64,000 nt of DNA from positions 1,674,050 to 1,738,049 of the forward strand of contig CP070695.1 of the NCBI GenBank assembly GCA_020353515.1. Direction: 5' to 3'. The notes below the pieces were generated by a model, which was not told the origin of the DNA, searched no databases, and saw only the letters and a program-made list of their open reading frames with translations. A program made the translations under genes and the position numbers. Shown here in pieces: positions 1 to 64,000 of the stretch. The number at the start of each line of letters is the position of its first letter. The stretch's first letter is position 1. Source of the stretch: Candidatus Heimdallarchaeota archaeon (GTDB lineage: Archaea > Asgardarchaeota > Heimdallarchaeia > Hodarchaeales > Hodarchaeaceae).

Positions 1-2410
1 ATCAATTAAGCCATCACGATCACTGTCAGGATTGAAAGGACCACCACCAGCGATTAGTACTGTAGGTGTTAAAGTACCGTCAGGGTGCCCAAAAAACTCA
101 TATCCATCAGGGATATAATCATGGTCTGAATCGAACAATAAACCATCTTCTGTACCATTTACAAGGCTATCTGTGACCATAGGATCAGTACCTGCTTTAT
201 TATAAGGTAGTTCAGGATCTAATTCAGCACCATCTGGCAGAAAATCATCATCTGTATCTCGATCTGTAGCATTTGTAGGATACACAGGATAGTACAATAC
301 TCCTGTGACCGAATCCCAGTATCCTGATAATTTAATAGAGAATCTAATCCCATCTGATTCAATGGCAGCTAGTGTTCCTACAGAAGTTGTTTCATTACAG
401 TCTAATAATCCATCTGCATCAGTGTCGTTTTTAAGTGGATCTGTTAAATGGAAGAATAATTCATCATAATCGCTTAATGTGTCATTATCACTGTCCACAT
501 TGTCAGGTCTTGTGAAATAGACATCTATCTCTTCTGAATCGCTTAAGAAGTCAAAATCAGAGTCTGCTAGTACAGGAGAAGTGTTATAAGGGCGTACAGT
601 GTAAAATCCAATATATGGGTATATCAAACTGGTGAAATTTGCTATCATTAATTCTAGCCCATCTAGGAGAGTATCACCATCAGTGTCATTGCTTAAGGGA
701 TCTAATGGCATTGGTTTGAAATTAGGGATCAATCCTGAACCTAAGTACAATTCCCAACCATCAGTTAATCCATCAAGATCTGTATCCCCATATGTTGGAT
801 TGGTTCCATAGTAGTATAATTCATCACCATCAGACAGACGGAACGTGTAATCAATCTTTCCTCCTTCGTATACGACAAAATAAGTTATAGAATCAAGATC
901 TGTATCCCATGCGAGGGGATCTGTCTTAATTCCATTATATGTTCCATAGACCTCGTCTCCATCACGAAGGTAATCACCATCCCAAACACCATTTCCATTT
1001 TCATCATATACTATGTCCCATTCTTCAAGGCCATCATAGCGACCATTTCCGTTGATATCGTTCCATTCTTCTGAATCTGTGTCTGGATCATGAGCTTTTG
1101 TCCTATAGATGAAAATTTCCTCGTATTCATCTAATCGGTCATTATCTGTATCTTCGTCCATTGGATCAGTGAAGTAAACCATGAGTTCCATCCAATCACT
1201 TATTCGGTCACCATCACTATCAACAGAGAAAGGATTAGTATGGTACCAATATAATTCTTCGCCATCTAACAGACCATCAAAGTCAGTGTCAGGGTTGAAA
1301 GGTTGAGTTCCGTATTTAAAGTATTCATCGCCGTCAGTTACTAGATCATGATCAGTATCAGGGTGTCTAGGATCAGAACCCAACAATAATTCTTGCATAT
1401 CGCCTAATCCATCTCCATCCGTGTCTGGATTTGCATAATGTGTATGGTTTGATGTTGATCCTCTAGTACCTTCTAGTCCATCAATCAATCCATCATTATC
1501 AGTATCAGCGTCACAGGGGTCACTTGGTGGATCTAATGATAATTCATAACCATCTGAATTAAGAATCTCACTCACTGGTGGTTCATCATGTGGTTGATCA
1601 GGAGCACCTGTTCGATCATAATCACCAATACCTGTATCGCCGTCCGTATCAGGATTACATGGATTTGTGTAAGTGACATTAAGTACAGGTTCTCCTTCAA
1701 TCATATAAACGATAGGCATACCTTTGACTTCCCACCAATCGGTAGTTAGGATATACGTCCCATCTGCTATTTTAACATACGCACGGGCTTTACTCGGAGC
1801 AATCATTCCATCATATAGTTGTTCAAACGTATCATCATCGGTATCGTCATCTAAGGGGTGTGTATAACCACCATTAAAGATTAGTGGCGGAGTATCTGTT
1901 CCTGCTTCTGCTGTTTCATTATAGAGATCGCCTAGTCCATAATAAGGGCCAAACTCCCCTTCCTCACCATCTAGCAGCCCGTCACCGTCTGTATCGGGGT
2001 TGAGTGGATCAGTTCTATCGAAGTATTTGACTCCACCAATCATGACAAACTCTACTGTGGGTGTTACACCTTTAATATCATAAGCATGGTTTACTTCATA
2101 GTTATCATCAATCCCGTCGTTATCGGTGTCAGTGTCTAATGGATCTGTTTGGATGATAATGGCTTCTTCATAGTCCGTTAAACCATCCCAATCACTGTCA
2201 GGTTGACGTGGATTGGTCTTAGTATTGTGATATTCAACGAAATCATCAAGGCCATCCGCATCCGTATCGGGTAAGATGGGATCCGTTTTCGAGGTCTGTG
2301 TTTCAAATTTATCTGTGAGTCCATCTCCGTCTGTGTCCTCTGAATTCGGATTAAGACCAGGAGTGTTTTCCTCGTAGGCATTACCTAATCCATCACCATC
2401 ATCATCGAGC
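1..2410 (-). repeat. Protein-level tandem repeats, consensus T(D/N)P...DTDxDGLxDxxE, roughly 23-24 copies in window
   Basis: Examples: LDDDGDGLGNAYE, EDTDGDGLTDKFE, PDTDADGLDDFVE, PDSDWDGLTDYEE, TDTDNDGIDDNYE, PDTDGDGLLDGEE. Basic period ~23 aa with inserted loops. Confidence 0.9.
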
Positions 2411-5400
2411 CCCATCGCTCCATTCTCTTCTTGTTCTGCTTTACTGGTTGGAGTAAGCTCTAAAGGAGATGGATCAAGAGGTTTCCACTCGAATTCGATT
2501 TCCCAGTCAGCAAATAAGAATGTGAGTGTGACGCTGAACCGGAGGATGATCTCCAAGAAAATCTGAAGCGGAGTCGGGGCCACAAGATCTTGGAAAAATG
2601 TCAAGATTATTTCCAAGGAGAAATCAAATGCTATTCCTACTATGAATAAATTAATACCGAGGTGAACAGCTAGACCTATAGTAATTTTAAGAGTAAATGA
2701 ACCTTCCTCTGGCCCCGTTGCGGAGGCTGCGCGTTTTACAACTTCAAGAAATATGCCAAAGGAAACTGTTACAGTAATTGCATCTAAACCGATGTATTCT
2801 CCTATTGCATTAAGGGCTCCAGCCGTGCCCCCTGTTAAAAAGTCTAATAAAGTGAAAGTTCTCGAGATAGTGATAGTGAAGGAGAATCCCCACTCGATAA
2901 CCTTAAAGAAGTTATCAGTGTCAAATACTCCGCCTTTGATCGCAAATAATTCCATCTCGAACCACCCTTTTCCCGAGAATTCTAGTTCAAGTCCGAGAGA
3001 TTCCAGGAGGAATGCCATCATTGGATTTTCTTCGGTACCAAAGCCTCCAATCTCGAATCCTGCTTTGAAGGTCGGAATTAATTCAAAAAATGAAAATATC
3101 TTTTCAAAGAACTCGCCAATTCCTCCTGAAAATGGATTCAAACCTCCAAAAACAATATCTAACATCCAATCTGAGAAAGCTGATTGATCAAAACCAAAAT
3201 GAGGATATAATCCTAATTCTATACCGATACTAAAGAGACTAAAATCACCCAAACCTACTGGTAATGATCCAGACCATTCTGGAGGAAGAAGATCAGTAGC
3301 ACTGAGAGCATTGGTGATAGCATCTAATAGCATCGTGATCAATTGTTCAATTTGCCCTCCTATCCAATCCATTAATTGCCCAAAAAGCCAGCGTATTCCA
3401 TCCGTGAATATATCCTTAGCATTAAAGATAAAACCTAAAATTGCTTCGACTGCATCTTTTAATTCGCCTAAACCAGAAAGAGCTCCACCTGTAGCAGAAC
3501 TAACGAGTGCATCTAATCCATCCACCTGGTCGAGCTGACTTAGAAGGTTACTGATCATTGCGTGGGCTGTGGGTAATTCTGAACTGTCTATGCCAAAGAA
3601 TTTTGGGAAAATAAATTTTAAGATATCATTGACAAATGAGATGTCAATTCCAGCAAATTCTTTAATAAGGCTCATGCCAATATTCTGAATGAGAGCTTGA
3701 AGTATACCTTGGATGCTGTTATCTTTCGCTGCCATGATTATGTTATAGAAACCTACACCCATTTCTGCAAAAGTTCGGATTTTTTCTAAGATATCAGTAT
3801 TGAGATTAAGTCCTTCTGCCCCTGTTATAAGAAAATTAATTGTATTATCGATTAATGCGACGGGATCTTTAAATTGTTGTTTGAATTTTTCGATTGTGCT
3901 ACTGATATATTGCTTCAATTCATCTTTGTCACTAATTACTGCAATAATGGCTATAATATTATTTACGGCTTTTTTGATCTTTTGTTCCTTGTTGTCATCA
4001 ATATCACCAATCATATATTCTGTTACGTCAATTAAGAAATCAACAGTATTATTAAGATTTGGAAGTTGATCTTTGTTGGTAAAGTCGCCATTGATGGCTC
4101 CAGCTATCATTGTGCTTCCTGAGACAATCATTTCTTGAATCTTAGCATCTTTAGTAGAATCAGTATGAAATTTGAATCCTGTTTGAGATTTAAAAGTGTT
4201 AATTGCACTATCTAAGTTTGAAACGAAGTCATTAACGTTTTGGAGTGCATTTTCCTTCGCTTGGGAGATAATAGTGTTAATTTGTTGGATTAAGTTTTGA
4301 ATCTGATCAGCTGCATACGAAATTTCAGTAAATTTAGAATCTAGTAATTCTAATAAGTTTTTAAAAACACCTGCTAAATTATCATCAGTATATCCAATCG
4401 CAGACATTAATAAATTCATTAATATTCCTATGATACTACTCCAAGTCTCTGCATCTTCAGGACTTGTGACGGAAGCTCCTGATCCTCCTCCTAGAGTATC
4501 AATTACAAATCCAATGAGTTGTGGTAGATATTCCTGAATGGTTTTCTTAAGATCAAATTTAGATAAAAAGTCCATTATAGCTTTGAAGAAGGTCTTTAAA
4601 CCAGTAATATATTCGCCTACATCCACACCGATAAGTTCAAAGAATTTATCTATTAAGACATCTAAATATCGTTCACTAATTACAGAAAGAAAAACATCAA
4701 GGAATTTTCCTCCTTCATTTTTCATTTCATCAATTATCTCTACAGAAAGCGCAAGAATTTCTTTAATAATATCCTTAAACCATGACCAACTCTCAGGAAT
4801 CACAAGATCAAGTAAACGGCCGATAATATCACTAATTGCTGACCAATCGCCCCTAAGTAGAGGGATAGCGTCGATAAGTAAGTCAATATAAGGTTTTAAT
4901 TCCTCTGAAAAAGGAATCAAATCTTCTAGGATTTCAAATAGTGTGTGAAGAGCTGATTCAACAGAGATGTCTCCTCCTCCGAAAAAGCCAAGTAAGGCTT
5001 CAATTGCTTTAAATGCAGTTTCTATCATTTCCATTGCGTCTTCGGAAATATTAATTTCATCCCCAACCATCTCTATGAATACTTCTAATAATATATCAAG
5101 AATTCCCCCAATAGGGCCTTGAAGACCTGATTCAATAGGAAGCAATCCAATCAACATGTCTCCTATACCCAAGGATTCATCAGTTGACTTCTTAATATAC
5201 ATAGCAGGCTTATTCTCATCTGGAAGAGCGCGCATCTCGTCCAGTGTGAGTTTAGGTGTTATTTCCCGAGGAAATCTTTCTTTCATTTCATCATATCGTT
5301 CTTGTTTAAGTTTTAAATCCTCCTCGCCCATAGGATCAACAGGTTGTAAATTTCGTTCCACAACTGCATCTATATTCTCAGCGAACCACTTTAGACTTAG

Positions 5401-6057
5401 TTTACGGATATTAATACCCGCTTTACTATAATCTGAATAATGTTCATTCTTTGTTTCTAAAATATCTGCTACAGACCAGATACACCAAAGATACACTAAT
5501 TGTGCGTCTAGAACATCCGATCCTTCTATCCACACATTTGTTTGACTTACAGGTAAATAGCGATACAAATAATGTGCATTTCCCGTCCCAATGACGTGGT
5601 CTAATTCTGGATGTGCTGCAAGAAAGGCTGAAAAATCTTTCCAAGTAACAGTGTCTCCAATAATTATACCTTCTATTGAACTGTCAAAGATGTAGATAAG
5701 AATATTATACTGTGTCAACGAAAGAGATCTAATCTCCGCTAAACTAGTAACAGGTATTAGATCAATAGAGGTATAGACAATTCGTAAAGAATTATACAAT
5801 GAAACAGCTGTACCTGCAATTATTCGATCTTGTCCTCCATACAGTACTCCTATCCGCTTATCGGGGGAATATGTATAGATTAATCTCTTCGATTGTTCTT
5901 CAATAGCTTTATTCACCTCAGCTCGATAAGCTATAGTAGATACTGAATTACCAGATATAATTAATATTATCATAATTCCCAAAGAGAACTGTAGTACTCT
6001 TCGGGGAGTGATTTTTGCTTTTTTTAAATACGCACGTAAGACATCCAGTTCATACAT
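1..6057 (-). CDS. Giant secreted/surface protein (>2019 aa, 3'-truncated by window edge): N-terminal signal/TM, amphipathic helical region, amphipathic beta region, then >20 DxDxDG Ca2+-binding (TSP3-like) repeats
   Basis: ATG at 6057 (MYELDVLRAYLKKAKITPRRVLQFSLGIMIILIISG) is preceded by GAGGAAGG. The same frame reads PDSDRDGLID at position 1, and no stop was found in manual translation. Absent from the ORF track, apparently because its stop lies outside the window. Confidence 0.92.
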   Translation of the reverse strand, partial: MYELDVLRAYLKKAKITPRRVLQFSLGIMIILIISGNSVSTIAYRAEVNKAIEEQSKRLIYTYSPDKRIGVLYGGQDRIIAGTAVSLYNSLRIVYTSIDLIPVTSLAEIRSLSLTQYNILIYIFDSSIEGIIIGDTVTWKDFSAFLAAHPELDHVIGTGNAHYLYRYLPVSQTNVWIEGSDVLDAQLVYLWCIWSVADILETKNEHYSDYSKAGINIRKLSLKWFAENIDAVVERNLQPVDPMGEEDLKLKQERYDEMKERFPREITPKLTLDEMRALPDENKPAMYIKKSTDESLGIGDMLIGLLPIESGLQGPIGGILDILLEVFIEMVGDEINISEDAMEMIETAFKAIEALLGFFGGGDISVESALHTLFEILEDLIPFSEELKPYIDLLIDAIPLLRGDWSAISDIIGRLLDLVIPESWSWFKDIIKEILALSVEIIDEMKNEGGKFLDVFLSVISERYLDVLIDKFFELIGVDVGEYITGLKTFFKAIMDFLSKFDLKKTIQEYLPQLIGFVIDTLGGGSGASVTSPEDAETWSSIIGILMNLLMSAIGYTDDNLAGVFKNLLELLDSKFTEISYAADQIQNLIQQINTIISQAKENALQNVNDFVSNLDSAINTFKSQTGFKFHTDSTKDAKIQEMIVSGSTMIAGAINGDFTNKDQLPNLNNTVDFLIDVTEYMIGDIDDNKEQKIKKAVNNIIAIIAVISDKDELKQYISSTIEKFKQQFKDPVALIDNTINFLITGAEGLNLNTDILEKIRTFAEMGVGFYNIIMAAKDNSIQGILQALIQNIGMSLIKEFAGIDISFVNDILKFIFPKFFGIDSSELPTAHAMISNLLSQLDQVDGLDALVSSATGGALSGLGELKDAVEAILGFIFNAKDIFTDGIRWLFGQLMDWIGGQIEQLITMLLDAITNALSATDLLPPEWSGSLPVGLGDFSLFSIGIELGLYPHFGFDQSAFSDWMLDIVFGGLNPFSGGIGEFFEKIFSFFELIPTFKAGFEIGGFGTEENPMMAFLLESLGLELEFSGKGWFEMELFAIKGGVFDTDNFFKVIEWGFSFTITISRTFTLLDFLTGGTAGALNAIGEYIGLDAITVTVSFGIFLEVVKRAASATGPEEGSFTLKITIGLAVHLGINLFIVGIAFDFSLEIILTFFQDLVAPTPLQIFLEIILRFSVTLTFLFADWEIEFEWKPLDPSPLELTPTSKAEQEENGAMGLDDDGDGLGNAYEENTPGLNPNSEDTDGDGLTDKFETQTSKTDPILPDTDADGLDDFVEYHNTKTNPRQPDSDWDGLTDYEEAIIIQTDPLDTDTDNDGIDDNYEVNHAYDIKGVTPTVEFVMIGGVKYFDRTDPLNPDTDGDGLLDGEEGEFGPYYGLGDLYNETAEAGTDTPPLIFNGGYTHPLDDDTDDDTFEQLYDGMIAPSKARAYVKIADGTYILTTDWWEVKGMPIVYMIEGEPVLNVTYTNPCNPDTDGDTGIGDYDRTGAPDQPHDEPPVSEILNSDGYELSLDPPSDPCDADTDNDGLIDGLEGTRGSTSNHTHYANPDTDGDGLGDMQELLLGSDPRHPDTDHDLVTDGDEYFKYGTQPFNPDTDFDGLLDGEELYWYHTNPFSVDSDGDRISDWMELMVYFTDPMDEDTDNDRLDEYEEIFIYRTKAHDPDTDSEEWNDINGNGRYDGLEEWDIVYDENGNGVWDGDYLRDGDEVYGTYNGIKTDPLAWDTDLDSITYFVVYEGGKIDYTFRLSDGDELYYYGTNPTYGDTDLDGLTDGWELYLGSGLIPNFKPMPLDPLSNDTDGDTLLDGLELMIANFTSLIYPYIGFYTVRPYNTSPVLADSDFDFLSDSEEIDVYFTRPDNVDSDNDTLSDYDELFFHLTDPLKNDTDADGLLDCNETTSVGTLAAIESDGIRFSIKLSGYWDSVTGVLYYPVYPTNATDRDTDDDFLPDGAELDPELPYNKAGTDPMVTDSLVNGTEDGLLFDSDHDYIPDGYEFFGHPDGTLTPTVLIAGGGPFNPDSDRDGLID

Positions 6058-6654
6058 TTTGATTAGGCCTTCCTCGGGGGTATTTTTTTTTTACGAATAG
6101 ATTCTCTAGAGTTATTTTTAAATTCGGGTTGTGATATGCAGATAAGTCTCAATAGATTATAAATGGCTATGAAATAATTATCGCAATTTTTGTATTACTG
6201 TTTCTTATGAAATTTTTTTTGCCAAATTGGTCATTTGTAAGTCTCTTTGATGAATTGCGAGTTAATATCGAATTTAATGAGTTTTTTGATTTGCTTTCAA
6301 GATATTGTAGAGAATCAGCTACTAGTCTGTATTTTTTAAAATTCATGTTTTTATAATTAACTGAATTCATATCAAGAATTCCCTGAATTTTAACTAATAA
6401 ATAGCCATCATGCGCTTAATCACCAAGTTAAATCATTGTGGTCTTAAAATAAGCAAAGATCCGAGCATGATTACTTAAGTAAATACGCTTAATTACCTTT
6501 GTTTCCAGCGAGTAACCTTGTCATCCCACTCAAAATAGTTTCATAATTTAAAGAGACGAATGCAAGTAGAAATGTGCAGTAAAAGAAACTTTTAAAATCC
6601 TCTGGTGGGATGTAGAAGCATCATATTCATCCTCTTGAGTGTGAATCATCTCCG

Positions 6655-9600
6655 ATGAAAGGTTCTCTCAGAAAAACCCTTAGCACTAGAAAGCGACAGA
6701 TAGGACTGATTTTTGGATTAGCTAAAAGAAATGCAACTCGCTCTAAGTATCGAAGTTCTCTCTTAATTCTTGGCATAGTCTTGACTATCGCACTAGAAAC
6801 TGGCATTGTTATCTCAATAGATACTTTATATGATAATTTTGTCTTTAACAATCGCAATCAAAATTATACCGATATATCAGTCATTCCTAAGGAATGGGTT
6901 GGTTTATCCACCTTACGATCAATTACTAAAGACGTTTCTTCAGTAGCTGGAGTTACCAAGGCAAGTCCTGTTTACTCTCTCCCCGCTAGTCGACTTGTGA
7001 AAGAACAATTTCCCGAATCAAATGTTTTAATTTATGGAATCGATCCCAAAACTCATCCTGATTTTTCTACAATAAATATCACAGAAGGAAAGCGGGAACT
7101 ACATGATAATACTATTATTATATCTCATAAGCTCTTCATTGATTCTGGTTTCCGAGTTGGTGATTCAGTTGACTTAAAAGATTTTGAGACAGACATAGTT
7201 TTAGATCCAAGCACATTTAAGTCCAGCAGGTTTACAATAGGAGGAGTACTGAATGATCCTTCTTTCTTGGGGAATAATCTTGGCTATCTCTTCATTTTGA
7301 TTAATATTAGGACATTATTTAATATTATCCCACAAGCAGAGCGGCCAAATATCCTGAGAGCCAAGATCGATGTTTATGTAGAAAATCTCTTAGATCTCAA
7401 AATAATACAAGAGAAAGTCAAAGATAAAGTCGGGGTCAGATCGTATGTCTGGACTGAAAAAGATATCTCTGATATTCGATCATCTGGTATTCGTGCATAT
7501 CAAACTGCGATGAATCTAGTTATCCTCGCCTCTTTTGTAGTAGAGTTCTTATTTATTACAAATATCTTGGCAATAGCAATTCGGGACCGATCAAAAGAAT
7601 TTGGTGTTTTACGAGCTGTAGGGAGTAGTTCCAAGCAAATTGTGTTATTAATCTCGGTGGAAATTTTACTTTACTCCATAGTTGGAAGTTTCTTAGGTAT
7701 TATCGGAGGTATTGGATTTGCAAACATAATTGTAGGTCTTATGCAATCTTTCTACCCCACATTAAAATTTCAAGCGCTCTCCCTGCATCCTTCTTCTCTT
7801 CTTGCAACTTTAGCATCTGGAATTGCTGTTGCTTTAATTTCTGGTTTGTACCCCATCTTCATTGCATTATCCACACCAGTTATTCGGAATATTCACTCTC
7901 AGATGCGTAGTGGAAAATCCTCTTTCGTTTTATTAGAAAATTGGAAACATACTATAATTATGGGTTTCCTTCTTGCACTCACGGGATTCATACTGCAATT
8001 TTTTGTAGGCCCTACTCGTTTTCTTGATTTTGAAATACTATCATTACATTTTTTCGTAATCTTGTTAATCTTCATTGGAACAGTATTAATAGAAATTGGT
8101 ATTCTCATCTTCTTACCGAAAGTCGCTTTTGCCTTTTTGTCCCCCATTTTTGGAGAACTGGTACGTACAATTTCGATGCGTAATATTGCCAGAGAATTTA
8201 GGAAATCCCTTTTCACAATTATGACTGCTGCATTGGCATTAACATTCATCATTGTTATCGGATTAGTGTCAGCTGCAGTTATCACTGGTTTTCCTGCGTT
8301 TTTTCAAGAGCAATGGGGAAATATTGACTTAGTTGCAGAGGCTCGTGATGATCAGCTTCCTGATATCAATCTTACTACATCACTTGAACAGAGTACTCCA
8401 ATAATTAAATCATCTTTCATTCAGGAAGAGCGTACAGAAATTCAGGGGATTTATAGTTACGTCTATGGTGTTGATCCTTCACAATATGCGTTTTTTGCTG
8501 AAGAAGTCATCGAGAGTGTAAATAATGATACCTCCACCTCTTTTCTTTCCCACAATCAAACATTGGGAAACACTACATATGGTTTAGTATCAAGACATCT
8601 TTTTGAGAGGCTCCTTTCCCCTGTGGGTTCAAATGTTTCCGTTAGGATTGGTGACAATAGTACTGTAAATATAACAATAGGTGCTGTTATCAAACCAAAT
8701 GTATTTTTAGGGAATGGTGAGTATTTATACATTTCTGCTGATAAATTCAGTAAATTTTACAACTCAACCCGAGCTAAATGGTTTGTGTGTGCTGTCGAAG
8801 GAAATGTACGGTCTGCTCAAACATTGATTGAAGCAGAATTTCCTATTTTTAAAGAAGTCATTGGGATCGATTTCTATGTAAAAACAATAGAAAGGACATT
8901 GATGTTTCAATCAGCGATCTTTCAACTGTTATTTGTTGAATCATTCATTTTAGCTGCAATTGCTCAGTTTATTTGTATTCTAGTTTCTACTCTTCGTATG
9001 GAACGAGAGATGGGTATTATGCGAGCAATGGGATTGTCAAAACGTGGAGTCATTGATGTTTTCATGTCTGAATCGGTTGCTTTAGGCTTAGCAGCCATTG
9101 TTGTTGGCTTATTTGATGGATTGATAGGATCTATATTACTAACGTGGTATATTAATCTCTCTTTCCCCATAGAAATTGAATTTCCACTTGATAGGATAAA
9201 CACTTGGATTCTTTTTTCTTTTATTATTACTTTGGCAAGCACTATTTTACCTTCTTATCGTTCTAGCAGAAAAAGCATAGTTTCCACAATCTCAAGGAGA
9301 CCTTTTCGTAAAGATTTTGTCGAAGAATCAATTATTGTAAAAGCATTTCACCCCTTATGGCAGACATCAGCAGTAAAATCAATATTTGCTATTTACAAAT
9401 CCCAAAAACAGTCACTAATCGCACATGAAGAAATGAAAGCAGCGTTACCATTCCCCTCCACATCAATTCGGCAGTTCATTAAGCATAACCGGTTCCGAGT
9501 TCAATTAGCATTTCTAACTCTTGTGTCAATTATCACTCTTAGTATTTTGATAAATAACTATTTACTTGTCAGAGGTTTGATCCCATTTGATTTTCTTTGG

Positions 9601-10425
9601 CGTTTCTACTTTTCTATTTTACCAATAAAGGATTTTTATGCTGATTATTATTCCCCAGCTTTCCTTTTCATAAATCCTCTTCTTCTTATAATTAGCTTAA
9701 CCGTTATCACTCCCATAACCTATTATCTTGTTCATGAATCTCCTAGAGCTAATCCCATCGGACTCCTCACTAGCAGCTTCGCTTTCGGAACCGTGGGGCT
9801 TATTTGTTGTCTTATCGCTCCATTCTTTTTAATAATTTTTCTTATTTTAATCGTAGGACCTATATTATTATTCTTTGCTGGAATTTCTTATATGAGCTAT
9901 AGTGGTTATTTCATCTTCATTGTTATTTTGACGCTAATGGTAATTGGATTAGAATTATTCTTGTTTCAGAAATTATGGGCTATTCTTATTTTTAATGGTT
10001 TAGGTTCTGAACTCACTTTCGGCCAAAAAATCTTCTGGTTAGAAAAAATAATATCAAAAGGGCAAGTTAAATTCATTGGATTGATCTTAATTCATTTCTT
10101 GCTCCAATCTATATTGTTTTTTATTTTTGAATCCCTCCCTCAAGCGATTCTAGCGGAAGAATATGTTCATTTTCCTTTTAGTATTCCTTATATCTTTTCA
10201 TTATTTCCAGTCGATCCTTTAGCTTTCTTGATCCTTACAACTTTTGAGGTTGGGTTTTTCTTACTGTTTATAATTTATCAAATTGTCCAGTTTCAAAATC
10301 AGATCAATATTCTCTATCCAAGTATTCTTGCTGAACGTGTTACTAAGAAAAAAACAATTTTTACGATAAGAGAAAAGGATTTTCAACACTTTCCTTCTAC
10401 TTATGGACTAAAAAGACAAGACTAA
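6655..10425 (+). CDS. FtsX/MacB-like ABC transporter permease (two FtsX domains) with extra C-terminal multi-TM extension
   Basis: RDRSKEFGVLRAVG and REMGIMRAMG FtsX motifs each follow a large extracellular loop. About 340 further hydrophobic residues at the C-terminus. Confidence 0.88.
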   Translation: MKGSLRKTLSTRKRQIGLIFGLAKRNATRSKYRSSLLILGIVLTIALETGIVISIDTLYDNFVFNNRNQNYTDISVIPKEWVGLSTLRSITKDVSSVAGVTKASPVYSLPASRLVKEQFPESNVLIYGIDPKTHPDFSTINITEGKRELHDNTIIISHKLFIDSGFRVGDSVDLKDFETDIVLDPSTFKSSRFTIGGVLNDPSFLGNNLGYLFILINIRTLFNIIPQAERPNILRAKIDVYVENLLDLKIIQEKVKDKVGVRSYVWTEKDISDIRSSGIRAYQTAMNLVILASFVVEFLFITNILAIAIRDRSKEFGVLRAVGSSSKQIVLLISVEILLYSIVGSFLGIIGGIGFANIIVGLMQSFYPTLKFQALSLHPSSLLATLASGIAVALISGLYPIFIALSTPVIRNIHSQMRSGKSSFVLLENWKHTIIMGFLLALTGFILQFFVGPTRFLDFEILSLHFFVILLIFIGTVLIEIGILIFLPKVAFAFLSPIFGELVRTISMRNIAREFRKSLFTIMTAALALTFIIVIGLVSAAVITGFPAFFQEQWGNIDLVAEARDDQLPDINLTTSLEQSTPIIKSSFIQEERTEIQGIYSYVYGVDPSQYAFFAEEVIESVNNDTSTSFLSHNQTLGNTTYGLVSRHLFERLLSPVGSNVSVRIGDNSTVNITIGAVIKPNVFLGNGEYLYISADKFSKFYNSTRAKWFVCAVEGNVRSAQTLIEAEFPIFKEVIGIDFYVKTIERTLMFQSAIFQLLFVESFILAAIAQFICILVSTLRMEREMGIMRAMGLSKRGVIDVFMSESVALGLAAIVVGLFDGLIGSILLTWYINLSFPIEIEFPLDRINTWILFSFIITLASTILPSYRSSRKSIVSTISRRPFRKDFVEESIIVKAFHPLWQTSAVKSIFAIYKSQKQSLIAHEEMKAALPFPSTSIRQFIKHNRFRVQLAFLTLVSIITLSILINNYLLVRGLIPFDFLWRFYFSILPIKDFYADYYSPAFLFINPLLLIISLTVITPITYYLVHESPRANPIGLLTSSFAFGTVGLICCLIAPFFLIIFLILIVGPILLFFAGISYMSYSGYFIFIVILTLMVIGLELFLFQKLWAILIFNGLGSELTFGQKIFWLEKIISKGQVKFIGLILIHFLLQSILFFIFESLPQAILAEEYVHFPFSIPYIFSLFPVDPLAFLILTTFEVGFFLLFIIYQIVQFQNQINILYPSILAERVTKKKTIFTIREKDFQHFPSTYGLKRQD

Positions 10426-10479
10426 AACTCGAGTATGATCCTTCTTCAAAGGTACTATAATTAAATTAATCATATCAAT

Positions 10480-10878
10480 TTATTCTTTTGATTCAATTTT
10501 CTTGATGATTTCCTCAATTCTCTTCTGAAAATCTTCAATTGTGGGAATAAAATATTGTGCTCGTTCAGGTAATTCGACAAGCTTATCAGCTATAACAAAT
10601 ATGTCAACATTAAGCTGGGATTGGATTGTTGGCGTCAAAGGATGCTTTCTTTCCTCAAGTACTACAATCATTTCTTGTAGACGAGTACCAATGTTTATTA
10701 AAATCGCTGCAGCTTCTTTTGTTATAGATTTCTGTTGCATGAATTGTCCAGCTGGGAAAAAGACACGCCAGAGAACATTTCCCATCCTGGGACGAAGAAT
10801 TTCATCCATCTTGTGAATACTCTCATCAAGAAGTTGATGTATATATTTTAACTCCTCTAAAATTGCATTTTCTCCCAA
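10480..10878 (-). CDS. Hypothetical helical protein downstream of oppF
   Basis: 132 aa; AGGTGA SD before TTG start; co-oriented with oppCDF. Confidence 0.75.
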   Translation of the reverse strand: MGENAILEELKYIHQLLDESIHKMDEILRPRMGNVLWRVFFPAGQFMQQKSITKEAAAILINIGTRLQEMIVVLEERKHPLTPTIQSQLNVDIFVIADKLVELPERAQYFIPTIEDFQKRIEEIIKKIESKE

Positions 10879-10912
10879 AAAGAATTCACCTATTGTTGGG
10901 ATTAAAGGTGTA

Positions 10913-11977
10913 TTAATTGGACTTTTCAGCAGCTTGCTTTAGTACTTCTGCGGGATCAGTCTCGAGGTCAAGCGGGGGGCGTGGGAACCAGCATGATACA
11001 TAATGCCCCTTGCTAATTTCTTCTAAAGGTGGTTCCTGGTCAACACATTTCTTTTGCGCATATTTACATCGAGAGGCGAAAAGACATCCTGGAGGTGGAT
11101 TAATCGGACTACCAGGTTCTCCAGGAAGAATTTCACGCTTACGCATACGTGTTGGATCTGGAGTAGGAACAGCAGAGATTAGAGCAGCACTATATGGGTG
11201 CACTGCTCCATGTATGATTTGTTTGATGGAGCCCTTCTCCATGACCTTTCCAAGATACATAATGGCAAGCTTATCACCAATATAGCTTGCTACGGATAAA
11301 TCGTGAGTGATATATAGATAAGCTATGTGAAATTTACGTCGAATATCTTGTAATAATGTCAAGATTTCAGAACGGATTGAGACATCAAGCATTGAAACTG
11401 GTTCGTCAGCCACAATGAATCTTGGATCAACAACGATAGCTCGAGCAATGGCTACGCGTTGACGTTGGCCACCACTAAGTTCATGAGGGTAACGAAAAGT
11501 GAACTCTTCAGCGGGAACAAGTTGAACAGCCTCAAAAGCTTTAACAACGCGATCCTCTTCTTCACTTGGGGAGTCCGCGAGATTATTTAAACGTATAGGT
11601 TCAGCAACAGTATCATAGAGGCTCAATCGGGGATTTAGTGACGAATAAGGATCTTGAAAGATTGTTTGAATCGTTGCTCTAAGCCTACGGAGTTTCCTAC
11701 GACTAATTTCGGAAAGATCCATTCCTTCGATGGTAACAATTCCATTAGTGGGTTTCAGTAAACCAATAAGTAATTTTCCTACGGTAGTTTTACCACAACC
11801 AGATTCTCCTGCAAGGCAGAACATTTCTTCCTTATATATGTTTAGATCTATTCCATCAACAGCTTTAAGCCAAAGTTCTCCTCCTACCATTGAAGAAAAG
11901 AAACCAGTGCTTACTGGAAACCATTTCCTTAGTTCACGACATGAGACTAGTGGTTCACCATTTGTTGCCATTTTCAA
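10913..11977 (-). CDS. oppF: Oligopeptide ABC transporter ATP-binding subunit
   Basis: GESGCGKT, FQDPYSSLNPR, LSGGQRQR, DEP, C-terminal oligo_HPY Cys motif. Confidence 0.95.
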   Translation of the reverse strand: MKMATNGEPLVSCRELRKWFPVSTGFFSSMVGGELWLKAVDGIDLNIYKEEMFCLAGESGCGKTTVGKLLIGLLKPTNGIVTIEGMDLSEISRRKLRRLRATIQTIFQDPYSSLNPRLSLYDTVAEPIRLNNLADSPSEEEDRVVKAFEAVQLVPAEEFTFRYPHELSGGQRQRVAIARAIVVDPRFIVADEPVSMLDVSIRSEILTLLQDIRRKFHIAYLYITHDLSVASYIGDKLAIMYLGKVMEKGSIKQIIHGAVHPYSAALISAVPTPDPTRMRKREILPGEPGSPINPPPGCLFASRCKYAQKKCVDQEPPLEEISKGHYVSCWFPRPPLDLETDPAEVLKQAAEKSN

Positions 11978-12975
11978 ACCTTCCTGCTGTAACTTTCACT
12001 TTGTATTCTTCCTGAAGCGAGATGACATGCCACTCGGTGACCCGACTTTAACTCCTCTATTGGAGGATCATCAGTCCGACAAATTTCCTGAGTATATTCA
12101 CATCTTGGATGGAAACGGCATCCAAGAGGAGGTTTTAGTAGATTTGGTGGCTGACCAGGAATCGATGCTAATGTTTGATTATGAGATTTTTCAATTGAGG
12201 GAATTGAGGCAATCAATCCTTGGGAATATGGATGCAATGGATTTGTAAATATCTCTATTACTGTTCCTGACTCGACAATTTTTCCTGCGTACATAATAAT
12301 GACCTTCTTACAGGTTTCAGCAACAACAGAGAGATCGTGAGTGATAAGTAGGAGTGTAATATTTAATTCCTTAGTAAGTAATTGTAGAAGCTCCATGATT
12401 TGAGCCTGTACTGTGACATCCAGTGCTGTAGTTGGTTCATCAGCGATAACGAATTCTGGATTACAAGCCAATGCCATTACAATCATAGATCGTTGTTTCA
12501 TTCCCCCGCTGAATTCGAAAGGGTAGTGTTCTACTCGACCAGGGTCTAAGCCTACCATTTTGAATAGTTCACGAGCTCTTGCCAAAGCTTCTTTTTTTGT
12601 TGCATTTGGATCATGTAGCATAATCGCTTCAGTTATTTGATCCTTAATCTTTATGATAGGATTAAGGGCATTCATCGCACCTTGAAAGATCATAGACATT
12701 TTCTTCCAGCGGAATTCACGCATTTCCTCTTCATGATATTCTGCAACATCTTCACCATTAAAATAAATGCTGCCTTTGACAATTTGACCAGGGAAAGGTA
12801 GCATACGGAGAAGAGCGAAAGCAACAGTGCTTTTACCACATCCTGATTCACCTACAAGGCCAACTGAGTCACCTTTTTCGATATCAAAGGAGACCTCTTC
12901 AACTGCTCTACAGTCTCCGCGTCTCATGCAATAATATACAGAAAGATCCTTAACTTTTAATGACAAAATTCTCAC
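11974..12975 (-). CDS. oppD: Oligopeptide ABC transporter ATP-binding subunit
   Basis: GESGCGKS, FQGAMNALNP, FSGGMKQR, DEPTTALDV, HPY...CRFHPRC. Confidence 0.95.
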   Translation of the reverse strand: MRILSLKVKDLSVYYCMRRGDCRAVEEVSFDIEKGDSVGLVGESGCGKSTVAFALLRMLPFPGQIVKGSIYFNGEDVAEYHEEEMREFRWKKMSMIFQGAMNALNPIIKIKDQITEAIMLHDPNATKKEALARARELFKMVGLDPGRVEHYPFEFSGGMKQRSMIVMALACNPEFVIADEPTTALDVTVQAQIMELLQLLTKELNITLLLITHDLSVVAETCKKVIIMYAGKIVESGTVIEIFTNPLHPYSQGLIASIPSIEKSHNQTLASIPGQPPNLLKPPLGCRFHPRCEYTQEICRTDDPPIEELKSGHRVACHLASGRIQSESYSRKV

Positions 12976-15189
12976 CTATAATCTTCGTTGTCGGGGATTC
13001 ATAGCATTGTCAACAGCGTATCCAATAAATACAAAACCCATTGATAACAACGCAATGCAGAAACCAGGTGGTAAGATGAACCACCAAGCATTATTGATAA
13101 ATCCACCAGCATTATATCCTGCTTGAAGCATACGTCCCCAAGAAACTAGATTTTGTGGAGTAAGTGCAAGGAAACTCAACCCAGCTTCCGAAATAATGGA
13201 AGATGAAACACCTGTGGCGAGCTGGACAAAAACTAATGTTAATACATTAGGTAGTACATGTTTAAAAATGAGATAAACATCTCCAGCACCAGCAGCCTTA
13301 GCTGCTTCAACGTATGCCTTTTCTTTCTCAACTAGAACCTGTGACCGTATAACTCGAGAGGGCCCAGGCCAAGCGAAGAGTGCGATGATGAAAGTTGTAA
13401 TTTCTAAGCTTGGTGTAAAGAGCGCAGCTAGGATCATCATAATAGGTAACCCTGGCATAATCAAAAAGAAGTCGACGATACGCATAAGGATCTCATCAAT
13501 CGAACCACCAAAATATCCTGCCATCAATCCTACAATTAGACCTACAAAGATACCAAAAAAGGTTGCCACGAGCCCAATGAACAATGAAATCTGTGCTCCC
13601 CATAAAAGTTGGGCCATAACATCTTGACCCATATCAGATGTTCCAAGCCAGCCATAAAAATTTGAGTAAACGTGGATTTGTAGATTATCAAACCAGAATT
13701 CTGCTTTAACTGTTTCACTTCGATTTCCCAATGGATTAAACGGATTGGTAAATGGATTCGAGAATTCTAGTCCAACTTCTACATTTACCTCTGAATGTTG
13801 GGCAAAAACGAAATAGTATGAAAGAAATGACATATTACGGGTATATCTTGTCCATTCTTCAGCAAAATGGGGTTTAAGTTCAATTCGTGAGAGATAATCA
13901 GGGTAAGGAGAATTTTCTGGTGTATGGAACCTCACATAGGGCATTAGTTTGTGTCTATCAAGGGTACCATTTACACGGGATTTATAATTAAAAGAAACTG
14001 TCACCCATATTGGATGGGTATAATTATAATTGAAGCTTTGAAGTGCTGCTATACTAGTCCTAAAATAAGTATCAGTACTATTATCTATGAGAGTCAGTTT
14101 GAGAGATCTTGAACCATCAGTGAAATCAGTCGTATCAAATTCATAGAATCCATGTTCTTCGTCGGGTAATCCTGTTAGGGGATCTGTAACGCTGAAATTC
14201 CAAGCTGAATCATCCTCAAAGGAATAATCTGGGAGATAATTTTTGTAGGGTGGAGAATCTGGATCAGTAAATTGTGTCCATGCAGGAGCAGCATAATCAG
14301 GGCCAACACGTGCCAATTGACCTGGGTATTTAGGATAAACGATTGGAGCGACCAATGCCATGACAAGGAAAAGTAGTACCAAAATCAATCCGACGATTCC
14401 ATGTTTCACCTCATAATACTGTTTCCAAACCCCTAATGAACGATCTTTAAAACTTTTTCGATGAACAAAACTTGTAGGCCATTCCAATCTCCGTATTATA
14501 TCTACAGTAGATTTGATGGTGGAAGCAAGTCCTCCAATGATAGCTAAAATCGCTAGGATGCCGAGAAATAATTGAAAAGCTAATTCTAACACATCTGTTG
14601 TAGCTTCACCAAAGATAGTAATTCCAATATCTATTAGAATTAATCCAAAGTTCTCTAGTATAATTACAAGTAGAAGCCAACCAATTATATAAAGAGAAAC
14701 CACAATGGAGCCCTCAAAAGCCTCACTCCATTTTAATTTGTTTACTGTATCAACGGCAGACTTGATAGTAGAAGTTGTTACTCCAATAAGTATTAAGAGG
14801 GCAGCAATTAATAATAATATGTCTTTATAGAAACCGATAACATCAGCAATAACCCCCAAAATAGTTGATACTATTACCCATCCACAAATATAGATCGTGG
14901 CAATTATAGAGGCTTTAAAAGCTTCAGGCCATTCTATTGAGCGTGCTGTCGCTACAGCGACCTTTATGGTCGAAGCAAGCCCTCCAATTGTAAATATGAC
15001 TATTCCAACAATGAAAAATACCATGAATGGAATCGAGCTATTTGGATCGTCCAGGACAGATAATCCACCACCCAATATAATACCAATAGCAATCATGATA
15101 CCTCCGATAATTCCCCATCCGCATAAAAAAATAAAAGCAGTAATAGCAGCCCTAAAAGCTGTAGGCCATTCTAATTTTGATACTGACAT
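12976..15189 (-). CDS. oppC: Oligopeptide ABC permease OppC with N-terminal membrane repeats and an inserted extracellular beta-sandwich
   Basis: WLGTSDMGQDV, YVEAAKAAGA (EAA motif), HVLPN, SWGRML, AWWFILPPG. N-terminal 240 aa are repetitive. Confidence 0.92.
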   Translation of the reverse strand: MSVSKLEWPTAFRAAITAFIFLCGWGIIGGIMIAIGIILGGGLSVLDDPNSSIPFMVFFIVGIVIFTIGGLASTIKVAVATARSIEWPEAFKASIIATIYICGWVIVSTILGVIADVIGFYKDILLLIAALLILIGVTTSTIKSAVDTVNKLKWSEAFEGSIVVSLYIIGWLLLVIILENFGLILIDIGITIFGEATTDVLELAFQLFLGILAILAIIGGLASTIKSTVDIIRRLEWPTSFVHRKSFKDRSLGVWKQYYEVKHGIVGLILVLLFLVMALVAPIVYPKYPGQLARVGPDYAAPAWTQFTDPDSPPYKNYLPDYSFEDDSAWNFSVTDPLTGLPDEEHGFYEFDTTDFTDGSRSLKLTLIDNSTDTYFRTSIAALQSFNYNYTHPIWVTVSFNYKSRVNGTLDRHKLMPYVRFHTPENSPYPDYLSRIELKPHFAEEWTRYTRNMSFLSYYFVFAQHSEVNVEVGLEFSNPFTNPFNPLGNRSETVKAEFWFDNLQIHVYSNFYGWLGTSDMGQDVMAQLLWGAQISLFIGLVATFFGIFVGLIVGLMAGYFGGSIDEILMRIVDFFLIMPGLPIMMILAALFTPSLEITTFIIALFAWPGPSRVIRSQVLVEKEKAYVEAAKAAGAGDVYLIFKHVLPNVLTLVFVQLATGVSSSIISEAGLSFLALTPQNLVSWGRMLQAGYNAGGFINNAWWFILPPGFCIALLSMGFVFIGYAVDNAMNPRQRRL

Positions 15190-15608
15190 ATATAAGCACC
15201 CTAGAGTATGAAAAGTTCTTTATCCTAAGCAGCTACTTTAAACAAATCAATTGTTGCTGTAGGTGTTGTTGCGTTCTATTAGTTAACTTTATTAATATGT
15301 CGATTACTGAAGGATTTAATGATAGATTTTTCCGTTCTATCAACTGCTCATCTTTGTTAACAAGACTAGTGTGTAACAAAAAATCAGATGGAAATGACCT
15401 TAAGATCCTCATAAACAAGAGATTAGGATCTCTTGGGTATTAAGAATCAAACCTTAAAAAAGCACAAGTATAAGGGATGGATCATAAATTTTCATGCTTC
15501 AACAGATTTATTAATGCGCTATTGAACAGAGATAGGTAGACCCATATCATGAAGTAGTAGGTTGTTGATAACTGTTCATAAGAAAAAGTGGGTCATTAGG
15601 TTTGCGAA

Positions 15609-16103
15609 ATGAGGAAGCTTGTTCTAGGAACTTGGATTATTATAGTTATAATATCATCTGGATTATTGATTTCCTCAATGATATATGAAATGGATGAGTA
15701 TCAAGGAATCGTACATTTTGAATTTTATATTGATGAAGTAAATATTTTAACGAATGATCTCGGTGAAATGACCAAAATTCAAATTCTGTCATCTCTTTGG
15801 AATCCTTCACGCATTTCTTCTTTCGAACTAAATATGATAGAAGTAATGGTCTTTCTAAATGGGGAAGAATCAATCTCTATACAGAGAAAATGGTTTTATA
15901 GGACAATTAATCCCAAAGTGAACACATCAATTAAATGGCTACATGATATAGATAACGTGAACCCTTTCATCGACGCTAATGCAACTGGAGATTGGAATTG
16001 GTATTTCTATATACAGATAAATATCGAATCAGAGATGGTTGAAAGTGTAAGACTGCAATTATTCGATAGATCTCAACCATTCCAAGGTGTTGGGTTTATA
16101 TAA
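15609..16103 (+). CDS. Membrane-anchored extracellular beta protein (LEA_2-like, tentative)
   Basis: Single N-terminal TM followed by a beta-rich domain with WNPS motif. Confidence 0.7.
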   Translation: MRKLVLGTWIIIVIISSGLLISSMIYEMDEYQGIVHFEFYIDEVNILTNDLGEMTKIQILSSLWNPSRISSFELNMIEVMVFLNGEESISIQRKWFYRTINPKVNTSIKWLHDIDNVNPFIDANATGDWNWYFYIQINIESEMVESVRLQLFDRSQPFQGVGFI

Positions 16104-16147
16104 GCTTTATCGGATAGAAAGGTTGTTTTTGAGGAAGGAGAACTAAG

Positions 16148-16378
16148 TTAGCGCTTTGGTTTTGGAAGAAGTCTCTCGGATAACCACAGGAAGAGCAGAG
16201 ATATTAGTGATAAGGCACTAATCGCAAAACCAAACCACAATAACATTAAACCAATGAAGGGGATGAGAAACCATAGTACGAACAACCCAACTATAGCAAT
16301 GATTATTCCAATAAGGGTGAACCGTATTAGAGTTGATCGTGTGGTGATAAGTGCTCGAAGCTCAAATTCTCCGCTCAA
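16148..16378 (-). CDS. Small 2-TM membrane protein
   Basis: GGTGAG SD 6 nt before TTG at 16378 (MSGEFELRALITT...). Two hydrophobic segments and a basic tail. Confidence 0.65.
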   Translation of the reverse strand: MSGEFELRALITTRSTLIRFTLIGIIIAIVGLFVLWFLIPFIGLMLLWFGFAISALSLISLLFLWLSERLLPKPKR

Positions 16379-16487
16379 AATAATCTCACCCAAGGGTGAA
16401 TTTACATATAACAACAGCTTTATTAATACATTGTTGAAATCGTGTTATCAAAACTTGTTTCCATTAGTCTTAAGTGAAGGTGGTATA

Positions 16488-17486
16488 ATGGGCTTACGTC
16501 TGTACTTGGTTAAACGCTTACTTGTTGCTGTTGTTTTATTTGTAACTGTCTTAATCTTTAACTTCTTCCTCTTCCGTCTTCCCATTTTTGTCCTTGGAAT
16601 GGATCCAATGTCTTTATATACCACTCCTGACATGGAAGCCGAGACTGTCGCAAGATTAAGAGAGATTTACGGAATTCCTTCTAGAGACGCTGGTTTTTGG
16701 GCGTGGTTTGACCATTTCATACTTTATGTAAAAAACATGCTTACTCTTGAATTTGGCCAAAGCTTTGTTTCCTTTAATCCTGTCATTAATGATATCATGT
16801 CACGAATGCCAAACACAATCATGCTTATGGGAGTATCTACAGTTTTAATGATTGTTGTTGGAGTTATCACTGGTATAATAGCCGCTAGCCGATATGGGAG
16901 CAAAATTGATACAGGTCTTATAACGATAGGGCTTTCACTGTATAGTTTTCCAATATTCTTCATAGGCATGTTATTACTCTTAGTTTTTGGTTTCTATATT
17001 CCTCTTTTTCCTATAGGTCATTCAATCAGTTGGCCTTTACCGCCAGATCCAATCAGCTATGCCATAGATTATGGTTGGCATATGTTTTTACCCACTGTAA
17101 CGCTCACTCTAGGATTTTTCGGTGGATACATGTTACTCATGCGTAATACTCTAGTTGAAGTCTTAGTAGAAGATTATATTCTTACTGCAAGAGCGAAGGG
17201 GCTTCAAGAACGGACAGTGATATTTAAACACGGCTTACGTAATGCTTTCTTACCTCTTATTACAGTAATAGCAATAAGTTTTGCATTCATTGTTAGTGGA
17301 GCGGTTTTGACAGAAACTGTCTTTGCTTGGTTTGGGATGGGTCGTCTTCTTTACCAATCTCTCTTAAGCTATGACTGGCCAGTTTCTCAAGCTATCTTCT
17401 GGATGATTGCAGTAAGTGTTATTTCTGCAAATATCATTGCTGACCTTTTATATGGAGTTTTGGATCCACGTATAAAATACGGTTGA
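16488..17486 (+). CDS. oppB: Oligopeptide ABC permease OppB
   Basis: Start re-called to MGLRLYLVKRLL (GAAGGTGGT SD). FGQSF, EDYILTARAKGL, ETVFAWFGMG, DPRI motifs. Confidence 0.95.
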   Translation: MGLRLYLVKRLLVAVVLFVTVLIFNFFLFRLPIFVLGMDPMSLYTTPDMEAETVARLREIYGIPSRDAGFWAWFDHFILYVKNMLTLEFGQSFVSFNPVINDIMSRMPNTIMLMGVSTVLMIVVGVITGIIAASRYGSKIDTGLITIGLSLYSFPIFFIGMLLLLVFGFYIPLFPIGHSISWPLPPDPISYAIDYGWHMFLPTVTLTLGFFGGYMLLMRNTLVEVLVEDYILTARAKGLQERTVIFKHGLRNAFLPLITVIAISFAFIVSGAVLTETVFAWFGMGRLLYQSLLSYDWPVSQAIFWMIAVSVISANIIADLLYGVLDPRIKYG

Positions 17487-17524
17487 AATATTGAAAATTT
17501 AATCACTAACCATGTGGGATCTCG

Positions 17525-17947
17525 GTGAGAAGTATTGATTCCGAAAGAAAGAAACAGATAGCCACAATCATAATTTCATCTATTGGATCAAGTATATTGG
17601 CTAGTACAATTTTTCATCTTTTGTATACTCAACTCATCTCAATGACTGTTTTAATAGCAGGAATTTACTTAATCATTCCAGCAGTTTTTATCGGTATAAT
17701 TAACGTAGACATCAAAGAATCGATGATCGCGATGGTTCTATCAGCAGTGGGCACCATTTTCCTGACTGCATTTACTCGTTCAATACCTGCTTTTATGGGA
17801 ATCTTAGCTCAAGGTGATTTATTCATTTTTCAACAAATCGCCGAAACAGTCCCTCTACTCTTTCTTATGCTACCTATAATGATGGTTGGCACAATAATTG
17901 GAGTCGTTATAAACGAATTCGTCTTAACACAATATGAATCCGCTTAA
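17525..17947 (+). CDS. Small multi-TM membrane protein in opp locus
   Basis: 140 aa, ~4 hydrophobic segments. Confidence 0.75.
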   Translation: MRSIDSERKKQIATIIISSIGSSILASTIFHLLYTQLISMTVLIAGIYLIIPAVFIGIINVDIKESMIAMVLSAVGTIFLTAFTRSIPAFMGILAQGDLFIFQQIAETVPLLFLMLPIMMVGTIIGVVINEFVLTQYESA

Positions 17948-18013
17948 AATTCAAAAGAGTGTTTCACTATTAAATAAGCAAGTGAAAGAAAATCAGCGCT
18001 TGTAAGTTGGGGT

Positions 18014-18325
18014 TTGAAAATTTCAGATATGCAAGTTGATGAAGTTATTTACCGCCGCTGGGTAATTATAATACCAATTTTAATGATTATTATTGGAATT
18101 ATATTATTCCATTATGTAGGATCTGTTAATAAAGCGATTGGTCTGGTAGGTGGCTTAATAACTTTGATTGGGGTTTTAACTCTTGGAGCTCTTTTTTCTA
18201 TGATGTTAGGAATTGAACTGGGATCACGAGCGTTAGAAAAACAGGTTCAGGACAACCCCTCGTTCCGTGAGAGAATTGAAGCCTCTAAGCAATCTAGTGA
18301 AGAAGACCGAAATACCGAAAAATAA
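18014..18325 (+). CDS. Small 2-TM membrane protein
   Basis: 103 aa, two TM segments, charged tail. Confidence 0.7.
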   Translation: MKISDMQVDEVIYRRWVIIIPILMIIIGIILFHYVGSVNKAIGLVGGLITLIGVLTLGALFSMMLGIELGSRALEKQVQDNPSFRERIEASKQSSEEDRNTEK

Positions 18326-18554
18326 TCAGTATTTGATCATTTTACTCCCCCTATTTTTGAGAGCTAATCAATCTTGAATTTACACAGGAGTATATTTCTA
18401 CAAAAGTTTTGGTGTCAATTTTCACCTAGCACTAAATTATTTTTAGGATCATAGAGAATTTCTCTTAATCCTGAGGTCAGTTGATTGAAATGATAAAAAA
18501 ACAACCAATTCATTCCTCTTTGTTTTCTTGACAGAGTACTTCATCAATCGTAGC

Positions 18555-18632
18555 TTATAAAAACTACCTTTTATAGAAAGCAATGAATGAGATATGGATT
18601 CAGCAATGCGATTAGATTGCTAATTTGCTGAA
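18555..18632 (+). promoter_or_regulatory. Putative oppA promoter (TATA-like boxes in an inverted repeat) and 5' stem-loop
   Basis: TTATAAAA...TTTTATAG imperfect IR, followed ~25 nt later by the TTCAGCAA(18599)...TTGCTGAA(18632) hairpin. Confidence 0.45.
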
Positions 18633-18677
18633 AATATACTCATTACAGATACAAAATAGAAATAGGAAGATCTTCAA

Positions 18678-20612
18678 ATGAAAAAATCAAAACTACTAAG
18701 TTTAGTAGGTGCAATTGCTCTTCTGACGATTATCTCTGTCAGTAATGTCGGAGCAGTGACATCTCAAATCAAAACCACAGATAAATGGGCCACTGACTGG
18801 CGTCCTTATGGAACCTATGCAGATGAACTGTTATTTGTGGTTTTCACAGAAGGCGAGACCGCCCTAAAAATGTTAGCACTACAGAGCGGTGAAATCGTCG
18901 TAGACGATGAACGAATTCAATCAGATTACCTCGCTGCTCTTGTTCGAGATCCTAATATTGAGGTTACTTTTGCCCCAGGTTTAAGATATCGAGTAATTAC
19001 CTTAAACTGTGAGAAATTCCCCACTAACATCACAGGATACCGACGAGCGGTAGCTTTTGCTTATGACAAGTATAGAGCAAACATGGAAGCTATCGGAGGC
19101 GTTGGTTTACAATTAGACAGCTACATGCCATGGACTGCTACAGAATGGGAAGTCGAAAGCCAAATCGGGGGTGAATTCTATGACGCAGATTATGCTGCAG
19201 GTAATAGGTCGCTTGAGAAAGCTGGTTTTAGAGACTTAGATGGCGATGGTTGGCGTGAATACGATAAGAACAATAACAACGTGTGGGATGCAGGTGTGGA
19301 TATAGACGATAACGATCCTCTCCTTGCTATCGAGATGGGCGCCACCTCAGGTTATGATCCAGCTATTATCGCTGTTACAATCGCTGTTGAAGGCCTTGCA
19401 CAGATGGGTATGCGCGCTACAGTCGTTGAAAAGGACTTTGGACTCCTTCTAGACGAGCTCTTACTCGGGCAAGCCTCCTGTGCTTGCTGGACTGAAGGTA
19501 TCCCCAATATCAATACGATCAAACAAATGTACGACCGATTCCACAGAAGCGGAGCAGATTGGGACTATTATCGGTTCACAAACGAAACTATCGAGGAACA
19601 ACTTGAACTTATGGTGAATTCTACGACCACAGAAGATGTCAAGAAATACGGCCTCGAAGCCAGTAAACTGCTACTCTTTGAACAACCTCAGATTGTCGTC
19701 TATAACGACGCTATTGTTGAGGCCCGTCGTAATGACGTATGGGAAGGCTTCTTTGAACAAAAAGGTGCTGGATACTGCAATGGAGATAACCCTTGGGTTG
19801 GTGTTAAAGTCCGCCTACAAACTGGTGAACTGGGTGGAACACTCCGCTATGCATGTTCAGACAATCTCAACACTTTGAATGTCATGATGTTACAAACAGG
19901 TTACGAAGCTTTGGTTTACCAATATATCTGGGAAGGCTTATATAATGTCGAGCCAGAGACATGGGACATCATCCCTGGGTTAGCTTATGACTGGGAAGTT
20001 GAAACCACCACTGCAGACGCTGCTACTGGTATCCAAGACGGTGAGAAGTACACCTTCTACCTGTACGAAAACGAAACCTGGCATGATGGAGAAGACTTCA
20101 CCGCTGAAGACGTCAAGTTCACCTACGAGAACGTATGGAATTGGAGCTTGAACTACAATGTAGAAGCCGATTTTGTCTACAGAATTGATATGCCTGATGG
20201 TGCTGATGGACACGTTGTCGAAATGTATGTTAACCAGACAGGGTATTTCATGTGGGCTGAAGTTGCAGGCGCTACTATTGTCCCAGAGCATATCTGGAGC
20301 TCAGAGGCAGCACAAGAAAATGTTTCAGCATTTGTACCAACATCTGATGAAATGATCGGTACTGGCCCCTATAAGTGGAATCAACGTGTACCTGGTGAAT
20401 ACATCAGTCTCCTCCGCCATGGTGACTGGCGCTGGGATATTCGTGATGTACCTGAACCAGAAGAACCAACCACAGAACCAACAGAACCAACAGAAGCAAC
20501 AAAGACAAAAACAAAGACTAAAACAGATGAACCTGGGCCTGGATTTGAGCTTATTCCAGCATTCGCTGTATTTGTAACTGCTGCACTTTTCATCAGAAAG
20601 AGAAGAAAGTAA
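18678..20612 (+). CDS. oppA: Family-5 peptide-binding protein, circularly permuted, with Thr/Pro linker and PGF-CTERM anchor
   Basis: Signal peptide; ALQSGE, PGLAYDWE, WHDGEDFTAEDVKFTY, GTGPY motifs; C-terminus PEEPTTEPTEPTEAT...PGPGFELIPAFAVFVTAALFIRKRRK. Confidence 0.92.
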   Translation: MKKSKLLSLVGAIALLTIISVSNVGAVTSQIKTTDKWATDWRPYGTYADELLFVVFTEGETALKMLALQSGEIVVDDERIQSDYLAALVRDPNIEVTFAPGLRYRVITLNCEKFPTNITGYRRAVAFAYDKYRANMEAIGGVGLQLDSYMPWTATEWEVESQIGGEFYDADYAAGNRSLEKAGFRDLDGDGWREYDKNNNNVWDAGVDIDDNDPLLAIEMGATSGYDPAIIAVTIAVEGLAQMGMRATVVEKDFGLLLDELLLGQASCACWTEGIPNINTIKQMYDRFHRSGADWDYYRFTNETIEEQLELMVNSTTTEDVKKYGLEASKLLLFEQPQIVVYNDAIVEARRNDVWEGFFEQKGAGYCNGDNPWVGVKVRLQTGELGGTLRYACSDNLNTLNVMMLQTGYEALVYQYIWEGLYNVEPETWDIIPGLAYDWEVETTTADAATGIQDGEKYTFYLYENETWHDGEDFTAEDVKFTYENVWNWSLNYNVEADFVYRIDMPDGADGHVVEMYVNQTGYFMWAEVAGATIVPEHIWSSEAAQENVSAFVPTSDEMIGTGPYKWNQRVPGEYISLLRHGDWRWDIRDVPEPEEPTTEPTEPTEATKTKTKTKTDEPGPGFELIPAFAVFVTAALFIRKRRK

Positions 20613-20633
20613 TCACTTTCCTCTAATTCTCTC

Positions 20634-20644
20634 TTTTTTTTTTT
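20634..20644 (+). terminator. Archaeal oligo(T) terminator after oppA
   Basis: T11 run 21 nt after the stop codon. Confidence 0.65.
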
Positions 20645-20757
20645 ATTCAACTAGGGGAGTCTGGTCTTGTTTTTGGATTTACATTGGTCTTCAATAGTTG
20701 ACCACGTAGCGACATCTAAAAATAATCTCTCCCCACTAGTAGATGGGTGGGTGCTCT

Positions 20758-21492
20758 TTATTTGGGCAACTTTAAAGCCTTTAAGAAATCGTTGACCCAT
20801 TCAGTGAATGTGACCGTTTCTTTTAGAATACGATTAACAGTAATCTCATATTCTTCTGCTGCTGTTTCAGTTGGTATGATTAAAAAGGAGTCCTTATTTT
20901 CTATGGCTTGTAATCTCACCATAGGCTTGTCTACTTTAGAAGCATCATCTGCAGTCGCTAATTCGAGTTCTAGAAGAAATAAGAAATCCTTTGCTTTTAC
21001 ATCTTTAAACCCATATTTCTCCATATATTGTTCTGGTGATAAATCAAGAATTATACGACTCCATTCTGTTATCCAGTATTCATCCGTGAACCAATATTCT
21101 AAAAATTCTTTTTGACGGGCACGAATTTCACTCAAAACAACCATATAGCGAATCATTCCCTCTCTGACTCTCTTCATCAAATTAAGCCCAGGATAATCAT
21201 AAAGCTCATTTAGTTTTGCCCTTTCTTCGCTTAAAAGAACCATAATTTTAACAATTTCTTCTAATTCGTGTTCTGTATCAATGGGGACATAATTCGAGAC
21301 TTTTTCTAACCACTTAATTGTGTTGGACACTTCTTGTTCACTTACTTCTTTTCCCTTTGCTGCTTCTAATGTTCGTTGAACTATACTTTTATTACGAATA
21401 AGAAGCTCCTGTTCTTTTGTTGGTTTTTTTCCACGTCTTCCTAGTATTTTCTCAATATTGACAGTTATAAAGCGATCTTTTTGAAATTCCAC
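20758..21492 (-). CDS. Hypothetical charged helical protein
   Basis: 244-aa ORF with GGGTGA upstream; no motif recognised. Confidence 0.75.
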   Translation of the reverse strand: MEFQKDRFITVNIEKILGRRGKKPTKEQELLIRNKSIVQRTLEAAKGKEVSEQEVSNTIKWLEKVSNYVPIDTEHELEEIVKIMVLLSEERAKLNELYDYPGLNLMKRVREGMIRYMVVLSEIRARQKEFLEYWFTDEYWITEWSRIILDLSPEQYMEKYGFKDVKAKDFLFLLELELATADDASKVDKPMVRLQAIENKDSFLIIPTETAAEEYEITVNRILKETVTFTEWVNDFLKALKLPK

Positions 21493-21705
21493 TTTTCAAT
21501 TCACCCTATCTATTAATGTAAGTTTGAAGGTATACCAAATTAAGTAATTTTATAGTTTTTACTGTTTTACTCATTTGTTACGAATCTGCATAAAATATTT
21601 TTTATAGATGCTGGGTTCAATGGAAAATTCTAATAACAGTAACAAAAAGATATGACCATCTATTATTGCTTAATAGATTATCTGCATGAGAGTTGAAAGA
21701 TTAAC

Positions 21706-22653
21706 ATGACCCGAGTCATAGCAATAACTGGGGCAGCAGGGTATCTTGGTCAGCACTTAATTCAGTATTTAAATCGAGTATGCTCTGATATCGAGCTTTT
21801 TGTCGCGATAGATATACAAAAAATAGCATACTTCCCTGAAATTCCTCTTATCTCCTATAAAATTGATGTTAGAGACAACTTTTTTTCAGTTCTTGAAGAC
21901 CATGGAGTTACAGATCTGATTCATATGGCATGGATCCTTAATCCAATTCATAATGTGAAGAAAGCATACAAGATAGACGTCGAGGGGACAAAAAATGTAT
22001 TGAAAGAAGGGAGTAAAGCAAATGTCGATTATTTTCTTCACACATCCTCAACATTGGCGTATGGTGCTCATCCAGATAATCCCTATCCATTATCAGAGTC
22101 GGATCCGCTCAGAGGAAACCAAAAATTCCATTATTCGCACCATAAAGTCTTAGCAGAACAAGTTGTTGATGAATTTAGGACAAAAAACAACAATAATATG
22201 AAAATTGGTAAGATTCGACCCTCTGCTATATTATCCTATGACAGCGAGAATTTTGTTGCGAACATCCTTAGAGGAGGATGGCGGACATTCTTTTTAATGC
22301 CTTATCCAAATGAAGATACTCCAATTCAGTTTCTTCATTTGAAGGATGCGCTTGAAGGCTTTAGGTTCATGTTGGATCAAAGGTTAGAGGGAGTATATAA
22401 TGTATGTCCAAATACAGATGTATTGGTCGGTCAAATTCCAAGAATCTTAAACGGACGTGGAGTAAAGGTTCCCTTACGTTTATTAAAGGGACTTCTCTGG
22501 ATTCAATGGAAACTCCGTCTCTCACAAGCCCCTCCAGCTTATTTAGACTTTGTGGCTTATCCATTTGTGGCATCAAACCAAAAAGTAAAAAATCTGGGAT
22601 ATTCGCCAAAATATTCAACTGAAGAGGTTCTTCTATCCTTTAAAGGAAAATAA
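21706..22653 (+). CDS. NAD-dependent epimerase/dehydratase (extended SDR)
   Basis: TGAAGYLG, HTSS, YSHHK (YxxxK). Confidence 0.9.
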   Translation: MTRVIAITGAAGYLGQHLIQYLNRVCSDIELFVAIDIQKIAYFPEIPLISYKIDVRDNFFSVLEDHGVTDLIHMAWILNPIHNVKKAYKIDVEGTKNVLKEGSKANVDYFLHTSSTLAYGAHPDNPYPLSESDPLRGNQKFHYSHHKVLAEQVVDEFRTKNNNNMKIGKIRPSAILSYDSENFVANILRGGWRTFFLMPYPNEDTPIQFLHLKDALEGFRFMLDQRLEGVYNVCPNTDVLVGQIPRILNGRGVKVPLRLLKGLLWIQWKLRLSQAPPAYLDFVAYPFVASNQKVKNLGYSPKYSTEEVLLSFKGK

Positions 22654-22670
22654 ATGCATCGAAAGGAAAT

Positions 22671-23444
22671 TTATTCCAGTCCTTGAAAAAAATGAATTGT
22701 ACGAGAAAATAACTCTCCCTTGTACAAATCTTCATTCATAATTGGATGTGAGGCTCCTTCTACATACCATAATTTCTTTGTTGAAGACTTAATGGAATCA
22801 TAAATTATCTTCGCACTTTTGTATGACACTGCTTCATCAGCTGTGCCTTGGATAATGAAAGCAGGGCACGTTACCTTGTGTAGTGATTTTTTTACTTGCT
22901 TCAATCCTTCTAAAATTACCAACCCTAGTGATGTTGGAATCCAGTCATATCCTATCCAACCCTTTGCTTTTAGCTCAACTGGTGCAGGACTAGTATATTT
23001 TTCAGGGATAACCTTTTTAATTAATGGATCCTTGTTAATTATCGGTAAAAAGGATAATAAACGGTTTTTCACACTTATTGCAGCCGCCCAAGTCGTAATT
23101 GCAGTAACCTCCTTTTGTTCCGAAGCCAATAGCAAAGTTAAGATTCCTCCCATGGAATGACCAACAACGAAGATATTAACACAATTTTGGTGGAGTTGTT
23201 TGAATCCTTCTCGGGCATCGGTCATCCAGTCAGTAAATGACACGTCAAAAAGATCTTCTGGCCGTGTCCCGAACCCTTTTAACGCGGGAAGTAGTATAGT
23301 AGCTCCCGTTTCGGAATGAAGAAGGTGTGCGAATTCTTTCAGGTCCCATGTTGTGCCTCCGCCAGCACCGTGTAATAATAAATATCCAGTGTTTGATCCC
23401 TCTATAAAAAGAGGTTCAGCTCCGTCCAAATATTGTGCTGACAC
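22671..23444 (-). CDS. Carboxylesterase/monoacylglycerol lipase-type alpha/beta hydrolase
   Basis: LLHG, GHSMGG nucleophile elbow, QGTADE, ASH. Confidence 0.9.
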   Translation of the reverse strand: MSAQYLDGAEPLFIEGSNTGYLLLHGAGGGTTWDLKEFAHLLHSETGATILLPALKGFGTRPEDLFDVSFTDWMTDAREGFKQLHQNCVNIFVVGHSMGGILTLLLASEQKEVTAITTWAAAISVKNRLLSFLPIINKDPLIKKVIPEKYTSPAPVELKAKGWIGYDWIPTSLGLVILEGLKQVKKSLHKVTCPAFIIQGTADEAVSYKSAKIIYDSIKSSTKKLWYVEGASHPIMNEDLYKGELFSRTIHFFQGLE

Positions 23445-23464
23445 GTTTTAACCAACTCAGTCAG

Positions 23465-24319
23465 TTATTGTATCTTTTCTAAAATCCAATCTCCAACAGG
23501 TTGATGCCTATGAATTGCTGGGTAAATCTTAATCGCGTGTTTTGCTGATTCTATGAAATCTGGAATTGCTTTGATGACTTTTTTAATTGCAGAAGTGAAA
23601 GGATAGACCATATGATCACACGGAAATTCTTTTTGAGAGAAATTTTGAAGGGTTTTATATTCAAATTCTTCAAAAAGGGCACTATTCCGAGGTACAACCT
23701 TATCATAAGTACCAACAGCATTTAACCACAATAAGTTCGGATTTAATGGAGGCAGAGTGTTTAAGGATTGTAATAAATGACTAGTGTGAGTTAATTGAAA
23801 GAAACCAAGTCCTAAATCAGCTGCTAGAGGTTTATGATCCTCTGAAAGGAACTTTCTGAGAACATTCACAGTTTCTTCAATTCGTGAAATATCACCAGCC
23901 TCCACACCATGATTAGGAACAGTAAGTAAGGCAATTGCTCTAATCATTGATTCAATTTGTTTGAGAGGATATGGATGATCTACGTATGGACTCGTAAAAT
24001 ATCGAGAGATGATTCCCCCCATAGAATGAGAAATAATTAACACTGTCTCCCCTCGTTTTTTGTAGATGAAATCAACAGCTGTTAGGACATCTTCATGAGC
24101 TAAGGTTTTAATATTACCAGTAACAGCATTGCTCAAATTTAGAGTCCAACAGTCCATCTGCAGCGTCTTGTAATAATTGCCAAGCGAATCATCATAAGCA
24201 AACCAAACCTGGGCATTAGATCCAAACCCATGAATAAATAAAACAGGGGAACCTTTAGAATCAGGTGTTTTACGGTGAAGTTTGGCTAAACCTTGCTGTG
24301 TTTCAATTTCATAAATCAC
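23465..24319 (-). CDS. Alpha/beta hydrolase (lipase/PGAP1-like)
   Basis: FIHGFG, SHSMGG, PNHG, YDKVV, DH. Confidence 0.88.
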   Translation of the reverse strand: MIYEIETQQGLAKLHRKTPDSKGSPVLFIHGFGSNAQVWFAYDDSLGNYYKTLQMDCWTLNLSNAVTGNIKTLAHEDVLTAVDFIYKKRGETVLIISHSMGGIISRYFTSPYVDHPYPLKQIESMIRAIALLTVPNHGVEAGDISRIEETVNVLRKFLSEDHKPLAADLGLGFFQLTHTSHLLQSLNTLPPLNPNLLWLNAVGTYDKVVPRNSALFEEFEYKTLQNFSQKEFPCDHMVYPFTSAIKKVIKAIPDFIESAKHAIKIYPAIHRHQPVGDWILEKIQ

Positions 24320-24489
24320 TTGGGAAATTGTAATAATGAATCCCTCGATGCTTTGTTATTCATATATATGACATAATATCAATGAGTTTCAATATAAATT
24401 TTGCTCATGAATGATCATATACTGGGCAATGATAATGTTTTTAGTATTCTAAAAAGAAAATACGGTTTTTTAGAATTGTAGATAGGATT

Positions 24490-24654
24490 TTATCCAGATT
24501 GGGCTAAAAATTTCATGGTTTTTCGTGAAATAATAAACTCAGAGTGGCAAGTAGTGCATTTAAAAAGATTTGGAAGAGGTCCTACTTCAACTTTATGCAT
24601 AATACCATTTTCACAATCAGGACAGGCTATTACATCAGGAAACAAGTATATCAT
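24490..24654 (-). CDS. 54-aa zinc-ribbon microprotein (not in ORF track)
   Basis: MIYLFPDVIACPDCENGIMHKVEVGPLPNLFKCTTCHSEFIISRKTMKFLAQSG*; two CxxC knuckles. Confidence 0.7.
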   Translation of the reverse strand: MIYLFPDVIACPDCENGIMHKVEVGPLPNLFKCTTCHSEFIISRKTMKFLAQSG

Positions 24655-24726
24655 GTTATTCTTTGTTTAACCCATATATTAATATTCTGATATAAGCAAA
24701 AGTTCAAACAGATAGTGGAATTGAGA

Positions 24727-25392
24727 TCAAGTAGACCTCTTAAGAAGTATTTTGACAAGACGTAAAGGTTCAGGTAATTTATACACAATAAATGGCAAGA
24801 CTATATCGACAGCAGTTTGTAAGGATATTTTATGTCCCACTGAGAGGAATATTCCCTGTTTATTTGTAATTTTTTTAATGAAATAGGCAATAAGGTAGTC
24901 TTCATCAAATACTGGGAAAAAATCAAAATTAGGTTCCCCAAGATCGTGAGGTTGAGAAAAATCAGTGATACCATATAAGGAGCTTTTAGTGATCCCAATT
25001 GTAGGAATATCAAGGTCCACTCCGAGTTCACATGCAAGGCCATAATGTCTGGGATGTTGCTTTCCAGCTCCCTCAACCATTAGAACGTCGAAATTACTAA
25101 ATTTCCTAATAATTTGAAGAAGGGGTTGTTTGTTTCGTAAGCTTAGGAATGAACTAATATAGGGAGAGGAGGTCGTAGTTAATTTTCCTACTTGAGAGTC
25201 AAGCTGTGATCTTGATTTGAGATCGAAAAGAATCCCTCCTGCTCTTATCTTTTGTTGTATTTGGAGAACACTGACAGCTAATAACGTTTCGGGGTTTTTT
25301 ACGTAATCTTTCTCCTTAACAAGAGATGCTCGCTTGATTTGAAGAAGCTTCAACTGCTCAAGAGTAGGGTGTTGCATTCCAAAACCTCCCAC
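24727..25392 (-). CDS. nfi: Endonuclease V family protein, catalytic residues apparently lost
   Basis: PYI..FLSLR, G.G..HPR..GLA..LG...DIPTIG..KS, SVGHKISL.TA, PEPLRL. Confidence 0.85.
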   Translation of the reverse strand: MGGFGMQHPTLEQLKLLQIKRASLVKEKDYVKNPETLLAVSVLQIQQKIRAGGILFDLKSRSQLDSQVGKLTTTSSPYISSFLSLRNKQPLLQIIRKFSNFDVLMVEGAGKQHPRHYGLACELGVDLDIPTIGITKSSLYGITDFSQPHDLGEPNFDFFPVFDEDYLIAYFIKKITNKQGIFLSVGHKISLQTAVDIVLPFIVYKLPEPLRLVKILLKRST

Positions 25393-25515
25393 ATCTTTGG
25401 CACGAATACCTACCTTACCTAATAATTGTAATGACTTCTATTAGGATCTATGGATTAATAAAGCTTCGGAGGCCAGAAACAAAAATGAGAAAGAAAAAAG
25501 GGGAAAGGAAGGAGC

Positions 25516-25731
25516 TTACCATGAACAGTGATCTAAGATGGCGTCGTTAGGGCAAACACCGTCGCACGCGGCGCATTCTGAGCAATCACCGATATTTGGA
25601 ACAGTAACCTTCCCATCTACTATTTCATAAACATCCTCGGGACAGACGTCTACACATTCGCCTGCTCCGGTACACAAATCGAGGTCTATATCGACCCAAA
25701 GATCTCCATCTTCAAAACGTGTTTTTGCCAT
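25516..25731 (-). CDS. Dicluster ferredoxin
   Basis: CTGAGECVDVCP and CSECAACDGVCP. Confidence 0.93.
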   Translation of the reverse strand: MAKTRFEDGDLWVDIDLDLCTGAGECVDVCPEDVYEIVDGKVTVPNIGDCSECAACDGVCPNDAILDHCSW

Positions 25732-25914
25732 TTCTTATATCTCCAATAGTCTTTATAAGATATTAAATGGATTTATCAGGACTAAAAACTGGCTAAAAAC
25801 CATACAATAAATAACTTTTCTTCTTGAGAGAGAAGTAAGTTATTAAGGTGAAAATGTTTAATTTAGTAATTCATTCTTTAAAAGGGGTTTAAGTTAAAGA
25901 AAAGATTAATTAAC

Positions 25915-26130
25915 TTACCATGAACAATGATTTAAAATTGCGTCGTTGGGACAAACCCCATCACACGCGGCACATTCTATACACGTCCCAATGTTCTCTG
26001 CGTTAGCTTTCCCTTCTATAATCTCATAACAATCTTCAGGACAGACGTCAACACATTCCCCCTCTGCTGTACATAAGTCGAGATCTATCTCAACCCATAA
26101 ATCACCATCAATATACTTCTCTGCTACCAT
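25915..26130 (-). CDS. Dicluster ferredoxin (tandem paralogue)
   Basis: CTAEGECVDVCP and CIECAACDGVCP. Confidence 0.93.
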   Translation of the reverse strand: MVAEKYIDGDLWVEIDLDLCTAEGECVDVCPEDCYEIIEGKANAENIGTCIECAACDGVCPNDAILNHCSW

Positions 26131-26365
26131 ATCAATTCCTACTTTGTGTTTTAAGATGTTTCGTGGATTTTTAGGGCGAATTTCTCTTCCTCTGCCTTAT
26201 AATATAAGCTTTTCTTCAGGAATTTCTTAACCTGAAAATATTTTTAGTTATTTAACTCTGAATATTAAGTTGGACTAGATTATTTTTTTAAATACACTTT
26301 AAATTGAAAACTAATTTAACTCAAATTTCAGAATGAATCGCAAAGGTTTAGAATGAGGAAAAAAA

Positions 26366-28231
26366 ATGACAGCTTCTCATCTTGACGATTTTAAACAATA
26401 TTTAGCAATTGAAACGGCGGGTGGACCTACTTGGCACCCCAATAATCAAGAAATCGCATTCGTGTATGATAATCCAGGCTTGATGCAAATCTTTACAGTT
26501 CCAATACAGTCTGAACACACATTCTGGCCTAAGAGAATGATATATAACGAGAATCGTTGTACTGATCCTCGATATTTACAGGATGGGACAATTGTCTTTT
26601 TAAAGGATAATAAAGGGGACGAAAATTTCCAAATAGGATTCATTACCCGAGATCTCGATGTTGAATGGATTACGAATGATCTCTCTGCGAAACACTTGGT
26701 AACACTAACTACTACTAATTCGATCTATTATTCCGCTAATATTACAGATAAAAAAATTTTTTCTATTTATCGCCATAGGATTCCTCTTCAAACTAATAAT
26801 CCTGAACGAATATACCAACCTGATGAAGGGTTAGTTAAAGCGGAGGTAGTTTCACCTGATGAGAAATTCCTTGTTTTTGCAAGGATTCATGGGAATAATT
26901 ATCAAGAATTGTATCTCTTAGAAATAGAAACGGGGAAAATTGATCCACTATCACGGAAAATTTCTGGTGATTTTAAAACGAGGTGGACCGCCGTTCGATG
27001 GCTTGATCAAAACCATATATTAGTTCTTACCGATCATGAAAGTGAATTTCAAAGAATTGCGATAATTTCTTTTGATGGGAAATTTCATACTATCAACGAG
27101 ATAGAGACGAATTTACAATATGAATCCCCATCTAACACCTTCACATTTTGCGAAAATTCACCTTATACCTATTTCAGTTTTAATCAGGATGGGTATAGTA
27201 TTATTGTGCGAGCGATTTTCGATTCAAATGGTTGTTCAAAATATGAAACACTAGGATTACCACATAAGGCAGTTCTTGTAACTGCTGATGAAAGGACGTT
27301 TAAACAGGGATTAAGTCTTTCACCCGATGGGAACCTTTTGGCACTCACTCTTAGTTCTCCAACCTCGCCAATAAATATCTGGATTTTAGATTTACAATCT
27401 AGAAAACTCTGGAAAGCAACTGATGCAAGTACTGTAGGTTTAAATCCTAATAATTTTGTTGACACATCATTGAGAATCTTTTCAAGCTTTGATAGGTTGG
27501 AAGTTCCCTATTTTCGTTACTTACCCAAGGGAAAAGTCCCCAATGACAGATGGCCAGCGATTATCATCATTCATGGAGGCCCTGAAGCTCAAATTCGCCC
27601 CAATTTTTCGCCAGTAATACAATATTTTCTATCTGCTGGTTTTGCAGTAGTAACACCGAACATTCGTGGGAGTACTGGATACGGTCGTACATATCTTGAT
27701 CTTGATAATATAGAGAAGCGATTGGACTCGATTCGGGATATTCAATACTTAGTGAACGATATTCATGAAAATGATTCTCTTATCGATTCTAATCGTCTTG
27801 CTATCTTTGGTGGTAGTTATGGTGGTTTCGCAGTTTTATCAGTAATGACTGAATATCCTTCACTATGGAAAGCTGGTGTCGATATATTTGGTATAGCAAA
27901 TTTTGTGACTTTTCTTCAAAACACTGCCCCATGGAGACGAAAACTTCGAGAAATTGAATATGGGAGTCTTGATGGTGATATGGACACGTTAAATCGAATT
28001 AGTCCTATTCATAAAGTAGATCAAATAACAGCTCCATTATTTATTATTGCAGGTGACAATGATGAACGTGTACCTTTATCTGAATCGATTCAAATGTATG
28101 AAAGTTTGAAAGAGAGAGGTTTATCCGTTAAACTGCTACGCTTTGCTGATGAGGGTCATGGGATAACTAAATTGAAGAATAAAATTCAGGCATATTCAGA
28201 AATCATTTCATGGTTAAAAGAGCATGTTTGA
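26366..28231 (+). CDS. S9 family (acylaminoacyl/prolyl oligo)peptidase
   Basis: Beta-propeller N-terminus; HGGP, RGSTGYG, GGSYGG, NDERVP, DEGHG. Confidence 0.95.
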   Translation: MTASHLDDFKQYLAIETAGGPTWHPNNQEIAFVYDNPGLMQIFTVPIQSEHTFWPKRMIYNENRCTDPRYLQDGTIVFLKDNKGDENFQIGFITRDLDVEWITNDLSAKHLVTLTTTNSIYYSANITDKKIFSIYRHRIPLQTNNPERIYQPDEGLVKAEVVSPDEKFLVFARIHGNNYQELYLLEIETGKIDPLSRKISGDFKTRWTAVRWLDQNHILVLTDHESEFQRIAIISFDGKFHTINEIETNLQYESPSNTFTFCENSPYTYFSFNQDGYSIIVRAIFDSNGCSKYETLGLPHKAVLVTADERTFKQGLSLSPDGNLLALTLSSPTSPINIWILDLQSRKLWKATDASTVGLNPNNFVDTSLRIFSSFDRLEVPYFRYLPKGKVPNDRWPAIIIIHGGPEAQIRPNFSPVIQYFLSAGFAVVTPNIRGSTGYGRTYLDLDNIEKRLDSIRDIQYLVNDIHENDSLIDSNRLAIFGGSYGGFAVLSVMTEYPSLWKAGVDIFGIANFVTFLQNTAPWRRKLREIEYGSLDGDMDTLNRISPIHKVDQITAPLFIIAGDNDERVPLSESIQMYESLKERGLSVKLLRFADEGHGITKLKNKIQAYSEIISWLKEHV

Positions 28232-28350
28232 GGATATTATTTTATAACTTCACACAAGAGATAGAATAAAAGAGGTGATTATATTTTATCTTGGATTAGT
28301 CCTTATGTTAAATTTCTTGAAAAAAGGAAGAAATAACGAATTATTTTTCG

Positions 28351-29808
28351 GTGATTAGGATTTTAATCAGTGCTTGGATCGTTACTGGTTGTTTTCTGGC
28401 ATTAATTATCCTCATAATGACAGAGAAGGTGAATCGTGCCATTTTGGCTATTTCAGGGGCTTTAATTACTTATTTTGTCCTAACATTCATTGAACAAAGA
28501 GATTTTTCCTTAATTGTGGATCTCCTGTTTGGAACACAAGATGAAGACTATGTCAACCTCCATTCCTTATTGTTAATTGTTGGAATCATGTTTATTGTTC
28601 ATATTTCTGATGAAATCGGAACATTTCAGTTTCTAGCTGTGATTGCGATCAAGATGAGTAAGGGAAGACCAATCTCCTTAATGATTATACTGTGTATTGT
28701 TTCAGCTGTTTTTTCATCAATTCTAAACAACATTCTAACAGTCATGATTTTAATCCCACTTACTATCACCATATCACGAGTATTAAACGTGTCACCTACT
28801 CCCTATATATTAACACAAGCGATCATGGTGAATATTGGAGGCACTTTTTTTCCGATTTCTTCGATTCCCAACATTTTAATTACCCAAGAAGTTGGTATTT
28901 CATTCTTAGATTACTTCTTGGAAATAGGTATTTTTTCAATTGTTACATTTGCTTTTACAATCTTATTGTTTGTGTTTTTTTATAAGAATGAATTGTCGAT
29001 TCCAAAAGACAAAGCAATCAATATCCTTCTATATGATTTTGATATTTGGAATGTTGTACAAAGTCGTCGTCTTTTGTTAGCATCCTTAGCTGCTTTAATT
29101 GTTTTAATGATTTCATTTTTTATGATACCCGGAAATCTTCTCCCTCCTGATGCAATCGCTTTGAGTATAGCAATGGCACTAACAATTTTTAGTCGCTTAG
29201 ACGCAAGAGAGATTATCAGAAAGTTTGATTTTGAATTAATTTTTTATCTCCTAGGTGTATTTGTCATTGTTGGAGGATTGGAGGTTGTGGAGGTATTAAC
29301 GTTTATTGAAAGCTTGCTTCAAAATTTTGGAGCTGGGGATGAATTTTTACAGTTAATCTTGATCATGTGGATTGCAGCTTTTTCTAGTGCTTTAATTGAT
29401 AATGTACCAATTACTAAAGCTTTTATTCCAATAGTGATGGGAATTTCTGGCAGTAATCCTTCCTTGACAAAGAGATATTTTTTCGGTCTTGCCATTGGTG
29501 CGAACTGGGGAGATAATTTGACACCATTAGGAGACAATATTCTTGTTTTAAATATTGCAAGAGAAAATAATCGTCCAATCAGCATCTTGACTTTTTGGAA
29601 ACTCGGATTAGTAGCTACACTATACCAACTACTTATAGCAACCCTTTATTTCACTTTACTATACCATTTTATTCCAGGATTAGCGTTTATTATTATAATT
29701 GGTTTATTAATAGCATTAATATTCATGTTACAGAAAGTAGGACCTTTTAAAATCCAGACAGCCATTAGTAAAACAATCTTTCAATTTAAACACTTCATAT
29801 TAACTTGA
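28351..29808 (+). CDS. ArsB/NhaD/P-protein (CitMHS-like) ion transporter
   Basis: LNNILTV, NIGG...SIPNILI, SALIDNVP, GANWGDNLTPLG; ~12-13 TM. Confidence 0.88.
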   Translation: MIRILISAWIVTGCFLALIILIMTEKVNRAILAISGALITYFVLTFIEQRDFSLIVDLLFGTQDEDYVNLHSLLLIVGIMFIVHISDEIGTFQFLAVIAIKMSKGRPISLMIILCIVSAVFSSILNNILTVMILIPLTITISRVLNVSPTPYILTQAIMVNIGGTFFPISSIPNILITQEVGISFLDYFLEIGIFSIVTFAFTILLFVFFYKNELSIPKDKAINILLYDFDIWNVVQSRRLLLASLAALIVLMISFFMIPGNLLPPDAIALSIAMALTIFSRLDAREIIRKFDFELIFYLLGVFVIVGGLEVVEVLTFIESLLQNFGAGDEFLQLILIMWIAAFSSALIDNVPITKAFIPIVMGISGSNPSLTKRYFFGLAIGANWGDNLTPLGDNILVLNIARENNRPISILTFWKLGLVATLYQLLIATLYFTLLYHFIPGLAFIIIIGLLIALIFMLQKVGPFKIQTAISKTIFQFKHFILT

Positions 29809-30443
29809 AGGGAAGAGTAATGATTGAAGAAACTATAGAACGTATTAAAAATAAATTACCTGAAGTAGAACAAATTATCATGTTCTATAATGATGGGACA
29901 GTATTTCATTCGACATTTGAGAAGATTAATATTCCCAAATTAGGAGAAAATATATCTGAAACGTTAGCTAACATGCGGAGAATATATGAAATCTGTAATT
30001 ACACCTTGGAGGATTATACAAGGCTTGTTTTTGATACAGACGGTATTAATGTAGTTATTCTAAAACTTGGAGAGAACAGTAATGTAGCCCTCTTTTTTAG
30101 GAAGATACGAAGAAAAGGAGAGTTAAGAATTCATACTATACGACGTTACTTGGCGAAGGTGGAGGATCTTCTAGACATTGATCAGGATGAATTGGTTCTT
30201 CAAGAATTGGAAACCAAAGAAGATGAGCTAGATGAATTAAAATTACAGATGGGCTCCCAACAATACAAGTTAATAACGCTGCAAGACTATCGAAATGAGA
30301 CCATAGAAGAGGAAAAGAAAAAAGAGATATCTAAAGAGATCGATAAAGTGGAAAAAGAAATTTTGAGAGTTAAGGAGAAAATCGACAAAAAAATTACCGA
30401 AATAAACGATTTAAAGGAAGAGCTGGAACCCGAAGATCCTTAA
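29805..30443 (+). CDS. Roadblock/longin-like domain plus C-terminal coiled coil (probable start ATG 29820)
   Basis: Helix, IIMFYNDGTVFHST, helix, beta-hairpins (profilin/roadblock-like topology), then an E/K-rich heptad tail. Confidence 0.7.
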   Translation: MKGRVMIEETIERIKNKLPEVEQIIMFYNDGTVFHSTFEKINIPKLGENISETLANMRRIYEICNYTLEDYTRLVFDTDGINVVILKLGENSNVALFFRKIRRKGELRIHTIRRYLAKVEDLLDIDQDELVLQELETKEDELDELKLQMGSQQYKLITLQDYRNETIEEEKKKEISKEIDKVEKEILRVKEKIDKKITEINDLKEELEPEDP

Positions 30444-30546
30444 AGAAGTTTACAGAGGGAAGAAGATGACAAAGTTAAATTGTTGATCACGGTTAGCGCT
30501 CTAGGTATGTTAATTCGAAAACAAAAGAATCATTGAGCCTACTTCC

Positions 30547-32535
30547 TCAGATTAATTCCGACTGAATTCTTTCATAATAATCCAATGATTCTGGATTAGA
30601 TAAAGCGTCTTTATTGGTCACAGGTTTTCCATGGATAATATTTGTGACTGCTATTTCTACTTTTTTCATTGAGAATGTATAAGGAATGTCTGGTGTTTCT
30701 AAAATTAAAGCAGGAACATGACGAGGTGATGCTTTCTCTCGCAATACTTTCTTTATTTCTTTCTTTAATTCTTCTGTTAATGAATAACCTTCAGCTACTT
30801 TTACAAAGAGAATAATCCTTTGATCTCCTTTCCAGCTCTGACCGATAGCAAGACTATCCTCAATCTCAGGTAACGTTTCAACAGTATTGTAAATCTCGGA
30901 TGTTCCAATACGAACTCCAGAAGGTTTTAAAACAGTATCCGACCTTCCAAAGACTGTCAGCCCCCCTGTATCGCTGTGAATAATAATATAATCTCCATGG
31001 CGCCACACAATTTTTCCCTTTGGTTGAAAAAAGGAGAAATAAGCTTGTTCATATTTCTTATTGGTACTATCATCCCAGAAATAGAGGGGGCCACTAGGGA
31101 ATGGATATTCCACTACTAGTTCTGCTTGCTGATCACGAACCGCTTTTGCCTCATCATCATAAGCTTCAATTTTCATTCCTAATGCACGGCATTGAATCGG
31201 TCTTTCGGCATAAAGAGGTAGAATAGGACACCCCCCTGCAAAAATTGCATTGAGATCAGATCCTCCTGTAATTGAATTGAAATGAAAATCTTTCTTTACG
31301 TCTTTATAGAGCCATTCCATTGTTTCTGATGATATAGATGAAGCAGTTTGAGAAATTACTCGTAAAGAAGACAAATCGAACTCTTCTCCTGGTTGAGCAC
31401 CAATTCCATTAAGGTAATGAAGATAACTAGCACTTGTACCAAAAATTGTCAGTTTTTCATCTTGAATTAATTTCCACATTGCTCCCCAATCGGGATAAAG
31501 TGGGTTTCCATCATATAGGAGAATAGTTGCTCCAACAGCTAGGGAACAGTTGAGCCAATTCCACATCATCCACGAGGGTGAGGTGTTGTACATGATGCGA
31601 TCGGTCTTTTTCACGTCTGTATGCAGGATTAAATCCCTCAGCTGTGTTAGTAGAACCCCTCCAGTACTCTGAACCATACATTTCGGCTTTCCTGTCGTCC
31701 CTGAAGAAAACATAATGTATCCTGGATGAGAAAAAGGTAATTGTGCAAATTTTATTTCTTTCGGATGTGCTTCTGAGGAAAGAAAATCATTATAATCTAT
31801 AGAGCGAGAAATATTATCGATGTTGGGTGAATCTTTGATGTAGGGAGTTACGATCACTCTTTCTATCGAAGGAAGCCCCTTAATAACGTGTTCAACATTA
31901 ATGAGACTAGAAAAAACCTTTCCTTTGTAGAAGTAGCCATCAGCAGCAATCAGAATTTTCGGTTTAATTTGACCAAAGCGATCTAAGACAGCTGTTGGTC
32001 CCAGCTCTGCTCCACATGAAGCCCATGATGCTCCAAGACTTGTAGCCGCTAGCATAGCAATTACTGTTTCTATCAGGTTTGGGATGTATCCAGCTACACA
32101 ATCTCCATGACTAACATCTAACTCTTGTAATGATTTAGTAAATCGGGTTACTTGAGAGAAAAGCTCAGGATAAGTCATTCGCTTTATTCTTTGGTTTTCT
32201 CCGTGGAATATGTAGGCTAAGCGATTTTTTTCTTTATGATGACGTAATAAGTTCTCTGCGAAATTTAATTCTGCTCCTGGAAACCATTTAACTGAAAAGA
32301 AGTCATCAATATTGTCAACAACAGTGTCATACTTCTTTGAAGCAATGATTCCTCCATAATCCCACATAGTTGCCCAAAAATCAGACAATTTTTCAATAGA
32401 CCAGGCATAGAGTTGATGATAAGTTGTCAAATCAAGATTATATTTGCTATTCACATACTCCATAAATTTAGTCATGTTTGCTTGCTTGATTTGCTCCTCA
32501 GAGGGTGTCCAAAGTACTTTTGGAAAAGGTTCCAC
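30547..32535 (-). CDS. acsA: Acetoacetate-CoA ligase
   Basis: WFPGAELNFAENLL, MFSSGTTGKPKC, SWMMWNW, WRHGD, GRSDTVLKPSGVRIGTSEIY, KKVE. Confidence 0.93.
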   Translation of the reverse strand: MEPFPKVLWTPSEEQIKQANMTKFMEYVNSKYNLDLTTYHQLYAWSIEKLSDFWATMWDYGGIIASKKYDTVVDNIDDFFSVKWFPGAELNFAENLLRHHKEKNRLAYIFHGENQRIKRMTYPELFSQVTRFTKSLQELDVSHGDCVAGYIPNLIETVIAMLAATSLGASWASCGAELGPTAVLDRFGQIKPKILIAADGYFYKGKVFSSLINVEHVIKGLPSIERVIVTPYIKDSPNIDNISRSIDYNDFLSSEAHPKEIKFAQLPFSHPGYIMFSSGTTGKPKCMVQSTGGVLLTQLRDLILHTDVKKTDRIMYNTSPSWMMWNWLNCSLAVGATILLYDGNPLYPDWGAMWKLIQDEKLTIFGTSASYLHYLNGIGAQPGEEFDLSSLRVISQTASSISSETMEWLYKDVKKDFHFNSITGGSDLNAIFAGGCPILPLYAERPIQCRALGMKIEAYDDEAKAVRDQQAELVVEYPFPSGPLYFWDDSTNKKYEQAYFSFFQPKGKIVWRHGDYIIIHSDTGGLTVFGRSDTVLKPSGVRIGTSEIYNTVETLPEIEDSLAIGQSWKGDQRIILFVKVAEGYSLTEELKKEIKKVLREKASPRHVPALILETPDIPYTFSMKKVEIAVTNIIHGKPVTNKDALSNPESLDYYERIQSELI

Positions 32536-32610
32536 CTCCTAGATTTCTAATAATGTACTGGTTATTAAAATCTGATCATCTATAAATGAAAAAAAAGTGG
32601 AGAGAGTGGT

Positions 32611-33279
32611 TTACATACTTCTTTTTAATATCTTAATCCATTCGTAAACGGGTTCACATAATTTTTTGATACGTTCTTTTTCGGGGGTCATGGAAGATGG
32701 ATGCCAGCTTGGATCAGGTTCAAACCAGAAGTCAATAAGGTTACCCACCCGTTTTTCTTTACCAGTAAACTTAATTATGACTGGCATGTCTGTTTCAACG
32801 TGCCATGGTTCCTCTATTTTTAGAATATTCGCTATTGCTGTCCTGCTTTCTCCAACAAGGACATATGCAAGAACAAAAGGCAATTTCTTTAACGCACTCT
32901 TGGCAGCAAACCCACAGATCGTGAAAGTATGAAGAATACCTGTGTGAGGCATCTCTACCCACTCTGTTTTTTTAAGTTTACAATCGAGCTTCCAGCAGTT
33001 TACTCGGGGGGGAAAGGTTATGTCTCCACATTTTGGACATTTTGTCCCTAGTAATTTTCCTTCGAGTAAGGCTTTAGCGTATGGACTTAAAGCACCCAAT
33101 CGGAAAGTGTAAAGCATGTCATAGTAGATTTGTTGTTCAATCCAGTCTGCACCCTCGGCTACTCCTGTTCGAACATTCTGCCAAACCCATCCTTTTTCTG
33201 GGATCAATTTATTGAGTTTAGACCACTTTTCCCACTCAAATTCTTTATTATTTGGTGTTGGATGTAAATTCTTTTTCAT
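32611..33279 (-). CDS. DUF35 Zn-ribbon/OB-fold thiolase partner
   Basis: GKLLGTKCPKCG..FPPRVNC...C, PFVLAYV. Confidence 0.9.
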   Translation of the reverse strand: MKKNLHPTPNNKEFEWEKWSKLNKLIPEKGWVWQNVRTGVAEGADWIEQQIYYDMLYTFRLGALSPYAKALLEGKLLGTKCPKCGDITFPPRVNCWKLDCKLKKTEWVEMPHTGILHTFTICGFAAKSALKKLPFVLAYVLVGESRTAIANILKIEEPWHVETDMPVIIKFTGKEKRVGNLIDFWFEPDPSWHPSSMTPEKERIKKLCEPVYEWIKILKRSM

Positions 33280-33290
33280 CTATAATCACC

Positions 33291-34559
33291 TCACACTCTC
33301 TTCAGAATGAAATTGCTTATCGATGTTCCTGTCCCTGCATGAGAATTGACCAAACCGACCTCAGCATCTTTAACTTCATTCTCTGTTGTCCTGTGTTCTC
33401 TTGGAATTAAACCAGTAAGCTGGTAGTAGCATTCGATTGCAGACATTAATCCTGTGGCACCTACTGGATGTCCGTACCCAATAAGTCCACCACCAGGATT
33501 CGTGGGAATTTCCCCATCCATCATCGGCATTCTGTCACGAATGAATTGTTTTGGAGTAATAGACTGACACCATCCAAGAGCATTGTATATTTGGAATTCC
33601 GAGGTGGAAAAAGCATCATGTACTTCTGCTACATCGAGAGATTTGTAGGAATCTTTCCATTCGATACCAGCCATTTTGAAGGCAACTTCCGCGGAATGAC
33701 GACACGCAGCGAATTCCCCTAGTCCAGGGTAACCTTCTCCGTATCGTTCTGTCCATCCTGGAAAGGCATAACGATCACCTGCACGAATGGTACAGGAAGA
33801 TAGACCAGCACCAATAATTTCGACATATTGATCAGGAGCATATTGTTTAGCTATCTGTTCATTACACACTAAGACCGTTGCAGCACCTTCAGACATAAAA
33901 CAACAATCCCATTTTTTTAGTGGGTATGAGATTAATCGGCTATCCATGACATCATCGACTGTTAATTTTTCTCCGACTTTCCGAAAATGCTGAGCTTTCT
34001 CCCCTGTGGCTACGGCATTATTCTTATTTTTAACTGCTATTTCAGCAAAATCTTCTTCTGTTAGTCCATATTGTTCCATAAAAACCCGTGCTAATCCTGC
34101 ATAGTAATTAGTGTAATTTGCTCCAAGCATTGCCTCATATCTTGTGTCGGATGCTATAGCAATGAATTCCGATCCTTTGCTTTGAGAAACAGAACCCATT
34201 AGTTCGTAACCGATCACAGGAACAATATCTGCGAGTCCAGCTCGTACAAGAGCATATGCTGCGTATAAGGCGGATCCACCTGTATTACCACCGTTATCAA
34301 TTCGAAAATGCGGGACACCGACCAAACCCAGATGATCGTGCAGTATCCAGTAAGCTGTCAACTGGTGACTGAAATGGACTGAAAAATGAGAATAAACGAC
34401 CATACCTTTTTCCCTAACATCCTTTAGATGAAACTCGGGAACATCTGTATAGAGTTGCCGGATACAATTTGCCACCATCTCCTCAATTTGAAGGTTTAAT
34501 GGATAATCAAAGGGTGTGGTGGTTCCTCCAGCAATAAACACTCTTTGTTGTTCTGGCAT
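33291..34559 (-). CDS. SCP2-type thiolase-like protein
   Basis: EGAA, AEVHDAF, NPGGGLIGYGHPVGATG. Confidence 0.9.
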   Translation of the reverse strand: MPEQQRVFIAGGTTTPFDYPLNLQIEEMVANCIRQLYTDVPEFHLKDVREKGMVVYSHFSVHFSHQLTAYWILHDHLGLVGVPHFRIDNGGNTGGSALYAAYALVRAGLADIVPVIGYELMGSVSQSKGSEFIAIASDTRYEAMLGANYTNYYAGLARVFMEQYGLTEEDFAEIAVKNKNNAVATGEKAQHFRKVGEKLTVDDVMDSRLISYPLKKWDCCFMSEGAATVLVCNEQIAKQYAPDQYVEIIGAGLSSCTIRAGDRYAFPGWTERYGEGYPGLGEFAACRHSAEVAFKMAGIEWKDSYKSLDVAEVHDAFSTSEFQIYNALGWCQSITPKQFIRDRMPMMDGEIPTNPGGGLIGYGHPVGATGLMSAIECYYQLTGLIPREHRTTENEVKDAEVGLVNSHAGTGTSISNFILKRV

Positions 34560-34824
34560 CTTTTAATCACTTTTTATTTTGCTTAAGTTTTTGGAGATAT
34601 TTTCCAGTCAACAAATGAAAAATTACAAGTAAGCTAGAAATCTCTCCTTAAAAAATCCTCCTTATCTGGCACATTTTTTCCGAGATATATCTATAATGTG
34701 ACTAAAATTAAAGAAAATAGAGGGGAGAAAATGGCTTTAATCAACACTTCTATATTTATGGTTGCACTAATAACTTGTTTTTTTATGTGATAGTTTAACG
34801 TTTCTAAAGGTTGAAAAGATCAAA

Positions 34825-36363
34825 ATGCAATACATTCTTGCTATAGATAGTGGATCAACTGGAATAAGAGCAGTTTTACTTAATAAAAAGGGAGAAATCA
34901 TTGCTCGTGAGTATGAAAAAACAACAGCGCTATATCCCAAAGCAGGGTGGATTGAACATGATCCATTCGATCTTTGGCAGTCATTAAAAACTGTTGTCAA
35001 TAAAATCTTTGAGAGACCTGATATATCTCCAAAAGATATTGCAGCAATTGGGATCACTAATCAGCGCGCGAGCTTCACACTTTGGGATCGAAGCACTGGA
35101 AGACCAGTGATCAACTTCATCAATTGGGCTGATATTCGTGCAGCAGAAACCTGTGATCAGATGAATAAAAATAAGAAATGGCGACTTCTGAAGAAGTTCG
35201 CTTGGGTCGCTAGTAGGATCACACGAAACACGATGCTAACGGCAACTTCTATGCTCAACTATACCACTGATCATGTTACTGTACGATTACGCTGGGTTTT
35301 AGATAACATTGAAGGTTTACACGAACGATGTAAAGCAGGAGAAATAGCCTTTGGAACAATTGATTCGTGGTTTATTTATAAATTAACCGGTGGGAGAGTC
35401 CACGCTTCTGATTATAGTAACGCAGCAACAGGACTCTTGAATCCATTTCAGCTAAAGTGGAATAAACCAATTTTAAGTATTTTTAATATTCCAATGGAAA
35501 TTCTCCCTGAATTAAAGGATACTAATGGAGATTTTGGGACTACTGATCCTACTTTATTTCTGGATGCTGAAATTCCTATTCGTGCTGCATGTGGTGACCA
35601 ACAGGCCGCACTCTTTGGTCAATGCTGTTTTAACAAAGGAGATGTAAAAATTTCACAAGGCTCTGGAAGCTTTGTTGATATGAATGTGGGGTATACGGGG
35701 AAGCTCTCGAAACGAGGTTTATTTCCACTTATCGCATGGGTAATCGATGGAAAAGGTACATATATGCTCGAGGGATTTGTTGCAACTGCAGGTACATTAA
35801 TAGACTGGCTTGGGCAAGGAATTGGATTAAGTGATACACCTAAAATCTTAAATGAGTATGCTGCAAATTGTGAAGATACAGAAGGAGTTATTTTTATACC
35901 TACCCCTTCAGGAATTCGATTTCCTTACTTCTCTCCTAATGCACGAGGAACAATTTTAGGCCTTTCACTAACAATACATCGAAGTCATGTAGCAAGGGCT
36001 GTTTTCGAAGGTATTGCCCTTCGACTTGTAGATATTCTTGAAGGTTTAGAGAAGGATACTAAAATACCAATTCGGTCACTTAGAGCAGATGGTGGGGTTT
36101 CAAAATCAGATATTATGCTACAAAGTCTTGCAGATTTCGCTAATCTAGATGTAATACGTGCACCCGAACCAGATATGACTGCGACTGGTGCAGCATATCT
36201 TGCTGGATTAAGTGTTGGTTTTTGGTTAGATAAGAAACAGTTACAAGAGATCTATGAAAACATGAAACCTCAATCCTTTTCACCTAAGATGGAACCCCAA
36301 AAACGAAAAGCCAAAAGAATACGTTGGAAGAAAGCATTGGAAGCAATATTATCCATTGATTGA
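34825..36363 (+). CDS. glpK: Glycerol kinase, FGGY family, GK5-like
   Basis: [47 protein letters not shown]. Confidence 0.9.
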
Positions 36364-36369
36364 TTAATA

Positions 36370-38679
36370 ATGGCAGAACATTGGTACAAAGACCTAATGC
36401 AAGAGCTTCGTTTAATTACTATTTCTATTCAAGAATCTCAGGCTATTCAACTAAAGCGAATATCTCGGGAGGAGACCACAGATATAGATGGAAAAAAATT
36501 CCAAGAAAATACTCATGATATTATAGCAAACTTGTTTTCTCAGATTAAACAAGAATTGGGTTCCTCTTCTACGAGGAAAATAGAAAGAGAGATTGTATTT
36601 CGTGCATCAATGAACTATATTAGCAAGCAAATTCTTTCTAAATATCTCCAAAGTGTTCAAAATAAATCTAAAATCCTATATTCCCTCCCAAAAACAGATT
36701 ATGATTATCTAAATCCTTCACAAGAGGTACAAGATAAGTTCGTAGAATTATTTAAGGAATACAAACTAAAAAAATTAAGCTTCGATCAATTAGGAGAAAT
36801 TTACAAAGAAGTTTTGAAATTATGTGATCAACAGAATCCCTTGGGGGCATTTTATACACCAAGAGAGACAGTTGAATATATGGTCTCAAGACTTGATCTA
36901 AAAAGTGATTCAAAAGTTTTTGATCCTGCCTGTGGGAATGGGAACTTTTTAGAATCTTGTACCACGAACCTCAAGAAGAGGAATTTAGATGTAGGTTACG
37001 ATGAATTGAAGGCCAATCAAAAGGCGATAGAACAAGTTTGGGGTAATGATATTGATCCATATGCAGTACTCCTTTCAATTGTCCGTATATTTTCCTTAAA
37101 CGTTGAAAATCAATCATTAGAAAATTTAAACATAACTAATCTTGATGCTCTTGAAATTGAGAGTTGGAATATTTTTAAACATGGAGAAGAAATAGATTGT
37201 ATTATTGGAAATCCTCCATATGGCATTTCCCCATCTTTAGAGCGTAGAGAAATGTATAAAACGATCTATCGTGACGAAGCAAATGTATATGGGTATAAGC
37301 TAGGAGGAAACGATCTTTTTGGGTTTTTTTTAGCAAGTGCGATAAAAATTGTTAAGAATGGAGGGAGGATTTGTTTTATTGGAACTGATACTTTTTTGTC
37401 TTTGAGAACGCATAGGAATCTCAGACAGTTAATATTAAACACATGTAAAATTGATGAAATTCTACTTGCCCCGATAAACTTATTTCGACCTATGACTACG
37501 TCACGTACTTGTATCATTACTCTAACCAAACAATTATGTAAAAATGGATACAATCACTCTTCAAATCCCACTACTCATCAGAATAAACGTTATTGCAATT
37601 GTACTGCTTGTTATAGCAGAAGAAAAAGTCGAATTAGACTAATTAATCGTCTTTACAATCAATCTGAATATTTCAATCCCTCAGATAACAAAGTTCAGAT
37701 TATTAATCAGGAAGAATACGATTATATCAATGGGAATCCATTTTGGATAAATGTTCCTCCAAAAATCATTCAAATAATGAGATTAGCTAATCTACCAGCG
37801 CCAGATAATATTCAAGAAGGCTGGAAATACGTAGAATTAAGAAAATATATTGGTGGTGGTGAAGGGATATCTACAGGTGATAATTCTTCTCATCTTGTTA
37901 TAATAGAAAATTCAAGGCTTTGGAAAAAACTAATGAAAAAGCGAAGTAAGAAACTTGACAGATTTCGGGTTTTGGACGAAGAAAAGATTTTTGATTCTTC
38001 CTCTCTAGATGAGAAGACCCTAGAACAGTATCGATACCATGGGATTGAAGGAGATCAATTTTTAGTTCCGTTTGAAAGGGGTTCCTACATTCCATATTGG
38101 GGAAGTGAGGGTTGGTACATTGATTGGAGCGTATCTTCTGTATTAAAAATAAAAAAACGTGCTAAAGAGTCAAAAGGAAGAAGAGCGGTTTTTAGAAATC
38201 CGCATCTCTATTTTCATTCTGGAATAATAACTGACGCACATCATGGAATTTTAAAAGCAACACTCACTGAAAAAACTATTCCAGCTGGAAATACAAATTT
38301 GTTTTTTGGTTTAGGTGTGGAGATCGAATTTCTCCTAGGGTATTTAAATTCGAAACTAGCGAGTTATTTGTTAGGGAAAATTATCAATACCTCTCTTGGG
38401 GGAATGAGTGGTCACGTAACACCCGAAAATATAAAACGATTGCCTTTATTATTACCAACAGAGAAAAATTCAAAAATCTTTGATGAATTGAAAGGACAAG
38501 TTATCCACCTAACAAGAAAAATCATTTCAAAACTAAAATTTGATTTAAACACGGACTATTCAAAAGAAAAGTCTCAGATCGACAATTTAATCCTCAAATG
38601 GTTTAATCTAGGTGAAACAGAAATAGTAGCTATCGATAATTATGTGAATCAAGTCAAGGTAGAAAAATTACTTTATTAA
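36370..38679 (+). CDS. N6-adenine DNA methyltransferase (gamma class, Eco57I/TaqI-like) with C-terminal target-recognition region
   Basis: GAFYTP, FDPACGNGNF, IIGNPPY, FRN...YF, LLGYLNS. Confidence 0.9.
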   Translation: MAEHWYKDLMQELRLITISIQESQAIQLKRISREETTDIDGKKFQENTHDIIANLFSQIKQELGSSSTRKIEREIVFRASMNYISKQILSKYLQSVQNKSKILYSLPKTDYDYLNPSQEVQDKFVELFKEYKLKKLSFDQLGEIYKEVLKLCDQQNPLGAFYTPRETVEYMVSRLDLKSDSKVFDPACGNGNFLESCTTNLKKRNLDVGYDELKANQKAIEQVWGNDIDPYAVLLSIVRIFSLNVENQSLENLNITNLDALEIESWNIFKHGEEIDCIIGNPPYGISPSLERREMYKTIYRDEANVYGYKLGGNDLFGFFLASAIKIVKNGGRICFIGTDTFLSLRTHRNLRQLILNTCKIDEILLAPINLFRPMTTSRTCIITLTKQLCKNGYNHSSNPTTHQNKRYCNCTACYSRRKSRIRLINRLYNQSEYFNPSDNKVQIINQEEYDYINGNPFWINVPPKIIQIMRLANLPAPDNIQEGWKYVELRKYIGGGEGISTGDNSSHLVIIENSRLWKKLMKKRSKKLDRFRVLDEEKIFDSSSLDEKTLEQYRYHGIEGDQFLVPFERGSYIPYWGSEGWYIDWSVSSVLKIKKRAKESKGRRAVFRNPHLYFHSGIITDAHHGILKATLTEKTIPAGNTNLFFGLGVEIEFLLGYLNSKLASYLLGKIINTSLGGMSGHVTPENIKRLPLLLPTEKNSKIFDELKGQVIHLTRKIISKLKFDLNTDYSKEKSQIDNLILKWFNLGETEIVAIDNYVNQVKVEKLLY

Positions 38680-38728
38680 TGCTATCTTTGAGAATAATAT
38701 CAGAGAGTAACTTGGAAAGAAGAAAATT

Positions 38729-39661
38729 ATGGCATTAACAACACGATTTAAGGATTATTTTGACTTATTTCGTTTTTCTCTTGGAATTTTATGTGCTATT
38801 GCTGTGCTAATAGCTGGTTTTATTGTTCATGTTATACAAGGAGGGGTTCCAGATTTCGTTTCTTTCCTAATGAATAATGGAATAATTTCAATTGATGGAT
38901 TAGTTCTTGGAATGATTGCAACATTATTATTGGCTTCTGCAATAGAGGCGATTAATGATGTTTACGATGTTGAAACTGATATTGCCAATAAACGATTTGA
39001 TAGGCCAATAGCACGAGGAGCTTTTACACCTGAATATGTGCGTAATTTATGTATTACGTTCTTTCTCCTTTCAATTGTGATAACTGTGGTCTTAGTACTA
39101 TTCTATCGTGTTACAGCGGCTTTAATATTCTTTATCTTATTCTTTATAATCATTGGAGTAGGATATAACTATGTAAAACGTAGTGGCTTCATAGGCAATA
39201 TGTGGGTCTCAATAGGTTATGTTGCACCCCTATTCATTGGTTTCTTCTTATTAGGTCCCCAAAACGATCATATAATCGCGATCTGTCTTCTCATTCTAGC
39301 TGTATCTTTTCTCCTAGCAACAGGGAGAGAAATTGTAAAAGACATTCAGGATTATGAGGGGGATCTTCAAACAAACTACTATTCGCTCGCAGTTCGGATT
39401 GGCCCGAAAGGAGCAGCTTATATTGCTATGGTTTTCTTTGCTGTTACAGTAGTTTGTGCTATAATTGTGGGAGTCCTAGTATACAATAACTTAGTATTTT
39501 GGTTATTTCTCCTCGTTTTAGCAATTATATTAGGATTGACTTCGTTCACAATAATTACAGAACCTCCTGCAACAGGTGGGAAAAAGGCCCGGAAGTATAC
39601 TCGGTGGTCTTTATGGTGGGCGCTGGGAGCTTTCTTTATTGGAGTATTTTTTATACCCTAA
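38729..39661 (+). CDS. Digeranylgeranylglyceryl-phosphate synthase (UbiA family)
   Basis: INDVYDVETD..N...RPIARG, YNYVKR.GFIGN, REIVKDIQDYEGD. Confidence 0.88.
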   Translation: MALTTRFKDYFDLFRFSLGILCAIAVLIAGFIVHVIQGGVPDFVSFLMNNGIISIDGLVLGMIATLLLASAIEAINDVYDVETDIANKRFDRPIARGAFTPEYVRNLCITFFLLSIVITVVLVLFYRVTAALIFFILFFIIIGVGYNYVKRSGFIGNMWVSIGYVAPLFIGFFLLGPQNDHIIAICLLILAVSFLLATGREIVKDIQDYEGDLQTNYYSLAVRIGPKGAAYIAMVFFAVTVVCAIIVGVLVYNNLVFWLFLLVLAIILGLTSFTIITEPPATGGKKARKYTRWSLWWALGAFFIGVFFIP

Positions 39662-39673
39662 GTGTTATACTAG

Positions 39674-41101
39674 GTGGTAAATTTGTCAGATGAATTAGAT
39701 GAAGAATCCAAGGACTGGAGTATTCAAGATAACGATTTGCTATATCCTTTTGCAGTAATTCTATTCATGATGTCTTTTTTTGATTTAACAGGATTATTGA
39801 CATCAATCACTGTAGTTAGTACACCAATATCTATGATCATTACGGAGATCTTCAACTTGACACAAACAAGTTATGAATCTGTAAAAATAATTCTAAGACT
39901 TGGAATAAATTTGATAGCCCAGACTGGATTTATTATAAGTTTTCTCTTTCTACACAAAAAAGAAAAACTTGAACCTGAAGAGAAAGACATGCCAGTCGGT
40001 AATCATATTTTTACTACTTATCTCGTTTATTCATTATTAATGGTATTTGCATTATCAACCTTGATTATTGACTTCATTCTAGAAACCCTAGGTCTACCAA
40101 CAGTAAGCCCATACAGTGGAATTGCACCGAATTTGGAATTACTTGGAATTCCGATTTACTATATTCTATTTTTTGCTGTACTCGTAGTAGGAGCTGCGGT
40201 AGGTGAAGAACTGGTCTTTCGAAGAGCATTTATCCCCTATTTGGAGCGTCGTGGTCTTGGAACCTTCTGGGTTCTCCTTTTCTCAAGTCTCCTATTTTCT
40301 TTAATGCACACTCCTGCAGATCTTCTATCTGGATCCATTCGTTTTGCTATAGTACATTTTCTTAACACATTTGCAGGGGGATTCGCCTTAGGCTTTTTAT
40401 ACATGAGAACAAGAAAGATCATTTTTCCTATTATATTACATGGTTTGGTTAACGGTGTAGCGGCTATAGGTCAAATCGGAGACGTCAGATGGAATGAACT
40501 CAACGAATATACATTACTTGGTTTGGGGGGATTGTGGTTATTGACAGCTCTAATTATTGGAGGGGGAACAGTCGTACTGGTTGTGATCCAAATTATACGC
40601 TATAGAAACTCTCCTGAACCACCAGTTTGGCTTTTAATTCTAAGTGATTTTAACCTTCGCTCATCTCGATTACTCCCAGTGAGCTTAATAGCTGCAGGAT
40701 TTATCGGAATAACGGCTGGGCTACCCATTCTTTTTGACTTCTTCTTTCAGTTATTTGGACTGCAAAATTCTGAACTGGCCATTATAAGATATGTATTTGA
40801 AACTGTATATCTCATTTTACTAATAATCCTCCTTGCATATTTTATTTTTAGAAGATCTGGCCCCCTGAAAAAACCAGATTGGGTTTCAGATACTAAATTT
40901 CCTGAAAAGGTAGGTCCAAGTTATCCTACTCCCACAATTGGTCTTCAAATAAATCTCTGTGGTTCATGTGGACGAGAAATTATTCCTCAAACGAAGTTCT
41001 GTGTTTATTGTGGAGAGATGATTGTAAATACTTGTGTTTCCTGTGGAAATGAAATCGTCCCGAACACTGAATTCTGTGTATATTGTGGTACGAAAGTCTA
41101 A
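39674..41101 (+). CDS. CPBP (Rce1/Abi, type II CAAX) intramembrane protease with C-terminal double zinc ribbon
   Basis: EELVFR, FSLMH, HGLVN; CGSCG...FCVYCG...CVSCG...FCVYCG. Confidence 0.9.
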   Translation: MVNLSDELDEESKDWSIQDNDLLYPFAVILFMMSFFDLTGLLTSITVVSTPISMIITEIFNLTQTSYESVKIILRLGINLIAQTGFIISFLFLHKKEKLEPEEKDMPVGNHIFTTYLVYSLLMVFALSTLIIDFILETLGLPTVSPYSGIAPNLELLGIPIYYILFFAVLVVGAAVGEELVFRRAFIPYLERRGLGTFWVLLFSSLLFSLMHTPADLLSGSIRFAIVHFLNTFAGGFALGFLYMRTRKIIFPIILHGLVNGVAAIGQIGDVRWNELNEYTLLGLGGLWLLTALIIGGGTVVLVVIQIIRYRNSPEPPVWLLILSDFNLRSSRLLPVSLIAAGFIGITAGLPILFDFFFQLFGLQNSELAIIRYVFETVYLILLIILLAYFIFRRSGPLKKPDWVSDTKFPEKVGPSYPTPTIGLQINLCGSCGREIIPQTKFCVYCGEMIVNTCVSCGNEIVPNTEFCVYCGTKV

Positions 41102-41110
41102 AACAATTTG

Positions 41111-41608
41111 CTAAAGAGTCTTGTATCCAATAGTTCTTAGGAATTCTTTCCGTTTTGCAATCTCATCATCTGTTTCTATCCCTTTAGGTGAGAAACCATC
41201 AATGACTCCAAGAATTCCACGGCCTTGCTCTGATCCTGCGATTATAACTTCCACAGGATTAGCAGTAGCACAAAAAATCGACACAACTTCTGAAACTGAC
41301 TGAACCCGCTTTAGTACATTGATTGGAAAAGCATTCTTCAAATAAATGATAAATGTATGACCAGCCCCTATTTTAAAAGCCATATCTGCAGCAATCTTCT
41401 CAAGTTCTGGATCATTTCCAGAGTGTCGGACAAGACACGGGCCAGAAGCCTCACAAAAGGCAAGACCAAATTTTATTCCAGCTGAAGCCTCAATAAGAGC
41501 CTCATACAAGTCTTCTACAGTCTTTATAAAATGACTTTGTCCTAAAATAATATTCATCTCTTCTGGTATCTCTATTTTTATAGTTTCTAATTTTACCATC
41601 GGTTTCAC
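41111..41608 (-). CDS. Adenosine-specific kinase family (COG1839)
   Basis: NIILGQSHFIKTVEDLYE, FCEASGPCL, CATANP, GRGILGVIDG. Confidence 0.93.
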   Translation of the reverse strand: MKPMVKLETIKIEIPEEMNIILGQSHFIKTVEDLYEALIEASAGIKFGLAFCEASGPCLVRHSGNDPELEKIAADMAFKIGAGHTFIIYLKNAFPINVLKRVQSVSEVVSIFCATANPVEVIIAGSEQGRGILGVIDGFSPKGIETDDEIAKRKEFLRTIGYKTL

Positions 41609-41804
41609 CTTAAGAGCTAATATGTTAGGATCATAAGATTGGAAAAATATAATTGTTTTTTGGTTATATCATTACAGACTGGTTATTTTCGATTGGCCTG
41701 CCATAAACTTCACTGATGCGAACAATATTTAATCGCTAGTAATTCTGGATGAGCCAAGTCTAATTCATTAGTTTCTACAAAAAAAGTAATATAAGGAGAT
41801 TCCC

Positions 41805-42308
41805 ATGAAATTTTACGAAGTTATTGAATCCAGAAGAAGCATTAGAGCTTATCTTCCTGATAAACCAGTAACAGATGAACAATTGAAGAGAATTTTACGA
41901 GCTGCAAGACTAGCACCCACCGCTGCTAATAAACAACCTTATAAAATTGTTATTATTAAGAATCCGAAGGAATATCTTGATTTCATTAAGCAAAAAAATG
42001 TTCTTCAAGCACCTCTAGTCATCGCAATCTTTGTAAACGAAGATGCAGCGTGGGTAAGGAAGTATGATGAAAAAAATTTCGCATGGGTTGATGGGAGTAT
42101 TGTATTTGAACATTTGATTCTTGCAGCAACAGCTGAAGGATTGGCCACAGTATGGATAGCGAATACTGATCCATTAGCAATGGAAGAAACTTGTAAAATC
42201 CCTCATAATTTCCGTTTTCTTGCATTAACTCCCCTCGGATATGCCGCCGAGAAACCTAAGGACACAATTAGAAAATCAGAAGATGAATTGATTACCTATT
42301 TAGAATAA
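41805..42308 (+). CDS. Nitroreductase family protein
   Basis: RRSIRAY, APTAANKQP, LAATAEGL, LGY. Confidence 0.93.
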   Translation: MKFYEVIESRRSIRAYLPDKPVTDEQLKRILRAARLAPTAANKQPYKIVIIKNPKEYLDFIKQKNVLQAPLVIAIFVNEDAAWVRKYDEKNFAWVDGSIVFEHLILAATAEGLATVWIANTDPLAMEETCKIPHNFRFLALTPLGYAAEKPKDTIRKSEDELITYLE

Positions 42309-42475
42309 TTGGTTTGTGTTCAAAGAAATTAGTGGATTCATGAATTAGAACATAATGTTCTAAACTAAAAACAATTGTTTCTAATATTTAGAACTTATCG
42401 TTCTGCTATTGGAACAGTGTGTTCCAATCTATAGCTTTTTGATACTATTCTTTCACCATGTTACTTAGTTAAGAA

Positions 42476-44062
42476 GTGATTCTTAAAGATATTAGGGTAG
42501 CTATGGTGATCTATGTAACTAAAGCCAGATTTAAGATAAGCTTTCAGAGGAAATTTCTTGTAATTCTCTTTCTTTCCTTCATCACAGTTTGTGATGTAGT
42601 TACAACTGGGTACATTGTTTCTATTCCAAGTATTGGAGGAAATATACAGGTAAATCCTCGTGTCACTCATTTTTGGCAGGATTGTAATACAACATTTACC
42701 ATGTCTTGGGATGATGTACGATTTTCTGATGTTAACCTGGCCCCCATTGACGAAAAATATGATATTTCTCACACGCTTTTCGCTCCATCATATAGAAGTT
42801 ATCCAAACGTCTCGTTTTGGCGTTATGCATTTTTGATTGATGAATTATTTCAGGGATATGACATCCAATCACATTGTGGAAAACATATACATCTCACAGA
42901 ATTTACTAAGGAGAAACAAGAGTTTTATGTAAAATGGGGAAAAACAGGGATTGAAGAATTATTTGGTTTTACCCCAATTGTATTTGCTTATCCATTTGGG
43001 GACTTAGGTGGAAAAAATTTCGTCAAAAAATATTTTGATTTAGGACGAACGATAAAAAATTCAGATACATCCTGGCCACCAGTGATGTGGCATTTAGAAG
43101 GAACAACCATTTCGTCTGACGGTATTGATGATCAAAATTTAAATCAAATAGTTTCTATCATGAAAGATATTTATCATAAACCTGGTTATCATGTTTTTAA
43201 GGGTTATGGACATACGAATACCCCTGGTAAAGATTATGGCGTCACAGATTTTGCGAAATATGCTGATACAATCGCACAGATTGCTCATTGGCCAAATGTT
43301 TGGTACACGACCTGGGGAGAATTAACCGCATACGAAATTGAGAAAAGCTACTTAGAAATTTCTAAAGTGAGATCCTCACCGAATAAAATCGAATTTGATG
43401 TAACTACACCAAATCTTGGTACTACTGTTTACAAAATACCAATCACTATCGCACTATTACTACCTAATTCTTGGGACAGTTTCTTTCCTCAAATCAACGG
43501 AAAATATTCTTCTCAATTCTCACTGAAGCACTATGCTGACTCGATAGAGTTATTATTGGATGTGATACCTCAAAAAGAACCTCAGAGGGTAATTATTTGG
43601 CGAGAAGCACCAGAGATTGATCAAACTCCTCCAGAAATCACTAATTTTGATTTCAATACGAAATTTGCATCTAAAAACAGTAATAAAACTCTAAAATTCA
43701 CATTAATGCGCTTTGATGTAACAGATGATCAATCTGACATTTATCAAGTTAATGCAAGTATCCACCTTAAGAATGGGAAAAAATTAACCTTTTCTAAGAT
43801 GGAGAACCCTCTTTTTTGGAAAAATTCCACATTTGGTCGTGTTGTGTGGGATTCAACAATTTTAAATAGTGATAAACAACAAATTGATGTGGAAGATATT
43901 TCTTATACACATATCTTTGTTCAAGACAGCTTTGGTAACATCCGACATAGTACAATCTTCTCCTGTGGTTGGCAAAAAGACCTTGTAATCCAGGGAGGCC
44001 AGAGTCTACTACACATGCCAAATAAAGAGGATTCTTCCTTAATTAGGTTGACAGTGGCATAA
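42476..44062 (+). CDS. Secreted polysaccharide deacetylase (NodB-like) with C-terminal beta domains
   Basis: Signal/TM; TMSWDD, SHCGKH, FAYPFG, VWYTTWGE. Confidence 0.8.
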   Translation: MILKDIRVAMVIYVTKARFKISFQRKFLVILFLSFITVCDVVTTGYIVSIPSIGGNIQVNPRVTHFWQDCNTTFTMSWDDVRFSDVNLAPIDEKYDISHTLFAPSYRSYPNVSFWRYAFLIDELFQGYDIQSHCGKHIHLTEFTKEKQEFYVKWGKTGIEELFGFTPIVFAYPFGDLGGKNFVKKYFDLGRTIKNSDTSWPPVMWHLEGTTISSDGIDDQNLNQIVSIMKDIYHKPGYHVFKGYGHTNTPGKDYGVTDFAKYADTIAQIAHWPNVWYTTWGELTAYEIEKSYLEISKVRSSPNKIEFDVTTPNLGTTVYKIPITIALLLPNSWDSFFPQINGKYSSQFSLKHYADSIELLLDVIPQKEPQRVIIWREAPEIDQTPPEITNFDFNTKFASKNSNKTLKFTLMRFDVTDDQSDIYQVNASIHLKNGKKLTFSKMENPLFWKNSTFGRVVWDSTILNSDKQQIDVEDISYTHIFVQDSFGNIRHSTIFSCGWQKDLVIQGGQSLLHMPNKEDSSLIRLTVA

Positions 44063-44085
44063 ATTCTATATCTCTTGATGGATGA

Positions 44086-44649
44086 TTATGTGTTGGAGAA
44101 GTAATTACTTTTATATCGAATAAAAAGTATTAAGAACCCCAAACTTAAAATTAAAAGCCCAAAAATTGCAAACGATGGCAGAATATCTGGAATAGGTGAA
44201 ATTTTTGTTACAGATGTTTCTAGAAGACTATTAGAAGAAACTAGGTAGGGGGGAAAAGATTGATAGGGTTGTAGACTTTTGTATGTTACCCAAATTAAGC
44301 TTGAAATCCCTGTTATACGAAATGCTAATGCCCCTGCACTTTCACGAGTTACCGCCCATTGTTCTTTTTCATAGATTAGTGTTGATATAATTATTCCTAA
44401 AATGAAGACTATCGTGACCTCAACCAAAAGCATTTGGTATAAATTCTCAGTCATTGAGGGAATTGAGGGAAAAATCAAGGTCATTGCACCTAGTTTAATG
44501 AGATTAACAGCTCCGACCATTGAAAACACCTTTCCGATGAATTCTTTTGGAAAGAAAAACCAAATAAACGCAATTTCTACAGCAGAAATAAGAAAAAGGT
44601 CTAATAAACCAATTTGTTGAATATAGTAAGGTACCATCATTTGTATCAC
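44086..44649 (-). CDS. Hypothetical membrane protein
   Basis: 187 aa, ~5 TM. Confidence 0.7.
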   Translation of the reverse strand: MIQMMVPYYIQQIGLLDLFLISAVEIAFIWFFFPKEFIGKVFSMVGAVNLIKLGAMTLIFPSIPSMTENLYQMLLVEVTIVFILGIIISTLIYEKEQWAVTRESAGALAFRITGISSLIWVTYKSLQPYQSFPPYLVSSNSLLETSVTKISPIPDILPSFAIFGLLILSLGFLILFIRYKSNYFSNT

Positions 44650-44992
44650 AAAATTTTGCTTGAAATACTTGATATAAAATGTAATTTTAGTCTGTACAAT
44701 CCTTAATAGGTGTTATACAATACACTATAACTTAAATCGACTCTGTTCATCTCATCTCTCAGATAAATACAGAGAAGAGATTTTAGATATTCTAGAGAAT
44801 TAATGTGTTTGTAGCAATAGATTGGGTTTTTATTAAGAGGTTTTGGAACAAAGGTCTTGACTCACATAACAAAGGTTCAAATTTTACTTAGCTACAAAAT
44901 CACTGTTTTGGTGATGAAGAACCTATAAACAGTAGGTCATCAAATGCTTTTTCAAGTAGAATCAGTCAATACACAGACCGTAAGTACAATAG

Positions 44993-46306
44993 GTGAAAAG
45001 CCAAGTGAATGAGAAACCGACACCCATCGTCAAACAATCAGGTTTTCTTCCTTTTAAATATCCAGACTTTGGCAAACTACTCACTGGACAGCTGGTGTCT
45101 AATATTGGCTCCCAATTCTCTTATATTGCGATTTTATTTCTTGTTTATGATATGACTGGCGAAATTTACGCAATGGCGTTATTATCAATGGCTCAAGCGA
45201 TTCCAATGATTTTGATTGGGCCTTGGGCTGGAGTAGTTATTGATAAGGTCGATCGGAAGTATGCAATGGTTTTCGCTGATCTAGGTCAAGCTTGTGCTAT
45301 TGTAATCATCCCATTCACAGCAAGCCTTCCAGATAACGTTCGCTTATGGTGGATAGTTGGAATAGCCTTTTGTAATGCAACTTTCGCAAGGTTCTTCTAT
45401 CCTGCACGAGGTGCTTCAATCCCCAAGTTAGTTGAGGACAATAAGGATCTTCTTGCAGCAAATTCATTAAGTGCTGGTGCATACCAAACCTCTGCTCTTA
45501 TAGGCCCTTTGTTTGCAGGGATCGTTATTGGTTGGTTAGGATACGACATTCCGTTCTTCATCGATTCTCTTTCATTTCTCTTCTCAGCAATTTGTATCTT
45601 GCTAATAAGTAAACCATTGAAAGCTCTAAACGCATCAACGCAGAAACCACTGCAAGATCTAATAACAGGGGGAAAATACATTCTTAATTTCCTCCCACTG
45701 CTCTATTTATTAATAGTTTTTTCAGTATTGATGTTTGCAGGAGGAGCATCAATGATCTTGATTGTTCCCTATTTAGAAACGGAATTCCATCTTGGTGAAG
45801 GGACCCGTGAGTTTATTTTTGGATTAATGACTTCTTTTTCAGCAATGATTGGATTATCAATTGCCTTTGTTTTGTCAAGGAGAACCCAGATATCTAAACC
45901 TGTAACTTTGATATCTGTAACAACAGTTTTAGCAGGCATCATCTTAATTATTTTCGGTGCTGCTCCAAACCTCTGGATAGTTGGGATGGCATGGATCGGA
46001 TTCGGGGCGATAGAGGTATTCATAGGAATTCCTTTACAGACTATTGCCCAAGAAACTGTCCCAGATGTGTTACGTGGGAAGATCTTTTCTTTCATCAACC
46101 TTTCAATCACAGTCTCCCAGATCATTGGAATGGGCATCGTTAGTGTCATCGCAAGTACTGTTATTGGAATTAGAGGGAGCTTGATATTAAGTGGAATAAC
46201 CTTATGTATTTTCTTTGTTATTGGAATAGTAATATTGAAAAGGAAGCGATTAGAGTTTCTTGTTGACCAACGAAGGGAGCAATTACAACAACTACCCCTC
46301 ACATGA
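44993..46306 (+). CDS. MFS transporter (EntS/MefA-like)
   Basis: GQLVSNIG, GVVIDKVDRK motif A, QETVP...RGK; 12 TM. Confidence 0.92.
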   Translation: MKSQVNEKPTPIVKQSGFLPFKYPDFGKLLTGQLVSNIGSQFSYIAILFLVYDMTGEIYAMALLSMAQAIPMILIGPWAGVVIDKVDRKYAMVFADLGQACAIVIIPFTASLPDNVRLWWIVGIAFCNATFARFFYPARGASIPKLVEDNKDLLAANSLSAGAYQTSALIGPLFAGIVIGWLGYDIPFFIDSLSFLFSAICILLISKPLKALNASTQKPLQDLITGGKYILNFLPLLYLLIVFSVLMFAGGASMILIVPYLETEFHLGEGTREFIFGLMTSFSAMIGLSIAFVLSRRTQISKPVTLISVTTVLAGIILIIFGAAPNLWIVGMAWIGFGAIEVFIGIPLQTIAQETVPDVLRGKIFSFINLSITVSQIIGMGIVSVIASTVIGIRGSLILSGITLCIFFVIGIVILKRKRLEFLVDQRREQLQQLPLT

Positions 46307-46312
46307 TGAAAT

Positions 46313-47884
46313 CTATTCTTCTTGGGAGCTCTTAGCTGGTGATGTTGTTATTTTAGCATATTCTTTTACTTTGGCCTCTTCACTTGTGCCTTTGAGGACC
46401 AAAACATATTCCAAACAACCCCGTGCACGTTCTCGTCTTTGAATCATATCATCTAGGTTGCTAGTAATATCAAGGTGAATAACAACATCAGCTTCCCCTA
46501 AATTCAGACCACGACCACCAACAGGGGTGAATATCAAGACATTTACATCCTCTTGTTGGAATTGTTCAAGGATAATACGTCTGGTGTCTTCAGGAGTTTG
46601 CCCAGACAAATATTTTACCCCTGGAAAGCCTAATGCCTTATTTAGGAGCATATTTGTTTGTTCCCCTAAAGCTAGATAGCGGGTAAATAATAGAACTTTT
46701 GCTCCACGAATAATATGTTCATGAATCAGTTCGATAGCAGTATCTACTTTTGGATTAATTAATCCACGAGTGGTCGTTTCTTCAGGCTTATCAAAGCGAG
46801 GTAGTTCGGAACGGTGCGAAATTAGAGAAGAACTAGCTTCAATGACATTTTGAAACGCTTCTTGATTTTCATCAATTTTAATATATCTTAAGAACTCACC
46901 TGGTGTCGAATCAAGGAGAAGGAGCCTTGCATGCGTGAGCTTGAAGAGGAGTGAGAAGGCATTTACCAGTTGTTCACGAGCATCATTGTCAGCTACTTTA
47001 TATTTACCAATACGGATAGGATACGAAGCCTGTTTGTCTTTTAATCGATCTAAGGCTCCTCCATAAGATAATTTAATGATATCTAAGCGACTTAACTGAG
47101 GATCAAGGAGTTCTTGAACTGTGGTTATTGGTTTGGTTAAAAGGGTTGAAATTAACTTATCTATGTGTTTATAATCCTCCCGATCTATCTCTCGAAACTG
47201 TGTAATAGTTTCATAAGGAGATAGTTCAGGACGCTGCATAAGGTGTGTTCCCTCTCCTAGGATCTTTATTATTGCTTGAGCTCGATATTGATCTCGTGTT
47301 CCTGTCATACCTAAGACGGGAAAACTACCAACTTTAGGGCGTACCTGAAACAGCTCTTCAAAAAACTTACTTAATCGAAATCCAGTCATAGATCGTGCCA
47401 AAAGGTCCGTTGCTTCATCAATGACACATAATTGAACAGATTTGAAGATATCTACACCTCGACGTGATTTAATTTCGAACCGATCGTTCATCAAAGCAGT
47501 TATTGGAGAAAAAATCACGTCAGATACACTATACATTTTCTCTTTCTGTGCTAAACTTAATCCTTTTCCCCCAGTTTTTGGATCGAAGAGATACCCTAAT
47601 TTATCGACAAAGCCAAAACTCTTTGCCATTTCTAAAGCTTGGCGACAACGTAAAGCTGCTGCTTCTCGGGCTGAAGTAAAAATGAACTTTGCTTTCGGAT
47701 TCATCTTTTTCAAGGATAAGAAGAGTAATAGGGCAATAATGGTCTTCCCTGTGCCATAAGGATAATTTAACAGTGAGGAATTTGGTAATTGAGTTATAAT
47801 TTCTTGAGTAGCGGTAAGCTGATACTCACGTTGTTCAATGGTGAGACCACCCAGATGTTTTTTAAGATCTAGATCCATTTCCAT
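46313..47884 (-). CDS. Divergent SF2 helicase (Hef/FANCM/Mph1-like) without nuclease domain
   Basis: REYQ, PYGTGKT, IDEAT, GMTGT, GGRGLNL, QRRERA. Confidence 0.82.
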   Translation of the reverse strand: MEMDLDLKKHLGGLTIEQREYQLTATQEIITQLPNSSLLNYPYGTGKTIIALLLFLSLKKMNPKAKFIFTSAREAAALRCRQALEMAKSFGFVDKLGYLFDPKTGGKGLSLAQKEKMYSVSDVIFSPITALMNDRFEIKSRRGVDIFKSVQLCVIDEATDLLARSMTGFRLSKFFEELFQVRPKVGSFPVLGMTGTRDQYRAQAIIKILGEGTHLMQRPELSPYETITQFREIDREDYKHIDKLISTLLTKPITTVQELLDPQLSRLDIIKLSYGGALDRLKDKQASYPIRIGKYKVADNDAREQLVNAFSLLFKLTHARLLLLDSTPGEFLRYIKIDENQEAFQNVIEASSSLISHRSELPRFDKPEETTTRGLINPKVDTAIELIHEHIIRGAKVLLFTRYLALGEQTNMLLNKALGFPGVKYLSGQTPEDTRRIILEQFQQEDVNVLIFTPVGGRGLNLGEADVVIHLDITSNLDDMIQRRERARGCLEYVLVLKGTSEEAKVKEYAKITTSPAKSSQEE

Positions 47885-47968
47885 ATTACCAGACTCTGTC
47901 TGTTTATGGGATGAACGTACTTTTTAAGAGCTACATTTCTAAAACTGTAATCCAATAATCTAAATGAG

Positions 47969-48481
47969 ATGTACACAATGGAAGAATTAATTGCTACCTT
48001 AAGATCACGTCGCTTAGGAATATTATTTATCTTGAAAATGATTCCCCTAGACATTTGGGATTGGAAACCGCATCCCTCCATGAGAAGTACAGCTCAACTT
48101 GGCAATCATTTGGCCTGTAGTCCGTTAGCTATTCTGGAACTCCTCCGTGGGAGTATACCAGATGAAGAAACATATAATAATTTAGAAAAAAATAACATGC
48201 CTCTCAATGCTCAAGGATTAACAAACTTATATGAACAGAGTTTGGACAAATTAATTTCTTATCTCCAAGAGCATTTAGAGGATGCGGGAGAAGAAAACAT
48301 TAGGTTCTTTTATCAAGACCACAATACTTCGATATATAAGGAGATATTCGAGGAGATTGGGCATGAATGGTTTCATTTAGGCCAATTGTTTGCTTACCTT
48401 AAACAGAATGGTGTTGCTGTAGATATGGGGGCTTATTATGGATATAAAGATCCTGACCCTGATATTCCACCGAATGTATAA
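47969..48481 (+). CDS. DinB/YfiT family protein
   Basis: WDWKP..SMRS..QLGNHL, HEWFHLGQLFAYL. Confidence 0.88.
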   Translation: MYTMEELIATLRSRRLGILFILKMIPLDIWDWKPHPSMRSTAQLGNHLACSPLAILELLRGSIPDEETYNNLEKNNMPLNAQGLTNLYEQSLDKLISYLQEHLEDAGEENIRFFYQDHNTSIYKEIFEEIGHEWFHLGQLFAYLKQNGVAVDMGAYYGYKDPDPDIPPNV

Positions 48482-48483
48482 TT

Positions 48484-49401
48484 TTATAAGAGAGAATAAA
48501 TTTTATCTAGAGTAAGCTCAAATAAAACTAGAGGGAAAAGAATTTTAATCGAATTTTGAGTCACCCAAGAGCAGCCGTTGAAGTATGCCACAATATACTG
48601 TAGATAATGAGGTATTAGGGAAAAACCCTGAATGTCAGAGAGAAAATGATCCTCATGAATACTCATTGTAACTTGAACTGACACAGGATTAATAATTTTC
48701 ATTTCCAGAGTAACTAGTTCCGTTTCAAACCAAGAAAGAAGCGTCGTAAAAAAGTTTGAGAGAAAATAGAAATTTCCCCAGATGATTGGATTAACATGGC
48801 CGATTACGTCTGTCTTAATAGAAGAGGACAAAAAAAATTTCACTTGAGAGGTAAATGGGGAGTGAGAAAGGCCGCCAGTTAAGATCTTCACTAGGGAGAT
48901 GGGATGAATTGAGGGTGATATCGCATTTAATTGTAAAAAGTCAGACGCAATAAGAGTAGCAATTTTTTGACGATGAGACGCCCGTAATAATTTTCTAAGT
49001 AACACAGGAGCCAAGTGCTCATTGTCTGCTAATACATGTGCACCAAGATCAATAGTCAAGGAAGCTGTTCGCAGTTCGTGGATTAATTCTTCGACCCAGA
49101 GCTTATCAGTGTTAAAACTTGTTTTTCTGAATTGCTGAAGGATATAACGACCAAGGGTCTCATTAGAATGAATTTCCAAATCGAATTTCTGAATTGAAGG
49201 TAGTGAAATTGTTGAGGAAACAACTGAGGGATGAACCCCTAACATTTCAGCAAAAACCTGAGTGAAAAATAAAACGACATCGTCAATAGGAGATAATATG
49301 ATGAAAGAATTGAAAGGTTTGATACTAATAGAACCTGATTCGTTGCGCTGTTTAATCACGATCTTCATACTCTCCTCAATGAATACTAGAAATAGATTCA
49401 T
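48484..49401 (-). CDS. Hypothetical protein, last gene of longin operon
   Basis: 305-aa ORF overlapping the longin gene end. A probable start is MKIVIKQ after GAGGAG. Confidence 0.7.
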   Translation of the reverse strand: MNLFLVFIEESMKIVIKQRNESGSISIKPFNSFIILSPIDDVVLFFTQVFAEMLGVHPSVVSSTISLPSIQKFDLEIHSNETLGRYILQQFRKTSFNTDKLWVEELIHELRTASLTIDLGAHVLADNEHLAPVLLRKLLRASHRQKIATLIASDFLQLNAISPSIHPISLVKILTGGLSHSPFTSQVKFFLSSSIKTDVIGHVNPIIWGNFYFLSNFFTTLLSWFETELVTLEMKIINPVSVQVTMSIHEDHFLSDIQGFSLIPHYLQYIVAYFNGCSWVTQNSIKILFPLVLFELTLDKIYSLL

Positions 49402-49813
49402 TTTCCAAAGAAGAGCGATCTAGTTTCATTAATCCACTAGTTTCAAGTATATTATCAATAATAATTGAAAAATCTCTATAGATATTAGGTTCAATTAGTT
49501 CCTGTTCAAGAAATTCATGGTAATGATCAACAAAATTAAAGTAAATTCGCCTCATAATTGTAGATATCTTTCGTTTGGAGATATTTTTCCCTGACGTGAC
49601 TAAGGCAAGAACGATTTCTTTTTTTGATTCGTAAAAAATAATATGATGTTCCATACGAATTTCGTTGATTTTTTCTCCAATCATGTTCTTCGCAAAACTG
49701 GAGACAGCTACCAAAAAGCCACTATATAAGTCGATATTTTGGGATTCATCACCATAAGAGCGTGAAAGCAAACACAATCCAGATTCGTGGATGATGAAAA
49801 TACTTCGAATCAT
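49376..49813 (-). CDS. Stand-alone longin-domain protein (Asgard eukaryotic signature protein)
   Basis: MIRSIFIIHESGLCLLSRSY...LYSGFLVAVSSFAKNM...INEIRM...IVLALV...helix: classic longin pattern. Confidence 0.85.
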   Translation of the reverse strand: MIRSIFIIHESGLCLLSRSYGDESQNIDLYSGFLVAVSSFAKNMIGEKINEIRMEHHIIFYESKKEIVLALVTSGKNISKRKISTIMRRIYFNFVDHYHEFLEQELIEPNIYRDFSIIIDNILETSGLMKLDRSSLENESISSIH

Positions 49814-50130
49814 GATTGGTTTCTTCCATGAGTTGAGGCCGAATTGAATAAAACATCATATGAAAATAACCCATTTCCACCATAGATTTTTAGAATAGCT
49901 TCTTGATCGTTAATAACTTCAAAGTAAAACTGTTTATCCGTGATTTCATACAGAGCAGCAAGGAATGTTTTTATCATTACCCTTAAAAGATTTATTTTTT
50001 GCGAGAAAAAACAATACAGCCCATCCTCATAAAGCTCATAATCTCGTAGGAGAACAGTCGAAAGGAGAGTTACAAGGAGAGCTGCATTTATGTATGGGTC
50101 TTCATTTCGAATTATAGTTTTCATTACCAT
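49810..50130 (-). CDS. Small hypothetical protein, translationally coupled to the longin gene
   Basis: 106 aa; ATGA stop/start overlap with the longin gene. Confidence 0.7.
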   Translation of the reverse strand: MVMKTIIRNEDPYINAALLVTLLSTVLLRDYELYEDGLYCFFSQKINLLRVMIKTFLAALYEITDKQFYFEVINDQEAILKIYGGNGLFSYDVLFNSASTHGRNQS

Positions 50131-50172
50131 TAAATGGTCTTCCTTAGGAGAAAGACTTCTCTTCTTATATAA

Positions 50173-50325
50173 TTAGGGGTTCGGTGGTGTTGTAGTTGGA
50201 TCAGCCACCCCTGAAACTGTTCCTAAAAGAAGAATGGTCAAGAAAACTATCAAAGGAATCATTTTTAATATGGATCCTTTGCATGGTCTATGATTTTCTA
50301 ATCGATTTCGGAGTTTATTTAACAA
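50173..50325 (-). CDS. Unannotated 50-aa pre-peptide (signal peptide plus short Pro/Thr tail)
   Basis: GAGGTGA SD (50332-50338), 6 nt, TTG: MLNKLRNRLENHRPCKGSILKMIPLIVFLTILLLGTVSGVADPTTTPPNP*. Alternative ATG at 50262 gives 29 aa. Confidence 0.65.
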   Translation of the reverse strand: MLNKLRNRLENHRPCKGSILKMIPLIVFLTILLLGTVSGVADPTTTPPNP

Positions 50326-50398
50326 TGTTATTCACCTCTAATACTTGTGAAAAGAAAACATCATAAAAATTATTCTTTAGAAATCTTAATGAAGTAAA

Positions 50399-51925
50399 TT
50401 GAAAGAAAAAATTGCACAAATAGTTGCTTTTTTTGCTTTGAGTTTTATCTGTATAATCACGGGAAGTCAAGTTATGAAGCTCCAAGAGGAAGAAAAATCC
50501 GATTTGATTAGTTTAAATTTACCATCGAACTTTATTAAAGATTTTATTCAATATTGGGAGAATATTAAAAGAACTGTAAGACCAGATGGAAAAACCAACG
50601 TTTCTTGGAAAAAATGGAATGAAATATCTCAAAAAGCATTAGAAACTTTGACTATGCCCTTTTTTAACAAATGGAAACATCTAGGAATATTCTCTTGGAT
50701 TGAAGCTTATATAGATTCTTTTTTTTCAATTACCCTTAACTTCAAAGGGGGGGCAATACTACTTCCTAAACAACTTATTCTTTATGAAGCAATGAAACCC
50801 AGCAATTCGTTACTTTCGAATTTGAAGGAGGAACCATCAAGCGAGGGCTTAGAAAGGATACTGGATTCATTATTTGGAGATTTAGACATTCGATTAATAA
50901 TGAGTGACCTTCAGATCTTAAAAAAGCTGGCTCAACCTAAGTTTTCAAAATCATTAGACAGATTCCCTAAATTAAAAGAACTGGCATATGGAATACGTCG
51001 TGATGTAAGAACTGTCTCTAACAGATTAGACTATTTAATTCAAACCCGGATTTTATGTCTGATCTACTTGGTTGATATGGCCCGAATTGGATATCAAACA
51101 ATATTATTGCGTCATAGTATAAAAAGATCACAAATTTTAAAGGAAATTCATCCTTATATTGTAATGGACTTCCCTTTATCATCTGATAGCTTCTTAACAA
51201 TAATTCATTTTCCATTTCGTGACGTACAGGTATATAAAAACCTTATCACATTTTTTAATCCTAATGAAATGAATATAATGAATAAACAATATCGTGGATG
51301 GAATTTTTCAGGCTTAACTAAAGATCCTAATAAGAGATGGAGGTTATTACCTCCAATCTTGCAGGATGGAGGAAATTGGAAAAAGGAGTTAATAACAGCA
51401 GAGTCAGGTATTGAGTTTAATTTGGATCCTTATTATGATCCTTTTCCTTTATCTTATCGTCAAGGACAACTTCTTGGGTTGATTCATAAACTCTCCACAA
51501 TGGAGGAGGAATATCTCGCAAAACAATTGAAAGTTGGCCGTGCTTATGTGTCCAAGGATGCTAAGACACTATTGAGAAATCGGGTTATTTTTCGTTTTCC
51601 AATCTTTTTCAACCTAGGTTTTGGTACATGGATTTATTTTTGTATCAGAAATTTAATATCTAATAAATCAGGAGGACTATTGAATGTCCTTGAACACCTG
51701 AAATTTTTTCCGTATGTAAATGTGTATTATAATCTAGATGAAGGTGCATTGATCGGTAGAACGAGGATACCCCCTTCTTGGACAGATAGATTTATATTTA
51801 GTTTATCGTCCCTCCCTAGTGTTTTTCCAGAAGCTTCAATTTCATACTACATTGGACCTAAATCTTACGCTCCTTGGGGTTTTGACATTCTTGGGACTTT
51901 CGATTGGGATAATTACCCCAAGTAG
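50399..51925 (+). CDS. Tandem (double) Lrp/AsnC-like HTH transcription regulator with extra N-terminal domain (probable start ATG 50474)
   Basis: DLQILKKL...LKELAYGIRRDVRTVSNRLDYL...VDMARIGY, and a second copy QGQLLGLI...YLAKQLKVGRAYVSKDAKTLL...FNLGF. Confidence 0.8.
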   Translation: MKEKIAQIVAFFALSFICIITGSQVMKLQEEEKSDLISLNLPSNFIKDFIQYWENIKRTVRPDGKTNVSWKKWNEISQKALETLTMPFFNKWKHLGIFSWIEAYIDSFFSITLNFKGGAILLPKQLILYEAMKPSNSLLSNLKEEPSSEGLERILDSLFGDLDIRLIMSDLQILKKLAQPKFSKSLDRFPKLKELAYGIRRDVRTVSNRLDYLIQTRILCLIYLVDMARIGYQTILLRHSIKRSQILKEIHPYIVMDFPLSSDSFLTIIHFPFRDVQVYKNLITFFNPNEMNIMNKQYRGWNFSGLTKDPNKRWRLLPPILQDGGNWKKELITAESGIEFNLDPYYDPFPLSYRQGQLLGLIHKLSTMEEEYLAKQLKVGRAYVSKDAKTLLRNRVIFRFPIFFNLGFGTWIYFCIRNLISNKSGGLLNVLEHLKFFPYVNVYYNLDEGALIGRTRIPPSWTDRFIFSLSSLPSVFPEASISYYIGPKSYAPWGFDILGTFDWDNYPK

Positions 51926-52097
51926 TCAAAGTATCACAAGATTAAGCCAAGATTTCTTGGTTTAATCAGATTTTTCTGAAGAAACAATTCTCAAGAAACA
52001 AATGATTTAAAGCTCCGATGATTCCGATAGTCTAACTATTTTTTTGACGCTTTATCGCTTCAAACATTCTCTAAATTCTCAGTAGAAGGTACCATAC

Positions 52098-53039
52098 TTG
52101 ATTGACAACCAGACAATCGGAGTTCTGTTTGCTCTCCTAGCTGCAGTCTGTTGGGGGCTAGGAGCATCTCTCTATAAGATTGTCATAAAAACAGAACATT
52201 CCCTTTTCCTGACGATAGCCATCCGAGGGGCCATTGCTGTTCCGTTCATTGCAGTTGTAACTTTCTTTGTTAATGGATTTGCGTCTTTGGGGATATTATT
52301 TTCTCCCGAGGTGCTCCCAATTCTACTTATTTCAAGTGCATTTGTAAGTATCGGCGATCTTTCTTTTTTTGGGTCACTTCAACGAATGGATGTTTCAAAA
52401 GCCATGCCTATTGCCTCAATTTACCCTTTATTTACCGCTATATTACTGATTATTTTTGGACTGGAGACAATCACCTCAATTGTACTAATAGGAATAATAA
52501 TATTGATTTTAGGACTTGGATTTTTATCCCAACAAGAAAAGGAAAATTCAGCAGATTCTAAATCAGAAGAAAAATTAAAGGTAGGATTAGCACTAGCGGT
52601 GATAGCTGCCATATTTTGGAGCTTTGGTATCTATACATTGCGATTACTCTTAGATTTTCCAGAAGTAGATGTTTATTCATTAGCAACAGTTCGCTTTGGC
52701 TTATTAACCAGCATTTTTATAATAATATGGGGTATAAATACGACTTATAATTATAAAATCGGAAAGGACGATCCAGCCTCGCTCGAGCACATTACTAAGA
52801 AAGTAGGCCTTGTGTTTGGTATAGGGGGAATACTATCCTGGGGAATTGGAGCTATCAGCTTTTTTTCATCAATTGAGTTGATTGGTGCTGCACGAGCCAC
52901 CCCGATATCATCGATCAATCCCTTAATATCAGTCATTATCGGGATTGCTGTTTTAAAAGAAAAACTCAAGCCTCTACAAGCAATAGGAATTTTATTGATG
53001 ATATTTGGATCGATTTTTGTTTCCCTCCAGCAAAGCTAG
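52098..53039 (+). CDS. DMT/EamA family transporter
   Basis: ALLAAVCWG, duplicated halves, LKEKLKPLQAIGILL. Confidence 0.92.
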   Translation: MIDNQTIGVLFALLAAVCWGLGASLYKIVIKTEHSLFLTIAIRGAIAVPFIAVVTFFVNGFASLGILFSPEVLPILLISSAFVSIGDLSFFGSLQRMDVSKAMPIASIYPLFTAILLIIFGLETITSIVLIGIIILILGLGFLSQQEKENSADSKSEEKLKVGLALAVIAAIFWSFGIYTLRLLLDFPEVDVYSLATVRFGLLTSIFIIIWGINTTYNYKIGKDDPASLEHITKKVGLVFGIGGILSWGIGAISFFSSIELIGAARATPISSINPLISVIIGIAVLKEKLKPLQAIGILLMIFGSIFVSLQQS

Positions 53040-53049
53040 AAACTTAATC

Positions 53050-53057
53050 AAAAAAAA
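53050..53057 (-). terminator. Oligo(T) tract preceded by a small hairpin, putative end of a minus-strand transcript
   Basis: Minus strand reads ACTCC...GGAGTCCC-T8. Confidence 0.45.
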
Positions 53058-53076
53058 GGGACTCCCAACCTTTTGT

Positions 53077-53267
53077 GTGAAGGAGTGGGTGATGTGGTTG
53101 TATATAATTCTACTATGATTGAAGACATCTTTGTTCGTCGCTTGACCTAAGCGCTAATCGCTTTTAACTTATCAGGGGACCCCTCACTACAGCAAGTAGT
53201 ATCCCTCAGATAGAAAGCTGCTCTTTAGATCTGAAGAATGTCAGTCCACATCTACCCACATTTCTCA
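53077..53267. ncRNA. Putative ~190-nt rod-like structured RNA / imperfect inverted-repeat element, family unknown
   Basis: Nested complementary segments: GTGGGTGATGTGG/CCACATCTACCCAC, GACATCTT/AAGAATGTC, GACCTAAGCGC/GCTCTTTAGATC, GCTTT/AAAGC, TTATC/GATAG, GGGA/TCCC, ACTAC/GTAGT. Confidence 0.5.
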
Positions 53268-53299
53268 ACTAGTGAGCATATGAGTAATGAGCGAATTCT

Positions 53300-53494
53300 C
53301 TAAGCTACCAGCCTTATTTTACCACTTCTTCTATTATCATACTTTCTTTTTCTTTTTTTCTTCAATTTCCTTTTCTTTTTCTGCTTCTTAAGCATTTTCT
53401 TTCTTGTTTCTTGAGTGAGCAAAGATCTCCTAAAATCGCGAGATAGGGTATAGTTAGGTCTCGATAACCCATCTTTCCTACTTTTAGAAATCAC
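53300..53494 (-). CDS. Very basic 64-aa microprotein
   Basis: GGTGA SD then GTG: MISKSRKDGLSRPNYTLSRDFRRSLLTQETRKKMLKKQKKKRKLKKKRKRKYDNRRSGKIRLVA. Confidence 0.55.
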   Translation of the reverse strand: MISKSRKDGLSRPNYTLSRDFRRSLLTQETRKKMLKKQKKKRKLKKKRKRKYDNRRSGKIRLVA

Positions 53495-53723
53495 AACATC
53501 ACCATGCAATTTTCCATAAATCGATTTTTAGAATATTCGACGTTATAAAAAATCTACATTTACATTAATAATGTATTATAAAAATCTTTCGGAATGAATA
53601 ATAATTACAGAAAAAAGGTGTCATTGATTTGTTTTACTATCATTGATACATCATAATAATTCCTGAACAGGCTTCTTTCTAAGGTAAAAAGCAAAGTTTG
53701 GAGGGTAAATTGTCCAAAGGATT

Positions 53724-56369
53724 TCAAGTTTGTTCCTCTTTCACTTCTGGGGGTTTTAGTTCATCAAAGAGGGAACGATTCTGGGCATGAAGGACGAAAT
53801 ATAAGTCAAGAATCCCCGTTTCAGGGTAGGGAGATAATCCCAGCTCGTGACAAAGCTGTTGTAGTCGTACTAAGTTAGTATCAGGAAGGAAATCTTCTAA
53901 ATTTTTGTGCTTACCACTGGGAGGAATCACTGTCGCCTGTAGAGCTTGCTGCAATCCCTCAGTAGATTCTGCTTGTTGGAGGTGTCGAAGATCAAGGAAG
54001 AGGTTGTGCACTAAAGCGTGAGCAGAATCAAAGAGTTGTCTAAAATCTTGCCACTCAAGAGTCTCAATAGCATAAATATCCTGAAACTCGGCAACGCGCG
54101 CCCATGGGATAGAGTTACCACGGAGTAGTCGAACGTAATTGAGAAAACCACCCACCAAATTTTTGATTCTGGTATTTGTCTCTTGGCGGCTCTGATAGGA
54201 AGCTCCAGTATCAAAAAAGTTCTCCAAACGCGTTAATTGTTCTTCAATGATCGTTGTTTCCTCAGGGGTTAGTGGAGTAGGCAGAAGACTGAGATTCTCG
54301 AATTGTTTTCGATAATACTTTCGTCCAGCTTCAGTGATGACCCAATATGTCGCACCTCCTTCCATTGTTGTTCCACACAACCCGAGGGTCTTAAATTGAT
54401 CTAGTGCGAGGGCCTTCTGATTATTTTCCCCGACTAATCCCATTATTTCATCCTGTTGGCGGGGTTGAAACATCAGAAGCTTCAAGAATCTCATCAAGAG
54501 CTCGTATCGTGGAGGAGGTAACCCCAGTGTTTCAGCACCCCGTTGTCTAGTTTCAAGTAACTTAATGGGAGTAAGATCAACCGGGTAAGAGGGATCTAAC
54601 TTTAAATGGTAGGCTAGATTCTGTGGGCAATCCTCTCGAAAAAGAAGTCCTTCCCCTTCTACAATCCCTATGAACTGTTGTTGTGTGTGGATTGGTGATC
54701 TGGAAGTAAATGCAATTTCGTGGGAGGTTAGGACAAGTTCTCGATCCTGGGCATTAGCTAACTTGAGATAAATCCGATTCCTAATTTCCTCAAAGGTGTC
54801 CATATTCATAGCTAATGCTTGCAAACTCTGACTCCCGAGAATCAGGAGGTTATCTTGAGCAATTGTATTACAAGCTTCGACTGTACTAGACGGAACAAGT
54901 TCTCGTTGACGCCTATAGGCGGTTTTACGACTCAAGAATTCTGCTGCATGGGTGAGAACAACACAACCGCGCGTCATGATCTGAGAGAGGTAATGAAGAA
55001 GAAATCCAATGGTCGCACGCCGAATTAGGGGTGGTTGAGCACCAAATTGGAAGAATGTAATGGTTTGATCACACACTAAGGTACCACTGTAATGGCCCTG
55101 GAAAGAAGCATAATTAACCTCGGGAAATGAGCGGAACTGTTCCAAAATCCCTGCTAAGGCTTCAATAGCCATCATATCAGCGAACATCATATCGATCCCT
55201 TCAGTGTTCACTTGGACTTCATCTCCTGAGCTTCCCCCAATACTCAAGGACACCTCTTTGAGGGTGAAGGAGGAGTGATTCTCTGCAGTTTTTTTGATCT
55301 GAGCCTCTAATGGCACAGAGTACCGTGCTGTAAGGTACTCGGAGGTGTTTAAGGAACTGAGAAGGATCTGACTGATGAGATGTGATTTCCATGCTGCGCG
55401 GGCTTTCGCATTCTCCTTATCCCCCGTTGAAGGAATAGGAAGGATCACATCACAAAGGTTCAGATGGATATTGGTGCCCAAGCGAAACATCTGAAGTGGT
55501 AACGCTTGTGGAGGATGGGCTTGGAGATGCTGAATAAGACCATTTAGTTCGCTATGGGCATCGATCACAAAAATCTGTTGATTGCTGGTCGTCAGCGAGG
55601 CCGTGAGCTGCTGGAGGACGGATAAAACCTCATGGTTGGAAGACCCACAGACAAGGACGCTGCCTGTCTGTAGATTGGGGAACCCCACAGGGATTACTGG
55701 GTTATCTACTCGCGTACCTAAACGATGGACGACAGGAAGATTGGGAACGGAAAATTGGTGAATGTGACGGGAAGGAACGCGATCTAATGTGAGAAAGAGA
55801 TCAACAAGCTGGGAGTGGAAGCCCTTACGTCCCTTGAAGAGAGTAATCCCTTTCGGAATGCGTTCTTTATGAACATATGCTCCTTCAATCTTATTTCCAG
55901 TGACTAAGCTAACCTTACATCCACTTCCTTCAAGCATGGTATGGGTCATTGACCGACGCTGGACGAATTGTTTACGAGCATGAGTGATGAGAGCAGGGAG
56001 GAGACTTTCAGATTTGATAACAAAGCAAACCTTGACTACAACAAGGAGGAGTAAAGCGGTATGAGAATCCTCCTTATCTTTGGTTTTCGATTTAACAGGA
56101 CGAGCAGAGAATATTTCACGAACTACAGTCACACCTTCTTGATTGTTTACTAAAGATAACGTTCGTGCAGCATTCTTGAGATCTTTCTGTGGTTGAAGTG
56201 CAAAGATGGAGACCAGCTCTGCTATTGCCCCCCAAGGGCCATCCATCTTGCTATCATCTAAAATTTGTCGGACAAAAAGAGTTGACTCATCCTCTAGCAC
56301 TTTTGTTGCGAATTTCATTTTCCTACTTAATCCAGAGTGAGGGGTATGAGTCATCATAAGACGAAGCAT
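53724..56369 (-). CDS. HerA/VirB4/FtsK-superfamily-like protein with degenerate Walker motifs and C-terminal winged helix
   Basis: VLVCGSSNHE (Walker A position), IFVIDAHSEL, FRLG..IHLN, VVLTHAAEF (Walker B position), LILGSQS, RIYLKL..QD, GEGLL, VITEAGR. Confidence 0.65.
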   Translation of the reverse strand: MLRLMMTHTPHSGLSRKMKFATKVLEDESTLFVRQILDDSKMDGPWGAIAELVSIFALQPQKDLKNAARTLSLVNNQEGVTVVREIFSARPVKSKTKDKEDSHTALLLLVVVKVCFVIKSESLLPALITHARKQFVQRRSMTHTMLEGSGCKVSLVTGNKIEGAYVHKERIPKGITLFKGRKGFHSQLVDLFLTLDRVPSRHIHQFSVPNLPVVHRLGTRVDNPVIPVGFPNLQTGSVLVCGSSNHEVLSVLQQLTASLTTSNQQIFVIDAHSELNGLIQHLQAHPPQALPLQMFRLGTNIHLNLCDVILPIPSTGDKENAKARAAWKSHLISQILLSSLNTSEYLTARYSVPLEAQIKKTAENHSSFTLKEVSLSIGGSSGDEVQVNTEGIDMMFADMMAIEALAGILEQFRSFPEVNYASFQGHYSGTLVCDQTITFFQFGAQPPLIRRATIGFLLHYLSQIMTRGCVVLTHAAEFLSRKTAYRRQRELVPSSTVEACNTIAQDNLLILGSQSLQALAMNMDTFEEIRNRIYLKLANAQDRELVLTSHEIAFTSRSPIHTQQQFIGIVEGEGLLFREDCPQNLAYHLKLDPSYPVDLTPIKLLETRQRGAETLGLPPPRYELLMRFLKLLMFQPRQQDEIMGLVGENNQKALALDQFKTLGLCGTTMEGGATYWVITEAGRKYYRKQFENLSLLPTPLTPEETTIIEEQLTRLENFFDTGASYQSRQETNTRIKNLVGGFLNYVRLLRGNSIPWARVAEFQDIYAIETLEWQDFRQLFDSAHALVHNLFLDLRHLQQAESTEGLQQALQATVIPPSGKHKNLEDFLPDTNLVRLQQLCHELGLSPYPETGILDLYFVLHAQNRSLFDELKPPEVKEEQT

Positions 56370-56435
56370 AGGTAAACACGACTATTGAATCTAGCATAGA
56401 TTCTTTTTCCCCCTTTTATAGTCGAAAAGAGAAGA

Positions 56436-57305
56436 TCAATCTTCATACTCATCCATGTCAAAAAACTCCACATCACTAACGGTCGGAGTGAGCTCCTTCT
56501 TGGGTCTAAGTGGGACAACAAAAATGTCTGACAGACGTAATTTACCCCGTTGGGCCACCAGAGTCGCGCCAAAGAGCCCTACCAAGTACAACAAAAACAT
56601 CACGGTGCCCATGATCACTGCTAGGAAGAAATCCTGCTTTCGCCAAAAGGAGTCGAGGGTAAAAATTACATGTACCAGAACAGCGTTAAAGAGATAGATA
56701 GGACGGAGGTTCAAGTTCAACATGATTGTGTGAATGACAAAATACCAATCACTAACGCTTGGCATCATGACTCCGAAAATTCCCACAAAGAAGTAGAAGT
56801 GGAGAAGAGCGCCAGCAACAGTGGTGAACGTGTTATTCATTAAGGCTAGTGGTGCGATCAGCAGATATCCTACCAACATCACCCACCCAAAGCGACTGGG
56901 AGCTAAGGCGACCCGTTTCGCGTACTCGATACGATTGAAGGATGCAACCATCATACTGTTCTCGTCAGGACGGCCGAGGCCTGTTGCAAGACTGGAGCGG
57001 ATTCGACCAGCATCATACAACCTGTCGAGATCCTCTTCATTGTCGTGTTTCTCTTCCAGCTCGTGGTAGATTTCTTTAGCAGACTGAACGTGGAGAAATA
57101 CATGTAGAGCCCGAAAGGGGAACCACAATACATTGACTATTTTTTGGAGAAAAGGGAGCATAAACATAACAATTTGGAGGAGGAGGTACATCACAAGTTG
57201 TTTGAGAAAAAAGAAGATGATATCAGGACCATTCAAGACCTCTCCGGAATACCATTCAAAAAATCCAAGAAAACCGAACACGATCAGATCAATGAGTGTA
57301 CTCAT
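56436..57305 (-). CDS. Multi-pass membrane protein resembling M50-like zinc peptidases but with HVxxH
   Basis: FPFRALHVFLH ... VALAP ... MMPSVSDW; ~7 TM. Confidence 0.6.
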   Translation of the reverse strand: MSTLIDLIVFGFLGFFEWYSGEVLNGPDIIFFFLKQLVMYLLLQIVMFMLPFLQKIVNVLWFPFRALHVFLHVQSAKEIYHELEEKHDNEEDLDRLYDAGRIRSSLATGLGRPDENSMMVASFNRIEYAKRVALAPSRFGWVMLVGYLLIAPLALMNNTFTTVAGALLHFYFFVGIFGVMMPSVSDWYFVIHTIMLNLNLRPIYLFNAVLVHVIFTLDSFWRKQDFFLAVIMGTVMFLLYLVGLFGATLVAQRGKLRLSDIFVVPLRPKKELTPTVSDVEFFDMDEYED

Positions 57306-57390
57306 GAGTCAATAGTGATTAGTGTTTTTCCTTTAAATACTCGAAATTTCCTGATAATAAATTGGAGCTTCATCTAGAACTAAAATATGA

Positions 57391-57506
57391 TTTTCGGGAG
57401 TTATCACAAAAAAAGCATGAAATCTATAATAAAACAAAAAAATTAAATACCCCATAGTTACAGCTTATTTATCATGTTTTGTCTAAGTTAGTGTTTTTCG
57501 GGAGTT
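57391..57506 (+). repeat. 12-bp direct repeat TTTTCGGGAGTT (57391-57402 and 57495-57506) in divergent promoter region
   Basis: Exact match; the second copy abuts the GTG start of the TrmB-like gene. Confidence 0.55.
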
Positions 57507-58673
57507 GTGATCCTTATTCAACTGAACGAGATGAAAGAAATTTCGAGGTTTGAACCTCTCTTTACTGACATTTTACCAGACGATATCAATGAGCAACATG
57601 CTCGTATTCTTGTATTGATGTTTCGTCTTGGTGGTTTTACAACTCTTAATCTACTTACCGATTTCCTTCCTTTTCTTTCCCAACCTACTGTCAGTATCCG
57701 AGTAGCTGAGCTCGTCAATAAGGGTTATCTTCGAAAAAATCCCGAATTAATGCCTATGGCTCTAGTTCTTATGCTGACTACTGACACACTCGAATCCCAA
57801 CTCGAACGCAAATTCGAGGTACAACAGAATGCTTTTCGCTTTCTTCTGAAGACTCTCAAAATTAGTGATAAATTTTCGCTTAAAGAAATGTTCATTCAAG
57901 CAATACAAGCATTATATCCCAAAAGAAGAAAGTTTGAAGAAAATTTGGCTAAAGAAGACGTTTTACCTAGACTAGTTGCTTTCATTTATCTCTACAAAAT
58001 AATACCAAGAAATGACCTGTATGAACTAGTCTATGGGAAGAAGTATCCTATTAAAATTGCTAAGAAGTATGATTCTATAATTTCAGCTCATCCTGAAATT
58101 TTCCATGTCGTATATAAAAAACATCAATATAAAGAAACGCTTATTCGGCCACAGCTTCCTTTGGATTCATTCGTTAAAAATCGACTAACATATCTAGAGT
58201 CACTTTACTCTTACTACAAGAAGCTATTAGAAGAATTAGGCAATTTTTTAACGGGGGAATATGAAGCGATCATTCCCCATCAATTATTATATTTTCCTTC
58301 TGAGATCAAGTTCAAGATTGAGGTCTGTTTAAAACATTATAAAACGATCAGGGTTATTGACAACGCCATATATGTTAATAAAGAGGGGATTACTGGTGTA
58401 TTAAGTCTGGTAATAGATCGTCAAAACTTTACGCCAGACCATAAGGTTTTAATGTTTGCCAATACTGAGATTCAGCTTCCTGATAACGTTAATCAATCTC
58501 AGATTCAATTTTTTCCTTTGAAAACTGATATTCCCCGTGACTACAAGTCACGAGATTTCATTCTCTTTGAGGAACATGGTTGTTTAGTTTTCCCGTCGCA
58601 GCCAAATGCAATTCCTTATTATAACATTGCCCCACGATTCACAACAAGTCTATTAAATATTTTTCAAAAATGA
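57507..58673 (+). CDS. TrmB-like winged-HTH transcription regulator
   Basis: EQHARILVLMFRLGG.TT...LSQPTVSIRVAELVNKGYL, coiled linker, C-terminal alpha/beta domain (RDFILFE..GCLVF). Confidence 0.7.
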   Translation: MILIQLNEMKEISRFEPLFTDILPDDINEQHARILVLMFRLGGFTTLNLLTDFLPFLSQPTVSIRVAELVNKGYLRKNPELMPMALVLMLTTDTLESQLERKFEVQQNAFRFLLKTLKISDKFSLKEMFIQAIQALYPKRRKFEENLAKEDVLPRLVAFIYLYKIIPRNDLYELVYGKKYPIKIAKKYDSIISAHPEIFHVVYKKHQYKETLIRPQLPLDSFVKNRLTYLESLYSYYKKLLEELGNFLTGEYEAIIPHQLLYFPSEIKFKIEVCLKHYKTIRVIDNAIYVNKEGITGVLSLVIDRQNFTPDHKVLMFANTEIQLPDNVNQSQIQFFPLKTDIPRDYKSRDFILFEEHGCLVFPSQPNAIPYYNIAPRFTTSLLNIFQK

Positions 58674-58683
58674 GGATAAAAAA

Positions 58684-59268
58684 ATGCTATCTGACTTTCT
58701 CAGGCTTATTAAGGGTTTTATTTTAATTATTGGGCCAACTGAAGCAGGAAAAACCAGTATTCTACGCCGATTAGTGACTGGTGAATTCCATGATCCTCAA
58801 CCTACTCTTGGTTTTCGTGAAGAAAACGTTGCTAAAGTAAGAGTAATTGAGATTGGAGGACAACCAAGCTTCAGAAAGTACTGGAGAGTAGCTCTTGAAC
58901 AAAATCCAGTGCGGATCATCTTTGTAATTGATGTGACCAAAGAAAATGATTATAACGAATATCTGACTTTTCAGGAGACCTATCCAGCATTTAGATCTCT
59001 CTCATTATTAACTATCAATAAGGTGGATCTAATTACTACCAATCCTGATTATTTGTCTGAGATTCCCGAGGATCACATTTATTGTAGTGCAAAAACAGGC
59101 GAAGGGATGTTAGACATTTTAGAAGCGATTGCTAGTTTTAAAAAAATGGCTGAGGCTGAAATTCCTTTGAGTCAACAAAATGAGATAAGCAGTAAGGAGA
59201 GTGCAGCTAATAGTAATGAAAAAGAGGACGTTGATTCGATTATAAAGGAGTTTCAAGGAAAATTCTAG
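58684..59268 (+). CDS. Arf-like small GTPase
   Basis: G1 GPTEAGKT, G2 PTLGF, G3 EIGGQ..FR.YW, G4 NKVD, G5 CSAK. Confidence 0.92.
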   Translation: MLSDFLRLIKGFILIIGPTEAGKTSILRRLVTGEFHDPQPTLGFREENVAKVRVIEIGGQPSFRKYWRVALEQNPVRIIFVIDVTKENDYNEYLTFQETYPAFRSLSLLTINKVDLITTNPDYLSEIPEDHIYCSAKTGEGMLDILEAIASFKKMAEAEIPLSQQNEISSKESAANSNEKEDVDSIIKEFQGKF

Positions 59269-59303
59269 CTTAATCCCTTCAAATTAGACTAGAATTATCT
59301 GCA

Positions 59304-60476
59304 TTAGGAAGGTAAGAAAGGGAAACATTCCGCAACAATTGTGGAAGCGGTTGCATGATCCTTTGGATCTATAACCACGCTTTTTGCCAGTAATTCTTCA
59401 AATTTAGTTACGAATTTTACAGAAAAAGTGTTTAGAGCTGTTGTTAACGATCTTGATGTTTTTGCTGTAAGTAATACGAACGAAAAATTCTTATGGCGTT
59501 CTATGATCAGAATAGCTTCATCTAGATGGATCTCGCGGACATTTGCTTGTTTTAATGATTCAGTTAAAATTGTGCTAATTCCTTCTTTCATTTCAGTAAA
59601 GACTATCTCTGATGTGGGATCGTCTTCCCTACTAATCCACTGATGAGAGAAAAGAGGAACTCCCTTTTCATTAAAGACCCCTAATCTTGAGGTCTTGTAA
59701 GGAAGGATGAATAACATTCCTGGTTGATAGAGTAGTGTACCAGCCATTAATAATATTCCTATTGCAAATGATAATTCATTAATGCCTAATCCTGCTTGAA
59801 TTAACTGTGTGGCAGTGTTAAAAACAGGAATCGCCCCAGCAAGGATGGTTCCCACCAAAATTACGAGAGCAAATCTTTGTAAATTCTCTGGACTATTTAT
59901 ATAAAGTTTTAATGCATAATAAATCCATAAGAAAGCCCACAGGAACTGAAGCATTACTGAAGCAAAATATGTGTATGGTGAGATATCTTTTGGACCTTGT
60001 CCTGGTGCTAATGCCGCGATGATGACCGTAGTAGATATTAAACCTAGTATTCCTGTCTTAATTGGATCAATTGATGTTCTATTGATCGAATCAACTAATA
60101 TTATGAGAAATAGCGCTGTTGGAAGGAGACTAAACAAGCCAATTAAGCCTAGGAAATGAGATAACATGACTGGAGAAGAGAAAATTACAATATTTATTCC
60201 AAAAAAATCTAGGAAATCGGAGAGGATTGGGAGGTTTGAAAATATTCCAACCTCGGTATCAAGCGTATTAATTCCTGGTACAACTAGGTCAAACTTAATA
60301 CATGTTGATACAACCGTAAGGATTAACCATACTGCAATTCCACACCAATTAAGGGCTATGTACAGGAATTGCTTATATTTCACCTGTAGAAACCGATAAA
60401 ACGAAAGGATTGTCGCGGTGATTAATACTAAAATAGTAAAACTGCTGATGATTATTTCTAATGGTATTTCTGCCAT
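59304..60476 (-). CDS. 7-TM membrane protein fused to C-terminal longin domain
   Basis: Seven hydrophobic segments in aa 1-250, then RLGVFNEKGVPLFSHQW...GISTILTESL..ANVREIHLDEAILII...FVLLT...LTTALNTF..KF. Confidence 0.82.
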   Translation of the reverse strand: MAEIPLEIIISSFTILVLITATILSFYRFLQVKYKQFLYIALNWCGIAVWLILTVVSTCIKFDLVVPGINTLDTEVGIFSNLPILSDFLDFFGINIVIFSSPVMLSHFLGLIGLFSLLPTALFLIILVDSINRTSIDPIKTGILGLISTTVIIAALAPGQGPKDISPYTYFASVMLQFLWAFLWIYYALKLYINSPENLQRFALVILVGTILAGAIPVFNTATQLIQAGLGINELSFAIGILLMAGTLLYQPGMLFILPYKTSRLGVFNEKGVPLFSHQWISREDDPTSEIVFTEMKEGISTILTESLKQANVREIHLDEAILIIERHKNFSFVLLTAKTSRSLTTALNTFSVKFVTKFEELLAKSVVIDPKDHATASTIVAECFPFLPS

Positions 60477-60575
60477 TATTTAATTACCCTACAAATGTAT
60501 TATTTTTACTTCTTAAATATTTATGACACATAACTGAATTATTTAGATGTTCTCCCAATCCCTGTACTAAGGGGT

Positions 60576-61640
60576 CTATCTGCTTTTCATAAATAGTTTT
60601 ATTAATTGTTTTTCCATTCTGTTTAATACTTCGTTTGTGAAATTAGAAATGTCAGTATTTTCTCCAATTACTGACTTGAAAATATCACAAATTTCGTTTT
60701 TCTTGACTATAATTATGTGGTCAAGCTTTTTTGGGTAAAAAAAGAGTAATGCTGCTGGAACAAATCCCCCAATCTTGGATACTCTTAAATCTTCAACACT
60801 ATCATCTCTAACATTCATCCAATATGAGATAAAGTTCCATTCCCTCACTGGCTCTTTAAGTTGTTGAATCTCTTTCACTCTTGTAATTGGTATTGGGCCA
60901 TACATGGTTTCAGTTTTTCCTTGTTGGTACTGGACAGCACTGTATTCCAACATTGATTGGATTTGATGGAGAGAGAATGGGCAGTTGTCATTCGTATACT
61001 TACTAATCAGCCCTTGATCTGTGAAAGAACCGAAACCAAGTCCTATCTTAAGATCTTTAAGGTTTTTCAAGTTTACAGTACTTTTTGTTGAATATCTCCG
61101 CTTGCGATAAAGGATTGGACCAATTAAAATGATTATAATTGTACAGAACAGAAGGAGTGTTAACGCAAATCTTATTTCTGGTGTTAGTTCATTTTGGACT
61201 TTGACTAGAACCTCCGGGCTTTCACTAGTTAATCCTACAGAACATCGAGCTTCGACTTTGATATAATAATCTCCCCATTTGCTATTTCTTGTGTCCCAAT
61301 CGTAGTAAGTTGTCTGAATATCATTTTTCAGGGCTCTCCAGTCTAAACCATGTTGACAATAGAAGACAGTGTATAGAACAGTATGTCCTTGTGAGTCAAT
61401 CGCTTCAGTCCATTTAATCCGTATTATTCCAAGGAGGATTTCGTCACCAGTTGGATAGATAATGGTTGGAGGAGTTAACTGGTGTTCCTGTAAAGTTTCT
61501 TGAACGTTCAATAAACAAGATCCGTTTGAGTATTTTTTCGTGTCAGAATTGTGACATTCTCTAAACACGAAATTTAGAAGCATTAGATGAGCTGGAAAAA
61601 GCAACAAGCCTAGAAATATATAGATTACTCGATTTTTCAC
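60576..61640 (-). CDS. Single-pass receptor-like protein: signal, FN3/Ig-like ectodomain, TM, cytosolic longin/uDENN-like domain
   Basis: PTIIYP...IKWTEAIDSQG..VLYTVFY...YYDWDT...YYIKVEA; TM followed by RKRR; cytosolic domain shared with the upstream gene. Confidence 0.8.
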   Translation of the reverse strand: MKNRVIYIFLGLLLFPAHLMLLNFVFRECHNSDTKKYSNGSCLLNVQETLQEHQLTPPTIIYPTGDEILLGIIRIKWTEAIDSQGHTVLYTVFYCQHGLDWRALKNDIQTTYYDWDTRNSKWGDYYIKVEARCSVGLTSESPEVLVKVQNELTPEIRFALTLLLFCTIIIILIGPILYRKRRYSTKSTVNLKNLKDLKIGLGFGSFTDQGLISKYTNDNCPFSLHQIQSMLEYSAVQYQQGKTETMYGPIPITRVKEIQQLKEPVREWNFISYWMNVRDDSVEDLRVSKIGGFVPAALLFFYPKKLDHIIIVKKNEICDIFKSVIGENTDISNFTNEVLNRMEKQLIKLFMKSR

Positions 61641-61659
61641 ATTTTATCCAATCTACGGT

Positions 61660-62385
61660 TCAAAATAATGAGAGAAATTGGATATCCTCTTCAATACGCG
61701 CTATTTTCTCTGGTATTAAGTCGGAAACCTGGGAGATGTTGTTGGTTGCAGATTTAAAAGAGTTCATAATAAGTTTTTTCTTCAACAGAATCGAAGAGTC
61801 AAGTTGTTCTGGATAATAAAGTAAAAAAATCCCTAAGACTCCCCCGTCTTTTAGATAGGTTTCTAAAGCCTTGAAATCATACAATCTATCTTTTATTCGG
61901 AAACCATAAGAAACATAATGCATTTCTTCTTGTGAAGAATTTCTCATGGGAAAAGGTCCAATTATGCTTCCTATATCTCCATGTAAAACAGAAACTGCAC
62001 TATATTCTAACATTGAATGAAGCTGAGGTTCATTAAAAGGACAATACTCACTTCTTCCGAGGATTCTTGTTCCCTTATTGGTTAAAGAACCTAAACATAG
62101 CCCTATCTTTACATTTCTGGTTTCTAATCGTGATTCTAAAGTTTTCCCTCTTGGTAATACGAAAAACTTTTTCCAAATAATTACTCCTGAAGTAAGAACA
62201 AGAATAGTCAGTGGTAGAAGAATATAAGCAATGGATATATAAGAAATTGAAGGATCAGTGAGAAGAGGAAGCCAGAAATCAGCAAAAAAAATCATAACCA
62301 TGATTATAGAAATACAAAAAACGATAAAAATCCCTATTATGATCTGAGGAATTTTCTCTTTCTCCATTTTTTTCCCTTTTTTCAT
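61660..62385 (-). CDS. 2-TM protein with the same cytosolic domain as 60576-61640
   Basis: Shared KIGL..GS.T..G, CPF...Q..SMLEYSAV, GP.P, SY....D, YP..LD. Confidence 0.8.
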   Translation of the reverse strand: MKKGKKMEKEKIPQIIIGIFIVFCISIIMVMIFFADFWLPLLTDPSISYISIAYILLPLTILVLTSGVIIWKKFFVLPRGKTLESRLETRNVKIGLCLGSLTNKGTRILGRSEYCPFNEPQLHSMLEYSAVSVLHGDIGSIIGPFPMRNSSQEEMHYVSYGFRIKDRLYDFKALETYLKDGGVLGIFLLYYPEQLDSSILLKKKLIMNSFKSATNNISQVSDLIPEKIARIEEDIQFLSLF

Positions 62386-62588
62386 AGTAAGGTATTAAAA
62401 ATCATTATCAAAATTATACATTAGTCTATAATGCGTTTTGAGAAAGCCTGATTGGTTTATTAAACTTGAAAAGTTATGATTTCACCTTTTATAATTCTAT
62501 CTCATATTCAGCTCTCAAAATTTCATCTAGAATTCCTTTATCCAAAATTTTTAGAAGAAGCATGTTTGTGTCTCACTTGGTTTTGATA

Positions 62589-62909
62589 ATGAATTCATCC
62601 CATAAATGTCCCCGTTGTGGTAATAGAAGAATAGCTGGTCCACATCGATTACACGCGCATGGTCATCTGTCCATAGACTTACCTGGATCTAAAACAGCTA
62701 CTCTTGAATGTCTTACTTGTTCCGAATGTGGGTATACGGAGTTTTATGCTGATAAAAAAGGATTAGAGAATATCAACCAGGTTGGTCGATTCTTGGAGGA
62801 GTCTTCTCCTAAGTCACATTTTTCTTCTGAACGATGGTGCCTCTCGTGTGGCTCTTTAGTCTTTGAGAAGTCTCAGTATTGCCATAAATGTGGCGCACGA
62901 GCGGATTAA
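62589..62909 (+). CDS. Double zinc-ribbon protein
   Basis: Start re-called to MNSSHKCPRCG; CSECGYTEFY; CLSCG...CHKCG. Confidence 0.8.
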   Translation: MNSSHKCPRCGNRRIAGPHRLHAHGHLSIDLPGSKTATLECLTCSECGYTEFYADKKGLENINQVGRFLEESSPKSHFSSERWCLSCGSLVFEKSQYCHKCGARAD

Positions 62910-62914
62910 TCTAA

Positions 62915-63253
62915 TTAAATTGAATCATCATCAATCTTGTTAGATGATGGGTCTTCAAGAATAACACGAATTTCCTTACCTGCCATAAGAGAAGAAGTTA
63001 CTTTTTTGCGAGCGCTATCTAAAATGCGCCAAAAAGTACCTCTACTAATTTTCATTCTCTCAGCCGCATCTTCCTGTGTTAGGTTCTCTTCATCTGATAA
63101 TCTCAAAGCTTCTAATTCAGCAGGTGTTAGGTGAAGGGTTGTTTGCTCCCCGATCTTGGAATAATCCGCATCAATTGCGGGTTGTACTCTCGGGCGGCCA
63201 CCTCGAAATCCCCTTCCTCTTCCCCTCCGTCTTCCATGTCTTGGCTTAGGCAT
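62915..63253 (-). CDS. DUF134 family DNA-binding protein
   Basis: ELEALRLSDEENLTQEDAAERMKISRGTFWRILDSARKKV. Confidence 0.93.
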   Translation of the reverse strand: MPKPRHGRRRGRGRGFRGGRPRVQPAIDADYSKIGEQTTLHLTPAELEALRLSDEENLTQEDAAERMKISRGTFWRILDSARKKVTSSLMAGKEIRVILEDPSSNKIDDDSI

Positions 63254-63268
63254 ATTATCACTTACACT

Positions 63269-63928
63269 TTAAGAGGATAATTTACTTCCAATGGAAGCTA
63301 ATCGTTGTCCTAATAACTCTGCATCTTTCGTTGCAATTGGATCTTCTCTAACAGATCGAAATTTGACTTTTGGTTTTCCTTCCTCAATAGTATCATACAT
63401 CATTGTTCCCATTGGAAAAGGAGCATTAAACCATGGATGTCCAAGTCCACCAACAATTATCATTCCATGCCCTAAAGCAAAGGTTATTAGTGAATTAATA
63501 ACACTTTCTTGCCCCCCAACTCTTAATCCTGATACTGCAATAGCAGAAAAAATCTTTCCAGCCCAAAGTGGCTCAGGCATCTTATTATCTCGAGATCGAT
63601 CAATTACATTCTTCAAAATCCCAGGTGGTCCAGTCCAATAAGAAGGGGAGGCTATGAGTAGTCCTTGATGACCAAGGATTAATTCTTCCAATTTAGGATA
63701 ATCGTCCTGTTTATCTAAGGGACATGGTTTTGTGGTACAAACCTCACATCCATTACATTGTATGAAATTATACTCTGTAAGATTAACTAAGGTAGTTTGA
63801 GCACCTGCCTCTTTAGCACTATTTAAAGCTGTTTTAAGTAGAAAGTAAGAGTTAGATTTTTCAACAGATTTTTTTGGGCTTCCATTAATTCCTAGAAGTT
63901 TGAATGGCATCTCTAGATCTCCTTTCAC
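63269..63928 (-). CDS. Iron-sulfur flavoprotein / flavodoxin-like FMN reductase
   Basis: GINGSP, CNGCEVC...C...DD, ASPSYW, GGQE. Confidence 0.9.
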   Translation of the reverse strand: MKGDLEMPFKLLGINGSPKKSVEKSNSYFLLKTALNSAKEAGAQTTLVNLTEYNFIQCNGCEVCTTKPCPLDKQDDYPKLEELILGHQGLLIASPSYWTGPPGILKNVIDRSRDNKMPEPLWAGKIFSAIAVSGLRVGGQESVINSLITFALGHGMIIVGGLGHPWFNAPFPMGTMMYDTIEEGKPKVKFRSVREDPIATKDAELLGQRLASIGSKLSS

Positions 63929-64000
63929 GATATTTGAATATAATCGTCAAGCTGTGCCGTAACTATTGAAGGCTTTTAAGAAAAATAGTGCACTAGCATA

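Follow-up and report, generated by a model that had tools for sequence, protein, structure and literature searches.

The window, a 64,000-nucleotide stretch of a Candidatus Heimdallarchaeota genome, carries a divergent gene pair flanked by several small genes and a transporter gene (Table 1). One member of the pair is a small frame that had not been called as a gene, here named SM, and head to head with it stands the gene of a tandem Lrp/AsnC-like protein, here named REG. A preliminary description had reported a GAGGTGA Shine-Dalgarno (SD) sequence, a basic N-region, a hydrophobic core, the motif TVSGVA, and the residues DPTTTPPNP for the small frame, and all of these are present at the locus. 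The encoded mini-protein is laid out as a basic N-region of 21 amino acids, a K-x-x-P boundary, a hydrophobic core of 13 amino acids, TVSGVA, and a Pro-rich tail of 9 amino acids, which is introduced by G-x-A-D-P and extends to the stop codon. From the charge distribution, the N-terminus is predicted to lie in the cytosol and to be followed by a single membrane span and, outside the cell, by a Pro/Gly-rich tail of 9–17 amino acids. The geometry agrees with this predicted arrangement, with a single transmembrane (TM) segment within ~30 residues of the C-terminus and the N-terminus in the cytosol.

Table 1. Features of the SM-REG locus, in positions of the window.
Feature	Position	Strand	Remarks
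g305, 305-aa protein	48484–49401	-	Invariant HELRT(A)S H-box-like motif; variably present at orthologous loci
Stand-alone longin-like protein, 145 aa	49376–49813	-	Variably present at orthologous loci
g106, 106-aa protein	49810–50130	-	42 nt beyond the 3' end of SM; conserved as the third gene of clade-A cassettes and of nearby paralogs
SM, 50-aa mini-protein gene	50173–50325	-	TTG start at 50323–50325, TAA stop at 50173–50175
Divergent SM-REG intergenic region	50326–50464		139 nt from start codon to start codon
Shine-Dalgarno-like GAGGTGA	50332–50338	-	6-nt spacer to the TTG start of SM
REG, 486-aa tandem Lrp/AsnC-like protein	50465–51925	+	ATG start at 50465
EamA-family transporter	52098–53039	+	Follows REG on its strand; synteny kept in close orthologs

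Comparison between genomes shows SM to be a selected, translated mini-protein of ~50 amino acids. In related genomes, nearly every REG homolog has a divergent upstream small frame of the same build, 44–56 amino acids long, and this rule holds for orthologs (38–68% identity) as well as for paralogs (down to 21–30% identity). The small frames start with ATG or TTG at the equivalent codon, 6–8 nt behind an SD-like motif, which in the SM orthologs reads GGAGG, GGTGA, or GGATGA at the same distance. An alignment of 25 SM sequences has almost no gaps and no indels across the membrane span, which is what a true TM helix would give. The family comprises ~75 distinct proteins of 41–56 amino acids, and when 1.84 billion protein representatives were searched with a profile, 59 matches were obtained, of ~29–81 amino acids, stand-alone and aligned end to end. 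The one exception among the 59 matches, a multi-TM protein of 899 amino acids, is a false positive. The preliminary description had raised the case of a truncated remnant with longer homologs, and this was ruled out because the homologs, apart from that 899-aa artifact, are stand-alone proteins of ~50 amino acids matched over their whole length. A search of the ESM Atlas with SM gave sub-threshold look-alikes only, and Rfam gave no match for SM or for the intergenic sequence.

An HMM scan of the fetched loci found a divergent SM at 51 of 67 distinct REG copies with a gap within about 150 nt, bearing out the expectation that similar small frames recur beside homologous regulators. At two other copies, SM lies downstream of REG on the same strand, indicating that the linkage outlasts rearrangement. 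The REG copies without SM number thirteen, mostly within tandem REG arrays, plus one clear loss. When the window's own genome (4.94 Mb) was searched in six frames, the SM profile gave exactly three significant matches, each adjoining one of the three REG genes, and no orphan SM copies were found. Together, SM and REG make up a two-gene cassette that is conserved in one lineage of Hodarchaeales, and their adjacency is far above chance. The conserved neighboring frames, the near-gapless alignment, the pairing counts, and the matches in the own genome agree with one another, so that SM can be taken as a real gene. A chance or non-coding frame was ruled out by conservation, by the pN/pS ratios given below, and by the exclusive adjacency to REG. 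The region between the two genes contains several sequence blocks that are conserved across species and presumably holds both promoters and the operators of REG, and no convincing inverted or direct repeats were found in it.

The conserved positions of SM, counted over 75 distinct sequences, lie at the two boundaries of the membrane span and in the tail. The inner boundary is the most conserved, with K21 (K or R in 70/74) and P24 (67/75), and the outer boundary is marked by G39 (60/75), A41 (56/75), D42 (46/73), and P43 (62/74). The conserved columns of the tail are P47, P48, and P50 in clade A. The tail types follow the REG tree. In clade A, which includes the copy in the window, G-x-A-D-P is followed by a proline run, and in clades B and C the tails are rich in Gly, Ala, and Pro and end with a pair consisting of a hydrophobic residue and D or E. 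Within clade B, identity is 75% between REG orthologs, 89% in the N-region and span of SM, and 58% in its tail. The way in which the tail type co-diversifies with the REG clade suggests more than the relation of a regulator to its target, though shared descent alone could give the same pattern.

Selection on SM was estimated from seven orthologs of one clade, with pN/pS taken from the six of equal length. At a pS of ~0.4–0.5, pN/pS is 0.11 in the N-region and 0.13 in the membrane span, indicating purifying selection on both. The tail is fast-evolving, with an overall pN/pS of ~0.8 in same-length pairs of one clade. Its variable positions have a pN/pS of ~1, a value that is descriptive only because the variable and conserved positions of the clade-B tail were classed from the same sequences. 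In clade A, pN/pS is saturated and uninformative.

The genuine signal peptides of the same genome have sites that end in VGA, VSA, or VTA, h+c regions of 20–24 amino acids, and n-regions of 4–8 amino acids. SM resembles them in the length of its h+c region and in the small residues at −3 and −1, whereas its cytosolic N-region of ~20 amino acids is atypically long. The length and conservation of the N-region exceed the needs of a signal-peptide n-region and would suit a mini-protein that resides in the membrane just as well. Pro occupies the +1 position of the site between A41 and D42 in 11 of 73 members, and because signal peptidase I does not cleave before Pro, this site is excluded as a family-wide cleavage site. 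A candidate cleavage after G39 is possible in all SM clades. Two other kinds of signal were rejected: a pilin/archaellin (class III) signal, for which K/R precedes the core yet no conserved G/A follows, and a Tat signal, for which the family alignment has no conserved motif.

REG consists of a ~130-aa N-terminal domain followed by two HTH+RAM units with a linker of ~50 amino acids. A start at TTG 50399, which would add a membrane anchor, was ruled out because orthologs carry stop codons in this extension, and the lengths of the public homologs also place the start at the ATG. These homologs, of 478–508 amino acids and from Hodarchaeales/Heimdall-type MAGs, are all annotated as hypothetical. 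No Pfam model reached threshold on REG, including those of the AsnC-type HTH and the RAM domain, which both occur twice in this order. A profile built from 38 family members and searched against PDB sequences matched Lrp/AsnC chains with both halves of REG (profile positions 133–257 and 321–428), the matches including PH0140 with an E-value of 3e-7 at positions 321–419 and PH1519 with an E-value of 5e-3 at positions 133–257. The AF2 model (pLDDT 88.6) has a helical/hairpin domain at the N-terminus and then two HTH+RAM units with an α/β Lrp-like fold. Foldseek placed the tandem Lrp-like NirDL first (4czc and 4ch7, E ~5e-8, TM(target) 0.58), followed by many single Lrp/AsnC regulators (ST1022, PH0061, LrpA, and AsnC). 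In the family consensus, the Lrp-type recognition-helix pattern is kept in both HTH units. The profile search, the model, and the structure comparison thus agree with the earlier proposal of a regulator with two Lrp-like units, and they show REG to be, by prediction, a tandem protein of the Lrp/AsnC type that resides in the cytoplasm and has HTH domains and ligand-binding RAM domains, two of each. The Lrp/AsnC (feast/famine) regulators PH0140, PH1519/FL11, and LrpA combine an HTH_AsnC-type DNA-binding domain with a RAM effector domain as REG does. REG differs from these single regulators in that two units are fused and joined by the linker, an extra N-terminal domain is present, and the family is lineage-restricted.

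Full-length REG was detected in 21 of 21 genomes of the own genus, with 1 to ~12 copies per genome, and weaker matches were obtained in the sister family, in which a 520-aa REG homolog is accompanied by a divergent SM ending in ...ADPPPPP.... Among 251 Asgard genomes, no full-length REG was found in the other families that were searched, and the full-length copies detected are limited to one genus of Hodarchaeales together with its sister family.

At the orthologous loci, the gene order is helicase, DinB, [g305], [longin], g106, SM, and then, in the opposite direction, REG and EamA, with longin and g305 variably lost. The EamA-family transporter is a possible regulated target of REG. The predicted fold of g106, alpha-beta-beta-alpha-beta-beta, has no clear relative. 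A comparison of g106 with REG by hhalign was negative for a stand-alone RAM domain, the PDB sequence profiles gave nothing, and a structure comparison in which roadblock, longin, and V4R proteins were considered gave Foldseek E-values >0.1 and, by VIA-align, Z-scores ≤6.5 with generic two-layer α/β folds. Pfam gave no match for g305. In other cassettes, SM is followed by an FtsX-type ABC system, by a NUBPL-like ATPase and a transporter, or by small unknown proteins and two M16 peptidases, and REG is the sole constant neighbor of SM across cassettes. No exporter, protease, or importer was consistently linked to SM-REG in the neighborhoods scanned. The preliminary description had drawn attention to an Opp system in the window. 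The genes for an Opp-like permease (16254–17486) and an SBP_bac_5 protein (18678–20612) are present, but the suggested connection with SM is not specific because the genes lie ~30 kb away and represent one of ~14 Opp-like loci in the genome.

A small gene of this kind beside a regulator invites comparison with RRNPP systems, whose five-part signature comprises a propeptide of 10–100 amino acids, its secretion via Sec (SignalP-positive) or PptAB, a receptor of 250–500 amino acids, peptide-binding TPRs, and direct neighborhood of the two genes (PMC10075063). With 50 amino acids for SM (41–56 across the family) and 486 for REG, both proteins lie within these size ranges, and the genes are direct neighbors, divergent with a 139-nt gap here and adjacent in 51+2 of 67 copies. 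In REG, no Pfam TPR was found at E-values up to 0.1, and the model has an Lrp-like fold. SM-REG is therefore not an RRNPP member, as anticipated when the receptor was first proposed not to be an RRNPP/TPR protein, though it may work like one. The RRNPP(A) cassettes of Bacillota and their phages (Rap/Phr, NprR/NprX, PlcR/PapR, and AimR/AimP) share with SM-REG a small signal-peptide-like gene adjoining a cytoplasmic receptor, a candidate active part at the C-terminus, and the presence of numerous paralogous cassettes in a genome, which differ in their tails and leave some receptors as orphans. SM-REG differs from them in being archaeal, in its tandem Lrp/AsnC (HTH+RAM)x2 partner, in the long conserved N-region of SM, and in the Pro-rich tail of 9–17 amino acids.

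We tentatively prefer the reading that SM is a propeptide whose C-terminal peptide would be released and would feed back on REG. SM would be inserted into the membrane and cut by signal peptidase at the conserved small-x-small site of G-x-A-D-P, behind either G39 or A41. A short proline-rich peptide would thus be released from the C-terminus, build up outside the cell, and act on REG, either directly after uptake via one of the many peptide ABC importers or indirectly. REG would govern the two divergent promoters, one in front of SM-g106(-longin-g305) and the other in front of its own gene. Cassettes that are paralogous but differ in their tails could provide separate channels, in which case REG copies without SM might be eavesdroppers. 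This propeptide reading is supported by the pairing of SM with REG, the fit of G-x-A to the −3/−1 rule, the anchored but variable tail, the RAM domains, and the multiplication of the cassette, as well as by the coding evidence from pS and pN/pS and a family size of 41–56 amino acids without longer homologs. Against it stand the conserved N-region of ~20 amino acids, the indel-free span, the Pro at +1 in 11 of 73 members, and the lack of a linked exporter, protease, or importer. In addition, RAM domains are known to bind amino acids rather than peptides, and we know of no peptide quorum sensing in archaea.

The peptide-signaling module that had been suggested for this locus therefore holds up only in part. 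Its layout, the small-x-small motif, the variable clade-specific tails, and the multiplied cassettes are in keeping with it, whereas the link to Opp is non-specific and the long conserved N-region suits a membrane tether about as well. SM-REG may be an archaeal peptide-signaling pair. In its fullest form, the proposal would make this the first archaeal peptide-based cell–cell signaling, with a ribosomal propeptide cut to a proline-rich pheromone of 9–17 amino acids, a tandem Lrp/RAM receptor instead of a TPR protein, orthogonal cassettes as private channels, and some cassettes wired to longin and histidine-kinase-like genes; we regard this fuller version as conceivable and advance it with more reserve than the propeptide itself. 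To our knowledge, Bacillota and their phages are the only groups known to use peptide quorum sensing with a cytoplasmic receptor, and a signal in the form of a ribosomal peptide has not been established in Archaea. A literature search on archaeal and Asgard peptide signaling with Lrp found nothing relevant and no description of the SM-REG cassette. With a 50-aa gene, one regulator, a short conserved control region, and short peptides, the cassette is clean and testable, and it occurs in the Hodarchaeales, the proposed closest relatives of eukaryotes.

The propeptide reading fits the data nearly equally well as one in which SM is an uncleaved N-in/C-out membrane tether or anti-regulator, an explanation that we consider possible, if somewhat doubtful. 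The basic amphipathic N-segment would bind REG, perhaps at its N-terminal domain, and hold or modulate REG at the membrane, with the tail as bait or as a stop-transfer element. Strong purifying selection on the N-region and the TM span, which are more conserved than REG itself, speaks for such a role, as do the gapless alignment with a fixed span length and K21-x-x-P24 as its most conserved element, an N-region far longer than those of local genuine signal peptides, the tolerance of D42-to-P substitutions, and the one-to-one pairing with a REG that has an extra ~130-aa N-terminal domain. There are also precedents for the build of SM. Prli42, which tethers the stressosome, and MgrB, which acts on PhoQ, are proteins of 30–50 amino acids that have one TM segment close to the C-terminus and act on a signaling protein through a short, Lys/Arg-rich N-segment in the cytosol. 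SM is like them in size and build, but it has no sequence relation to them, its next-door partner is a presumed soluble DNA-binding protein, and its external tail has conserved motifs. The conserved G-x-A, the Pro positions of the tail, and the fixed C-terminal pair of clades B and C are left unexplained by a tether, and a tail of 9–17 amino acids would be a poor sensor. The selection pattern does not separate the two readings because precursors of the ComC/AgrD type also have a conserved leader and a variable C-terminal part. The ComC, AgrD, and ComX precursors, with a conserved leader and a variable pheromone, are served by dedicated exporters or processing enzymes and by membrane histidine kinases; SM likewise combines a conserved N-terminal part with a fast-diverging part, but no such exporter, enzyme, or kinase is consistently linked to it. 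If the tether model is true, SM-REG would represent a new way to couple a membrane mini-protein to an Lrp-type transcription factor. Either way, SM is a well-supported addition to the poorly charted small proteins of archaea, some of which are missed by gene callers.

A plainer explanation, which we consider unlikely, is that REG is a local regulator that senses an ordinary metabolite via its RAM domains and switches on the divergent operon led by SM. SM would then be a small membrane output working with g106, longin, g305, or transporters, and would act neither as a signal nor as a partner to REG. A divergent arrangement with the target gene is common among Lrp/AsnC regulators, and both the conserved intergenic region and the variation of the genes downstream of SM between cassettes are in line with this arrangement. 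However, REG alone is a constant neighbor of SM, whereas the genes downstream change, orphan copies of SM were not found, and the tail type of SM co-diversifies with the REG clade, the last of which could also result from shared descent alone.

We consider it highly improbable that SM is a membrane-active toxin or an archaeocin-like peptide, akin to the type I toxins or to the precursors of bacteriocins, with REG as a repressor or immunity regulator. SM has the size of such peptides, one hydrophobic helix, and a C-terminus that evolves fast, and it occurs in multiple copies. On the other hand, the locus is stable, with synteny kept throughout the genus, genes for mobile elements, immunity, or export were not found, a 486-aa regulator is unlike antitoxins, and the N-region is strongly conserved.

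It is scarcely credible that REG is an Lrp-fold enzyme like the siroheme decarboxylases NirDL and AhbA/B, paired with SM for reasons unrelated to gene control: these enzymes also have a tandem Lrp-like build, as a single chain or a heterodimer, and NirDL is the best structural match, but no heme-synthesis genes were seen among the neighbors scanned, REG has the additional N-terminal domain, its profile prefers true regulators such as PH0140, and both of its HTH units keep the recognition-helix pattern, so the NirDL match is best read as a common architecture rather than a sign of enzymatic function.

The 139 nt that separate the start codons of SM, the gene of a 50-aa mini-protein with a hydrophobic core and a Pro-rich tail, and REG, the divergent gene of a tandem Lrp/AsnC-like protein, contain blocks that are conserved across species, e.g. 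TAGAAAT...TTAATGAAGTAAATAG. These blocks are candidate promoter or operator elements. The coordinates of this region and of the other features described here are listed in the table.

Coordinates of the cassette-associated and other features
Feature	Location	Strand
SM-REG intergenic region	window 50326-50464	
g106 (homologues in alignment A3)	window 49810-50130	-
g305, final gene of the SM-led operon	window 48484-49401	-
Second SM-REG cassette, own genome	G000:C1:1940648-1942409 (loci L002/L040)	
Third SM-REG cassette, own genome	G000:C1:31031-32737 (locus L104 7032-8732)	
Tandem REG-paralogue arrays	L046 (G020:C234), L047 (G001:C14), L069 (G005:C14)	
Opp/Dpp-type permease + SBP_bac_5 protein	window 16254-20612	+
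S9 prolyl oligopeptidase, 621 aa	window 26366-28231	+
N6-methylase, Eco57I/MmeI type, 769 aa	window 36370-38679	+
UbiA-family prenyltransferase + Rce1-like CAAX prenyl endopeptidase	window 38729-41101	+

Two of the genes that lie 3' of SM are g106 and g305. The lineage-specific g106, which encodes approximately 100 aa, occupies this position in many cassettes. Its predicted fold is alpha-beta-beta-alpha-beta-beta (AF2, pLDDT 73), for which no convincing structural relative was found, the V4R/Bet3-like and ACT-like folds matching at Z 4-5 only. In g305, an H-E-L-R-T-A-S stretch that resembles a histidine-kinase H-box is invariant among seven orthologues, and ERS1 and CpxA gave weak profile matches in their DHp domains (E 0.045-0.19). 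The protein has no HisKA or HATPase match in Pfam, and a search for a TM segment found none. g305 may act in signalling as a soluble protein of kinase-like or pseudo-kinase type.

The same genome carries two further cassettes. In the second, the TTG start of SM is preceded by GGTGAGGTGA, and behind SM come a g106-like gene of 95 aa and then genes for a 1012-aa FtsX-type ABC permease and two ATPases. In the third, the SM tail ends in ...GALID and four small unknown ORFs (92, 155, 145, and 128 aa) follow, two of which are paralogues with 60% identity; after these, genes for an uncharacterised protein of 504 aa and for two peptidases of the M16 (insulinase) type complete the SM side, and a NUBPL/Mrp-like ATPase is encoded downstream of REG. 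In three loci of related genomes, three to four REG paralogues stand in tandem and only one is accompanied by SM; the SM-less 'orphan' copies are reminiscent of orphan Rap receptors.

The S9 prolyl oligopeptidase and the Opp/Dpp-type permease with its SBP_bac_5 protein, encoded 24-34 kb away from the window cassette, could both handle Pro-rich peptides. Elsewhere in the window, the UbiA-family prenyltransferase gene is directly followed by that of the Rce1-like endopeptidase, which is fused to zinc ribbons, pairing prenylation with CAAX processing in the eukaryotic style. The N6-methylase is type IIG restriction-modification-like and is encoded upstream of the block in which synteny is conserved.
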